From: Microthyrium microscopicum
Taxonomy: Eukaryota
DNA length: 64,000 bases
Reading direction: 5' to 3'
NCBI GenBank assembly: GCA_010405405.1
Contig: MU004233.1
Span: 2,396,539-2,460,538, forward strand
In this document: in pieces, positions 1 through 64,000 of the stretch
How positions within the stretch are numbered: position 1 is the first letter of the stretch
How the letters are laid out: every line of letters starts with the position of its first letter
Notes under the pieces: model-generated
What the model was told of the DNA's origin: nothing
What the model saw: the letters and a program-made list of their open reading frames with translations, nothing else
Databases searched by the model: none
Made by a program: the position numbers and the translations under genes

Positions 1-2
1 CA

Positions 3-329
3 CCCCTCGAAAATTCCCCCATATCACCCGTCTCTCCCAGCACAGGCACCGGTCTTACACGAAATATAACATCCGCCACAGTTGGCATATCACCCATCAC
101 ACCATCCGATGGCACAAGCAGTCTAGCCTCGCTCAGAGGTGGAGCAATAAGAGGTGGTCCCTCGAAGAAGCGCATAAAGGCCTCCGACGTCCACATAATA
201 GGCGGCAGTACACGAAGAGCAGGGAGTGCTCATGGGACGCCTGGAGAAGCATTGGAAGGCGATACTGGGCCAGCACTAACAGATACGCCCGTTGATAGGA
301 AGCGCTTCAGCTTTGAGAGGAAGTTGTAG
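3..329 (+). CDS. 3' end of an unknown protein (partial, begins before the window)
   Basis: Frame 3 is open from the window edge to TAG 327-329 and gives a Ser/Pro/Thr-rich tail ending ...PVDRKRFSFERKL*. Other frames are also partly open, so the frame choice is a judgement. Confidence 0.5.
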   Translation, partial: PLENSPISPVSPSTGTGLTRNITSATVGISPITPSDGTSSLASLRGGAIRGGPSKKRIKASDVHIIGGSTRRAGSAHGTPGEALEGDTGPALTDTPVDRKRFSFERKL

Positions 330-1326
330 ATGAAGAAGGACGCATGGCATGAATTAATTGATATATTTAGCATTTGGTTTTGGTAAGGCATTATTTTATT
401 CCCCAGGTTTGGACGTTGGAAAATGGACTTTTGAGATATACCAGGTCCATGGTGGTACGTAACATGACAATTTCAAATCAGCATAAACACTGCGGGTATA
501 AATTATTGATATCGTGAATCCTTCTACAGGCTTTGATGGTTTGCCAATTGACTTGGCTGGAGATAAGGTTCGGAGTGTTTGTAGGCGGTATACAACCCCT
601 GATACAAGCAGATGTATGTAGTAAGATTGAGGCACAGCAACGATGGGAACTTCCGTTCAATCGATTTCACCAGGTTCTCATTGGCATTATCCTGAGACTC
701 GAGGCTCAATAATACGACATAACGATAGGAACCTAGATACGATCAGAGCGATCATGGTAAGGCAGAACAGCAAAGTGCCAATATTGCAATGGACCCAGGA
801 CGGACACTGCATAATGAGGCTGTGACAAGTACTCTCTCGAGCAAATTGAGTGGTTGGCTACAGTAGGCGCCTATTCCGGGGATTGAAATTTGATGGTGAG
901 AACGAGTACAAGAAGAGAGGGAGGGGCAGAACAGATCCCCCACCACCACCAAGCCAGTCAGTCTCCATCCTTTTTACCTCTTCGGGCCTGCCGACATCTC
1001 AACCGTCAGCTCTACCGCGACTTGACCGCTCTGTCTATATCATCTCGCCTCGTTGTTGCTCTTCTGGCTTACATTATCACCCTATCTTTTCGCAAAATCT
1101 GAACCTGCTGCTGGAGCACTTTTGCCTCGTCTTTTCTGTGCCTCGCCAACCCAATTTCCAAGCAACTTAGCGCGTACGAGGACCGGTGTGTCGTCAGGCG
1201 CAAACAATCGCTACTCTCAGCGCTGTGAATATCATCTACTTCCTATCTAAGCTCACGCGCTGCTGTTGATATATTGCCACCATTTCGAACCGTCCTACAT
1301 ACACTATCCTCGACCTATCTCTAATC

Positions 1327-2826
<1,500 letters not shown>

Positions 2827-3073
2827 TACAGTCTCGTCCCTAACCAGGTCTTTCGATGATTTGCGAGTGTTCACAGAGTAAAATGAATAGCGACGAAATG
2901 AGTGTATGTCAATGTATAACCCAAATAAATTCAGGCGTAGTTTTGGCTAGTTGTGGTTTCTATAGAGCCATATATCGCATATTTGGTCTTCTTTCCAAAC
3001 CACAATACACTATGTGCTGGCAGTCCGCTCTAACAAAGCTCTCCCCATGCCATCTCCACCACCAGTTTCTCAC

Positions 3074-3996
3074 CTATATCTGATCTCCACCATCTAAGAA
3101 ACAAATTAGCTTCCTTCCCTAATCCGAGCACTCTGCTCAACTTACCGATAACAATCAACGTCCCATTCGCATAATCCGCTCGCACAGTATACAAATACGC
3201 CTCCGCCACGTCCGCTGGCGTCCCAACAAAACCCACTGGCAACTTCTCACCCCTCTCCTTAAACAGTGTCTCCTGCTTTTCCTTACTATGTCCCTGCTTA
3301 TCCCACAACTCCGTCTTCACAAGTCCAGGCACCACTGTATTCACCCTTATCTTCTTGCCCTTCAACTCCGCCGCCAAACCCTTCGTCAGCGCCAATACTC
3401 CCCCATTCAACGCACCGCCAATCGAAGCTCCTGCACCAGGACGGAGCGCGGCGGTGCCGGAGGTTAGAGTCAGCGACCCCCCGTTACGTACAATATCGTA
3501 CTTCGCCAACGCTATGTTTCCCACATCATTAGTAAACATGATTGGAGATAAGAGTTCTTACGTACCTTTGCCAGTGACCACACTCCCCCAAAACTTAACC
3601 CCAAACAACCGCTTCGCCTCATCCAAATCCGCATCCACCAACGGTCCACGAATAATATTATCCACCCCACTGAAAACTATATGGTCCAGTGGAGCCAGCT
3701 CGCGCAGGAGCGCAGTGAAAGCTGCTTCGTCGCGAACATCGCCGACACGTCCTTGGACGCTGTTGGAGGGTCCACCGAGGGCGGAGACGGCGGCTTCCAC
3801 GCGGGGTTTGTTGGATGAGATTATTGTTATGATGGCGCCGGCTTCGTGGAGGAGGATTGCCGCGCCGTGACCGATTCTGGGGGATGTGTTAGTGAGTGAA
3901 GAAGGGAATGGGGTGTGTATGGGAGTGGAGGTACCCGGAGGAGCCGCCTATGATGGCGATCTTTTGGCCGGCGAGTTTGTTTAGCTGTTTGGCCAT
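3074..3996 (-). CDS. Short-chain dehydrogenase/reductase (SDR), multi-exon
   Basis: N-terminal IAIIGGSSG|IG Rossmann motif split by an intron; IRVNTVVPGLVKT; GTPADVAEAY; last exon DGGDQI* (TAG 3074-3076). Confidence 0.9.
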
Positions 3997-4552
3997 TCTT
4001 GCTTTAGTGGCTTCTAGGGAGCGATATAGATATCTTGAAATAAGGTTACCGGCGATTGAAGCAATGAAAACGTAAATAAGGTTCAGTGATGGGCACGATG
4101 TTCAAGCTATAGAATGCTATCTTTCAAGAACGCCGCGTCAAAACGATCTAGTCAGCTCTTATACTTCAATAATAATATTTTTTGATGATACGCTACTCTT
4201 ATGCAATATGGCGAACTGGAGCTACACTTATACGAAATCACAAATCGAGAAGCCGAGATCGGGATGTCAGAAGCGGGAATAATTACAATAATTCAAGATG
4301 AACCACAAACATGTTTTTTGAGTGAAGAATTGGACTATATCCCCCTTGAACAGTTCACTAGACACTACTGTAGTATTGGAAGCTCAATCGTCGCGCATGC
4401 GATTACCATAACTGTATCTCTACAACACTGGTTGGTTGTTACTATCACACCATTAAAATTCGCTCGAGAGCAGTATGCTATGCTTTATCCTAATGGCTCT
4501 TCGCCCTGTATCTGAAAAGTTCAACCCTAGATTTGTAGCCCATGAGGATGAG

Positions 4553-6165
4553 CTAGTTATGAATTACCCGCATTTGAGGGGAATTATATGACAAGCGTTG
4601 GTCATGAGATGTCCCCAACAACTCTTCGTGCTCTGACTCCCAGCCATCATCCAGCCAGGGACACGAGATGGCAACTTGCTCCACAAACTTCTGGCTGAAG
4701 CCCATTTTTGCGTCTTGAGGAAGCACGACCTCCAGCTTTTTCAGAGTCTTCCAGCTAGGCAATAGCGAGAGAAGCATTTCACATGGTGTAATTTCGACTG
4801 GGGCAATATCCATGGACATACCATTCGATTGCCTGACATATCGTAGGTCGTAACTGTCTGTGTCCACAAGCCTAGCATTGGTAGCCACAAAGACAATATG
4901 CTCGAGGGCCGAAAGGTCGCAATATTGGTCTAATTCGGCCAATAGAATATTTAGTTCTGGGTCGGAGTAGACAAAATTGACCTTAATGGAGAGTCTTGTC
5001 AGTGAAGCTCCTCGTAACTGTATATTTGTTCAGTGTTAGCGATATGAAATTCCGTTAGAAGTGACTACCGGTATCCTGCTAAAAAGGAGACTTCTTAGTG
5101 GCATAAAGTCCCGATTTATAGCATGCCACTGGAACAACGATGCTGATGTTAGGTATGAATGAAAACTCACCCTAGGTAGAAATTCTAGGCATTGCCTCAT
5201 GCTTTTTACCACAAGTCGAAAGTCATTAAGCTGCCTAAGCGGTAATTCGAAATCGAGGCCATTTCTTGACTGGTGCATGTAGTAGATGTTGAGGGTAAGC
5301 ACCTCGAGGTTAGAATGCTTCACGACCTCATTTTGTATTTCTTCAGACGCCGACTCAGTGAAAACAAAACGTTGAAGAGCACCGCCTTTTACAAAATCCA
5401 AGATTTGGTTGGATATCTGCGGCGAAAGTTGGAATACAGGGGCAATGTCGTAAGCTCTTTGGCAAATGAGTATACGAAGCTTCGGCTTCAACCTCTGAAG
5501 GATATCAAGTCTATACACATATAGAGCTAGAGATTCAGGGTATAGCGTGATTATTTCAAACCTGAGATCTTTTATTCTACTGGAGAAAAAGAGCCTTGCA
5601 TAGCAGAAGGGATCTTCTGCCAGGGTATCCGAGATCCACAAGCTTTCTAGCCGAGGGAACCATGATTTTGGTTCCCGAAAGGTAAGCATCTGTGGAATAA
5701 GCTGAGCATCTATGTCGTATTTGCTCTCACGTATGGAAAGAGACTTGATGCGGTGGGCATAGTAGTCAAACCTCTCACAATCAGCAGATACAATGTCTCG
5801 TCTGAACTCCTAAATACACTCACTTAGACTTTATGAGAAAAATGTGTTCGGTGTAGGGAACAACTTACAATGATTTGCCCATTATGAATGTTTGGTTTGT
5901 TGTACTTGCATCGGACACTGCAAAGACTTGGTGGGAATAGATGAAATAGCTGAGCTAGTCGTGGCACGAACATCCAAAGCGCATTTAGTGCTGGTTCCAG
6001 GAAGTTCTTGGACACCAGGGCAATCTCTAGCAGATATGTTGGCGGATGTAGAGGTACATACTCGATATCCGGGTGGTGGTCGCCAAACGAGTAAGAAGGC
6101 GTAATGTGCTCAACTATCAAGCCACATATCTCGGGCAGTCCCAGAGCCCGTTGACATGCGCTCAT
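4553..6165 (-). CDS. Fungal F-box-like / LRR-like protein, multi-exon
   Basis: MSACQRALGLPEICGLIV, LVSKNFLEPALNALW and (after an intron) CERFDYYAHRIKSL, followed by LxxLxL-type segments. The ORFs 5824-6177, 5036-5689 and 4553-4942 are joined by plausible introns. Confidence 0.6.
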
Positions 6166-6636
6166 ATTGTTCGCCAATGGTTTTCGAGGAAAAGCTTGTG
6201 AAGACAGATGTCCAATAATTGAAAGCCTTGCATGGAAGTTGGAGCGCAGTACAGTAGGTTGAGAAAGACTAACTCAAGTTCAACCAATCATGAGTCTGCT
6301 CAGCCTTGTCAGCCTTGTCCTTAGACGAGAGTATGAACTTTTTCCATGATTGTTCTTTCACAATGTTTGAATCTATCCCAAATTATTCCGGTACTTTCTA
6401 GCGAGTCCGAAGTACAGCTAGCTTTAGTAACCGCCATAGTTGTCTTCACAACAGCCAGAATGTAAACTATTCGAGGGCAAGCCCGGCCTCCTTCATCCAT
6501 GAACTATCGGTGACAAATTGGGAATGAAGTCTCGAGAGACACCATGTAAGCTTAAAATCATATAACCAAGTTCATTTTTCCCGATAAGATAGGCTTTGCA
6601 CCTAGTTACCCGGCCACTTCTGAAGTCTCTCATGCA

Positions 6637-7608
6637 TTACACACTGACACTTTTGACGGAATTGTCACTAAGCCGCTCGATGAAGTGGTCCATTTTCAAC
6701 TCTTTCATCTTCTCCGTGCTCAACTGAGAACGAATCTCGCGCACACGATCAACCCAAAACTGCCATCTCTCAGCGCTGAACCCGTTGGCAGTGACACCAG
6801 CACTGCAAGCAAGCACTCCTGGATACGCAAGGGCAGTGCCAAATTGCACGCCTCTACTTGGAAGTGTCCACGTCTTCCAATTGGATGTGATGAGCCATGC
6901 CCCGATTGCCTGCAGCAAATTCAATTCCGGAACTTCTTTACCAGCATCAAGTGCTCTAAGTCGACGTGGTGCCTCCAAAGCATCATGAAACAAGCGTAGT
7001 GCGCACAGTCCGAGCCTTTTTGGAAGTCCCACAGACACAAGCCGTCCGATAAAACCAATGAGATTGTCACGGCTGTCTGAATCTAAGGTCAAATAGTCGT
7101 TCATCCACTCTTCTTCAATATCCTCCACGAAGAAGGGCAGGTCGGTGGAGAACCGAGCTCCAGTTGTTGTTGTTGTTGCGGCCACAAATGTCTGCTCTCC
7201 AGAATGGCTGACAGAAGGACGAGCAAAAGGGCCCATCTCCCGAAGGCTGAGAATGTACAAGACAATCTCAATCTGTTTGGCGTTTCTATAGTGGTAGCTT
7301 TTCCCTGCTTGGATTACTGTGCGATTGAATATTCTTAGGCTGCCATCGTGGAAATCAGAGGCTTCGAACTTTGCCCATTGACTTATGGCCCAAAGATAGC
7401 TCTCAATCGTCTCATTCAAGGTGTTGTCATGACCTTCCACAGCAGCTTGTTCAAAAAACTTCTTTTCTTCGCGTAGCCTTACTGCGAAACTGTATTTGTC
7501 CTCTTCGTGTGATTTTGCCAACTCCATCCTGTCCTGCAAATGGATGAACGATAAAGAATAAATGTGAAGGTGATTTATCGGGCAGATTGAGCAAAGAATA
7601 TCTGGCAA
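6637..7608 (-). CDS. DUF3632-like fungal protein (start uncertain; first in-frame ATG at 7527)
   Basis: 323-codon ORF with NLIGFIGRL, LRLFHDALE and GFSAERWQFW, motifs I associate with DUF3632. Confidence 0.7.
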   Translation of the reverse strand: MPDILCSICPINHLHIYSLSFIHLQDRMELAKSHEEDKYSFAVRLREEKKFFEQAAVEGHDNTLNETIESYLWAISQWAKFEASDFHDGSLRIFNRTVIQAGKSYHYRNAKQIEIVLYILSLREMGPFARPSVSHSGEQTFVAATTTTTGARFSTDLPFFVEDIEEEWMNDYLTLDSDSRDNLIGFIGRLVSVGLPKRLGLCALRLFHDALEAPRRLRALDAGKEVPELNLLQAIGAWLITSNWKTWTLPSRGVQFGTALAYPGVLACSAGVTANGFSAERWQFWVDRVREIRSQLSTEKMKELKMDHFIERLSDNSVKSVSV

Positions 7609-9529
7609 GTGCTATTGTGCTGAGATGGAATGAAATATCCCGAAATACTTCCAATGTCATGGTTATACTTTATGGAAGAGAAAAGACGTCCCTTGGGCTC
7701 GGGTGCTCACTCAGAGCATTCTGGGCGGCGTAAACACCGGGATTAGTTTCAAAGGATTTTTGCGAGAACAAATAAGATGGGCCAGCAGCTCTCCTTACAT
7801 CAAATATGAAGCTTTGATGAAAAGCCTGGAAGCTTGTGTAGAAGCTTATCGGGAGATGGGTCTCCAAGCTCTGTTATTAACAGGCAGCAGGATGCTGCCA
7901 CCTAGAGTAAACTACGAATGCTCTATCTGTAATTGGCCTTATACTATCTCCTTTGGTTATCATGCTTCCATTCTTGCTTGCAATCCCACAGCGACTGTGC
8001 AGGTCCGTATTCGTAGGATTTACGGCAAGCGATGGGAGTCTCTCAATCAATATATTATCCAATAGAGGTCCATGAATCCAGGGCGCGGTGAGATAGACAG
8101 GAATCTTCAAGCTCCAATGCTAAACATTACGGCATTTAAGATTCCTATTGTATGTATCTGGTGGCCATATGGTCAGTCTATTGCCTCGGCTGTCATTGTT
8201 ATGTCCATTCTTTCGAACAGTCAGATCTGGAGATGTAGGATTAAACTACCATATCGCCGTGACTTGCGATCTCACCGTCAGCCACCGCTCAGATAAGGAA
8301 AGTATCTGTACCGTATATCGCTATGTAGGATTGATCTAGCTGCTGACCGCTCTATATCCTCGTATCAAATCATCAATGTAACGTAAAAAGTGATAAGGAT
8401 TGAAAAAGAGGAACCTAAGTGATGTTCTGGTTGCTCTCCTGCTATCCTTTGCGGCGAGACTATCCAATATGCCTTGAATTCGCAGGATAGGGATGGAGAG
8501 AACACAGCAAAAGAGTTCTAAACTTGGACCATAGTTAACTTCTCTAATTTACCGAACCAATCTATCGAATGTGTTGGCATTCTGCTCGAGACGGGATCAA
8601 GAAAGGGAAAAAGAACATGTCGCCGGTTCTTATAAACCAAACGAGTACTGAAACGCAGTTCTTTCCGCGATTTGGTCATGAAAACACATTCATACGGACC
8701 ACCTCTCCATACAATCAAGCCTACTAGCCACCAGACATGCTTCAGCAATCTTCAAAATTCAAATCTCAACTCTTTTAGCTGCTATCGCCGTATCCATTGC
8801 CACAATCAATGCGCAGAAATACAGTGGAGTAAGTTCTTAGCGGCGTTAAAGTATTCAGTAAACGCTAAAGTCCTATTAGACATGTGCATCTAACAAGTGT
8901 TCTGTTACTCATGACAACTTACAAGTTGGCAACATCAGGCACTTGCGGGAACCTAGTAAGTACAAGATTTAAGTATATCGATAGTAAAAGAGACTGACAG
9001 GTTTGTTAACAGTGTACTAGAGGGGAGTGTACGATCTTCTACCAAGCTAAGATTGGAATACCAGTGGTCACTTGTGTCTAAGCAACAGAGTTGTCTTCTG
9101 TTTGAGCTCATAAGCTTGCTGGAAGCTCTGTCAAGTCTGGTACAAGCTGATGATGATGTGATCATCACAGAATAGATAGAAAATACACTTCAATTTGTTG
9201 AGATTCTGCTGTCAAGATCAAAAGCTTAGGCTTACTAGATCCATTGAAGTAATGGTTTCAAACCAAGATCGTATCTGCTGAGTTGAATACCATCCTATAA
9301 GCTCATCACACTCGGGAGCACTGTATATCCCTTAGAACCTCGTCAAAGCCCACAGTGATCAGATATTCCAAAAGCATACGCGATATAGTTGACCTAAAAG
9401 TCATAAAATTCATTACAATATCCAATAAAGATGTCTCATATATGCTAACGAAGTCATAACTGCCCAGTCTCTCCCCAACCGCATATCACAAGTCACACCC
9501 AACATACACATCCATATCACCTCGTCCAA

Positions 9530-10529
9530 CTACAAACCATTCTGTGGTCTCCACACCACCCTCTTACCCACCACCGGCGCCGGCGTAATCGCCGCCCCAG
9601 ACGCAAAAGACGATCCAGGTGCCCCAGTCGCCGTCGCCGTAGAAGCAGGCACAGTCGGGAATGTCGAACAAGTCGTCCCCCCACTCCCAATCAAATCCGC
9701 CAAATTCTGAATCGCCTGCTCCTCCGCCAACGTCGGTTCCCCCGTTCCTCCATTCGGACTCGGCTCCGGTCCCTGATTCCCCTTTGCATCATATGCCTTC
9801 TTGATATATTTCGCGCTGTCGGAAATATATGTCGTGCCCGCATCATTATAGCTCAAATGGGCATTCACGTCTGTCCCATTGTTGTTGCATAACGGATCAC
9901 CGGGTGCGCAGTTCTCCTTTAACTTTCGTGCGAGGGCGGCGGGGAATGGGGGTGTGTTGCCGCCTTGCGGGGAGAGTTCGTTTGGGCCGCGGTTTCCGGG
10001 GTCGCCGAACATGACGAGGGCGTAGATGCGGTTGTAGAGATACGGTGAGATTTTGGCGGCGGCAAAGTGCATTACGTCGGCGCCTTGGGAGTAGCCGACG
10101 AGGACGTAGGCTTGGGATGGACAGGCGCGGGATTGGGCGTAGAGGTGGTTGAGGGTGTCGTTGACGCCATCTGGGCGAGATTCGCAGCTTAGGTCGGCGG
10201 GATACTAGGCATGTTAGAATGATAAGGGGCTTGTACGGAGATGGGAGACGTACGTTGACGGCATAGCCGGTGATGTTGGGGAGGAGTGCTAGTGTGGCGT
10301 CGAAGAGAGGGTCGCCAACGATGATTCCGTATTTGGGAGCGGGTGGTTCGTTGGTGCCTCGTGCTGTGGATGATTAGTTAGATGTAGACATAGGAAGCTG
10401 ATTGAGATGCGTACCAATGATGAGTTCTAGAGGAGAGCAGGTTATATTGCTAGCGGCAGTATCATCGAGGCTTTGAGCTGATGCTAAAGCAGCGAGCAAG
10501 CCGAGTAGTTGTGCGAAGACGAAAAGCAT
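9530..10529 (-). CDS. Secreted cutinase (CE5 family) with Thr/Ala-rich C-terminal extension
   Basis: Signal peptide MLFVFAQLLGLLAALASA; ARGTNEP; catalytic GYSQGA; VMFGDP; C..GDPLC; AHLSY; two introns. Confidence 0.92.
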
Positions 10530-12178
10530 TGTTGATTCTAGAATCAAAACAGTAAGATTTAATGAAATCAAAGAAGAATATGTCCAGAAGAAAGACGTAT
10601 AATCGTAGTCGTCGTCAAAGAGTTCACATATGCTAGAATGACTGCACCATGCGAAAATCGAAATCAAAGAAGAAGACGATAAGAAAGTAAATATGCTGAA
10701 GTCCAGGGAATCAGGAAGAAAAAGCACCTATAAAAGCAATAGTGAACAGTTCAGGATTTCTGGAAGGATGGGAAAATCTGGAGTATAACAGACATTCAAA
10801 GTCGATGGAACGACCCATGTTTACCATCTTACCATGCACAACTCCTTGAAAATATCGTCTCGCCGCACCTCCATCTCTGCAAATAGTAGACGTCACGATG
10901 CCAAACCTCTCCGCCTGACAAGCAGCCCACTTGTTCAGATCGACCAGGTATTCCAAATGGTAATGGGCGGTAAAAGCCGTGATGGCGGCCATCAGCCTTG
11001 TATTCCTGGGTTCATGTCTACGGCGCAAATCCAATATTGGCTAGGCCTTTGTGGTTGAAGACGGGAAGGTGAAAAGCTTCGATTGTTCCTTGGTGGTCAT
11101 CAAGGCTTCCATGCATAATTGTGCGTGTACATGCTGCTTGTATGATGGAAGGACTGGATCTGCGACAGGGATGGTAGTTGATAGCTGGCAAGCGGGCGTT
11201 GCATCCGCATTGGCCTTGGGCCTGAGAAGCGGCTGTAACTAGTGGCGCATGTGGTGGTGAACACTTATATACGCGAGTTGTTGATAACATGGTGTCGCGC
11301 TATTAGCATGTAGCATGACAAGAAGACGTTATAGGACGTGTGATGGAAGAGGTATGTGCCTCCGGGGCTACCAGGCTCATGATGGAAGCTCGGTAGGTGG
11401 TAGTTGAAGCCATCGGATTATCCCTAGGTTGAGAGAATAATAAGATCCTGATGAAGTGTGGTTGCATTAAGATTGATCCAGAGTTGAGCGATGGTTGGCT
11501 GGTTGGAATAGCAAAAGACTGATGGTGTGGAGGAGGATATACTATCCTCGGCAATATTGAGGGTTAAAATAAAAGCATATAGATCTAAAAACAAATTTAG
11601 AGCACCAAACAAGTCTTCAGAGGCGGAGAGGCAGGCCCGTTTGTGGCGGCCATGAATCAAGGTCGGCAACCTGGTAAGGACAATCCCGAGTTTGGGCGAC
11701 CGTTGACAGGTTTGCTCAGGTTCTCGCCTTGTGGAGATCATTTCGAGTCCTTGATCGACTACCTTCCGAAAGCAGATTAGCAATGGATATCCTTGAATCG
11801 CAATGTAAATCACCCCTGGGCACGTGAGATGCATTTACACTAATCATCAGTCAGTATAGGCAAACTTGAGATAGCCATTTGTTGTTCATTAATTTGCGTT
11901 CTAAGAACGTCTTGGTAGGTAATGACTGTGGCCAATGCCGCGTTAATGCTAATGCTTCGGTATGAAAACAATGTGTCCTATGGATCAAATTAGCTGTCAT
12001 GCTATAGCTGTCAGAAAGCGGAGAAGACAAACCGGTGAACTCCTCGCTCCTTGATGCTGCTACACCATATGCTATGCAATAAAATAAAATCGTTATCCCA
12101 GCAGATAGTACTAGGCTCGTGGTCCATGATCAGTTCTATGGCAGAAATTAGCACGAGGACAACCACTTGCCAATTTTA

Positions 12179-12883
12179 TCAGCTTACCGGAATAGGCGTG
12201 GTCTTGCCATTGCCAGCCCAGACACCACCATGTACCGCCCTCGAAACGCCAACACCAAGTCCTACAGCCAATGCAACAATTGCTAATGCGATGACCACGC
12301 TGACAATGACCCGGTTGCGTTTTCTAAGACGCATCAACGGGTTCTTCGATCGAGCGCGCTTCTCTCGCTTATGTCGTGCTTTCATTTCAACTTGAGATGG
12401 CCACATGGTGCAATCTTGCACTCTTACATCCATCAGCTTTTCATCGTGGACGCCGGGGGCAGCGGTAGCTGATGTTGCAGTCGAAGCCGATGACTGTTGA
12501 CGAGTTGGAGTCGAAGTGCGAATTACTATAGTCGCAAGTTTCGGTTCCATAAGTGGATGAGCGGCTTTTGCATTTATATGCTCGTTACTGACAGTCGGGG
12601 CTTGGTAGTGGCCATCCTCCAGGTCTGATGCTCGGTCATGCTGTTCTGACATTGAGTACGGCGAAGGTAGCGGGGCCTGAATTGGAGTAGATGCTGGTGC
12701 AATGTGATGAAGAGTAGGCCTGGTAGTAGAGCCTTGCTGAGCGTTTAGTGGTGCCATTGGCATAGTGGTCGAGGCTGATGTGGTTGGTGCGGCGTTGGTT
12801 CCAGAGCTGGTCGCTACAAGTGGGGATTTCTTCTCTATGATGACGCCAAATGTAGTTGGCTCATTTTCTTTGGACGTGGACAT
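12179..12883 (-). CDS. Fungal-specific single-pass membrane protein (disordered N-terminus, C-terminal TM)
   Basis: 234-aa ATG ORF; CTMWPS then a basic stretch, then hydrophobic VIVSVVIALAIVALAVGLGVGVS and HGGVW. Confidence 0.75.
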   Translation of the reverse strand: MSTSKENEPTTFGVIIEKKSPLVATSSGTNAAPTTSASTTMPMAPLNAQQGSTTRPTLHHIAPASTPIQAPLPSPYSMSEQHDRASDLEDGHYQAPTVSNEHINAKAAHPLMEPKLATIVIRTSTPTRQQSSASTATSATAAPGVHDEKLMDVRVQDCTMWPSQVEMKARHKREKRARSKNPLMRLRKRNRVIVSVVIALAIVALAVGLGVGVSRAVHGGVWAGNGKTTPIPVS

Positions 12884-15626
12884 GGCGAATACTAGTAGGG
12901 AGACAAACTCGCTGATGGAGAAATAATTAATGTGAAATATCAGTCAGGCTCAAATGCGCGCAGGATTGAATGCAGATGTTCAAGTCGGCTCCAGTATGGC
13001 GGTTGAAAAAAGATCCAGATGGCTCCAACTTATGAATGGTGGTTGACCTTCTCGTCAATTTTGGGCACGGAAAGTGCTTTGGACCAGAAAAGAAGCTTCT
13101 CCTGATATCAATGGCTAGAAACGAGTAATGGCAGGCTTGGGGTGGGATGAGAAGTTAAGAAGTAGAGCCTGTTGAAGCAGGAGAAGGTGCAGCGTCAGGG
13201 TGCGAGAGTCTATGGGGAAGGCCGGGGACCGCCTTGATTGATTGCGCTTTGTTCTGGACGTGATAAGGCGGAGGGTCCAGAATAAATGAGTAGGACAGGC
13301 CTAGTTTAAGATCAAGATAGCAGCGACCAGGTGTTTTAGTGCCTGGTAACGGGATAAAATCCTTGGTCCAAGTGAGAATCAGGTTCGATGGTTTCGATGA
13401 TTTGCCGCAACGCGAGGCATGCAGCAAGCACGTTCTGCAGATTGAGAAGGGACTTTGGAAGTAAGTGTACGCCACGCAGTGTTTTATGCGGTTTTACTGT
13501 GGATAGTGATCTCGAAAGGGTTCCTGTCGTAATCCAGATGGTAATTGTCGACGTTAATCCAGGACAGAGAAGAGCGAACACGCGACGTGGAGGGGGAAAT
13601 CCAGCAAGACAGTTGGTGACGGTGAGTTGAGAAATCTAAAAACCAAGAATTAGACACCGAGCAGAAGGAAGGCTTGGACTAGGTTTATCGGGAAGGAAAG
13701 AAAGCAAAAAGTGAGCGAAGGCAAAAAAGAATGGAATTGGATGATTTCGTTTCGTACGCACTGACTGCGGGCAGGAGGAAAGGCTCGCAACAAGACCACC
13801 AGCCCTTGGAAAAGTCTCAGGTGGTGGGTTTCTGGTCAAACGGGCGAGCAAAACGACCCTACGAGGATAAGCCTATCTAACGGCTATTATGACCCTCATT
13901 GTTCTTAATAGGTACCCAGTAGAGCAATAGTCTGGAATAAAGGGCATGGCTATGCGCTTCACTTGGCAGCTACTGTACTTGGGATTGTGAGCACAAGCAG
14001 CATTAATCCTAGATGTTTTAATGGCTGGCCCAAATTAATCCCACGATTCCATCCAGTGTGTACTGTGTATCGTGACTTCCGTTCCATGGTACATTGTATC
14101 CTTCTAAAGTGCTTTCTAGTCCGTGAATTGCTTAAGTCAAGCCTCAAACTATCGAATGCCATGACAAACATAACTTCGCCCGCTTCGCATCCAGCAGCAG
14201 ATGCGCAACCCTCAACTGGTACAGGAAGACCTAGATCACGTACTCTTTAAATTTGATAGATACTTGCCTGCCACTATGTAACGCCACTATGCACTACTTG
14301 AGCTCAAAGTCTGGCCAGAGCGTCCTAAAATTGACAATTCGTTGTCCACTTGTTCCTCCAACCCCCGGTTTTAACCACATTTCTATAGTAATTGGCTGCA
14401 TTAGGCCAATCGTTACCGTACGCCATGAGCGCTTGTTACCTGTCATCGAACCAGCCACGGCCCACGAGCTCACATTAAAGATTGCCTTGCATATCGACTG
14501 CATCGTATCAAAAGGGGAGCCGTGACGATAGAATCCGGCTCTCTGCAAGGGATTATCTGGACCTCATGATCTCCGCAATTTCTACTGATCCAAGAATAGG
14601 CTCGAGGGCAGGCTCCGCACCTAAAGAAATTACACCATCAGATTAACTCCAGAGTTGCACAAGGCACATGGTGGAGGAGGCGTTGAAACGCGCGGGAGTT
14701 CAAACTTAATTGAGTGGCTATGTCTGCGGATTATCCAACGGCCAAGGACCCACACTTTGTGTTCACTCTGGAGTAAAGGCATGGCATTGGCATGAAGGCG
14801 GGACAATGCTGGGATAGACCGATAGAGGCAGGCACAGCAGGCTCAATAATGCACAATGCTGGGGGAGTTGCACAGTGCAAAAAGAAGAGAGGTCGTTTCA
14901 CGAGACCCACTCTTCTGATTGAAGTCATTGGTGTCGCGATATAATCTGGGAGACTGGGATCATGGAAGAAGCGTAAAATAGGGGCAATGCAGTCTCTAGG
15001 AATGGTCTAGCGTTCCCGCTGAAACCGCATCGTTGCGCATTAATCAACACCACACGCCCATGTTCGAGAAGTGCAACAAAAGGCTTCTATTGCAGAAATA
15101 TTGCATTCTTGTTTATTGCTTTGAGACTGCTTAAAGACTCACTGCTGACTACTCTCTTTCATCAATGCCGTTTCTTCCTTTCCATATGAAAATAGGCAAC
15201 GGCCTTAATTGCTTCTATTATAGCTGCCATTTCAAAACACTCCATCCTCTTGCCTCGTCAGCATCGCGCATACCTTATGCAAGATGGACAGGATCTAGGG
15301 TTTCGCCAGTCGATCGTTGTACTTGGTTGGTGCCTGCTTGCGAAAAGCTTGTCTTGGTTCCCATCGACTCGTCTTCCTGCATCCTACATTGTTTTACCAT
15401 TTCATCCAACGTCGTCACGCCAATGTCTTGAAAATATCTTATATCCATATTACACCTTGCAATCCCTCATCATTAGTCACACAACTCGCTTGCCGATTTT
15501 CCGAAACAAGAATTGAAAGATAGCTTGAAGCTTCGTAGACGACAAAGCTGAATATCTGATCACTGATGAACAAGAGCAACTCGTTGCGAGACATTTGCAT
15601 TACTAATCGCTATAGCTTGTAGCGTT

Positions 15627-16567
15627 TCATGCAACAACCTCAGTAGCTCCCGGCGCTGCTGCAATTCCTTGTCTGGCGAAAGGAGCCGCAAACCCATACG
15701 TAGCCCAACCTTGCTCATAGCTCTTATCCGCTTCTCTCTCTACGAAATAATTAGCATCCTTTGCAGAGCCCAGCGAGGTATTTCTTACCATGGTCAGGTG
15801 GAAACGCAATCCTTCTATGCGTATAATACTTTTCTCTCAAATCCGCCCCATCCGACGCCCCATGGAACGTAGCATACAGACTCGCCCTTGGCTTACTCGA
15901 GTTATTTGGTCCTGATCGATGTGCCAAATGGCTCCCAAAGATCAACACATCGCCAGAATCCAACGGCACCTGGATCCAGTCGTGAGCGTCCGTCCAGGCG
16001 TCGCTGATTCGTCCGCCTTCTGCGAGCTCAACGTCCATGCGATGTGAGCCGGGCACGACTTCGAGGCAGCCGTTTTCTGGCGTTGCAGCGTCGATGGCAA
16101 AGTTGGCGGTGACATGCTCGATTTTGGAAATGTGGTCGTAGGCTGGGGCGTCGAGATGGGGTTGGAAGCCGTTGCCTTTGGGAGCTTTGTAGTTGATTTT
16201 GTCTTTGAAGAGGAGCATTTTCTGTGAAAGAAGCATCAGCCATGAGATTGAGCAAGCTGTGAGTACAACATACATCGTCTGATACTTGCTCTAGTAAGCT
16301 CGCAATACCTTCGCCGAACAGGAGGTCGCCAAATTGCTCATGATAGTCTGAGAACTTCTCTGTTCGCATGAGTTGCATTTGGCCATCAGCGTTGACTTCG
16401 TCGTATGGCATCCACTTTCCCTTGACCTTTGGCCAATTGCGAACTTCATCAGTCCATGCTTGAAGTTTCTCTGGATCAACTAAATTATGCTCGTCTGCAC
16501 GAAGAACCAAAAACCCATTGGTGTTATAACTGTCGACTTGAGCTTTGGATAGACGAAGTGGTGCCAT
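15627..16567 (-). CDS. phnY: PhyH-family Fe(II)/2-oxoglutarate dioxygenase, PhnY-like (2-aminoethylphosphonate dioxygenase-like), 3 exons
   Basis: SYNTNGFLVLR N-terminus; LFKDKINYKAPKGNGFQPHLD (HxD); DAATPENGCLEVVPGSH; GDVLIFGSHLAHRSGPN.S.KPR (distal His, 2OG Arg). Introns at about 16273-16222 and about 15788-15739. Confidence 0.85.
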
Positions 16568-16711
16568 TGTGAAGAGCAAGAATATCTTTGTGAAATAATG
16601 GTAAACTGTTTAACGTTTGATTCAGTTGTTGATTCTTTTACTCCCGAATTATCAAAAGCTATTTATGTAATGAGATTCTTGACTTTCACAAGGGTGTTGA
16701 GTCCGACTGTA

Positions 16712-16774
16712 TCGACCTTCTTGCCGAGACTAGCAAGGTATGACCAAGGTGGGATATATCGGCCTTCTTGCCGA
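16712..16774 (+). promoter_or_regulatory. Two copies of ATCG(A/G)CCTTCTTGCCGA (CGN-N8-CCG), candidate Zn2Cys6 binding sites in the phnY / phnZ-phnA divergent promoter
   Basis: 16711-16727 ATCGACCTTCTTGCCGA and 16758-16774 ATCGGCCTTCTTGCCGA. The second copy is a perfect CGG-N8-CCG inverted triplet. Confidence 0.65.
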
Positions 16775-16945
16775 TGGTGTTTTTATGCCGCAAAATGCTT
16801 CAGATCGACATTTAGGATAACTTCATATCATGTGAAAGATAATCTCGCGGCGAAGTCCTTCATCATGAAGCCTATATATAATAAACTCGAAGCGAATTGA
16901 ACAGTGTTACGCATCTTCCTAGAACATCATAACTCGCATCCAAAA

Positions 16946-18898
16946 ATGGCAGTCAACACTACCCCCGTTCTTCCCTCCGTCCTGAACAACGCCCGTCAAA
17001 CAGTCGACACTCTCTTCGCTTTCATCAAAGCGCAAGGCGACGCCGACTACATCGGCGAAGCCGTATCCCAACTCGAACACTCTCTCCAAACCGCCCACCG
17101 CGCACAAAAAGCATCCGCAGACAACGAGACGGTTTTGGCCGCCCTTCTTCACGATGTTGGTCGCTTCATTCCCAAAGCATCCGAAATGCCTGCTATGATT
17201 GCCCTCGATGGCACATATGTTGGCACAGCGTCCCATGAGATTTTGGGGGAGAACTATCTGAGGCAGCTGGGCTTTAGCGATAAGGTGTGTCAGTTGGTGG
17301 GCGCGCATGTTATGGCAAAGAGGTATCTGACGGCTGTGAATCGTGGGTATTATGATACGTTGTCGCCGTCGAGTAAGACGACGTTGAGATATCAGGTGAG
17401 TGCACTCTAGGATGGTTATGATGCAGTGACTAACAGCGACAGGGTGGCGTGTTTACTGAGGAGCAGGTTAAAGCTGCTGAGAAAGATCCTCTCTTGCAAA
17501 TGAAATTGGCTGTTCGAAGATGGGATGATTTGGCAAAGGAAGCAGGCGCGAAAACTCCAAGTCTTGCCGATTATCGCGACCTTGCTGTAAAATGTCTAAT
17601 CGGTGAGTGCTTCAAGTCCATGGCTTCGCTTTTTGCTGATTTCATAAGACTCTCGGGCTCAAATCTCTCTGCATTCAAGGACGTATCGCATGCCAACTTG
17701 GCAAACAGTTGTCATATGCGTTGACGGCTTCGATCCATCATATCTGGAACGAGGAGTTGAGGATAGGATTCTACCCACCATTGGATCGTTCCTCAAAAAT
17801 GGATTCCATACCACTGCGAAATCAGCAATGCCGTCTTTCACCAATCCCAACAACGTCTCCATCATCACTGGAGTATCACCAGCTGTGCACGGCATAGCTG
17901 GCAACTACTTCCTCGACCGCGAAACTGGCAAGGAAATCATGATCCAAGACGACAGTTTACTACGTGGATCCACCATTCTGGAACAAATGTCCAAGAACGG
18001 GGTGCGGGTGGCAGCCATCACAGCTAAAGACAAACTCCGCAAGATCCTGAAACATGGTCTTCGACTAGGCGAGGACGCGTCGATCTGCTTCTCGGCTGAA
18101 AAAGCGGCTTCGTGCTCCGAGAAAGAGCATGGCGTTTCGAATGTCGAGGACCTCGTCGGTCGTAAACAGCCCGATCAATTTTCAGCCGATTTGTCACTGT
18201 TTGTGCTAGATGCTGGGATCAAAATTCTGGAACAGGAGCTTGCGGACGTCTTCTATTTGACTTTATCAGATTATGTTCAGCATAAGCATGCACCTGGCGA
18301 GAAAGAAGCGAATGATTTCTACAAAGCTTTAGACTCGCAAGTGGCTCGACTGATCCAGCTCGGCGCTAGAGTAGCCATTACGGGTGATCATGGAATGAAC
18401 GAAAAGTGCGGACCCGATGGAACCCCAGATGTGCTGTTCCTTCAAGACGAGCTCGAGAAGAAATTTGGTCAAGGCTGCTGCCGAGTAATTTGCCCCATTA
18501 CCGATCCTTTTGTTCGACACCACGCGGGACTGGGCTCATTCGTTCGCGTCTATGTGTCGAAAGAGAAGCCAGTGGACGTGGATGCCATGATACAATGCTG
18601 CCAAACATTCCCACAAGTCGAAGTCGCTACAGATGGTGCAGATGGATGCAAGAGATTCGAAATGCCTTTGGACCGCGAAGGAGACATTGTTGTAGTGGCG
18701 AGGCAGCATTCTGTTATTGGCTCGAGCCGAGAGGAACATGATATGGCAAATATCAACGATCATAAGCTCCGTTCGCACGGAGGTCTCTCTGAAGTTGAGG
18801 TACCCTTGATATTGTCAGAAAAGATAAGAGATGCCGAGTCTGTTGCTGGGAAGGATTGGCGTAACTTTGACGTCTTCGATTTGGCTTTGAACTATTAG
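16946..18898 (+). CDS. phnZ-phnA: Fusion protein: PhnZ-like HD-domain di-iron oxygenase + PhnA phosphonoacetate hydrolase (alkaline phosphatase superfamily), about 619 aa
   Basis: Exons 16946-17395, 17443-17602, 17649-18898. HD part: YIGEAVSQLEHSLQ, ALLHDVG, HEILG, HVMAKRYL, LSPSSKTTLRYQ|GG, RRWDDLAK. PhnA part: TYRMP..TVVICVDG, MPSFTNPNNVSIITG, AKDKLR, YLTLSDYVQHKHAPG, TGDHGM, CPITDPFVRHH, LRSHGG. The 46-nt intron 17603-17648 joins the two domains in frame. Confidence 0.9.
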
Positions 18899-18947
18899 CA
18901 GCCTTGAATACAATCAATACGATATCTTCGAGGCCTGGTGCTCTATC

Positions 18948-21024
18948 TCATATGTCGTTGGCAGTATCGAATCCAAGCGGAAAATTCCATGCTTCTGTGG
19001 ACATGTCCGCATGTGATGACAGAAGATCAAAGTTATCCACCCAATATAAGGCATCTCCTGATATTTGCGGATATGCCATGTCTGCATTGATTTGGGACTG
19101 CGAGCTCTCTGGCATGGAACTTTGAGGCTGCACAATGGGTCCTTCGTCGCATTTTTGGATGATCTTGTCAATTCCTTCAGCAATATATCGAAGCATATGC
19201 TGACGATGCATCGTAGCGGCGGACTCACGAAGAATTGATGCCATATTCCGCACCAAAACCATGATTTCGGCAGATCCTGTTCGTACGATCCCGGAAAATT
19301 TGGTTGCGACCTTGAGCAGAAAGACCATAGCGAACGCAATCATGGTGTCAAAATAAAGCGGTAGTCCATTGAGATATGACCTCAACTCCGTGTCGTTGAT
19401 GAATGTACGCAGTATTGCTTCTGCAGACATGATGGCCGCATTCGCAAACTCTTCTAGTTCCGGATGAAGCTTACTGGTCGGTAGTGTGATGCCTCTGAAT
19501 GCCAAAGAGCAGAGATAGAGCTTTGCAAAATGAAAGTGGAGCCCCACGCCCTTGCTTGGGTAGTCGCCTACATGGGCGTGATGGCTGAACTGATCATGCC
19601 AGTCTGCACGCCATGTGTCCAGAGCTATTACAAATCTGCGGAGTTTTGGTAGTAATTCCAGAGAAACTGCAGTTTCAACGTCAAGTCCAAATGTCTCGAA
19701 TACGCCACCGGAAATACACCAAATGTTGACTTGGCTCACCAGCCGAGAGTCTTCTTCGATAACGTAGGGTGAGTTGAGAAATTTGGAGGCTGCTTTGATT
19801 GAGTCGCATTCTCCAGACATTGGAGGGCGGCCATAACTGATACTGAAGTGACGATCACAGACAAAAACAAGATAGTACAGTCGTGTCTCTTGGTAGCCCC
19901 GAAGCTCGCCTTTAAGAGCTGAATTGATGCTGCGATGAAGAGAAAGCTGTGTGGCAAGACGGACGGCTGTAGTTCCTCAGTATTAGCTCGCTTCTCTTTG
20001 AATCGTGCGTTAAGCGCTCACCTGCAGCTGCCAAATTCCAGGAAACTTCGCTGAGCCAAAATGCGCCAATCAATAGCCCTCTGATATCATCCAGCCTGTT
20101 ATCCTTCAAGAACATTTGAGCAGAACATCTCGCAAGAAATGCTTGATAACAAGGCTCATATAGATGGGCGTGTTCTGTCGAATGCAGCGATCCAACCGTA
20201 CAAATTGCCGCAAATAGTAGAGAGGAGTTATATCTGATAGACCCAACATCTCGACTCTCTAGCAGGATCTTGTACAGGAAATGATCCAAGCGGTCTGAAT
20301 ATACTCCCAACAGCTGTTGAGCTTGCTCATGTGAGATTATGCCCTGCTCAATCAAGTCAGGCCCAACTCGAGTGACACCAGAAGGTCTGGCATGAGATGC
20401 GCGGTCATCACTCTGCTCAACACAGGCGGCTGGAATGATCGCCGGTCCTGATTCTGGGTCCATAACAACTTTCCATGGCTGATGAGGATGTTCTCGAGGT
20501 GACACCACCGATGGCTTTGCAGGTTTGGATGGTTTATCGTTCCCATCATATTCGCTGGCTGACGACGGGCTTCCATTCTGTTCTTGGCCATGAGAGATTT
20601 GAATCGAATCGTTTCGTCCCCCTCGTAGTTTCTCTATAATTGCCTCAAGAGTATTCACCTTTCGAGTGATTGACGTCTTCCAGCTGATTTCACTTATTAG
20701 CTAGTGCCCATCAAAAAGTAACAGTAGGTCGAACTTTGCATCGTCTTCCAATAGCATTTGCAAACTTCTGTTGATAGAGCATGATAGATTTCGTTTCTTA
20801 CATCTCGTACAAGGAGGTTCGCCATCTCGCATGTTACATTTTATCTTGATCTATTAGCATCTACGAATGTTCGAGGTAGATAAGATAAGTACCTTTTGTT
20901 TGCGACATGCTACGCATGCAGTAATCTTTCTCGTGATTTCCGGAAGCTTTCGGTCACCAAACGACTCTCTCAAACTCATGCCATTTGCAGGCATAGGCAC
21001 TGGGCTAGTTTCCATGGGTTCCAT
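18948..21024 (-). CDS. Zn(II)2Cys6 fungal transcription factor, multi-exon
   Basis: ACVACRKQK|IKCNMRDGEPPCTRCKKRNLSC zinc cluster split by an intron; middle homology region (SSLLFAAICTVG, LLIGAFWLS, DSRLVSQV). Confidence 0.92.
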
Positions 21025-21160
21025 CTGACCATCGGAGTCGATGCCGAATGGCGAGGAGCTCAACAGCGGGAAGGTCGGAAGGGTCACCGAGGTCGTGATT
21101 TTGAGAAGTTGAAGCAGTCGGAGGTGAAGCGATATTTAGCAAGGCGTAACATGGATGAGT

Positions 21161-21285
21161 TCGCTTTTCTTGCCGGAGGCGTTCTCAAAAGTGTGAAGCA
21201 TCCCGACTGATCTTCCACTGAGGTTGTTCATGGCAAAACGTGGTAGTTGATCTGCCCCCCACGCGTTGGGAAGGACCCGCACGTG
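21161..21285. promoter_or_regulatory. Regulator/transporter divergent promoter: third CGN-N8-CCG copy plus PHO-box-like E-boxes
   Basis: TCGCTTTTCTTGCCG 21161-21175; AACGTG (CACGTT on the minus strand) 21237-21242; CACGCG 21260-21265; CACGTG 21280-21285. Confidence 0.6.
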
Positions 21286-21531
21286 GAGTCGTGAGCTTCG
21301 TCCACTGGGTCAGTGAACATCTCCAACCTTCCATCTACTACATCTTGAACCTTTTGCTCTCAACGCCAGAGAACAACTGTATTCGAAATATTCGGACGCG
21401 ACACCTGCACTTCTCTCCGTTGAACAGATTCAAGATACTGCCATGGACGGAGATATATATCTGTCGTCCGCGACGACCCTGGGAATAGTCGGCTCTCTAG
21501 TCGAATGTGTAAATAAAACAATATACTCATT

Positions 21532-23408
21532 ATGTCTGAATCTCTCCTTTCCAAAGTCAAGTTCTTGGTGATCGCTGGTGTTGGGTTGTTCTCAGATGGC
21601 TTTTTGAACCTAGCTATAGTAAGTAAGAACATCTATTGTTAATACCATAGCATCTTGCACATCTCATGTACTTTATGTTGACCATGAAGCGCGATGCAAT
21701 TTCGTGCTGATCGACGGATCTGGTTTTGATTGCATCCTTTCATGATCTTGCGCTAACAAATATCAGGGACTTGGTATGTTGATATGGCTCAGTCATCGAA
21801 GCGGTAACCATACTGAACTTTTCAGTTGTCCAAATGCTTGGGTACATCTATTTCAAAGACGAAAAGAACGCTTTAGGCGTCATACAAGGCGATGAAGTCA
21901 AGGCTGGACTCAGTCTCGGTATGATAGGAGGTCAATTGGCTTTTGGCATTTTAGGAGATGCCCTTGGCCGACACAGTGTCTATGGCATTGAACTTATTAT
22001 CACCATGTTTGGCGTCTTGATGACCATACTGCTACCTTGGAAAGGTCTCTCGCACACTGGTATTGTAGCATGGATGACAATCTTTCGAGTAGTGACTGGC
22101 TTTGGAATTGGTGCAGGTAAGTTCTCCTCAATGTTATGCGGTCATAATTACTGATTTTGTTTATGGAACAGACTACCCCATGTCATCTTCTCTGTCTGCT
22201 GAGAAGACTGCTCTAGGATCTAGAGCTGTTCTGGTTCTTACAGTATTCTCTTGCATCGGAGCAGGTGCCATGGCTTCCAGCATTGTCTATCTCATTTTGC
22301 TTTCAGCCTTCAAGAGCTCAATTCTGCATGATATCAACCACCTTGAATGGGTCTGGCGACTCCTACTCGGTATTGGCATCATTCCAGCTGCCTTGACGCT
22401 CTACGCAAGATTGACCATGAAAGAGTCCAAGCCATATGAACAATGTGAGTTGCATTTTCTGGTAGACTGTAATATCGGCTGATCTCTTGTGCAGATGTTG
22501 CAAAGGAAACGAGCTTAACTAAGAAGGACCAGAGAGGCCTCAAAGAACAGTTTATTGACTTTCACAACTATTTCAAGGAGTGGAGACATGCCAAAGTCCT
22601 GTTCTCGGTCTCTGCAGTGTGGTTTCTATTGTAAGCATTTGTCGAAATGTCACTGATACTCCAGACTAACAGAGTCCACAGCGATATTGCCTACTACGGT
22701 ATCAATCTTAATCAAACCATCATTCTTGCTCAAATCGGGTACGGGAAGGGCAAAACGCCTTACGAAACTCTCCACAATACAGCCGTAGGAAACATCATAG
22801 TCCAAGCTGCTGTAAGTTCATCGTTTCCTCGCTTACATGAATTCTTGCTAAGTGACTAGGGATACCTCCCTGGATTTTGGATTGGAATATTCCTGCCAGA
22901 CCTCATCGGGCGTAAGAACCAGCAGTTCTGGTGCAGTCTAATTGTATGCGCCCTGTACGCAATCTGGGCTGGCATCACAAACCATACATCAACTGGTGGT
23001 CTAATGACAATATTCACAATCTCTCAACTGGTGATTAACGCGGGTCCTAATACAACCACATTTCTTCTTCCAGTCGAGCTATTTCCTACTCGTGTCAGAG
23101 CTACGGCACATGGTATTGCAGCTGCATCCGGCAAGTGCGGCGCTTTGCTGACAGCCTTTGCCTTTGGAACTATCACCGAGAAAATTGGCCTTCCAGGAGT
23201 CTTGGGTCTATTCTCTGGTATTATGTTCCTCTGCGCCTTGCTCACGCTTATGATTCCTGAGACCAAGGGCAAGACTCTGGACGATATTGAGAATGAAGTG
23301 CTGTATGGAGAGACCCCTCAGGTTCGGTATGCTGGATCCGAGACACCCTCAGATAAAAGTGTGACTGTGAAGCCCAAGTTGAATCAGATGGAGGATGTCG
23401 AAGTTTGA
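21532..23408 (+). CDS. MFS phosphate:H+ symporter family (Pho84/Git1-like) transporter, multi-exon
   Basis: IAGVGLFSDG, GQLAFGILGDALGR.SVYGIEL, GFGIGA|DYPMSS, WRLLLGIG, DIAYYGINLNQ, NAGPNTTTFLLPVELFPTRVRATAHGIAAASGKCGA, IPETKGKTL; 7-nt exon at 21767-21773. Confidence 0.93.
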
Positions 23409-23571
23409 AATCCATAACATTAATCTTATAATGTAAACCTTATCAACTGCTATGGGAGCTATCCAATGTCTTCCTTATACCAGAACGCTGTGTTCCAAAA
23501 GGGGATATCTAAACCTTACCCGCATGACACATCCTCCCACCAGCGATATATCCATCGAACCCCATAACAAC

Positions 23572-24278
23572 CTAAACTCTCTCCCTCTCCTTCTCCCTCA
23601 CCCACTCCCCAACCGACACCTCCCGCTTTCCAACGCCCCATCTTATCCACTCCTCCACCAAACCCAAGCCAACGGCCATCATCACGTATACTCCTCTCCG
23701 GCTACCATCCGCCCGCCAGGCTAATTGGAGACCTAGTAATACTACCAGCACGCCAGCTCCGCGCGCAAATTTCTCGCGTGTGAACCATTTTTTGTTCAAT
23801 TCGGAGGCAGGAAGTGAAACCGGCATCCGCGAGAAAGCGGCGAGGAGCGGTTGTGCGATGAACAAGAGGGTGAGTAGACCACCTGCGATCGAATGTGGAA
23901 GATGTTGATTCTAAGTCTGTTAGTTGAGTCACCAGCAATTTTGGGGATACAAACGTTGCCATCGAGTATGCTAAGCCAGACGCCTAGAACGGCGGAGGCG
24001 AGGAGCATGGTTAGTGTACATGCTTGTAATGTCCAGTGTAGACGAGCTAAAGCACCGCTGTGTAGAAGACGTAGTGAGAGGGCTAGAGAAGGAAATAGGA
24101 GGACTATTGCGCCAGAGGAGAGGATTGAGTGGGCGATATGGAATTGTCGACGGAGAGGATCTGTGGGGTGTAGCAGTGTTTCGATATTTGGCTGAATGTG
24201 GAATAGGGGATGAGATGTGTTGCTATTATGATGGTCGTGGCAATGGAATAGATAGTGAGAAAGGGAGTGGAGATTCAT
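23572..24278 (-). CDS. Cytochrome b561-like integral membrane protein, 2 exons
   Basis: AHSILSSGAIVLLFP, RLHWTLQ, and after the intron PHSIAG.LL.LLF.AQPLL. This matches the spacing of three of the b561 haem His residues in TM helices. Confidence 0.65.
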
Positions 24279-24770
24279 ACTCAATGAAAGCCAGGTACTA
24301 TAAAGTAGAGACACGGTAGACAGAGTTGAATTGAGCTGTTTGAACGTGTAGCAATATCTGGCAGACATAGATTCTACCAGTAGCTAAATACCTTACACTT
24401 ATTCCTTCTTCGTAGTACATACCTTACTTGCAAAACTTCGCGTTGTTCGCGTTGGAATGCTACGTGGTACGAGTGAGATATCTGCAACTTAAAGAACAAA
24501 GGAGGTGCAATATGGAACAACGAACGATTCCATATACGGTGGAGTGGGAAGATCAGAAGATGATTTCAGCCCAAGATAGAGAACTAGTAGAGTTTATTAA
24601 AGTCGAGTGTATTCCACTGCAAGATCGAGGGTGGATAATGCCATACTTATTCAGCCAGAGTGGGAACATGCAATCGTTAAATCTAGAGGGTATTGCCCAA
24701 CCACAAGCGATGAACTCCCAAATAGCAACCTGAGCAACGTCAATATCATCAAATAATCCTCATCATCATT

Positions 24771-27036
24771 CTAAAACCACCATCGCTCCCAAGTGCCTCC
24801 TTGTGAGACCCAACCCCTGACAACAACTACCCATACGGCGCCTACCATCACACCACCACCAACGCCCCAGGCGACGACTCGTCCCCATCCATCCCAAACT
24901 CTAATCAAGCCAAGAGGATCAGCTGGGTCGATGTCTTGTAGAGCACTGCGCTTTCCACGTCCTTTCCGTGCCCAGGTCGGCAGATCACCACGGCGGCGAG
25001 ACACGACCGGGCCAAATACTTCGCGCCCCTCGGAAGAAGAAGACGTTAATGCTGGGCGCTGTGATGCTGATAACAAGTCTGATGGCGCATCTACCACGCC
25101 AATGTTGCCGCGACCAACTTCTTCGTTGACGCGCTGCAACAGCCAACGAGCGCGTTGATCATTAGGCAGGCCATCGAGGACACTGACATCGCGAAAGTCT
25201 GCAGGCCAGCGGGGGACCGGTTCAGAGCGACGCCGATGGCTGCTATTGACCAATGACCCAGATCGATTGCCTGATGAGCGCGTGCGGCGGAAAGGGTCGA
25301 TGGTGGTCATATCGGTGGACGTGATGGCGGAGCGGGCAGCAGCCAGTTGGCGTGCTCGCCAGGAGAGATATTTGCTAGCGGCAGAGTGACGGAGCCAGAG
25401 CATGGACTCGGGATCGAATAGTGTTGACACAAGATCAGAAAGTTCAGAAGAGAGGAGTGGCGGAGAGTAAGTGGAAGCCATGAGGAGAGATGCGTCCATT
25501 TCCAAAGCATCAGATCCTGTGAGACTAGATATGGCAAATGGAGGAATTGCTGCTTTCTTGGTCGGTAGCTGGTTCATAGAATTAGATACGCTAGGCGTAG
25601 ACGGTTCATGATCTGATGTTGAACTTGATGGTTCATCCAACAAAGAATCCATTGCATCATGAACTGAAGATCCGAACAGAAATGGTTTCGTTCGGTGCTG
25701 AAGACCTCCTAGTATTCGTAGTTTGAACTGTTTCTGCTCTGCTTCTGTGAGTTGATCTGCCTTGGCAATAAGAGGGATTACGTTTGTCAACGATGCTAGA
25801 TGGCGAAACACATCCAGTTCGTCATCGAGGTACTTCTCTATATGATAGTTAGCAACGTACAGAACATGCCTTTAGTAGAAATGTACCTTCAGAAAACAGA
25901 AACAGTACCACATCCACCAGTGTACCACCTCGCCCGCTCACCAGATTCAATCTTTCCACATCAGTCATGCCGGCTGTGCTTTCAGTATACCAAAGATTAT
26001 CTTCAATATACTTGGCCGCAGGATCCGCTTCAACATCCAGATCGTTGTCATTCTTTGTGGAGCCGGGAATGTCCACGAAGCAGAGATTGCGTTCCAGCAC
26101 AACATCGTCAGTCCCACTTCTTCGCCGTCTCAACACATTACTCTCTTCCATGCTCTCCGACCACCAAGATGGATACGCCTTGGTACTTGCTAAGAAATGA
26201 GCAACCTTGTTCGAGCCCTTCGTCCGTGTGCGCGCAGCCACCGGATCTATGTGCACAATATCCTCGCACTGCTTTACAAGAGCGCTCAGTAGGCTTGTTT
26301 TGCCCACTCCTTTTCGACCGGCCACACATATCCGCAGTCTGCCCATGCGTTTGCCGCGCTCTGTGAATGGGCGTCGATCGGGCAACGACAAACTCGGCAT
26401 GATCAGCTCAACTCCAGAATTGTGACTTCCTCCTGCAAATCCGAAGCGTGATGCTACGTCGCTACTATCATCGGCGCGGCTGTCGATGTCGTCGGCATCG
26501 CTGAGGTGTAGACTGAGGCTGAGACTTTTGGGTGTACTGGGCATCGCAGTCGACCATACGGCAGGGCTTGCGGTTTGTAAAGGTGTGAGAGGATGGGAGA
26601 GTGAAGGAGCGTTGGAGCGGGCTCGTACGCGTCCTGGCAGTGGCGAAGGGTGGTCAGTGGAGGCCCCAGATTCGGGAGCGTCTTCATCTTTCGATTCCTC
26701 CGATGCAGTAGGACTTATGGCATCGTCCTTCGTAGCGTCTAATGCGGGAGTGGAGGAGGGACCAAAGGCATCAGAAAGTGCGTCAGATAAGCTTTGGACA
26801 CCGAACACGCTGTTCTTGGGTAGCATTTGACTGTCTTGGGCGCTTTCTGGTTCGGCAGCGGCAGATGCATCCTCTTCCGTCTGAGCCTCTCCTTTGCTCT
26901 CAAGCTCACTGCCACTGGCTAGGAAGAATGCCGTAGGTTCACCAACCGGTATAGTTGGCGACTGAGTGGTGACATCAACCAAGCTGGCTTTCCGGGGCCG
27001 CGGAGGCGAAGCGTCCGCACCTGGAGCCGGACGCAT
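24771..27036 (-). CDS. Divergent septin-like P-loop GTPase with C-terminal hydrophobic segment, 2 exons
   Basis: G1 ICVAGRKGVGKTSL, G3 NLCFVDIPG, septin-type G4 TNVIPLIAKAD; intron at about 25887-25838. Confidence 0.8.
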
Positions 27037-28118
27037 TTTGATATTCCGTCCAAGTAAAAATCAAGTTGTCGTCAAGTCATGGAAGTTATATCAACTTGAT
27101 CTGCTTGCAAACGGGCTGGCAGATGACCCATATAGGCTGAACGACCAGCAGGCGGGGTACAATCGCGGAGTGTCTCTTGGGTCCCGTCAGCCGTATCTCG
27201 TGAGTGAATGGTATCTCCAGCGATGAAACAGAGCACGCCAGCTAGAAGAGTCAGGTAGTTAGGTATGGACCGAATCTGGTCAAGGAAATAGTATTGTGGT
27301 ATTATGTCTGAAGTTATGAATGTGGGGAGATGCTATCATCGGGAAAGCAAGGGCAGATGCAGCCTTGATCAGGCATCGCACCTGCATCAAGTGGAGAACG
27401 ATCCCTGTTCCCTAGCGTACCAGCCACATTGCACCGCCACACGATGCTCCATTCCAGTTCCAAGACTTCTACGCTCCTATCAAAATCTCTTCATCTGCTG
27501 CGAATATTTCTGTGGTTTCATGATTCTAATAACTTATCGATCTAAGCGACACTACTATAACGCGATTACTGGTCAAAGAAGATGGATAGAATCCTCCTTT
27601 CAGATGCGATGTCTATCAATCGACGCACCTGTTAACCAGTGCTTTTGTTCGCCTCGATTATCCGCGGAAGCAGATACTTGTCTTCAGATGTAAAGGTAGA
27701 GTATTGTCCTAGCTAATAAGCTCGTGCTAACTGTTCTAACCACCGTTCAGCAAGACCTTCAGCTTTGGTCAGCACAGGTCTCAGTGATACAAGTTGTGAT
27801 TCTAGAATATTGCTGCTATCTCAAATATTTGATTCCTGCTCTCTTCTGTATCAAAGAAGGATGCGTTCAAATATATTGAGTCTTGTCAAACAAAAGACTG
27901 ATCGAAGACCACCAGAATATTGACTTCATGACATCAATTTCCGACAACAGTATGCACCATATGCTTTACCTCTCCTTCTACCTCAAGCTATCCAACCCAA
28001 ATCTCCCCATATGTTGGGTTGACAATGAAGTTAATTTTCGCTCTGCTTATCCTGTTGCAATTTGTCAGTAAGTGAAGAAGCATAACCATAAAAGCAGCTA
28101 GATTATCTTGAAAAATAC

Positions 28119-28631
28119 TTACATGTCATATTCTCGGTCTAGCGATTCATATCTCCCTAGATGTTGAACAGCCACGTTCATTGCCTCTCTCCTAGGATTC
28201 CATTGACGTTCTTCGACATCGTCAGGGTCGTTTAGATCGAAACGCCCATCAACCATTTTAAGGTACGGTATGAATGTAGCTATGGGATCGCTAGGATCGT
28301 CATCTGCGAAATCCACAAAGCTTTTCAAGGAGCCTTCATCCAATACTAGGAATACTGAATTCCTGAAGAAAGTCGGTGGATAGTGATGGCGGTCCTGTCC
28401 GTTCCAACGCTCTCGCAGCTGCTGAAGACTGGCATCTTCAAGCTCTTCCTTGTCTTGAATAAGAGGAAAAGCAAATCGGAGCTCACTTTCATGATGTGTG
28501 TCCTCCAGAATCGCTCGTCGAACATAGGGACCGATTCGCTGAAGAATAGTGTCGAGCCATCTATCCGATTCCTCAGTATACACCGTGCGGTATATCAAAT
28601 ATCCCCAATAGGCTTCGGCGATCGATGTCAT
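28119..28631 (-). CDS. Hypothetical fungal protein
   Basis: ORF with WGYLIYRTVY.EESD..W and LEDASLQQLRERW, a pattern common in uncharacterised fungal proteins. The 3' end may be spliced. Confidence 0.55.
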   Translation of the reverse strand: MTSIAEAYWGYLIYRTVYTEESDRWLDTILQRIGPYVRRAILEDTHHESELRFAFPLIQDKEELEDASLQQLRERWNGQDRHHYPPTFFRNSVFLVLDEGSLKSFVDFADDDPSDPIATFIPYLKMVDGRFDLNDPDDVEERQWNPRREAMNVAVQHLGRYESLDREYDM

Positions 28632-31504
28632 TACTGCGATAGCGAGAAGATAACAAGGTCCAGGAGGGATTTCCTGTTTAAATCCTACACGCGGGTACTT
28701 AGCCACAACGTCTGTGGTCTCAAGTGTGAATGGTGAAGAGTTTAAAGATCGGTTCTTAAACCAGAGTGTGGTAATGAATAAAGATTATTGCCCAGGTGGG
28801 CTAGAAGGAACACAGTCTCGCGCAGGTACAGTCTCTAGGCTGTATTGTCGAGTTCAAACATCATGGTAAGCCTTGCAGGTAGGCACGAATACGACGAAGC
28901 AATAGGGCTGTAGATACAATTGGGAGGCACTGCAATGAATCAGCAGACCATCCATGCAGTCGATTACTGTGCCGCCAGATATTAAAAGCCTAGGTAGCCT
29001 CTATCACCTTCAAGACGTGGCTCCTTTCCAGCGAATTGCATACGCCGTATGGTTACTGCATGGGTCCAATCTGTTGGAGGCACATCTATCGGATGAGGTC
29101 ACAACGACAACATGTCTCGCCCCAACGCTACGATGGATTCCAATCACTCATCATCGCACGAATGAGTTCTGCTGAACCCAGTCTCTAGAAATAGTAATAT
29201 TTTGTTCTGGTCAAGTAAGCTATACCTTGATGTAAAGCCTGACATGCTTCATCACAAAATAGAGTCGCCAAATCAAACCTACTGGTACGAATAAGATAAA
29301 CTGAGCCATTGGAAGCTACCTATTGAGTTGCAGTCTTTCAGATACTGAAATAACCGTATCTAGCACTAGTGGTCACGTCCAGAGGTCAAACTTCCCCAGA
29401 ATACGCTCAAGAGATAGACAGCATGCTAAACATCATGGTCAGTGGTATCGACGCGTCTTACAAGTCTATCGGATGGTCGTGACTTGAGAATCCAGACGAA
29501 GCTAAGAACTACAACAGAATAGAGATCTTAAGCAAAAGGCACAGCTAAGAAACTTATCTCTGACAATTGCACCTACGCACGGTCAATGTTTATGTCCAGA
29601 ATCATTTGTTTGAAAACATGTTTGATCAGTGTGGAGTTGAGGCATAAATAAGCCTCATAAACATTGGTGGCTTGTGCCGCGGCCGCTGTTTTTGCTACGG
29701 GTAGAATGTGGAGCTTATTTGCACATCACAATGCGGCGTCGAATATCAAAACCTCCAGGCTTGGACCTGTAACATCATCAGGCGCCAAAGGTCGATTCAA
29801 TAAGTAAAATAATCTGATATTCGTAAGGTTGTTTGGAGAAGATCGTGTTCGGATCAGAAAGCGAAGACAGTCTGGGCTTTGAGGTAGATTTTATGGTGAT
29901 TTGAGAACTAAGCAATGAGCATTTCAGCACTCGGATTGAATAGAATTATGATTGACACTAACAGTACGTGTTGATGGAGTTCGAGTGTTCAAATGTTGCT
30001 CAGGGATGGAGGTTGGAGTTGGGTGGCGTGGAGTTTGGCTAAAAGGGGAAGGCGCGCCACTTGAAACGGACATGGACGGCTAGAGCCGCACGCCTTCCAT
30101 CTTCTTTCCTTCTACTTTGCAATCTGATTTGATGCCAGATATTTCCCAACAACCCTTTTTTGCTCTGATAACGCTGACAAGTTGTTGTCATTGGTCTTAC
30201 TCGTCGTCTGCTCATCCACTGGAGATGTTTCCAGGGTGGCATAGCTCGGCGGGCGTTTGACGAAACAAATGCTAGGATTGGCTGGTTGGAGTTACCTTTC
30301 ATCGTCCAGAATCCCAGGAGTCGGGAAAGGGGCGGGCGGATAGGAGAACACACACCAAGCTCAACCAAAATCCACTGGTAATTATCCGGTTTTCCCCAAT
30401 TCTGATGTCTCACATCTTCCAAAATGCTTCCCCTCTGATCCAAGGAAAAGGTTCGACTTGTGTCGTAGAAGTTGTTGAAAGCCTGTGTGTCCGCGATTCT
30501 GCTTGGTACATCGTGTCGTGCATGATGAACTTGTTCCCAGGTGCATCTGTTGGTTGCATGCTTGTTCCTGCATAATGTCCGAAAGCAGGCGATTCAGCGC
30601 TTGCAACTACCGGTACTCTGAGTCTCTGACAAGATTTGAACATTTACATGCTTCTGCCTCAGGTCTTGCAAATTGCCCCTGTTGCTCCCACAGGCCACAG
30701 TTCACTGCTGCTCAATCCCCTCCTGTAATTTGCCAAACATCTGAACACGACCATTGACGTTGCTCCCTCCCTGTTCAACAACTGGGCTTTTTTCATTCTC
30801 GTGGGGCTGCTGCCCCTGCTCCTCATCTCCCGAAAATAGGAATCATGTACATCTCCATTTTCTGTTGGCTGGTTGGTCCACTATTCAATTGGTCCCCTTG
30901 GCTCCCAGCTTGACCCTGTCGAACCATGCATCTCTGATTCTCTGAATGGATCAATGGTTGGAGGTTGAAAATAGCGTACCTGAGTGTTACCAGTCCTGAG
31001 CCCAGGTCTCGTGCCTCTCTTCTACGGAGCCTCGCGAGTCGCCTTGCATTGCACCTAGACTGTCGCACCCACTTCTTTTCTTGTAAGACTAGTCTAGTGT
31101 CCGTTGGGGGGCATGGTGATGCCAATCCTTTTTATGCCCAGCCATGCCCATCTTCCACCTGACTTTCCTCCTTTGACCCTCCTTTCTGTATCGTGAACTT
31201 TGTACGCATTCTTTCCCACTTTCACTCTTTCGCCAGACCGGCTCTGTCTTTCGTTTGCATCATTGCTCTGCTGCTGCGGTTGCAACCATTACATTCATTC
31301 ACTTGTGCTGTCATTCATTCAATCAGCCATTGTCATTCATTTAGCCGGGCTAACAAACCAACAATATCACCTCAAAACCTCACCTGCTGTTGAACAATAA
31401 CCACTCCCACCCATTGATTTAAAAGCCAACTTTTTAGCATAAAACTTCCGGAATTCCTGCATTTCTCCATCATTCAAAAACATATTCTGCATATTACGAC
31501 AAAA

Positions 31505-32648
31505 ATGATTTCTTACATTTCCGCCTTCAGCGTTCTCGCTGCTACCGTCTCCGCACACTCCTGGGTAGAGTGTTCCAACCATGATAACTCCCTTCTCCTC
31601 CCATGGATGCAAGGCAATTCCACTTTGAATCCTCCGGTTATCATCGATCCTGAAATGCCATGGTACGCCAATTTCTGTCATGGCTATCCCAGAAACAAGA
31701 AGAACCCCGTAAGTTCAACACCCTCGATTTATATAATCACCAAAACTAATAAAACCACAGGGCGACTGGATCGACGAGTCCACAAACTACTCCTGGGATA
31801 TCATTGACAACGTCTTCAACGGCGGTCCATCTCATCCACCTAACACAAACGCCTGCCATGTAAGCTCCCTATTACTCATCTAGCGTCTCACCACCGACTA
31901 ACACAAATCACAGCCAACTCAGCGCACTCCAACATACCAACCCAACGCACCCATGGCTTCCGCCGCTCCTGGCGACTCCATCAAGCTCTTCTTCGGCGGT
32001 AACGGCCACACCCGCGGCTCCAACGTTCCCGGCGGCGACCCAGGCATCGTAAACGTCTACTGGAAAGGTGCTCCCGAGCAAGAAATCACCGACGTCTCAG
32101 AGTTCACCTCCGCCAACCTTCTCGCGACCGGCGGTTTCGCCGGCGAAAGCTTCAGCTACCCAGCCGACCCCAACATCAAGACACCAGCCCAAGGCCTCGT
32201 CGACAAAGGCAACTGGCTAACCGTCAAGATGCCAGCCGATATGGCCGCCGGACGCCACATGATGGTCTGGGTCTGGGAAGCACAAGGAAAACCAACCTGG
32301 AGCACATGTTTTGATGTCATGGTCGGCGGCAGCGGAAGCGGAAGTGCGCCCGCTGCCCCAGCATCTTCGTCAAGCCCATCGGCTGCACCAGTACCTGCTG
32401 CTGCTGCGAGCTCAGCACCAGCTGCGCCAGCTTATTCGGCTCCCGCAGCGGCTGCTTCGCCTCTCCCAGCACTTCCATCCGTCGTCGCCGCTCCAGCGCC
32501 TGCCGCTCCATCAGCGCCCGTCGCACCGGCGCCAGCTGCACCAGTCGCGCCACAAGCAGTTCAAGAACCTGCACCATCAGTCTCCGCAAAGCCAAAGACA
32601 CGTGCGTGCAAAGCGCCACGCAAGCGCAAGGTGGAATTCACCGCATAG
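31505..32648 (+). CDS. Secreted protein with N-terminal His after the signal peptide (LPMO-like / DUF7492-like) and Ala/Pro-rich tail, 3 exons
   Basis: MISYISAFSVLAATVSA|HSWVEC; CHGYPRN; A.PGDSIKL..GGNGH; GRHMMVWVW; WSTCFDV. Introns 31709-31760 and 31860-31913 join the exons in frame. Confidence 0.85.
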
Positions 32649-34329
32649 ACTACCACAGGCTCGTGTTCAAAAGAGGAGAATAACAACGCCCTGATGAGTG
32701 CTCAGTATGGCAGTGCCTGGAGTTTACGGACGGGGCGGCAAATTACTAGAACTGACGTTTTTTTACTGGAGATGGAGGCGGTTTGCAGATGAACCTTGAA
32801 TTCTATGTATGATACCAGATACTTGTTGGACATTTTGCCTTCTTGTAGATACTAGGTTATTTTGTTGATTGTTGTTGTTGGCGAGATGTACTTAGTACTA
32901 TGAAGAATATTAACGATCTTTGATCATCATCCATCTTTTTTTGCCTTTGCGAAATCTTTTGTGTAGAGTTATGAGTGGCTCGGTGAGTCGTGGGCCCCTG
33001 AAGACGATGATGTGAAGTTACGTTTATCAGTGTTGGTCAGTACCATTCAGCAGGCTATCCTGGCCTTAGCTGGCAGGTTAAGACGCGGTGAACAGGAACA
33101 AAGAGAACGCCGTGGAAAACAGTGTCGGTGGCGGGGAGGTTCGTGGCGTCAGTGGCCATGGGACTGTTTGGATCCATTGTTTCGTTTCACTCAGCACGCG
33201 AGTAGAGATGGACGGCGGTGGAGCGGCGATGCTGGTGGTTGTCGTTGCATTAGACTGTTGCTTATGGATGATCGCCACAGGGAACCAGGTATGGCAAGTT
33301 TAGAGAGCGGGATCTGGTAGTAGGTGAAAGGCAGGGTTGATTTTAGAATGTGAGCTAAACGAAAAAATTATGTTTTGGAAAGATGTATAATAGAATAGTG
33401 AATGCGTGAAACATTTTGTTTTCCATGTTAGTGGATGATTGAGTACCCATTTGGGTGTAAGCATTTGAGGTCAAATTCCTAGTATCAAGGCTTGGTTTTG
33501 GGCTTGCTCGTTCGGTGAAGTGGTTTTTACTATTTACAAAGTACGAGCTAGGTAAATGTTTCTAGAAGATCAAGCACATAATATGTAGCTTTTCGTATAC
33601 GATAGCTTGCGGACGACAGTGACAATAGCGAGAGATATGCAAGGGCCATAAACAGATGAACACATTGGTAGAGATCAATGATGCTGATGCTTATATCCTT
33701 CCCTAAAAACTTGCTTTCTTGTCTATGAACACTCAAACACTACTGTTGTCCCTCTATTACTCACCAACTATTAGTGAATACGCAGCATTCTCAAATTATA
33801 TCCAGACCTACTTGATTTGTTGCTAAATTCCGGGGAAGGCTCGAGGGAGCAGGAAGAACTCTACTAAGCCTGGCTGATATCTATCAAAATTGACTTTGGA
33901 AAGTGACATGCGAATGGCAGATGTATAAGCAGTATGTATTGGTTTCCTACGTAATTTTAGACCGAAGCTACATATATAATTCATAGCTTTATAACGAGAT
34001 CATACCTGTAATGGCAACCTTTGTGCCACTACCGTTTATACTTATGTAATGCCACAAGAAAAAGTGAAGAGGGCAGGAAGTTTGAACTTTGCAGTCGAAA
34101 GAGATTATCATCGACATAACATTGCTAGAACTCAGGTCCATTATACTGCTTGTCCTTATATATCGCAAAAATGTATTTTTTATGTCAAGTATTTTGAGCA
34201 TAGAGAAGAAATCACAATCATTGCAACCTCAATTCCTATGGCGAGGTCGGTTGCACTTATCATTAAACCTAAAACCAACCTTGCACTATATATACACAAA
34301 ATCCGGAACCAATTTTCAAGATACAAAAA

Positions 34330-34709
34330 GGCGTGCGAGTGAGGCCCTCGTTTGGATCAAATTTGTATGCTTGGTGGATAATACGGCACTAGCCCTAACG
34401 GGCGCAAATAACCATTGGTAATTCCAGCCTCTTACAAGGCGACGGTTCAATTCCCTCTGGGACACATTTCGACTTTCCGGGTTCAGTTCCCTCTGGGAAC
34501 CACCTAACCCCCCGATCCACCGGACGAGATAAAAGCCACCGGGCTTTTCCTCATGGTACACCTCCTACCCACCGAGGGTAGGGGCTGTGTCATGAGTTTT
34601 TGCTCTTTTTGTCTGTGGTGGCGGAATTTTGAGGGTTTGTTTTTTGCTTATTGGTTGCGTCGTCTGCCAGAGAGCGGTTGCTATGGAGGATGGCAGATGG
34701 CTTTTTTTT
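34330..34709 (+). ncRNA. Candidate structured non-coding RNA of unknown class
   Basis: GC-rich island in AT-rich intergenic DNA with serial hairpins whose G-U pairs fit the + strand, a duplicated 19-mer, an upstream TATATATA and downstream T-runs. Confidence 0.35.
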
Positions 34710-35467
34710 AAGTCTCCTTGGTACGAGTATGAGAAATCTAAGTCTATTTATCATGAGTCCTACTCGGCTTATGAATAAGCAGGTTATCGTAACGCGATAT
34801 ATATCGTAAAGGTAAAGCATATTTAATAGCAAATAGCTGTTACATCACTGCAGTGCTAGAGTGGAACGTAAGTCGCTCTATTCTTAGATATAGTTTGAAT
34901 TAATGAGATAAGACATAGAGGCGCCGTTTGAGATAAATATCTTGAAAAATATAAGTTTTAGTTATGACATGAAATTCTGATATCAAGCTCGTGGGAGCTT
35001 CTTGTCAGGTCTGCGGTGAAAGAGGTGTACCGTGCAACATCTCAAATTACATTATTGTAATTATTTTTGACCGAAACTATGAGATCTATGTTATCTGGAC
35101 TTTTTTTGGCTCAGGCGTAGTTGGCCTGCCCAAACTGCTGCTCTGCAGACTGCTGGCAGTGCCAGTCCGCTCCTCGTTGAGTCGTCGTGAATCGTTTTGA
35201 TTCATTCTGGAGTAAACACCGGCTTACAGATGTGTTTTTTAGTTCTTAAAGAACGACTATACATCTGAAGATGCCTATGAGCAAGAGATTTTATCGTTAA
35301 AATACAATGACGGGTCGGAATCAAAATACTCTCAGAATTAAACACGAGATGAAGTTGGAGATTCAGCCCAGTTCGTGCTGAGTCAGCATCACCCTTCAGT
35401 AGTGGCGTTGTACTTTTCCATCCTTGGACCTTCATCTTCGAGATACCACAACCTTGAGCCTTTACCC

Positions 35468-36469
35468 ATGAAAGTACCTAAGAATCCCTCGATACGACGA
35501 TTGTTCTTCAAGCCGGGTCTGGTACCTCGGTTTCAACAACGAAGATGGGCCAAAGTCCAGGATATTCGCATCAATGATGCTCGATTCCTAGCGACACAAG
35601 CGACGCAAGAGCGAGTCTTTGAAAAGTATCGCGATAAGCTTTCGCGCAGGGCAAAAGAGTAAGTACTGAATCAAGACCTCTACGAACGATTCTTACAAAG
35701 TCCTAGAGAAGGTCACCACGATGTTGGATCCTTGCGCAAAGCATACGAGGCTAAAATCGAAGCCTTGAAGAACGATGCCTCCTTAGCCTCCAAGAAGACA
35801 TTAACCAAAAACACAGACGAAACCACAACACAAATACCCTTCTCCCCTCCACCGCCGCCAGAACCACAATCCCCCAAAGTCGTTGCACCGAAGACCAGCG
35901 ATGTGCCTGGCGTCAAAACTCTTTCATCCTTCATCGATCTCGACAAAACCAAAGCGCTTCCACCCAAAGAGATAGAATACATATGGCGTCTCCGCCACGC
36001 CAAAGATGCCAACTCTCTCTGCGCCGTAATACCTGGTCCAACCTACGCACACCTGTCACTCCTGGCGCGCAAACATCCGCAATTCGTCCTCCCCGTGCCT
36101 CGCGAAGGCCAAGGAGCGGAAATTCACTTCCTCCAATGGACATTCCCGCATCCGGACACAGCGACCGTACTATTCACGCAACTAGCAGAATACAAGCTGC
36201 GCGGCGAATATGCTAGTCCGCATACGACTGTGAGCCTGCACTCGGAATTACTTGTGCCGAAAGGACTTGTGCTGGCGCAAGGAAATGTACAGGACGAGCG
36301 CGGGATGACGGTCGAGGATGGAAGGTGGTTGTTGATGTGTCTGCAGAAGTTTTATGGACCGCAGGCGGGTGAGGATGGTCTGAGGAGAAGGAAGTTGTTG
36401 GAGCAATTCTCAAACGGAGATTCAGGGTTCTCGATCCAGGAGTTGCTGGATGAGGCTGAGCGATTCTAG
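35468..36469 (+). CDS. ATP11: Mitochondrial F1-ATPase assembly chaperone Atp11, 2 exons
   Basis: Arg-rich presequence, RRWAKVQD..FLAT, VKTLSSFIDL.K, EIEYIWRLRH, HPQFVLPVPREGQGAEIHFLQW, LFTQLAEYKLRGEYASPHTT, CLQKFY. Confidence 0.95.
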
Positions 36470-37748
36470 GATCGTACCTCTAGGATGATGAGGGAGACCC
36501 GCGTGGGATGGGCGACAACAACGATACCCGAAGATCTAAGCCTTGAACCGCGCAGGCATTTGCGGGATGTATGATAGAGTAGGGTGTAAGCATTATTTTT
36601 TTCTCCACATACAGCATAAAGTCAACGAACAGCATATACGCATCCCGAGATATCTTGGATTTTCTTGTTTGACAGTCATGAATCAAAAATGTTAGTCAAT
36701 GAACCAAAATACTCCTGACAGGCATTAGACATTGAAACACGTTGTAATGTTTACAGTAGCATTGTGCATAATTTCTTTTCATCAGGGCATCCTGGAATTG
36801 CTTGATATAGCAAAATGTCTACGCCGCGGATAGGCTACAACAGTACTGAAACATATATGATCGCGTGGTGTTTGTCTTCGGAAAGCAGTTCATGGCTCGT
36901 AAGGCTGAGCCAAAAGCTTCCATATCTATTGGACTGGAAGTATGCGGGATCAAGAGGTACAAGTTTGGTATCAAGTTGGGAGCGGGTGAACCAACGCCCT
37001 AATCTAGGAAGATTGATGACGTGCAGGGATTGGGGAAGGAGCGCAGGAAAGACAAGGCAGTTTCGACTGTTGGTTCTTTCCTTTTCAGCTTTGTACCAGG
37101 AGACAAGTTGCAAAGTAATCTTTGATAGATATCGGCTGGAATAGAAGCAGTCAAGGTGAAATAGAAATAGGTCAACAAACATTAAATAGCTTGTATTAGT
37201 TACAGATCCTCTGCATCAACTACTACAGTATCGCAGTGCAGTAGCTACGCAACAACGACTGGCCACAGTCGACTGCGACCTGCATGGGGACAACTCCGTA
37301 CAACATAACCTCACGGACCCACCACGCGCCCTGCACCACTCTGTAATTTATCGCCATCCATTGCATCCTAAGCTGCTTCTCCACTGTCTACCTGCATCCC
37401 TCTACCTCCACTCTACTACTACTACCTGTTTGCGCCTATCATCCTCCTATTATCCGCCCTCGAATCCTCATTACCTCTAACCTCAATCCTACAACTCCAC
37501 ATCTGCGACCGTGCCCCTCCACGCCCTCATCAGACTACATCTCAGCGTCGCCAACAATACTATCCCATCTCAGCTGCCTCTACATACCCCAGACCTCCTT
37601 TTCCCTCTTCAACAGAGTCCGGCGCCTACAATACATTCATCATCTCACTCCACTTGCTTGGATAGCTATTGGAGAGTCTCAACGCGCCAGCCGCGAAAGC
37701 TGGCGTCTTCCTCCGCTTCGTCGCGCTCTCACGTTCACATTCGCCTGA

Positions 37749-40700
37749 ATGGGCAATATAACGAGTAGACCTGGGGAGGATAGTGGGGGATCAGTATATT
37801 TACGAGATCAGACGCGCTGTACGTTCTGAGAATCGGGTTCGTAGCTGCAGTAGCTAACATCTGATTAGTTGCCATCTCTGGAATCACGATTACAAATGCG
37901 CGTAATAAAGTACTCCTCCATATTACTCCAAACGAATACCCGGCGACGCGCTATGTACCGAAAAGAGACAGCGCAGATGACCCACCTGTCGAGTTTATAC
38001 AAGTATGCTACTTCATGCCATGCGCTCGTCAAACTAACAATGCTTAGGACCCTGATGCTTCCCCCTCCGCCGGGCCTTCGTTTCTCTTGAAATTACAAAA
38101 CGAGGATGACTTGATATTCAATTTCTCATTCATCGTACGGCAGCAACAAGATCAGCAGTCGAATACCTCTGCCCCATCCTCCCTCGATACTTCTATAAAT
38201 GGCTTGACCTTCATCTTCGCCGCAACGCCAAAAGATCTTGACAATCTGGTTACCAACGAGCTCCATGCCGATCCAAATTTACATAAGAACAATCCAAATG
38301 TCCAACTTGTTGGCGATTACTCCACCAATGGCAACGGCTCAGTACAATTCTCATATACTTGGAGATGGAAGCCTCCGCGGGCTGCTGAAGAGCGTGTAAA
38401 GGGCTGGAGAAACTGCTGTAGTGTATGTAGACCAACACAGTTTGCTTCAAGATATACTGACATACCAATTAGTTTGTTGAATACGACCAGAGAAATCATC
38501 GGCTTGATCCGCTGGTATCATTCCAGTTTTGGGTCAATAGTAAGCTCTGACGTCAAGTCTTATGAATTCGGCTAATTGATCGTAGACGCACGACCTTCAA
38601 GTAGTCAAAAATCGCCAATTCGCTTAGATCCCGGAAGTACAGTTCGGTTAAGAGTTCCTTCAGCGCAATCTATAGAGTCTCGGATCAGCGACTCTGATGA
38701 TGGTGGGACATCCAATAGAGATGGTTTCCCAGTCTCACCTGGCTTTGATGTGATAGCGGAAGATCCCATGAATTTGGAGCATACAGTAACTGGAACAACT
38801 GCTGCATCTGTCAAGCTAGACGTCAATTGTCGACGGCCGGGCGATGATATAACAGCAGCCGAAGATGGGCCTTTGTTCAGGGCCACCATGAAAGCTATGG
38901 AATCGAAAACATCAAATATGCGGACACGATGGAAAAAGGTGATGAGACAAGCTGAGATTGCCTACAACACACAACAAATTCGTAATGATGCTATTGATTC
39001 GTTGCTTGAGGCTCTTCGAGAAGCGGCAGTTTCAAACGCAAATGCCGTTCAGCCAGCCATGGAACACTACTTTGACAAAATTGCCAAGGAGATCCTTCAG
39101 AACGACAGAAGAAATACCCGAGAGCTTCAAAAGCTCATAGTCGAACCAATCTCAAGACTTTACGCTCTGGATATCAAACAGGCTGACCAGAAGAAGCGGG
39201 ACTTTGACGAAGAATCCAAAGAATACTACTCCTTTGTGAGTAGGTATCTTGGTCAAAGGCAGGATTCTCTCAAGGAGAAAAAGCGGATCGAAACAGACAC
39301 CAAGTACCAAACTCGGCGAACGAGATTTGAGCTCAAGCGTCTTGATTACTCTTCATATCTTCAAGATCTACACGGAGGACGAAAGGATCAAGAAATTCTA
39401 TCAAATTTGACAAGGTTCGCTGACTCACAAGCGAAAGGCTACATAGACACTGCCAAGAAGATTGATGCGTTCCTGCCTCAACTTGAAGCTCTCAATTCTG
39501 AAGTCAGACAGGCCGATAATGCGTTCAAGATGCATAGATCGGAGCGAGAAGAAAAGCGACGTGCCCTAGAAAAGAGTATCCCCACAGCTCAGGATTCAGA
39601 GGGAGTGTATCAGGGACCAACATCTGGCCAGTATTCCAACGGGACTAATACTTCGCAACCAGCCGTGGACAACAACTCTCGCAACTTACCCATTGGCCGC
39701 AGTCAAAGCCAATCGGTCCAAGTATCAAGTGCTTTTGGGTCTTTATCGAGCAATACCTCAGGACAAGGAGGCGGGTTATCTAGTAGTCCCAGCAACAAGT
39801 TCAAGGGTATTCGAGATTTAGAAGAGCGAGATTATGCTGCCATGAATGATGCTGGTGGTAATGCTGCTCAAAGAAAAGAGGGTCTAGTTTGGGCACTCAG
39901 TCGGCCTGGACTGCATATTGATCCAAGAGGATTGAACAAGCAAGCTTGGCACAAGTAAGTTATGTCAGTCTCGCCTTACGATCTCGCTAATAGCCATATA
40001 GGTTTTGGATCGTACTTGATCAAGGCAAATTATCCGAGTATACCAACTGGAAGCAAAAGCTGGACCTCCACATGGACCCGATCGACCTCCGGATAGCGTC
40101 AGTCCGCGAAGCCAGAAATGCCGACCGCCGCTTCTGCTTTGAAGTCGTCACTCCTAATTTCACCCGTGTATATCAAGCGACCTCTGAAGAAGATATGAAA
40201 TCCTGGATCTATACTATTAATAACGCACTACAGAGTGCCGTTGAGAGTAGAGACGACTCTCAACCTGTATCACTAGACTCTCCATCCGGTTCTATTCGAA
40301 AAGATTTTGCCACAGCATTGACTGGCAAGAGCAATTCTCAAAGATTCAATCGCGACTATTCTGGACACAAAGTCGGTCGGCACGCTACGGTTGGTGATAG
40401 GCCACCAAACCGTGTTCAAATTGAACCAAATGAGAGTTCACTGAAGCTTCTTGAAAAGCTGAAAGAAGCGGATGAAAGCAACAGATTCTGCGCTGATTGT
40501 GGATCCGAGAGCAAAGTTGATTGGGTCTCTATCAATTTGAGCGTCATCATTTGCATCGAGTGTAGTGGTATACATCGATCCCTAGGCACCCATGTGTCCA
40601 AGGTTCGATCACTTACACTTGATCCAAACGCTTTTACCCAAGACGTTGTTGAGATCCTTCTCACTCTCGGCAACCGGACAAGCAACAACGTATGGGAAGC

Positions 40701-41562
40701 CAAGCTAGACCGCGCTCTTAAGCCAAATCCCCAGTCTTCTCGCGAGCAACGTCTCCGCTTCATCACCAGCAAATACTCTGAGCGAGCCTTTGTAGCACCA
40801 ATCTCCTCCACTCTCTCGCACTACGGCTCTGCGGACGAAACTCTCCTTGCCTCCATTAAGAAGAATGACATTGCCAACGTCGCCTACGCCCTCGCTCTCC
40901 AAGCCAGCCCCAATGTAGTCGACAAGTCTCGGAGCACCCACGCCATCTATCTCGCCCTTGCTGCAGCCGACCCAGCCTCACCCGGTGGCATGCCTTCCCC
41001 CAATCTTTCGGAACACCCGTCTCCTCCCCAGCAGCCAAACGCACCGCCAACTCGTAAACCATTTCCCATCGCCGAACTACTCATCCTCAACGGCGCCACC
41101 CTCCCAATCGCTCCACCGCCCATCCCGCTCTCAAGGTCCGCTCGACTGTATCTAGAATCGAAGGCCTCTCAACTCAATGGTCGGCGCATGACCACCACGT
41201 CTGGCAACTCCAACTCTTCAAATCCGTCCTATCCTAATCTCTCGCCAAATCCCTCAGTCTCCCAATCCCGTCTCTACGCACCAACATCCGCGCCCTCAGC
41301 ACCTTCCATAACTTCCGTCACCCCATCCTCTGAACATTCGCCGCGCATTGGTCATGACGGAATCGGAACAGGCGGCGACACACTGACCGCCCTTCCCAGT
41401 ATTGCAAACTCGCCCGGCGAACATGGAATACGTCGCAAACGACTAAGTTCAGGTGGCCGGTTGCAAAAGCCATTACCAAGCCAGCCAGCTGCTAGTCCGC
41501 CGCCGACTTATGGCTTTGGAAGTCCAGGCACGCCAAGCGGTGGGAACGGCGCACAATTCTAG
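37749..41562 (+). CDS. BAR-PH-ArfGAP protein (Age1/Csx2/centaurin-like), multi-exon
   Basis: MGNITSRP..VYLRDQ start; BAR region EDGPLFRATMKAME; PH region KQAWHK|FWIVLDQGKL and RRFCFEVVTP; ArfGAP zinc finger CADCGS...WVSINL..CIECSGIHRSLGTHVSKVRSLTLD. Confidence 0.93.
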
Positions 41563-42901
41563 TAGCATCAGCGCCGACGACGGGTCAGGCGGAGGTTACA
41601 TTTTCACGGCCGTCGTGTGGTTCATTGGTATGGAAGACCGGTGGGGCGGCGATTGATCAAGGGCTGAAGCGCTGTTACGTTGAAGTGATGTACTTTGGCG
41701 AACTGTTGTATACTGCAGAATGGCTGGTGGTGATATGGGTGAGACGTGATTTTCATTTTTGTTTTGGTTGTACAGTGTGTACAGAACGGAAGTATTAATG
41801 TGGCGTTTCTTTCTGGTTATATTTGGTATTCTTGTTATATGGGAATGAATGGGGTGCCTTTGGATTGGCACAGATGTAACGGTACAGAGACAAGAACTGG
41901 CCAGTTCGTTGATGGGGGCATTGTTGGCTACATAATGAATATGTTGATTTGGTGTCGTTGAGTCGTTGCTTTTTGATTGTATGCCTCCGATTGATATATT
42001 TGATTACGAATATTGTAGACGGACTTGGCAGATCTATGATCAGTCCGCAAGAGAACTCAATGTGCAAAATGATTTACGCTGGAAGCAAATAAGTCTAGAA
42101 ATGATGTTTCGTGTATTTTGAATATCGGAAAAGTAGTAAATAGGCATTTCAAACCACGCCCTACTCCATCCACTATCAACTTCCCACTTATATCCATCCG
42201 ATCCGACCCCCAAAACCAAGGAGAGAGAGAGAAAAACTCAACGTCAGTCAGCACGCGTGCAAAAAAACACCATAACTAGCCAGGATACGCAAAGTCCGCA
42301 ACCACATTAGATTCATCGCCAGATTCAATCGCCGAACGAGTTCCATAAAGCACAAAGAGCCAGCAAGGTGAGGGAAGTAGTTTAATTTCAAAAGGATATC
42401 AAGAAAGGATTTGTTGTAGTCGTATTGCGATTGTTGCTTGCATATTCTCTTCGTTGAAAGGGATCCTGATGGATTTGGTGGGATCCAATGCATTTCGCGG
42501 CTTATTAGAATTGATTGCTGAGTCTGATGCTTTGGCCGGAAAGATCCGAAGGCTTTGCGGTATCCTTGGCAAGTCGGTGAGTGAGAGAGATGCAGCAAGC
42601 AAAAGCAGGTGTGTCGTCAAGAGGCTGGTATAAGAGGGAAAAGGCTTAGTGTATTCGTAGCAAAAAAATGCAAAAATCGATAGCGTTGCGGTGGTTGTCG
42701 TGATCGAAATGATTTATCGGTTTTCGGGAAGAGCTTCGTGTATCTGTGTATCTGTGTAATTCCATGTCTGCTCCTTCAAGGATCGCAAAGAGTTGCTTTC
42801 CGCCTCTTGGTCTGAGGTCATGCTCTTTCGCCCCCGGCCACTCTCAACGCCTTATCTGTCCAGAAATCATCCAGAAATCACACGGTCAATCTCCTCGCTG
42901 C

Positions 42902-43324
42902 CTATGCCGCCGAAGCCTTGACAGCAACACCAGCACTTCTCTCGCTCGTTGCCTTGTTCTTTCCCTTTGTAAAGCTCGCGTCCTGGCTGCTCATCCGTCT
43001 CCCGAGTGCGCGCTCCAGCTTGGCGCCCAGTGCTAACTTGCTGATCTCTTCTCGCTTGCCTTCACTGACTACGTAGCGTTGGCTAGTCAACCGAGGCTCT
43101 TCGAGGCGCGCGAGTGTGGCATGTACGGCACTCATGTCTTGGGCCATTGGTGATGTCTGGTCATTCTTGGAGTGGTTGTATTTTTCATTGTGGTGAGAGT
43201 CATCGTCGGAGCCGACGGATAGGTGGGAGGGCGCGATAGAGGGGGCGAGGGTTGGTGTGATGCTGAAGGTTGAGTAGCGGGTTGAAGCGCGCTTAGCACT
43301 GGTTTGTTGGGGTTGTTGAGACAT
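42902..43324 (-). CDS. Small conserved-looking fungal hypothetical protein (about 140 aa)
   Basis: ATG at 43324 MSQQPQQ...; C-terminal LTSQRYV.SE.K.EEISKLALGAKLERALGRRMSSQDA. The upstream part of the long ORF-track entry looks like 5' UTR. Confidence 0.7.
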   Translation of the reverse strand: MSQQPQQTSAKRASTRYSTFSITPTLAPSIAPSHLSVGSDDDSHHNEKYNHSKNDQTSPMAQDMSAVHATLARLEEPRLTSQRYVVSEGKREEISKLALGAKLERALGRRMSSQDASFTKGKNKATSERSAGVAVKASAA

Positions 43325-46300
43325 ATTGTGGTGGTTGAAGGGAAGGGAGAAGTTTGTCTGTTGGGGAGGAAGAGAGGCGGTTAGTTTTGGGTTTGGGTTC
43401 TTTATTGGGAGGAGACGGTGAGGGTAAGTCGAGTGAGTGGATTGGTTGGTTGAGATGTGAGTGGTAGTTGTAGGCGGCAGAAAGTGGGATGGGGAAAGAG
43501 TGGATAGATTGCGGCTGCCAGATTGGTTTTGGGGGCAGAGTGCAGTCAGTGTAGGTATATGAGTGCGCAGAGTGGAGAGTGCAGATGTGCAGGACTGGTA
43601 CGAGATCACGCATGCAGTAGGAGAAGCGAGAGGGAATAATGAACAACTCAAGCAGTGCTTTGGGTGGGCAATTTGTTGCTTATGTTTTGTCTTGAGTCTG
43701 GGCTGAGCTGACTTACTGTTGTTGCTGCGCCTTGGGTTGTGCTGGCCATGGTATAATTGTAAAGAACTGACTGTGGTTGGATCAGATGTTTCAGTGATTC
43801 CAGACTGTTTCGGGTCCTGTTGGGATTGCCAAAACAGCAATAGGAAAGTCACAAGAGTAATTCTCTAGGTTACGCGTTATAGTTGCTTTGGCGGAAGGAT
43901 CTGTTGGTTTTCTGTAGGATTGTTGAATGGGATAGACGGCGGGATGGAGGAGGGGAAGTTGAGGATGAGAGATGGACGTCGGCGAGATGTGCGGCGAAGA
44001 TGGACAGCGGAATCTTCAGGTTTAGGTAGTGCAAGGTGTGACAGGAGCAGGGCGGTAGAAGCTAGGAACAGAGAGCGTGGGTTCCAAGGTTCCTGTTTTG
44101 AAGCCGCAATGCTGGAATCAAGGGGTGATCGTAGCTAGGTTGGGATTGGAGGACAATGTACGGAGTAAGACAGAGAATAGAGAAAATGGTCGAGGAAAAG
44201 GAAGAGGATAGGATGACGAGAGGGCTCTATGCTTGTACTATTGGAAAAACGAAAGCAAGAGCGTCTGTATTTCAAGTTGTAGCGAGACTGGGCTGAAGCT
44301 TAAAAAACAACAGTCGGCAGGCAGGATTCGGGGTTTCCAAGGTTGCATATTCTTCTCCTCACATAACAGGTACCCCCAGCCAAAATAAAGTAATCAAAAT
44401 GTAATTCAGGAATCAGGATTGATCGTTGATCGCTCCTGGACCCACTCACTCGATAAACGACAAGGAAGTTGAACTACCAACCTGTCAGTTCTTAGTCGTA
44501 GACATTTATTAATACTACTCAAGCCACCAAACAGTCTTTTCTTTACCACCCGCTAGAGTTCTTGTCCAAGCCTCCAAGCACCAACATTCAGGAACGATTG
44601 AAGCCCGAAACCCACCTGAACAACCAGACTTGCCAGACTATTGCCAGCAACCGCGTGTCCCGTATGATCGGACCAATTAAATGGATATGTTGCTTGAAAA
44701 GAAAGAGATACTTGCCTCTCCAACTCATCATAAATAAGCCGCAGACCTCAGTCGTGGTAAACTTGACGCAGTCGTCCGAATTGAGCAAGATTGGAAAAAC
44801 CAAAGTCCAAATCAGGCCAGTCTCCCGCCTCAAAACCGCCGTTTCAAAGTCAAATCTCGCGTGGCCAGCATGGGTTGGTTCCCCTCCCCACTTTTAGACA
44901 CGTTTAGCCTGCCGCTCGAACTTGCTTCTTCCTCCAATTTCTCAACCCCATTTCACACAAAGCAATGTCTGAAATCTCAAAGACATCCGTTCTTCCCTGA
45001 CAACCATCAACATCTCGACATCTGAATGTAGAGGACCCTTTTAGTTTTACTGAAGATGCCAAAGCGACAACCACGAGCCAGACCTCCTTATATACAAGCA
45101 ATCCTTGCCTCAACCGTCCAAGCACCATCTTTGAGCAACCGTCCGCAACCATACAATCCCCGTACCATCAATATATCTCATCACTTCCCAATATAAGCAC
45201 AAGGGGTTACCCGGTCCGAACAAGAGACATGGGTTTTACTGAACGAACGGCTGTCTCATCTTACACTTGTGCCACACTGCGGCCACGTTGTTGGGCACAG
45301 ATCGCTTGTCAGTGAGTTCAACGGCCGCTATACCGATTTCTATATATATGGTCTGGTCGCAGAGTTGTACAATGTCTTGTCGTTGGCAGAGAGATTCTTG
45401 CTTTTGGGATGTCTGGGTTCCAGAATGTTAAAAATGCAGGAATTCTGAAAGAATGTCTGCCAAGGCTGGGATCTTTATTTTCCTCGATCCTGCAGTTTAT
45501 GCTAATATGGTTCCATGTTGGATACCTGCCTGAGAGGACAAGAGCCGTGTGCTTTGGATGCAACGCTGATAGCTGGTATCTCAGCCCGTTGAGATCAAGC
45601 AGCATATCAACCGACTGGCAAAATAAATGGCACGCTTCCACCAACGCTGCTAAAGAAACAATACTGCATCTCCCATCATATTCGCTAAAATTTTAGTCAT
45701 TTAATCCGTCTATGGGAAATAAAGTACTCGATAATAGAGCATGCTATAGTGCAGCCAGCGAGATTGATGGGAGCGCGCCATATATTTTGCCAGTTCGTTG
45801 CATCTGCAGAGATATCAGATCTTGGCCTGTCCTGTCCTGTCCAGAATCCCGATCTGCTTCAGAGCGTATCTCATTTCCATCCTGGCTCCCATTGCAATCT
45901 ACGCGAGGACAGTTCGCTTACGCGCTCTTCTCTTGGATATTCCTAGTCGATCTTTTCTCTTCGCAAAATGTGATGCAGTTCGCATATTCTCTCAACTTGC
46001 AAGGCTGAGCCTCGGTAAGGCTGAATTGCTTGCGCAAGTACTGCACCTCGAAGGCTTCTGGTTTTTGCGACGTGACTACTGGCTAAGAACTCGAAAGTAT
46101 AGTGGGAAGCACTGTTGGATGAGTAGTACTATGTATTGAAGGTCCTTCACCGAGCCTCGCGATGGGGTATCGGCGGTCTGGGTACCATCCGCAGATTCCG
46201 CGAGGAGTTATTTCGGCTGTTGTAACACATTTTATACTATGGTGAGAAGTTCTTCATTGTGGTAATGTTTTCTGATTTCAGTTAGCTATTCTTCTTGAGT

Positions 46301-46515
46301 CTCTCAATCGGTCGTTTGAACACAAGTAGCTCGAACCATTCTCACTATGATAATGTAAGACCTTCTGACTGTGAATTTGAATTGATCAGTCACATATTCT
46401 TTCGCCTATATATTTGCTTGCAATTCATGAGTTCTCTTTTTTGAATTTGTGCTTCTTACCATACTTTAATCAACGTACTTCAAAAAGCAAACAAAATACT
46501 ACAACCAATATCAAT

Positions 46516-46686
46516 ATGAAGAACTTTGATCCAATCAGACTGGTTGACAGAGACGGCGACGACGACGATGAGGAGCCAGATAGCCCGCCGCCAACCCCAC
46601 CAGAGCAGCCGCCGGACATTGGAGGTGTTCCAGGCCAGCCTTGGTCGCCTCCGTTCGGTGGAGGCAAGAACGCTGTATGTACCTGA
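46516..46686 (+). CDS. Possible small acidic/Pro-rich protein (first exon)
   Basis: A-rich leader and ATG at 46516, MKNFDPIRLVDRDGDDDDEEPDSPPPTPPE; GTATGT donor-like site near 46675. Confidence 0.3.
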   Translation: MKNFDPIRLVDRDGDDDDEEPDSPPPTPPEQPPDIGGVPGQPWSPPFGGGKNAVCT

Positions 46687-48004
46687 CATCCTGATGTTGA
46701 AGTATTAGATCAAGTTGAATGACACGAGAAGCTAACGAGCGATTGCTAGTGAGAGAGTCAGGGAATGAATCGGTGTCTCGTTTGCCGGTATTAGGAAAGA
46801 CAATGGGACAACTTGGTGCTAGATTCTTTCCATCTTAGGCTTGTTCGTGGATTTGTTTGTAAATAACGCGACGGAGCTTTTGGAGTTGGCTCTGGCGTTT
46901 ATAGCGTGGTGTAGAGAACCAAACTGGAATGTTCTCCACTCTGAATGAAATGATGATTTCAACTTTTCTCTCGGATGTCATGAGATCCAGTATATACGTG
47001 AACTCCAATTGAAACCGCAAATCGACAGTATGCAGATTTTATGCCTCAAGTCCATTGAGAGTGCAAAGAGAAGGGACGAGATATATTGAAGACAAGGATC
47101 AGGTCGGAGATAATCGGCGCAGAAGGTGCGCCTTCCATCAGAGCTTCTGGTGCCTTCCGCGCTTACTGTCTGCAACTGCGGTTATGATTTGTGGTATTAA
47201 ACGCACGGCAGATAGGACCAACAGGAGGTGCGATCAAGCACGCCAAGCAGGTTGCGCACAGACAGAACCGTACCTTCCCCAAAAGTTGTGCCGCTGTGCG
47301 TGCCTGCTTGCTGCAGCTTGACGACTGCTCTTTCCAATCCCAATCAACCAACCACAGTTGACCCAACCAAAGCAGTCACGACTCTTGAAAATCTTCCTCC
47401 AGTTCTTCTCCACCAACCTATCCATCACCACCACTACGTTCATCTCTCCAAAATTACTCTACAACCCATTCTCCATCAAACTCCTTCATCTACCCTTTCT
47501 ATCCATCTAGCTACTTACTCACCCTCCTTCTCTACCCAACAATCAATCCAGCTGTGATCATCGCCATCACTGCACCCCATCACTTGATCAGTTGCTCGCC
47601 CCGTTTGCAACACCATCAAAATCTCCGCTACCTCTTCGCGTCGCACCTATCGCCGCCCTCGAGCTTCTTGCATCTCCCCGTGATCCTCCATCTTCTCGAG
47701 AATCACTCTCCTACCTCGTTCCTAGATCATTCCCGTGCTCTTCGCGTCGGGTTTTGCGATAGTCTCGTGTTGGCGTTGGTGCTTTCCTTGGGCACTACCC
47801 GTTCTAGTAAGCTATCCCAGCAATGTTTATCATTTTGGTTCTTGACACTTAATAGCATAACGACCTTTTATTCACACTTGATTCCAAGCGATTAACTGCA
47901 TCGACAGTGCCATTCTAAAACCCCTCTATAATTTCATTCAACACTACAACCAGTTAGTCACCAGCTTCTACCTCTTGCGATCCATCTAATTCTACCTAGA
48001 CAAC

Positions 48005-49685
48005 ATGGCTACCGAACTTTCCGGCCCAACTAACGGATACTCCGTCCCTACCTCTACCTCTCCCGGCCCAGCGCAAACACCTTCTACTCAGACAGCAGAC
48101 TTTAAGAAAGAAGAGATTGGCTGGTATTTCGTCGAGCGCTACTACAATACACTAAGCAAGAACCCTGATAATCTCTACCTGCTGTACAACAAGAAGTCTC
48201 AATTCGTAGCGGGCAAGGAAGAGGAGAAGGTCAAAGTCTCCATTGGCCTCAAGGTATGCACACTCTGGGACTGCTTTCATACTTCAGATCTAACTAGCCT
48301 AGGCCATCAATGAGCGTGTCAAGGAGCTCAACTACCAAAACTGCAAGGTCCGAATTACCAATGTCGATTCTCAAGCTTCTGCCGACAACATTGTTGTTCA
48401 GGTCATTGGCGAGATGACTGATGACTTGCAACCCCATCGCAAGTTCGCTCAGACATTTGTCCTTGCTCCTCAACCTCAGGGATACTATCTTCTCAACGAT
48501 ATCCTTCGCTTCCTAAACGAGGATGAAGAAGAGCCAATCGAGGCCCAAGCTGAGGAGACCAAGCCTGTTGAGGAGGAGGCTGCACCTCTTCCCGTCGAGA
48601 CCAAGTCTGAGGAAAAGGCCATCTCAACTGAGGAGACAATTGCCAAAGTTGACGAGCAACTCGAAGAGACTGCCAAGGCTGAGGAAGTCAAACCAGTTAA
48701 TGGTACTTCTCATGTCGCCCAGGCCGTCGATGAGCCAGTTGAGGAGGCTGCCAGTGTTCCTGTTGAGGACGAGACACCTACCAAGGCTGAAGAAGCCGCC
48801 GCAGCACCATCACCAGCTGCCGAGAAGCCAGCTGAGCCTACCCCCACACCAGCCGAGCCAAAGGCCGCTCCAAAGGCTGCTCCAGTCCCAACAAAACCGG
48901 CCACTCCAATGAGCTGGGCTCAGCGTCTTAGTGCAAACTCGGCTCGTCAGGCCGCTGCATCTGCATCTGCAGCTCCAGCTGCCGCGTCCGCCGCCCCGGC
49001 TGCTTCAACACCAGCACCCAAGCCAGCTCCTCAATCATCGAGCACCCAAGCCACTGCTCCCACCACTGCCCCTGCGCAGACCGCCGCTCCCGCTCGTGAA
49101 CCATCCCCAGTTGACAGCAACCAAGAAGGCTCAACAGGTGGATGGCAAATGGCCGGAGCTGACCACAGCCGTACCAAGTCTCGTAGTGCGCAAGCTGGTC
49201 CTCAGACCACTGACAACGGGCATGTCCGCGCCTATGTGAAGAACGTCTACCAAACCGTTGGTGCAGAGGATCTGAAGGCTGCACTTTCCAAATATGGCGA
49301 GCTCGCCTATTTCGATATTAGCCGACAGAAGGTAAGCAGCAATCCACAATCCTAAAAGCTTGACACTAATCATATCAAACAGAACTCTGCATTCGTCGAA
49401 TTTAAGAACGTCGACGGATTCAAGGCTGCTGTCGCTGCTAATCCACACAAGATCGGCACTGATAACGTCATTGTCGAGGAGCGTCGGATTACGCCTCAGT
49501 TCTCAGGACGTGGTAACACTCGTGGCGGTAGAGGCGGATTCGAAGGTCGCACCAACCCAGGAGGCCGTGGAGGTTTCGCCAACAAAGAGGGCGGCGCTCC
49601 TCGTGGCAACTTTACTGGAAACCGAGGTGGTCGTGGTGGCCCTGCTGTTCCAAACCGTGGTGGCCGACCTCAACAAGCTGTTTAG
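48005..49685 (+). CDS. NTF2-RRM-RGG protein (G3BP/Nxt3/Bre5 family), 3 coding exons
   Basis: EIGWYFVERYYNTLSK.P..L (NTF2), RKFAQTFVLAPQPQGYYLLNDILR, acidic/Pro linker, RRM AYVKNV...AFVEF, RGG tail; TAG 49683-49685. Confidence 0.93.
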
Positions 49686-51705
49686 TAAACAGTTTTCTCA
49701 CTTTTTCAGCAGGCTTGGTGTTTTTGGCGCATCTTTGGGACATGAAACAACTCGGAATGTCGAATTGGGCGAAAGAGCATGGGCATATTCTCTTCTACAT
49801 CATATATTCGCGGGTGCTGTTCTCTACACAAAAGCATTCATCGCCGGGCTCTTCTTCCACCTTCCCCATTTCCCAAACGAACAAGAACGCTTTACAGAAA
49901 ACCTGCAACTATTCAGCTTATATGTCAGCATCTCATCACGTCTTGATGATGCAATTATGAGTTTTATTTATTGCTGCTGCTTATCTCTCTTCTGTGTTCT
50001 CATTTTTTGCATATCCATTTTTGGCATTTCTCCTCATCGCGTGGAATTCACGAACTTTATATCACTCATTGTGCTCGGAAATTCTTGTCTCTATGGGCTC
50101 GTTTTCTGGTAGCAAAAGCGTCATCTTGGGTGGGATACCAAACGGTCAACGCCCCTATAAAAGTCCTTGTGCTTCACGTCAGGGGAAAAAGTAGTGTTTT
50201 TTGTTTTTTGCTGGTGGAATGTCTTTGTTCGACACTGGCATTAGATATAAATCATGTTTGTACGTCATGCCTCTTTGAAGGAGACTTACTTCATGTATTG
50301 TCTGCTTGCGGTTGGTCATGCGATTAGATGTCTGTCTTGTTACTTGTTCGGCGTTTCGTAGGTGCTGTCTCGCATAGCTATGGGTTTTGACTGACGAGAT
50401 AGATCATCTCGTTGTGATATGGGTCTTCTTGTTGTTATTTTGTTTTATGCCTTGGGACTACTTCTTCGGCGGTCCTTGGGTTGGCGAGCAATGAGTTTTG
50501 GACTTGATTGCTACCTGTTAGTCGCTGGGCGCTGGTGAGCGAGCACGGTGTTGGGGGAAGTGTGGAAGGCCGGGTGGTGCTGTTGATGATGGAAATGTAT
50601 AGTATAGTTTGCAAGGTGCTTGTATCATATGTAAGCATCGCATAGATGCGTGTGGCGCAGAAGAAAGAAAATGCTAATTGTTTATTGTATTGATGTGTTT
50701 GGTGTGCATGAGATTCTCTGGATGTGAGAATGCGAACAGTAGGAATGTCTAGAGGTCTTGACTTTAAAGGGCCTTCATATTCATGGTTTGAGTGCTGCTC
50801 TTTTCTTCGTTCTTTGAACGCGGCGGGTAAGCTGAAAAGCGACGGCCCGAGTCCTCAGCCAGTCGAGATAGAGAACGTTCAGAAGCAAGATAAACGCCGT
50901 AATCTATGTACTTGAGCTATCTTCATAAGCACCTTATGGTCTTGATCGGAGCCGATGGTAGTGATGAGATTCTTCGCGCCATATTCAATCCACAAGAACT
51001 CAGATCTCATTTGCTACGGCCAAGCCGGAAAGCACATTGTATTCTCTTTCGCAAGCAAGGCCGCTCCTCCGTCAAAAGCTGTGGCGGGTCTTGGACAAAG
51101 CTGATGGCATAGACAGTCGGCGTCCACTCTAGCTGATCAGTGCCTTGTTTGGTGCAGTATGCTGAACGAATGCATTCAGTTCTTTGTGACTTTTTGGGAG
51201 TTCCGGCGCGTGTATGATGTCTGGGAACACTGTGATGTGTTTGAAGAGCGGGTTCGAAGAGAACTTTTCGAGAATTATGTCAAAACTGAAGTCTTCTATG
51301 TTCATATTGTGGTGCCTGGCCCAAACTCGATCGACCAGCTCGGTCCAAGGTGTGGCCTGAAATTGTTAGTGTAAGCGTAATCAGAGATATGATGCTCCAG
51401 TTGGGGGAGAGAATCATCGCACTGCGTGTTAGCTACTGAGTATCGTGGCGACTATCGAGTGCTATGGTAGCAAATGGAAAACATTGTGACTTATCGAGAA
51501 GGCTGGATATGAACAGGTGACTCTTACGATTCTCTCGTCCAAGATTTCAACTAGCAACTTGGCTTGAAAGAGGTGCCCAGAACTTGTATAGTAAGACTCC
51601 CTGGTATTTCTTTCCATCACTCAATTCAGTGGGTTCACAGAAAAGGTCTCCGCATTTCTTTTCTAAATCAACGAAAGCTTCAAGCATGTCGTTGCAAAAC
51701 AAGCT

Positions 51706-52734
51706 CTAAAGATATGAACGAGCCGGATGAAAACAAGTGTGAAAGGCGCGTCGAGTAGAAAGTTCATTACATTCACCAGCCGCCAAGTCAATCCTTCTTC
51801 GAAGGAGGCATCTACTTCCGTGGTAAACTTGAGCCCTTCCACCAGTGATGTTTTCTGGAAAAGACGAAGGTGTCAGATGCTTTTTTATCTCATCTGATGC
51901 CTCCCATGCCTCGTTTAGGGTCGGTCCTTTCAGTTCGATTTGCTCGATGTTCGAAAATGATGATACAAGCCGGAGTTCATGCTTGACCCATTTCGCTGGC
52001 TTTGTGAATATCTTAAAACGATCGATGTCGCTATAGACTCTGCATAGCGGTTGACCCGCGTCAAAACCTACTCTAGAGAACTTGAGTTGGCCTATATCAA
52101 ATTAATATAACCTTACAATCTCACCATTAACACATGTCATAATGCTCATCGAGTGCGATGAGGAGCTATGTAGTGCTCGAACTAGGAGCATGATGATAAT
52201 TATGGATAACTCACCTAGAGAATACGCCTCTCGATATGATCTAGCTCGATTGATTGCATTGCCAACATGTATACTCTGCATCAATATGTGATGGTATTGC
52301 CATAATATACCATGACAGACCCACTTCAGCCATTTAAGAAAGTTGAGATCTTGCAGAAATCCATTTATCACTGCGGCATTAACTTGTCAGTCTGCATGCG
52401 CTCGTTAGCACATACTGATCTTATGGATGCTATTGTTTGCTATACCTGGGCCAAGGATTGAGATCCAGTACTTATGAATCCTGATGTCCAGTGCATTCAC
52501 ATGACGATCGCTGAAGATATCGAGGTGACGAAGATAATCTATGAAGTCTTTCGTCGTCTTGAATGCAGTTGAATGTAACATTTCTACCCCTTTATCCCCG
52601 TCCCAACACCGATAATGCTCAAGGACAATATCATGTAGCGGCATTCCGTTTGTCCCATATCTGGCCCAAAGCCGCGGATAGAGCCAGGTCCAAGCATTGG
52701 GAGTGAAGCATCCTTTGAGATATGTTAAAGCCAT
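51706..52734 (-). CDS. Hypothetical multi-exon protein
   Basis: ATG ORF 52734-52405, branch/acceptor signals, and a further open frame of about 120 codons ending TAG at 51706. No recognisable domain. Confidence 0.4.
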
Positions 52735-52932
52735 GGTATTAGTCGCATTGGAACTCCGATGCTGCGTTGTAGCTCGCGAAGTATAAAGATTCGAGGATTA
52801 AAAGAGCCTAGAAGGATGTCGTGTAAGTAGTAGGCAACTATGTAGATGCGCGATTTAAGGAACTATGGTACGCTGATGAAATTATTGCCTATACACGGCT
52901 AACAGCTCCTAACTCCTAGCGCTTCAAAAGTA

Positions 52933-54025
52933 TCACCTGTCAACTTTTGCAGTACCCTGATCGAGTAATTCCCGCGCGGCTTGTAGCTCGGCGGTATCAT
53001 ATCCATCCCATCCTTGCTCTTTGGCAGATCCCTTTCTCACTATTTCTCCAAGCTTGTCCACGGCCATCTCATTAAGAGCTTGGACAGTTCCCTCTGTAGG
53101 TAAAGCAACATCATTGTACGCGTCATCTTTGGTTGATGCTTTTGACGCATCAGGAATCAGCTTGACGAGCTTTTGTGCTGTGAGATGTAATCCGTAGTAT
53201 CCGCGGAGGTAGTTCTCGCAGAGCTCGATGCTTCGTAGGAAACGGCGCATGGACTCTGAATAGATTCGAGCCAATTCGAGTGCGTTGGTGGTTGATGAGT
53301 CGACAGAAGCATATAGAATTTCACCAATTTTAGCATGCATCTGTGGTCTTATTAGCTGTCGTGTCATTGTTTGTGATCTGACCACTAACATTCCAAGCGT
53401 TGGGCTGCACTATAAGCAGTTCTTCTAGACAGAAGATTGCTTGGTCTGACATGCCCTGTGATAAGTATAAATCTGATAGTTCCGCCCATGATTCTGCGTC
53501 TGTAGGTGACATGTCCAACAGCTCTGTAAGTCGCTTGATCGCCTCGGGTATCCGATTCAAAGATTTGAGTACTGCAACTCGTCTCTTTTGCACCGGCTAC
53601 AAATCCAGCTATTAGCACTATATCTGTACTACTAAGTATAAAGCACAACTCACCACATTTGCCTCATCTGAACCTAGGATCTCATTCGCAATCTTCAATA
53701 CCGACTCAAGATCTTTATCGTTCGATGCCAGCGCCTCCTCGAGCATGCACTGATAGCCCATGACACGCTCGTTTTTGTCGCCAAAGCGTGCTAATAGTCG
53801 ATCCAAGATGGCGCGCGCGGAGCGGTCATCGCCAGTGCGAAGACACTCAAGAAACAACGTCTCGTAGGCGGCCCAGACCTCAGGTGGATCATCGCGGGAG
53901 AAGACGGAGAGTGGCCATGGTAATGAGGAGGTTGCGCGTTTGATATATTTAGGAGCGAGTTGAGAGATATGTACAGCGGTCTCTGGGGTTGTATTCGGCG
54001 GCGGGTGGGCGAGATCGACAGACAT
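52933..54025 (-). CDS. EMC2: ER membrane protein complex subunit 2 (TPR), 3 exons
   Basis: YETLFLECLRTGDDRSA..LDRL..RFG, KRRVAVLKSLNR..EAI, SPTDAESWAELSDLY, AIFCLEELL..PNAWN, FLRSIELCENYLRGYYGL. Confidence 0.92.
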
Positions 54026-54456
54026 CGCGGCTACTAAAGACGATTCGGGAACGGCGGGTCTGGGGTAAGGAATAGGTATTCGTGTTCTCGTGCTTAGAGG
54101 CGATTGAAGAATGTAGAGATGTCGATGGAGTCGTAGAACTGTACATAACCTGAAGCTAAGGAAAGCTCGACCGCAAACGCCGACGGTTTAAAGCCCGTGC
54201 ACGGCCATTTCGACCCAACATCCCGCTTCAATTGCGGGCACACGATCTTTGATATCAACCTCCTCTACGGCTTGATAAATAGCTGGTGACACCAGATCGA
54301 AGCTCGGAACGCTATATCGAGTGTAATCGCAATTCCATGGAGTAGTGTCTCCTGAAGCCAACTCGATCACGTCATGCCGTACGCGGGCGTAACACTCGAC
54401 CCTCGACCCTCAATCACATAGACAGATAGCTCCTGCTATCTGATTTCGTTGCTATA

Positions 54457-57400
54457 ATGTATGGAGGATCTGTAATCGCGAATTCATGTATGCTGATGAT
54501 CCGGCTCTAGGTTCGAGAAATCCCTTTACGACCTCATACGAGGCCTTCGACATCAAAAAGGCAACGAGCGCGAATATATCCAAGCTAGTATTCGAGAATG
54601 CCGGAAAGAAATCAAGGGACAAGATATAGGTCTCAAGGCCACGGCCTTGCTGAAGCTCACGTACTTGGAGATGTTTGGATACGACATGTCCTGGGCGGCT
54701 TTTCACGTCCTCGAGGTCATGTCTTCATCAATATACGAAGAGAAACGGGTTGGATATTTGGCAGCAATACAGAGCTTTCGACCGGATACCGAAGTCTTGA
54801 TGCTGGCGGAAAATCTGCTGAAGAAGGTATGTACAACGATGTTCAAATCGCCAGGTGCTAACATGGATTTTCAGGATCTGATGTCTTCTGGACAAAACAT
54901 AATAGCACTTCCCCTCGCGGCGATTCCGCATGTTATAAACCCATCCATGGCAAACTCGCTGCTTTCAGAACTCCTCCCTCGCCTCACACACTCCAACCCG
55001 GCTATAAGAAAGAAGACAATTGTCACATTATACAGACTTGCGCTGGTATACCCAGAAACCTTGAGACCGGCATGGCCTAAGATCAAGGAACGTCTTCTAG
55101 ACGAAAATGAAGATTCAAGCGTCACATCTGCGATTGTCAATGTCATATGCGAACTAGGATGGAGAAGGCCACAGGACTTTTTACCTCTAGCTCCGCGACT
55201 TTTTGATTTATTGGTGGGAAGTGAGAACAATTGGATGGCAATCAAAATCATCAAACTTGTAAGAATAGGAATCATCCATTTAACATCATTTCTGACTGTC
55301 TTTGGTAGTTTGCAACTCTTACACCACTAGAACCTCGCTTAGTGAAAAAGCTTCTTCCGCCTTTAACAAGTATCATTAGAACCACCAAGGCAATGTCTTT
55401 GCTTTACGAAGCAGTCCATGGCATTGTTGAAGGAGGCATTTTAGCAAGTGTCGAAGGTACTCCAGAAGGTGATGAGCTTGCCAAGTTGTGTCTCGGTAAA
55501 TTGCGTAATATGGTGTTGATTGAAGGCGACCCAAACTGTGAGTGTCATGTACTCAGTATGTTGTCGACATCGAACTGACTACGACAGTAAAATATGTGGC
55601 CCTTTTGACCTTTGAGAAAATCGTCACATCGCATCCGTATCTGGTATCGTTTCATCAGGATGTTATCTTGGAATGCATTGACGATTTTGATATTTCTATA
55701 CGCATGCGAGCTCTCAACTTGGTGGTCGGCATGGTGAACTCCGACAATCTGGTTATCATTGTTGATAGACTTTTGAATCAATTGACCGCAGCGCCGATAC
55801 AGACCGATAAGGCTGTTGGCCAGGAAACTAAGCAGCATCAAATCGAACTTTATGGGAACGATTCTGATGAGGAGGCAGAGTCAATACAGCAACCGACCCC
55901 CGCACAAGAAGAAGCGCCTCCACTTCCAAACGACTATCGTGTCCAAGTAATCAAAAACATTCTCCAGATGTGCGCAAAGGACACTTACGCAAACCTCAAT
56001 GATTTTGAATGGTACCTTGACGTTCTTATCAAACTCGTCAAGGCTTGCCCCATGGTCAAGAATACAGATGCAACTGGCTCCGATGTCGACCGTTCCTTGG
56101 ACATATCGTACGATATTGGTAGCGAATTCCAAAACGTGGCTGTCCGTGTCAAATCCATGAGACCTGAAGCGACCGCCGCAGCACAAACCTTGGTCCTGAT
56201 TGATAATCGTGAGAAATTGTTTCCGTCATTCAGCAATGGTGGCCAAGGAGTACTAGAAGCTTGTGGTTGGCTAGTTGGAGAATATGCAAGCGAACTTACT
56301 GATCCGGAAGGGGTACTAAACTCCTTTTTACAGTCTTCAGCACAACTTCCTGCAAATATACTGGCCGTCAATTTGCAAGCTATGGTTAAAGTCATCTCGC
56401 AAATGTGTTCCACATCGACATCTTGGACACCTCAACGACGGACTTTTACGACACTGCTCATGGGACGAGTGATATACTTTTTGGAACCCTTGTTTAATCA
56501 TTCTGCTCTGGAGGTTCAAGAATTGGCTGTGGAATATCTTGAACTAATGCGCCTTGCATCAGAAGCGTGCTCAGCACAGCCAGTGTCTGGCGACGGGGAA
56601 TTCATGGACGCACCACTTCTTATCACGCAGGCCATACCAGCGCTATTCGCAGGCCAAGAGCTCAACCCAGTCGCACCCGGAGCTCAAAAGAAAGTCGCCA
56701 CTCCAGACGATCTTGATCTCGAAACCCCAATCAACGCCGAACTTCTCACCATTCTCCAAGAAGCCGACTCAGACGCACATGAACTCGAGCATGATGAAAT
56801 GGAGAACTTCTACTACCGAGTCCCCGCCCCTATCTTCTCTAGCAGCAACAACAATAACCTCCCCGAAAGCACTGCCTCCGAGCGTCTTGAAGCCGGTTCC
56901 CGTCCCGACACCCTCTCCTACCAACACAGCGAACCCGATGCCCTGGCACGCCTCAAAGCTCGCCGTGCAGACCGCAACAAAGACGATCCCTTCTACATCC
57001 CCGCCGATGAGCCGTCCGCTAGCGCTCGTTTGCACTCCATTATACAAACTAGCAACGGCGACTCCGCCGACATCGACGCTATACCCATAATGGCGCTACC
57101 ACTTAGCGCCTCCAGCGAAAACGCAACCCCAGACCATGTAGCCGAACAGCGCGCTCTTGACGCTGCCGCAGAACGTAAGCGCAAGGGTGCACTGCGCAAG
57201 AAGATTGCAATTGTGGCCGACGAGACGCTGGGAGATGGCGAAGAGGCCGAACAGGAAGCCAAAGCCGAGCGGCGCGTTAAGCGCAGTCTGCTGAACATTG
57301 ATTCGAGCGGATTGGGCGCATTATCGCTGGAAGGCGAAACGCACGGGAAGCTGGACGTAGAGCAACGAGAGGAAGAAGAGCGCGCACTGAAGGAAGTCGA

Positions 57401-57686
57401 GCGACTGAGGTTAGAGATGCAACGTGCGAGCGAGCGGATCCAGGCAAAAGAGGAAGTGTTGGTAAAGCGCAAGAAGAAGAAGGCCAAGGCGAAAGCGACC
57501 GAGGAGCTGGTCGAAGAGGCCGCTCCAGCAGAGGGCGATACTGTGGTCAAAAAGAAGAAGAAAAAGAAGCCAAAAGCAAATGGTGATGCGCCTTTGGAAA
57601 CTGTTGGCGAGGCGAGTGAGGCCAAACCTAAGAAGAAGAAAAGGCGACAGGTCGATTTGACAGCGCCAGAGGGCGAGACGCCCTAA
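54457..57686 (+). CDS. APL5: AP-3 adaptor complex delta subunit, multi-exon, start codon split by an intron
   Basis: AT|G FEKSLYDLIRGLR; KLTYLEMFGYDMSWAAFHVLEVMSS; KRVGYLAA; NNWMAIKIIKL; ELNPVAPGAQKKV; DDPFYI; Lys-rich tail. Confidence 0.96.
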
Positions 57687-58146
57687 ATGTGTACTTGGCG
57701 GATACATTGTTTTCCGCCAGACACATACGCGACCATGTCTATAGCATAGAAACGTACAATTACTTGAATGATACCCATAGATGCATCCGAAATGCTAGCA
57801 TCTTGCGTCCCATCATTATAGCAAATCTGTGATGTCAAACGAGGGGCAATGATCCCTCAACTCCATGTGCTATTTGGCTACTATAATTCGTTACAGTACA
57901 TGATGCGCGTACAAATTACAAGTGCTATTGGTATTGTACATTGCTCAGGCTCCAGCTAAAAGCTGAACCCAAGTTCTGGCTGTACACTGTCAGATCCACA
58001 GTTGTGCTGTGAACCAACCGACTCCTAAACGCCGCGTGCCTTGTTGGCATATTCTGCCATATCGCTTCTGGCTCTCCATAATGTCTATCTTCTCATGGGT
58101 TATTGTAGTGTTTCGTTGAACTGGTATACGTTTTGGGGTCGGTGGT

Positions 58147-58445
58147 TTAGAACCACATGCGGATGACCTCGATGAAGATACCGCCAATAATGACTAGTGC
58201 TAGGATAGCTATGGATATTCGTTAGTTTTTGTACATGATCAGGGAGAAGAGGCACTCGTACCGACCCAGAAGAGCGAGATGGGGCTCTTCAATTCTTCGC
58301 GCTTCTTCTTTTGCTGGCTAATTGGTTTTCCGCGCTTGTCTTCCTCGGACTTGGCGAACTTCGCATTCGCTCTTCGCTGCTGTGGTGTTTGCGCCTACAT
58401 AATCAGAATCCGCAATATCAAATGCAAGGGGGAGATGTTTACCAT
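58147..58445 (-). CDS. RAMP4/SERP1 (Ysy6)-family stress-associated ER protein, 3 exons, absent from the ORF track
   Basis: ATG|intron|AQTPQQRRANAKFAKSEEDKRGKP...KSPISLFWV|AILALVIIGGIFIEVIRMWF*; tail-anchor TM. Confidence 0.88.
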
Positions 58446-59048
58446 TGTGTATGTAGAGTCAATTGGGTGGTAGTGGATCGGTAATTGTGTTCGTGAGTGT
58501 TGTACAGAGCGGATGGTTCGCTGTAAGAATCGGAAGGAGCTTTATAGCTGACAATTGGGCGTTCGGAGGAGTCACAGACTTGGAGGACACGGTGGTGAGC
58601 GGTTTGGTTATTTGGAGATGCTTGAATAAGTTGCGAGGTGTCTTTAACTTTTGGATATTCGGGAATGCCAGGGGTTGCACGGGCATGTGTCAATCGGGGA
58701 ATTTGGTTTTCGGCATGCCGTGGCTAGCGTCACGGCTATTCTGATGTTTCCTTAACTTCATGTCCAACTCGTCACACGACAAGATCTTTTCCTTGCTGAG
58801 ATGAGAAGTAAAGGCAATATGAGCGGTTATTCATCTTTCTTTTGATATAAAATACAGTACTTGCATCTCCAGAGTCTTGAAGCCTCCCGAGGTCATTTTC
58901 TGCTGCTACTCATGCTCCGCAAGATCCAAGACATCCATCGCTCGGATTGAAAGCTGGTTGGCTATAACGAGACTGTTACTCCCAAAACGGTCCTTCAGAA
59001 TTATTCTTGAGAGTCCCATATAAGAGCGGAAGTCATTGCATAAACATC

Positions 59049-60183
59049 ATGTATCCGCCATATCAAGCACCGAGTCTCAATCTTGAGGCTTTAAGTGGAA
59101 TATGCGGTTCTATATCCATTGCTTGCTGGATAGTGGTTTTCTCTCCACAGATTGCAGAGAACTTTCGGACTCGAGCCGAAGGTCTTTCTGTTGTGTTCAT
59201 CGTTGTTTGGTCAGCCGGTGATATATGCAATCTGATAGGAGGTCTAGCCCAAAAAGTCCTGCCCACTATGGTTCGTTTCATATCTCAAAGTATACAACAT
59301 CTTTATTGACAGTTGAAAGATCATATTGGCTATATATTATCTATTAGTGGATGTTGTTCTAATCGGGCAGTGCTTTTACTACAAAGGTTTCACTTTGACC
59401 GACAAGATAATAGAACCTACAAATGGACATGCCCCAAGGAATGGAACAACGGAACATACGCCATTGCTCGATGAGGCTCCTATTAACCATAATGCTAGCA
59501 CTCGAGGGTCCGCTCTTCTGAGAACCAATTCCTCGCTTTCCATTAGAGAGCGCCTTTTCCCAGTCGATGGCACTCATCTTTCACCCACAACTCCACTGCA
59601 TCCAGAATCAAGCCCCAGCCAAGCTAGTGTCAGGTCCCCACAGACGACTTTCCAAAGGCTCATTATTAACTTCTTCATTGTCATTCTTGTCATCGCAGCT
59701 GGTATCCTTGGATGGGTACTCAGTAACAGGACCACAGGGCCTCCACCCCCAAATAGAGTCGAGGACAAACCAACATTCAACATTCTAGGACAGATATTTG
59801 GATATCTGTGCTCAGCTTTGTATCTTGGATCACGTATACCTCAACTCCTCTTGAATCATCGCCGAAGATCAACTGAAGGCATCTCCATGCTCTTCTTCCT
59901 CTTTGTAAGATTTTGCCCTATTGGAGAACGCTCAGCTAATATGTGCAAGGCTTGCATTGGAAATCTCACCTATAACTTTTCCATCTTTGCATATTCCCCT
60001 TCACCAGCATGCGATGTGCCATTTCAGTGTGCTGAGGGTGAAGCGAAGTATATATATGGCCAATATATCCTGGTTAATCTGTCCTGGATCCTCGGCAGTC
60101 TGGGCACCTTACTCCTGGATATGGGGGTCTTTGTGCAATATTTTATGTATAAAATCGAGAGGGAGGATGCATTGCAGAGTTAG
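59049..60183 (+). CDS. PQ-loop vacuolar cationic amino-acid transporter (Ypq1/PQLC2 family), multi-exon
   Basis: ALSGICGSISIACWIVVFSPQIAENF..EGLS..F...W.AGD and YLGSRIPQLLLN.RR.STEGIS.LFF (two PQ motifs); EHTPLL dileucine. Confidence 0.92.
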
Positions 60184-60316
60184 AAAGGAGATATCCTCTA
60201 CTCATGAACTTGTTCAATGAAAAGAGCATGGCACAACTTGTATTCCAATCATGTCTAGTGACTTCGCCTGCTGAGTATCCTATTTGCCCGCTTATCCATT
60301 CCTGGTCGTCGCTATT

Positions 60317-60861
60317 TCAGTAGTCCATCGAGATTAATATCCCAGTTGCCTTCAGCACGTTTGAAGTGAAGTTCCAGTATCCGGAGTATCTCCAGAGACA
60401 TTTCGCAATCCATATTATCGTGAACGACATCTGCGAGGTTCCAGAACGAGCGCCAGTATCTAGCAAAGCCGCGCTTGACCTTTGTCTCATGAATCCTGTA
60501 AAAGGCCAAATAGCCTTATGCAGGGAGTTCGCGTAGCTTTGAGCCACAAAGTCATCGCGCTCAGCAGCGGATTCCGCATTGGCGGAGATTGCCTGCTCCA
60601 AGGGAAGGAGTAGTTTGGCTAGGTCATATGCGTTTGGTCGGCTCGGTCTGATGAAGCGTTGCCTCTTGCAGTATCGACTCGTAGGCGTTAGGCTGCTGTG
60701 CACACTCGCGCTGCAAGATCGGATTGTTCTGGATCTCTGACATGCTTTGAAAGGCTGGGACGGCGCGTTGTTTGTTCTGGAGGGTTAGATAGGTTTAGAA
60801 ATTCGGGCCACGACATAGGGTCGGCAAGTTCTTGAGCGACATAGTTGTTTGGAATGGCCAT
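60317..60861 (-). CDS. Possible hypothetical protein
   Basis: ATG near 60861 opens about 55 codons, followed by the 128-aa ORF 60703-60317. The splice join is not confidently resolved. Confidence 0.3.
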
Positions 60862-61460
60862 GGCAAACGCTCAGTATGATATCATTCATTCATGAGATTC
60901 AAGGAACCAACCCGGCAGATCGTATTCCGTACATAGGCCGAAATCATGGACATTCAGATCTGCATATAGCACCGTTGCAAATCACACGTTAAAAGGAGCA
61001 TATGGGTCAGAAGACTGGAGGAAAATTCATGCCTAATTGAAAATCATCCCCAAACAAGACTCCAACCAATTTACTACGAAGTTATGGATAGTAAGAGGTT
61101 AACTCAAATTGACGGTGTTAAGTTACTTCATATCTCTTGCTAAAAGCACTTCTGTTTGCCATCCACCTTTTCTAATTAGTGCTGGATGTGATAGATTTTC
61201 GACACTCATGCAAGCTGTTTCCATAACTTCATAGCCATTAGGTTTGCTGACAATCAGAACTAAAAAGCATTTCATTATGCTCTCATTGACGACCTATGGG
61301 TTGATTGTGTCGCCTATTTGCTAGCTCAATTGGTGAAATCATCTGGCGAGCTAATTGTCTTCTGAACACCATTTCAATGCCATGTCTCGAGAGATATAAT
61401 AATGTTGTCCGCTGTATAAGAGATTGTAGAATCACATTGCAAACTTTACTCTAGAGTACA

Positions 61461-62834
61461 ATGTTGAATCCTTACCGAGTTTTCTACGAGACCCGTGAGG
61501 AAGACGCGAACGCAGCTCGAGAGTTGGTTGCCAAAACGAGGAACTTCCTACTATACCACTCATTTCTGGGAAATGATCATACTATTCAGACATATGACCA
61601 CATGGAGCAAGGGCTTGCTGCTCGAGCAAATTCGTACCAAAGACAATCGGAGTCTTTTGGTGTTGATAATTCCTTCAGTACAGACAGCCCAGGTACAAGG
61701 AGCTTCTTCAACGATGAGATCAAAGAAAAGATGCGAGAATTGGTTGAACCGAGAACGCCGTCAGCAAGCGACCAGGATATTGACAGTAGGGGTGGCTGGG
61801 AAGAACTGATTCATTGCGCAGAGATATATGCTGAGGAAGTGTTATACTTACAGCATCACAGCGATAGTCCCATAAATGTCTCCGAAGCTATTCAGTTCAT
61901 GACTCTGAAGCTCTCGTTCAGATGCTTCATCGACCTTGATATAGCTATAAAGGAATGGCATCAGCGCGTGGAGCAATTTTATAGCGATTTTCTATTCATC
62001 GCACGAGAGATGAATCGGCTAACAAACGCGGCCACCACTGCGCCACCAGCTACTCCGCTCAATTGGAAAGATCAAACAGCCCTTCACGCGGCTCTGAGAA
62101 CTGTCATAGGACCTGACACAGATTACGATCCTCTGGCTCCCTTCATAAATCCAATGAACTATCTAATCCCAGCCTACGAACACGTCTGGACAGTCGTTCT
62201 ACGTGGTGTGATAGAAGTACTCACTCCATCTGAAAACTCGCCAAAGTGGCAGGAGTCTCTACAGTCTTTCGTGGGACCTGAAGAAGATGGTGAAAGAATC
62301 TGGGATACAGACGACGACGAGGAACACAAGATACCACCTGCTGATATCATTAAGGAAATACTGCGATTGCACCCCCCAATCCGACATGTCCGTCGTCAGG
62401 TGACAGCAGGAGACAGCGAAGTCTTCACCGATATTACTAAATGTCATCGTTCAGAATTACTTGCTCCTGGAGACCCGTTGGAATTCCGCCCCGAAAGATG
62501 GCGACAGCTTCGACAAGCTTACTGTCATGGCGATACGGCGCAAGACATCAAGACGAAGGAAAGGCAGCTTGGTTTCATGCCCTTCGGACTCACATGTCCG
62601 TCAGATAGTTTGGAGGCAAGTGACTTTGGAATGAAGTTGATTGCAGTGCTCGTTGGGGTCTTTTGTGGGCTGTTACAGGATACTTGGAACTTGGAACCAT
62701 TAAGTTCGTTGCCTCGACCTTTGGATTCGGACAGAAACGCATTTCAGGATCTGATGCTGGACGATGAAGATGATGAGGATCATTTTGGCGGTGCGATTGA
62801 CCAGCTCAGCGACCGAATGGAGACAGCACTCTAG
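61461..62834 (+). CDS. Divergent cytochrome P450-like protein, intronless
   Basis: IIKEILRLHPP (ExxR), FRPERW (PERF), FMPFGLTCP (shortened haem-Cys loop); no N-terminal TM anchor visible. Confidence 0.7.
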   Translation: MLNPYRVFYETREEDANAARELVAKTRNFLLYHSFLGNDHTIQTYDHMEQGLAARANSYQRQSESFGVDNSFSTDSPGTRSFFNDEIKEKMRELVEPRTPSASDQDIDSRGGWEELIHCAEIYAEEVLYLQHHSDSPINVSEAIQFMTLKLSFRCFIDLDIAIKEWHQRVEQFYSDFLFIAREMNRLTNAATTAPPATPLNWKDQTALHAALRTVIGPDTDYDPLAPFINPMNYLIPAYEHVWTVVLRGVIEVLTPSENSPKWQESLQSFVGPEEDGERIWDTDDDEEHKIPPADIIKEILRLHPPIRHVRRQVTAGDSEVFTDITKCHRSELLAPGDPLEFRPERWRQLRQAYCHGDTAQDIKTKERQLGFMPFGLTCPSDSLEASDFGMKLIAVLVGVFCGLLQDTWNLEPLSSLPRPLDSDRNAFQDLMLDDEDDEDHFGGAIDQLSDRMETAL

Positions 62835-62994
62835 CTGAAATTGGGCTACGTCTAGGATGTATCTTGTTCTATTTCCTTTAGACAACTTGAAGTAGAGCAA
62901 GCTTTGTGATATTTCTGAGAGAACCAGTAGTTTGATTAAGATAAGTTCAATAGCTACCAAGGTGGCCTTGTATTCGGAGATGTGAGCAATGCAA

Positions 62995-63208
62995 CCAACC
63001 TGTGGACAAAATAATTGGCCTGCGCCCATCGAGTTCGATGGCTCCCACATGCCACGCTTTGCTATCGAGTGCTTTATTTCCAATAAAGGGTATTTATACT
63101 AGCTCAGTTTATTAAACGCGATGGAAAATATAGCGTCTCCTATTAGTACCGTTCGTGGAAGCCATTGAAGTTGATGGGGGCAGGCCAAATATTTTGTCCA
63201 CCAGTTGG
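62995..63208. repeat. Imperfect 54-bp inverted repeat (MITE-like foldback, 214 bp)
   Basis: Arm 62995-63048 is the reverse complement of arm 63155-63208 with 8 mismatches by manual count; CAA flanks both ends. Confidence 0.75.
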
Positions 63209-63279
63209 CAACTATCAAGGATCTCTCGACTGCAGTAACAAATCTCACGGAGTGAAGAATGCCCTATTAAGGCTTGAAA

Positions 63280-64000
63280 TTAGCTCTTCGGATTCCAGGT
63301 GGCATTCCAAACGGCGGAAAATGGGTCCTATAAAAGTTAACTTGTATAACAACACTGCAGGTAAACGCAAAATGTTGTATGTTTACGACGGAAAAAGCTT
63401 ACCCAAGTCGAATCCAAATGCCTCTCATACTCCAAAGTGTTTGCAATGCCCGAAGCAATGTCCTCCCCGTAATGTTTTTTGACAAAGGCAAAGGTTACGT
63501 CCAATCCAGCCGACACACCAGATGAGGTCCAGATTGGTATTTGGCCAGCAGTTTCGTCCTCCACCCATCGTGCTTTTGGCACCCACTGAACCTTTGGACC
63601 CTGACTAACGACCCAATCCCAATATTTTTTGTTGCCAGTCGCACGACGACCATCAAGTAAGCCAGTGCGGGCGAATAACCCTGCTCCCGTGCAGACAGTG
63701 ATGACATATCGCAGATTGGGAAAGACTTTTTTGATGTATTCTCTCACTGGAGCAGTTTGGTTAAGGACACGAGTTCCATAACCTGCTTTGGTGAGTGAGT
63801 GTAAGTTTGAAGGAGCTTTTGGCACAAACCTCCAGGGATCAGAAGCACTTCGAGATCTTTTGGTGCGTCTTCAAAAGTGTGCGTGATTGCAAGTGACTCT
63901 GCGAACGACGTGCCGGGTCTAGCACGCGGTGTGCGTGTAGACACTGGGTCTTTTGTAGCAGCCAAAACAACTAAATCTATGTCCACTTCCAAAGAGAGCA
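63280..64000 (-). CDS. DJ-1/PfpI (ThiJ; isonitrile-hydratase-like) family protein, 5' partial
   Basis: THTFEDAP.DLEVLLIPGG|.GTR, ITVCTGA (catalytic Cys), GLLDGRRATGNK, ARWVED, IWTSSGVSAGLD, LEYERH..STW|DPF. Confidence 0.9.

Follow-up and report, generated by a model that had tools for sequence, protein, structure and literature searches.

Inverted CGG triplets eight base pairs apart in both bidirectional promoters of a predicted fungal phosphonate-utilization cluster

It is textbook knowledge that zinc-cluster regulators encoded in gene clusters have CGG-Nx-CCG sites, and another case is unsurprising in kind. In yeast the divergent GAL1-GAL10 promoter, which serves two co-regulated catabolic genes, has several inverted CGG sites for the Gal4 homodimer. 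The Gal4 spacing is N11, not N8, and the GAL4 gene does not lie in a cluster with the genes it controls. In bacteria, phosphonate catabolism is under the control of pathway regulators and the Pho regulon. It has the same enzymes (PhnY*/PhnZ, PhnA) and likely a phosphate-starvation input, while its regulators are prokaryotic and its genes are in operons. To our knowledge this control involves no zinc-cluster factors and no CGG sites.

According to a passage of PMC4006717, Zn2Cys6 factors generally bind CGG-Nx-CCG as homodimers. CGGN8CCG is given as the ClrB site in passages of PMC13267753 and PMC8313289, citing Li et al. 2016, and in the first of these the loss of either triplet abolished binding. 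The same sequence lies within a fragment bound by BcSpd1 (excerpt of PMC9280406), and GliZ-mediated induction requires CGG-N8-CCG in the 5' UTR of gliA (excerpt of PMC4006717). Fungal phosphonate catabolism is already known at the enzyme level. PhoF is a PhnY/PhnZ fusion of fungal phosphonate catabolism (excerpt of PMC10574752), and phnY* and phnZ are neighbors in Penicillium (excerpt of PMC12422055). In a full-text literature search, no paper was found that names a regulator or cis-element of phosphonate catabolism in fungi, and the excerpts of PMC12479703 contained nothing on regulators.

The window is the whole stretch of 64,000 bases that was analyzed. It contains a predicted four-gene phosphonate-utilization cluster, in which a PhyH/PhnY*-like dioxygenase gene diverges from an HD(PhnZ)-PhnA gene and a Zn2Cys6 regulator gene diverges from a phosphate-type MFS transporter gene. 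The genes and promoters are as follows.

15627..16567, minus strand: PhyH-family 2OG/Fe(II) dioxygenase gene; the best NCBIfam match is PhnY*-type methylphosphonate hydroxylase
16568..16945, no strand: bidirectional promoter P1, between the PhyH gene (minus) and the HD-PhnA gene (plus)
16946..18898, plus strand: HD-domain phosphonate oxygenase (PhnZ type, TIGR03276), then phosphonoacetate hydrolase (TIGR02335, 553 bits against a cut-off of 407.55)
18948..21024, minus strand: Zn2Cys6 regulator gene; the six-cysteine domain is divided by an intron at 20845-20892
21025..21531, no strand: bidirectional promoter P2, between the Zn2Cys6 regulator gene (minus) and the MFS transporter gene (plus)
21532..23408, plus strand: MFS transporter gene (phosphate:H+ symporter family) with four short introns of GT..AG type within 22113-22860

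The PhyH gene has one intron at 16222-16273 and a second near 15741-15786. The HD (PhnZ) and PhnA parts are probably one fused gene, with an intron of 45 nt (17604-17648) at the junction. The transporter's four introns are removed in a run X5 contig, as are the regulator introns at 19967-20021, 20684-20734, and 20845-20892. P1 additionally contains three copies of TGTGAAA and more TTCTTG words.

The cluster encodes a true Zn2Cys6 protein, as an earlier sequence-only reading had proposed. There is a match to the Zn_clus domain (E = 4e-6 for exon 2 in the window and 2.4e-9 for the ortholog on the fungal contig L002), and the window translation shows the pattern C-X2-C-X6-C-X8-C-X2-C-X6-C. A heptad-like stretch, judged by eye only, follows the next intron in the regulators of both species. 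The closest solved DNA-binding domain is that of Leu3, and an Atlas search with the regulator returned only generic ascomycete transcription-factor clusters.

The sequence-only reading had described three 15-mers with the shared letters TTCTTGCCG in the two promoters. They are genuine, and they are the sole matches to TCGNYYTTCTTGCCG on both strands of the 64-kb window (16712-16726, 16759-16773, and 21161-21175, all on the plus strand). In 100 dinucleotide shuffles there were 0 matches, a comparison that is circular because the pattern was derived from the copies themselves. The 15-mers belong to a larger signal that had been only partly seen, namely inverted CGG triplets 8 bp apart with the form TCGG-N8-CCGA. 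Six sites are listed below.

16712..16727, plus strand: S1 (first 15-mer), TCGACCTTCTTGCCGA; one deviation from the TCGG-N8-CCGA frame (left triplet CGA); distance upstream of the ATG 145 bp (PhyH) and 219 bp (HD-PhnA)
16759..16774, plus strand: S2 (second 15-mer), TCGGCCTTCTTGCCGA; perfect frame; distance from the ATG 192 bp (PhyH) and 172 bp (HD-PhnA)
21032..21047, no strand: S3, TCGGAGTCGATGCCGA; perfect frame; distance upstream of the ATG 8 bp (regulator) and 485 bp (transporter)
21075..21090, no strand: S4, TCGGAAGGGTCACCGA; perfect frame; 51 bp upstream of the regulator ATG
21161..21176, plus strand: S5 (third 15-mer), TCGCTTTTCTTGCCGG; two deviations from the frame; distance from the ATG 137 bp (regulator) and 356 bp (transporter)
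21489..21504, no strand: S6, a weak site, TCGGCTCTCTAGTCGA; one deviation (right triplet TCG); 28 bp upstream of the transporter ATG

S3 and S4, both perfect copies, had been overlooked. The reading had also assigned the 15-mers to the Gal4 class of CGG triplets at fixed spacing. The N8 spacing of CG-containing triplets holds, but a full left CGG is present in only one of the three, the first and third having CGA and CGC, which counts against their binding. Sites occur in both promoters as had been claimed, and each cluster gene, including that of the factor itself, is served by a site-bearing promoter.

The sites are specific to the N8 spacing and confined to the cluster promoters. All three perfect TCGG-N8-CCGA copies in the window (16759, 21032, and 21075) lie in P1 and P2, which make up 1.4% of it, and the same frames at spacings 3-7 and 9-13 have 0 perfect copies in these promoters. 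For inverted CGG-Nx-CCG with x = 0-15, the window promoters have sites at x = 8 only (3 of the 12 in the window), and most of the remaining CGG-N8-CCG matches fall within long open frames. Everted triplets number 0 in the promoters and direct repeats two (one N6, one N14). Leu3 binds everted triplets. The Leu3-type everted CCG-N4-CGG was rejected as a candidate with 0 copies in the promoters, and other everted or direct arrangements gave at most one or two matches.

It is very improbable that the sites have no function and arose by chance plus a small local duplication in P1, an explanation that was already disfavored. The loose form CGN-N8-CCG is indeed frequent, with 103 copies in the window against 64 expected. 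The third 15-mer shares only 12 of 15 positions with the first two; 272 of 300 shuffles contained a cross-promoter pair this similar, so that the similarity is uninformative as a statistic. On the other hand, the first two copies form an 18-nt direct repeat, 47 bp apart and 17/18 identical, with sharp edges and unrelated flanks; a repeat as good was found in 0 of 300 shuffles of that promoter. By our own arithmetic, the chance that the already-repeated element is also the recurring one is about 0.003-0.02. The restriction of the enrichment to N8 also argues against chance, as does conservation in a species whose promoters cannot otherwise be aligned with those of the window. An 8-mer shared by the window promoters, TAGCAAGG, was rejected as a candidate, being within chance expectation for 8-mers (own arithmetic).

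Conservation of the sites extends to an orthologous cluster. L002 has a syntenic cluster with the same gene order, and identity is 68% for HD, 57% for PhnA, and 39% for the C-terminal part of the regulator. The conservation check, which the sequence-only reading had itself proposed, consists of this one orthologous locus with both promoters, and there the motif is kept in both, on the same strand. The CGG-N8-CCGA 15-mer CGGACTTCCCACCGA is identical at 4778 (P1) and 9257 (P2) of L002, with the strand as in the window. It is the longest exact word common to the two L002 promoters, and its only two copies in the 7.3-Mb assembly containing the contig are these. With up to one deviation allowed, the two sites per P1 are 47 bp apart in the window and 27 bp apart in L002, and the ortholog site O3 is 354 bp from the L002 transporter ATG, compared with 356 bp for S5.

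Counts in L002 and in the four promoters together point the same way. Two of the eight CGG-N8-CCG matches on the L002 contig are in cluster promoters (at least two in 13 of 5000 shuffles), and inverted triplets at spacings 0-15 in its cluster promoters comprise two at N8 and one at N9. When up to one deviation is allowed, 5 of the 21 frames in the window and 4 of the 23 on the L002 contig are in cluster promoters. The four promoters combined have five sites, where the mean of the shuffles is 0.23; five were reached in 0 of 5000 shuffles, and 0 of 5000 place sites in all four promoters. Scarcity counts cover the 64-kb window, a 31-kb contig, and the mostly bacterial 7.3-Mb assembly. The loose pattern CGGNNTTCNNNCCGA was not enriched in the 7.3-Mb assembly G001 (13 copies, against 10 for the reversed control) and was rejected, as was its near-copy on contig C22 (L005), which is inside a bacterial TPR-like open frame. 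A metagenome scan gave one ortholog, L001, with only 79 bp upstream of the match, and a scan of viral contigs found no relative. Runs X5, X6, and X7 carry the stretch with 0 letter differences and hence provide no diverged promoters for footprinting.

The letters stressed in the sequence-only reading fared less well than the triplets. TTCTTGCCG is absent from the frame-bearing 15-mers of the ortholog, whose spacer is ACTTCCCA, and the exact 15-mer was not found in L002, where 0 of 9 TCG-N9-CCG matches carry TTCTTG. TTCTTGCCG is mostly spacer, yet it is enriched and partly conserved, and the recognized letters may be the triplets or this word. The window has four copies; three are in the 15-mers, and the fourth, at 2606, is inside a MAP-kinase-like coding sequence. 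L002 keeps TGGACCTTCTTGACGA at 9095-9110 on the minus strand, 14/16 identical to S1, which 0 of 1000 shuffles reach, and both outer triplets are altered. Because this copy retains the TTCTTG word while the outer triplets have changed, that word may itself be recognized. The functional element would then be TTCTTG(C/A)(C/G)G(A/G), or YCSKCAAGAA on the other strand, read by a zinc-cluster factor that is monomeric or recognizes a half-site, or else by an unrelated factor, with TCG at N8 in the window secondary. We consider this unlikely. It is consistent with the six copies of TTCTTGC in the four promoters (0.31 expected; 0 of 3000 shuffles reach six), with the exact retention of GACCTTCTTG in L002 between different outer triplets, and with ATTTCTTGCGG, which adjoins O3 and lies about as far from the transporter ATG as S5 does. 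The pattern TTCTTGMSGR, which was written post hoc, places 3 of 4 window copies and 2 of 2 contig copies in cluster promoters. However, the ortholog's P1 has 0 copies of the word. It also leaves unexplained the strict N8 spacing and S3, S4, and the identical 15-mers of the ortholog, none of which contain it.

Since the triplet signal recurs in both promoters and in a distant relative, the cluster's regulator probably acts there to turn on the genes jointly. The putative upstream activating sites are the pairs of inverted CGG triplets with 8-bp spacing (consensus TCGG-N8-CCGA) in both bidirectional promoters. The Zn2Cys6 protein of the cluster would bind them as a homodimer, and it would activate both enzyme genes, the transporter gene, and its own gene. 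On the evidence of sequence we judge this co-regulation of the cluster by its own factor to be fairly probable. S3 and S4, 8-66 bp from the regulator ATG, are probably downstream of the regulator's transcription start, S3 probably inside its 5' UTR, and this was counted against the proposal, as was the binding of everted triplets by Leu3, whose domain is the closest solved one. The functional N8 site of GliZ inside a 5' UTR is a precedent for S3 and S4 (excerpt of PMC4006717).

The sites could instead be functional but bound by a zinc-cluster factor encoded elsewhere, such as a ClrB-like or general nutrient regulator, while the cluster's own factor acts via other sequences or has another role. 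This is quite unlikely. CGG-N8-CCG is used by several unrelated Zn2Cys6 factors (excerpts of PMC13267753, PMC9280406, and PMC4006717), and CGG-N8-CCGA also occurs in an unrelated L002 promoter (808), some 130 bp upstream of a BNR/Sortilin-repeat gene flanking the cluster. Against this, the regulator gene is kept beside the enzyme genes in both species, its own promoter bears sites in both, and clustered pathway-specific regulators usually act on their own cluster (excerpt of PMC4006717).

Binding by the cluster's own factor would resemble two described systems. The ClrB/CLR-2 sites of Aspergillus (hemi)cellulase promoters, as described in excerpts, likewise have inverted CGG triplets exactly 8 bp apart, and the Zn2Cys6 activator that binds them controls a catabolic regulon. 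The likeness is one of site architecture only and does not suggest that the regulator is an ortholog of ClrB. The regulon here would be for phosphonate catabolism rather than plant cell-wall enzymes, the flanks are TCGG/CCGA, and the strongest copies have an asymmetric pyrimidine-rich spacer. Also, S1 and S5 are without a complete triplet, a loss that abolishes ClrB binding (excerpt of PMC13267753). The gliotoxin cluster also encodes its own Zn2Cys6 factor, GliZ, and has TCGG/CCGA half-sites in its intergenic regions. It differs in being a cluster for a secondary metabolite, with N3 as the principal predicted spacing (TCGG-N3-CCGA), and the gliZ promoter lacks the GliZ site (same excerpts of PMC4006717). 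Here, by contrast, the promoter with the most sites is that of the regulator gene.

P2 contains a second kind of element.

21280..21285, no strand: CACGTG box (read as CACGTGG), one of only three in the window

There is also a CACGTT on the minus strand at 21237. We take the CACGTG and CACGTT boxes in P2 to be candidate Pho4/NUC-1-type phosphate-starvation sites. The four promoters have four copies of CACGTG against 0.39 expected, and 2 of 3000 shuffles reach four, for a word chosen post hoc from a k-mer ranking. All four are in P2, one in the window and three in L002, and each P2 has one CACGTT. The boxes would add a phosphate-starvation input to the regulator/transporter promoter. A two-tier circuit is possible but doubtful, in which phosphate starvation would raise the regulator and transporter via CACGTG, and the regulator, once substrate enters, would act via TCGG-N8-CCGA on the enzyme promoter and feed back on its own.

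Overall, this is an ordinary kind of cluster-specific site that is new for fungal phosphonate catabolism. If true, the two-tier circuit would be the first of its kind to be described for eukaryotic phosphonate catabolism. As a conserved and spacing-specific element, the site independently supports the four genes as one regulon, provides a search pattern for further members of the regulon in whole genomes, and is a direct handle on how fungi decide on phosphonate use.

The promoters of the phosphonate-utilisation cluster share an inverted CGG site with a fixed 8-bp spacer. The cluster consists of four genes in two head-to-head pairs, so the bidirectional promoters P1 and P2 together serve all four genes.

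Genes and promoters of the cluster (window coordinates)
15627-16567, minus strand: PhyH dioxygenase gene; closest in NCBIfam to the PhnY*-type methylphosphonate hydroxylase
16568-16945: bidirectional promoter P1
16946-18898, plus strand: PhnZ-type HD-domain oxygenase, then phosphonoacetate hydrolase (TIGR02335, 553 bits against a cut-off of 407.55)
18948-21024, minus strand: Zn2Cys6 regulator gene; Pfam Zn_clus match, six-cysteine motif split by an intron
21025-21531: bidirectional promoter P2
21532-23408, plus strand: MFS transporter of the phosphate:H+ symporter family

The Zn2Cys6 factor that the sequence-only reading placed next to the sites is present, with the six cysteines encoded across the intron and a scoring Zn_clus domain. 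The same reading had listed three 15-mer copies, all of which lie within P1 or P2. Their pattern TCGNYYTTCTTGCCG has exactly three matches in the 64,000 bases (16712, 16759 and 21161; copies 1 to 3), all on the plus strand. This pattern was derived from the copies themselves, which makes the zero expectation circular, and fairer tests were therefore run. Copies 1 and 2 belong to a direct repeat of 18 nt, TATCG(A/G)CCTTCTTGCCGA, whose units are identical at 17 of 18 positions and lie 47 bp apart with unrelated flanks; no repeat as good was seen in 300 dinucleotide shuffles of P1. Copy 3 matches copies 1 and 2 at 12 of 15 positions, and some match of this quality between P1 and P2 is usual in shuffles (272/300). 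Recurrence of an element that is already repeated has modest significance, about 0.003-0.02 by our own arithmetic. The 9-mer TTCTTGCCG is common to the three copies and occurs once more, at 2606, in a MAP-kinase-like coding sequence.

The specific feature is the inverted CGG pair rather than the looser motif first described. Loose CGN-N8-CCG is frequent (103 window matches against 64 expected), whereas inverted CGG-N8-CCG shows specific enrichment in the promoters. Copy 2, TCGG-CCTTCTTG-CCGA, is a perfect inverted CGG pair with an 8-bp spacer; in copies 1 and 3 the left triplet is incomplete. The window contains three perfect TCGG-N8-CCGA frames, all inside P1 and P2, which make up 1.4% of its length. 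Two of them had been missed.

Additional perfect frames in P2
21032-21047: TCGGAGTCGATGCCGA
21075-21090: TCGGAAGGGTCACCGA

Among the 21 window frames with at most one letter mismatch, five are in the promoters (16712, 16759, 21032, 21075 and 21489). When the spacer of CGG-Nx-CCG was varied from 0 to 15, the window promoters had sites at x = 8 only (3 of the 12 in the window), and most of the remaining N8 sites fall inside long open frames. No perfect TCGG-Nx-CCGA with x = 3-7 or 9-13 occurs within the window promoters. Everted CGG repeats have no matches there, and direct repeats have two (one N6, one N14).

The site is conserved in an orthologous fungal cluster. Scanning of prokaryotic genome contigs yielded L002, a 31-kb contig (31,087 bases) of assembly G001, which is filed as a bacterial MAG. 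L002 is plainly fungal, with intron-bearing genes, and is probably a eukaryotic contaminant of the bin; other G001 contigs, such as L005, look bacterial. Its cluster has the five domains of the window cluster, arranged and oriented alike, with identities of 68% (HD), 57% (PhnA) and 39% (C-terminal part of the regulator). The promoters of the two species are unalignable, and blastn-short gave only an exact match of 11 nt and one in the TATA region. The predicted conservation in orthologous promoters, checked in this one ortholog, held for CGG-N8-CCGA: CGGACTTCCCACCGA is identical at 4778-4792 (P1) and 9257-9271 (P2), on the same strand as the window copies. It is the longest exact word common to the two L002 promoters and is found nowhere else in the 7.3-Mb assembly. 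One-mismatch frames adjoin each copy, at 4804 (TCGC...CCGA) and 9327, and the frame at 4804 gives P1 of L002 two sites, as in P1 of the window. In P2 of L002, the conserved site lies 354 bp from the transporter ATG; in the window, the distance for copy 3 is 356 bp (own arithmetic). The five strong copies, placed in register, share CG-N3-TTC-N3-CCG; three of the seven window matches to this pattern and all three L002 matches are in cluster promoters. The four promoters together contain five CGG-N8-CCG sites against a shuffle mean of 0.23, and none of 5000 shuffles had at least five or had a site in every promoter. L002 alone, with at least two sites in 13 of 5000 shuffles, is an independent replicate of the N8 hypothesis. 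The metagenome ortholog contig L001 was found without its promoter, and the DNA in other sequencing runs was identical to the window.

A second signal overlaps the N8 frame. The common letters emphasised in the sequence-only reading are mostly spacer, but this spacer is not neutral. TTCTTGC occurs six times in the four promoters (0.31 expected; at least six in 0/3000 shuffles), with none in P1 of L002. The best L002 match to any window site is TGGACCTTCTTGACGA (9095-9110, minus strand), which is identical to copy 1 at 14 of 16 positions, a level reached in 0/1000 shuffles; it keeps the spacer of copy 1 and changes both outer triplets. ATTTCTTGCGG adjoins the L002 P2 site. The N8 frame is thus overlapped by a word, TTCTTG(C/A)(C/G)G(A/G), whose pattern was written after the fact, and the protein may read letters of either signal. 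Spacer length and composition add to specificity in the Zn2Cys6 class (PMC4006717).

The cluster's own Zn2Cys6 protein is the somewhat favoured candidate for the factor acting at these sites. It would bind TCGG-N8-CCGA as a homodimer, and the homodimer on P1 and P2 would jointly control both enzyme genes, the transporter and the regulator's own gene. The sequences show the architecture of the sites, their specificity, their conservation and the Zn2Cys6 domain; which protein binds, that it does so as a dimer and whether it activates or represses are what we infer. Several observations count against this assignment. One is that copies 1 and 3 lack a complete left triplet. The closest solved DNA-binding domain to the cluster regulator is that of Leu3, which uses an everted N4 site, and this site type is absent from the cluster promoters. 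Conservation rests on one ortholog. In addition, ACGG-N8-CCGA is present at 807-823 of L002, some 130 bp upstream of an unrelated gene that flanks the cluster and encodes a BNR/Asp-box, Sortilin-Vps10-repeat protein; this copy may be a chance occurrence or the site of another factor that reads CGG-N8-CCG. Binding by the cluster's own regulator does have parallels in published work. The ClrB site has the same spacing, CGGN8CCG, and ClrB no longer binds once either triplet is lost (PMC13267753; also PMC8313289). BcSpd1 binds a fragment containing CGGN8CCG (PMC9280406). Induction by GliZ requires CGG-N8-CCG in the gliA 5' UTR (PMC4006717); in that light, the similarly 5'-UTR-like location of the sites at 21032 and 21075 is less unusual.

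Two further words surfaced from k-mer ranking of the four promoters. CACGTG occurs four times (0.39 expected; at least four in 2/3000 shuffles) and is depleted in the window overall (3 against 11 expected). Within the cluster promoters, CACGTG and CACGTT are confined to P2 in both species, with none in P1, and each P2 has one CACGTT. TGTGAAA occurs five times (0.38 expected; at least five in 0/3000 shuffles). The longest exact word common to P1 of both species is the 11-mer GACTTTCACAA.

Additional promoter words
CACGTG/CACGTT: window 21280-21285 and 21237-21242; L002 9128, 9153, 9395 and 9173
TGTGAAA: window 16589, 16684 (minus strand) and 16831; L002 4796 and 9390 (minus strand)

We take CACGTG to be a Pho4/NUC-1-type box. 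The confinement of the box to P2, among the promoters, is suggestive of a circuit with two tiers, in which phosphate starvation would act through CACGTG on the regulator and transporter, and the regulator would then act through TCGG-N8-CCGA on the enzyme promoter and its own. Control of the cluster by such a circuit is a tentative idea that we consider rather doubtful.

The PhnZ-type HD and PhnA-type domains are probably encoded by a single fused gene. A 45-nt GTGAGT...AAG intron at 17604-17648 would link the two frames, and in L002 (5478-5730) no separate start codon for the PhnA-type domain lies close to where that domain begins. The contig from sequencing run X5 retains this intron, so the fusion is left unconfirmed. 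That single contig, of 7762 nt, spans the entire cluster (15600-23410). It lacks the three introns of the regulator and the four of the transporter, which have CT..AC and GT..AG ends, and is unspliced at the PhyH and HD introns. This hints at spliced regulator and transporter transcripts in the X5 sample, whose designation as RNA is a guess; contigs cannot rank expression. In L001 (540-1500), the ortholog of the HD gene has introns at positions matching those of the window. Downstream of its second intron a PhnA-type domain is not obviously encoded, and the fusion partner may thus vary among fungi. A second contig (runs X1, X5 and X6) matches the PhnA-type part at 17828-17935 with 18 differences and 2 gaps before diverging, which suggests that the genome has a PhnA-like paralogue at another locus.

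Fungal PhnY/PhnZ systems have already been published (PMC10574752 and PMC12422055). A full-text literature search found no regulator or cis-element for these systems. The sites in this cluster are a finding of a familiar type and not a surprising one, and they are useful and testable.
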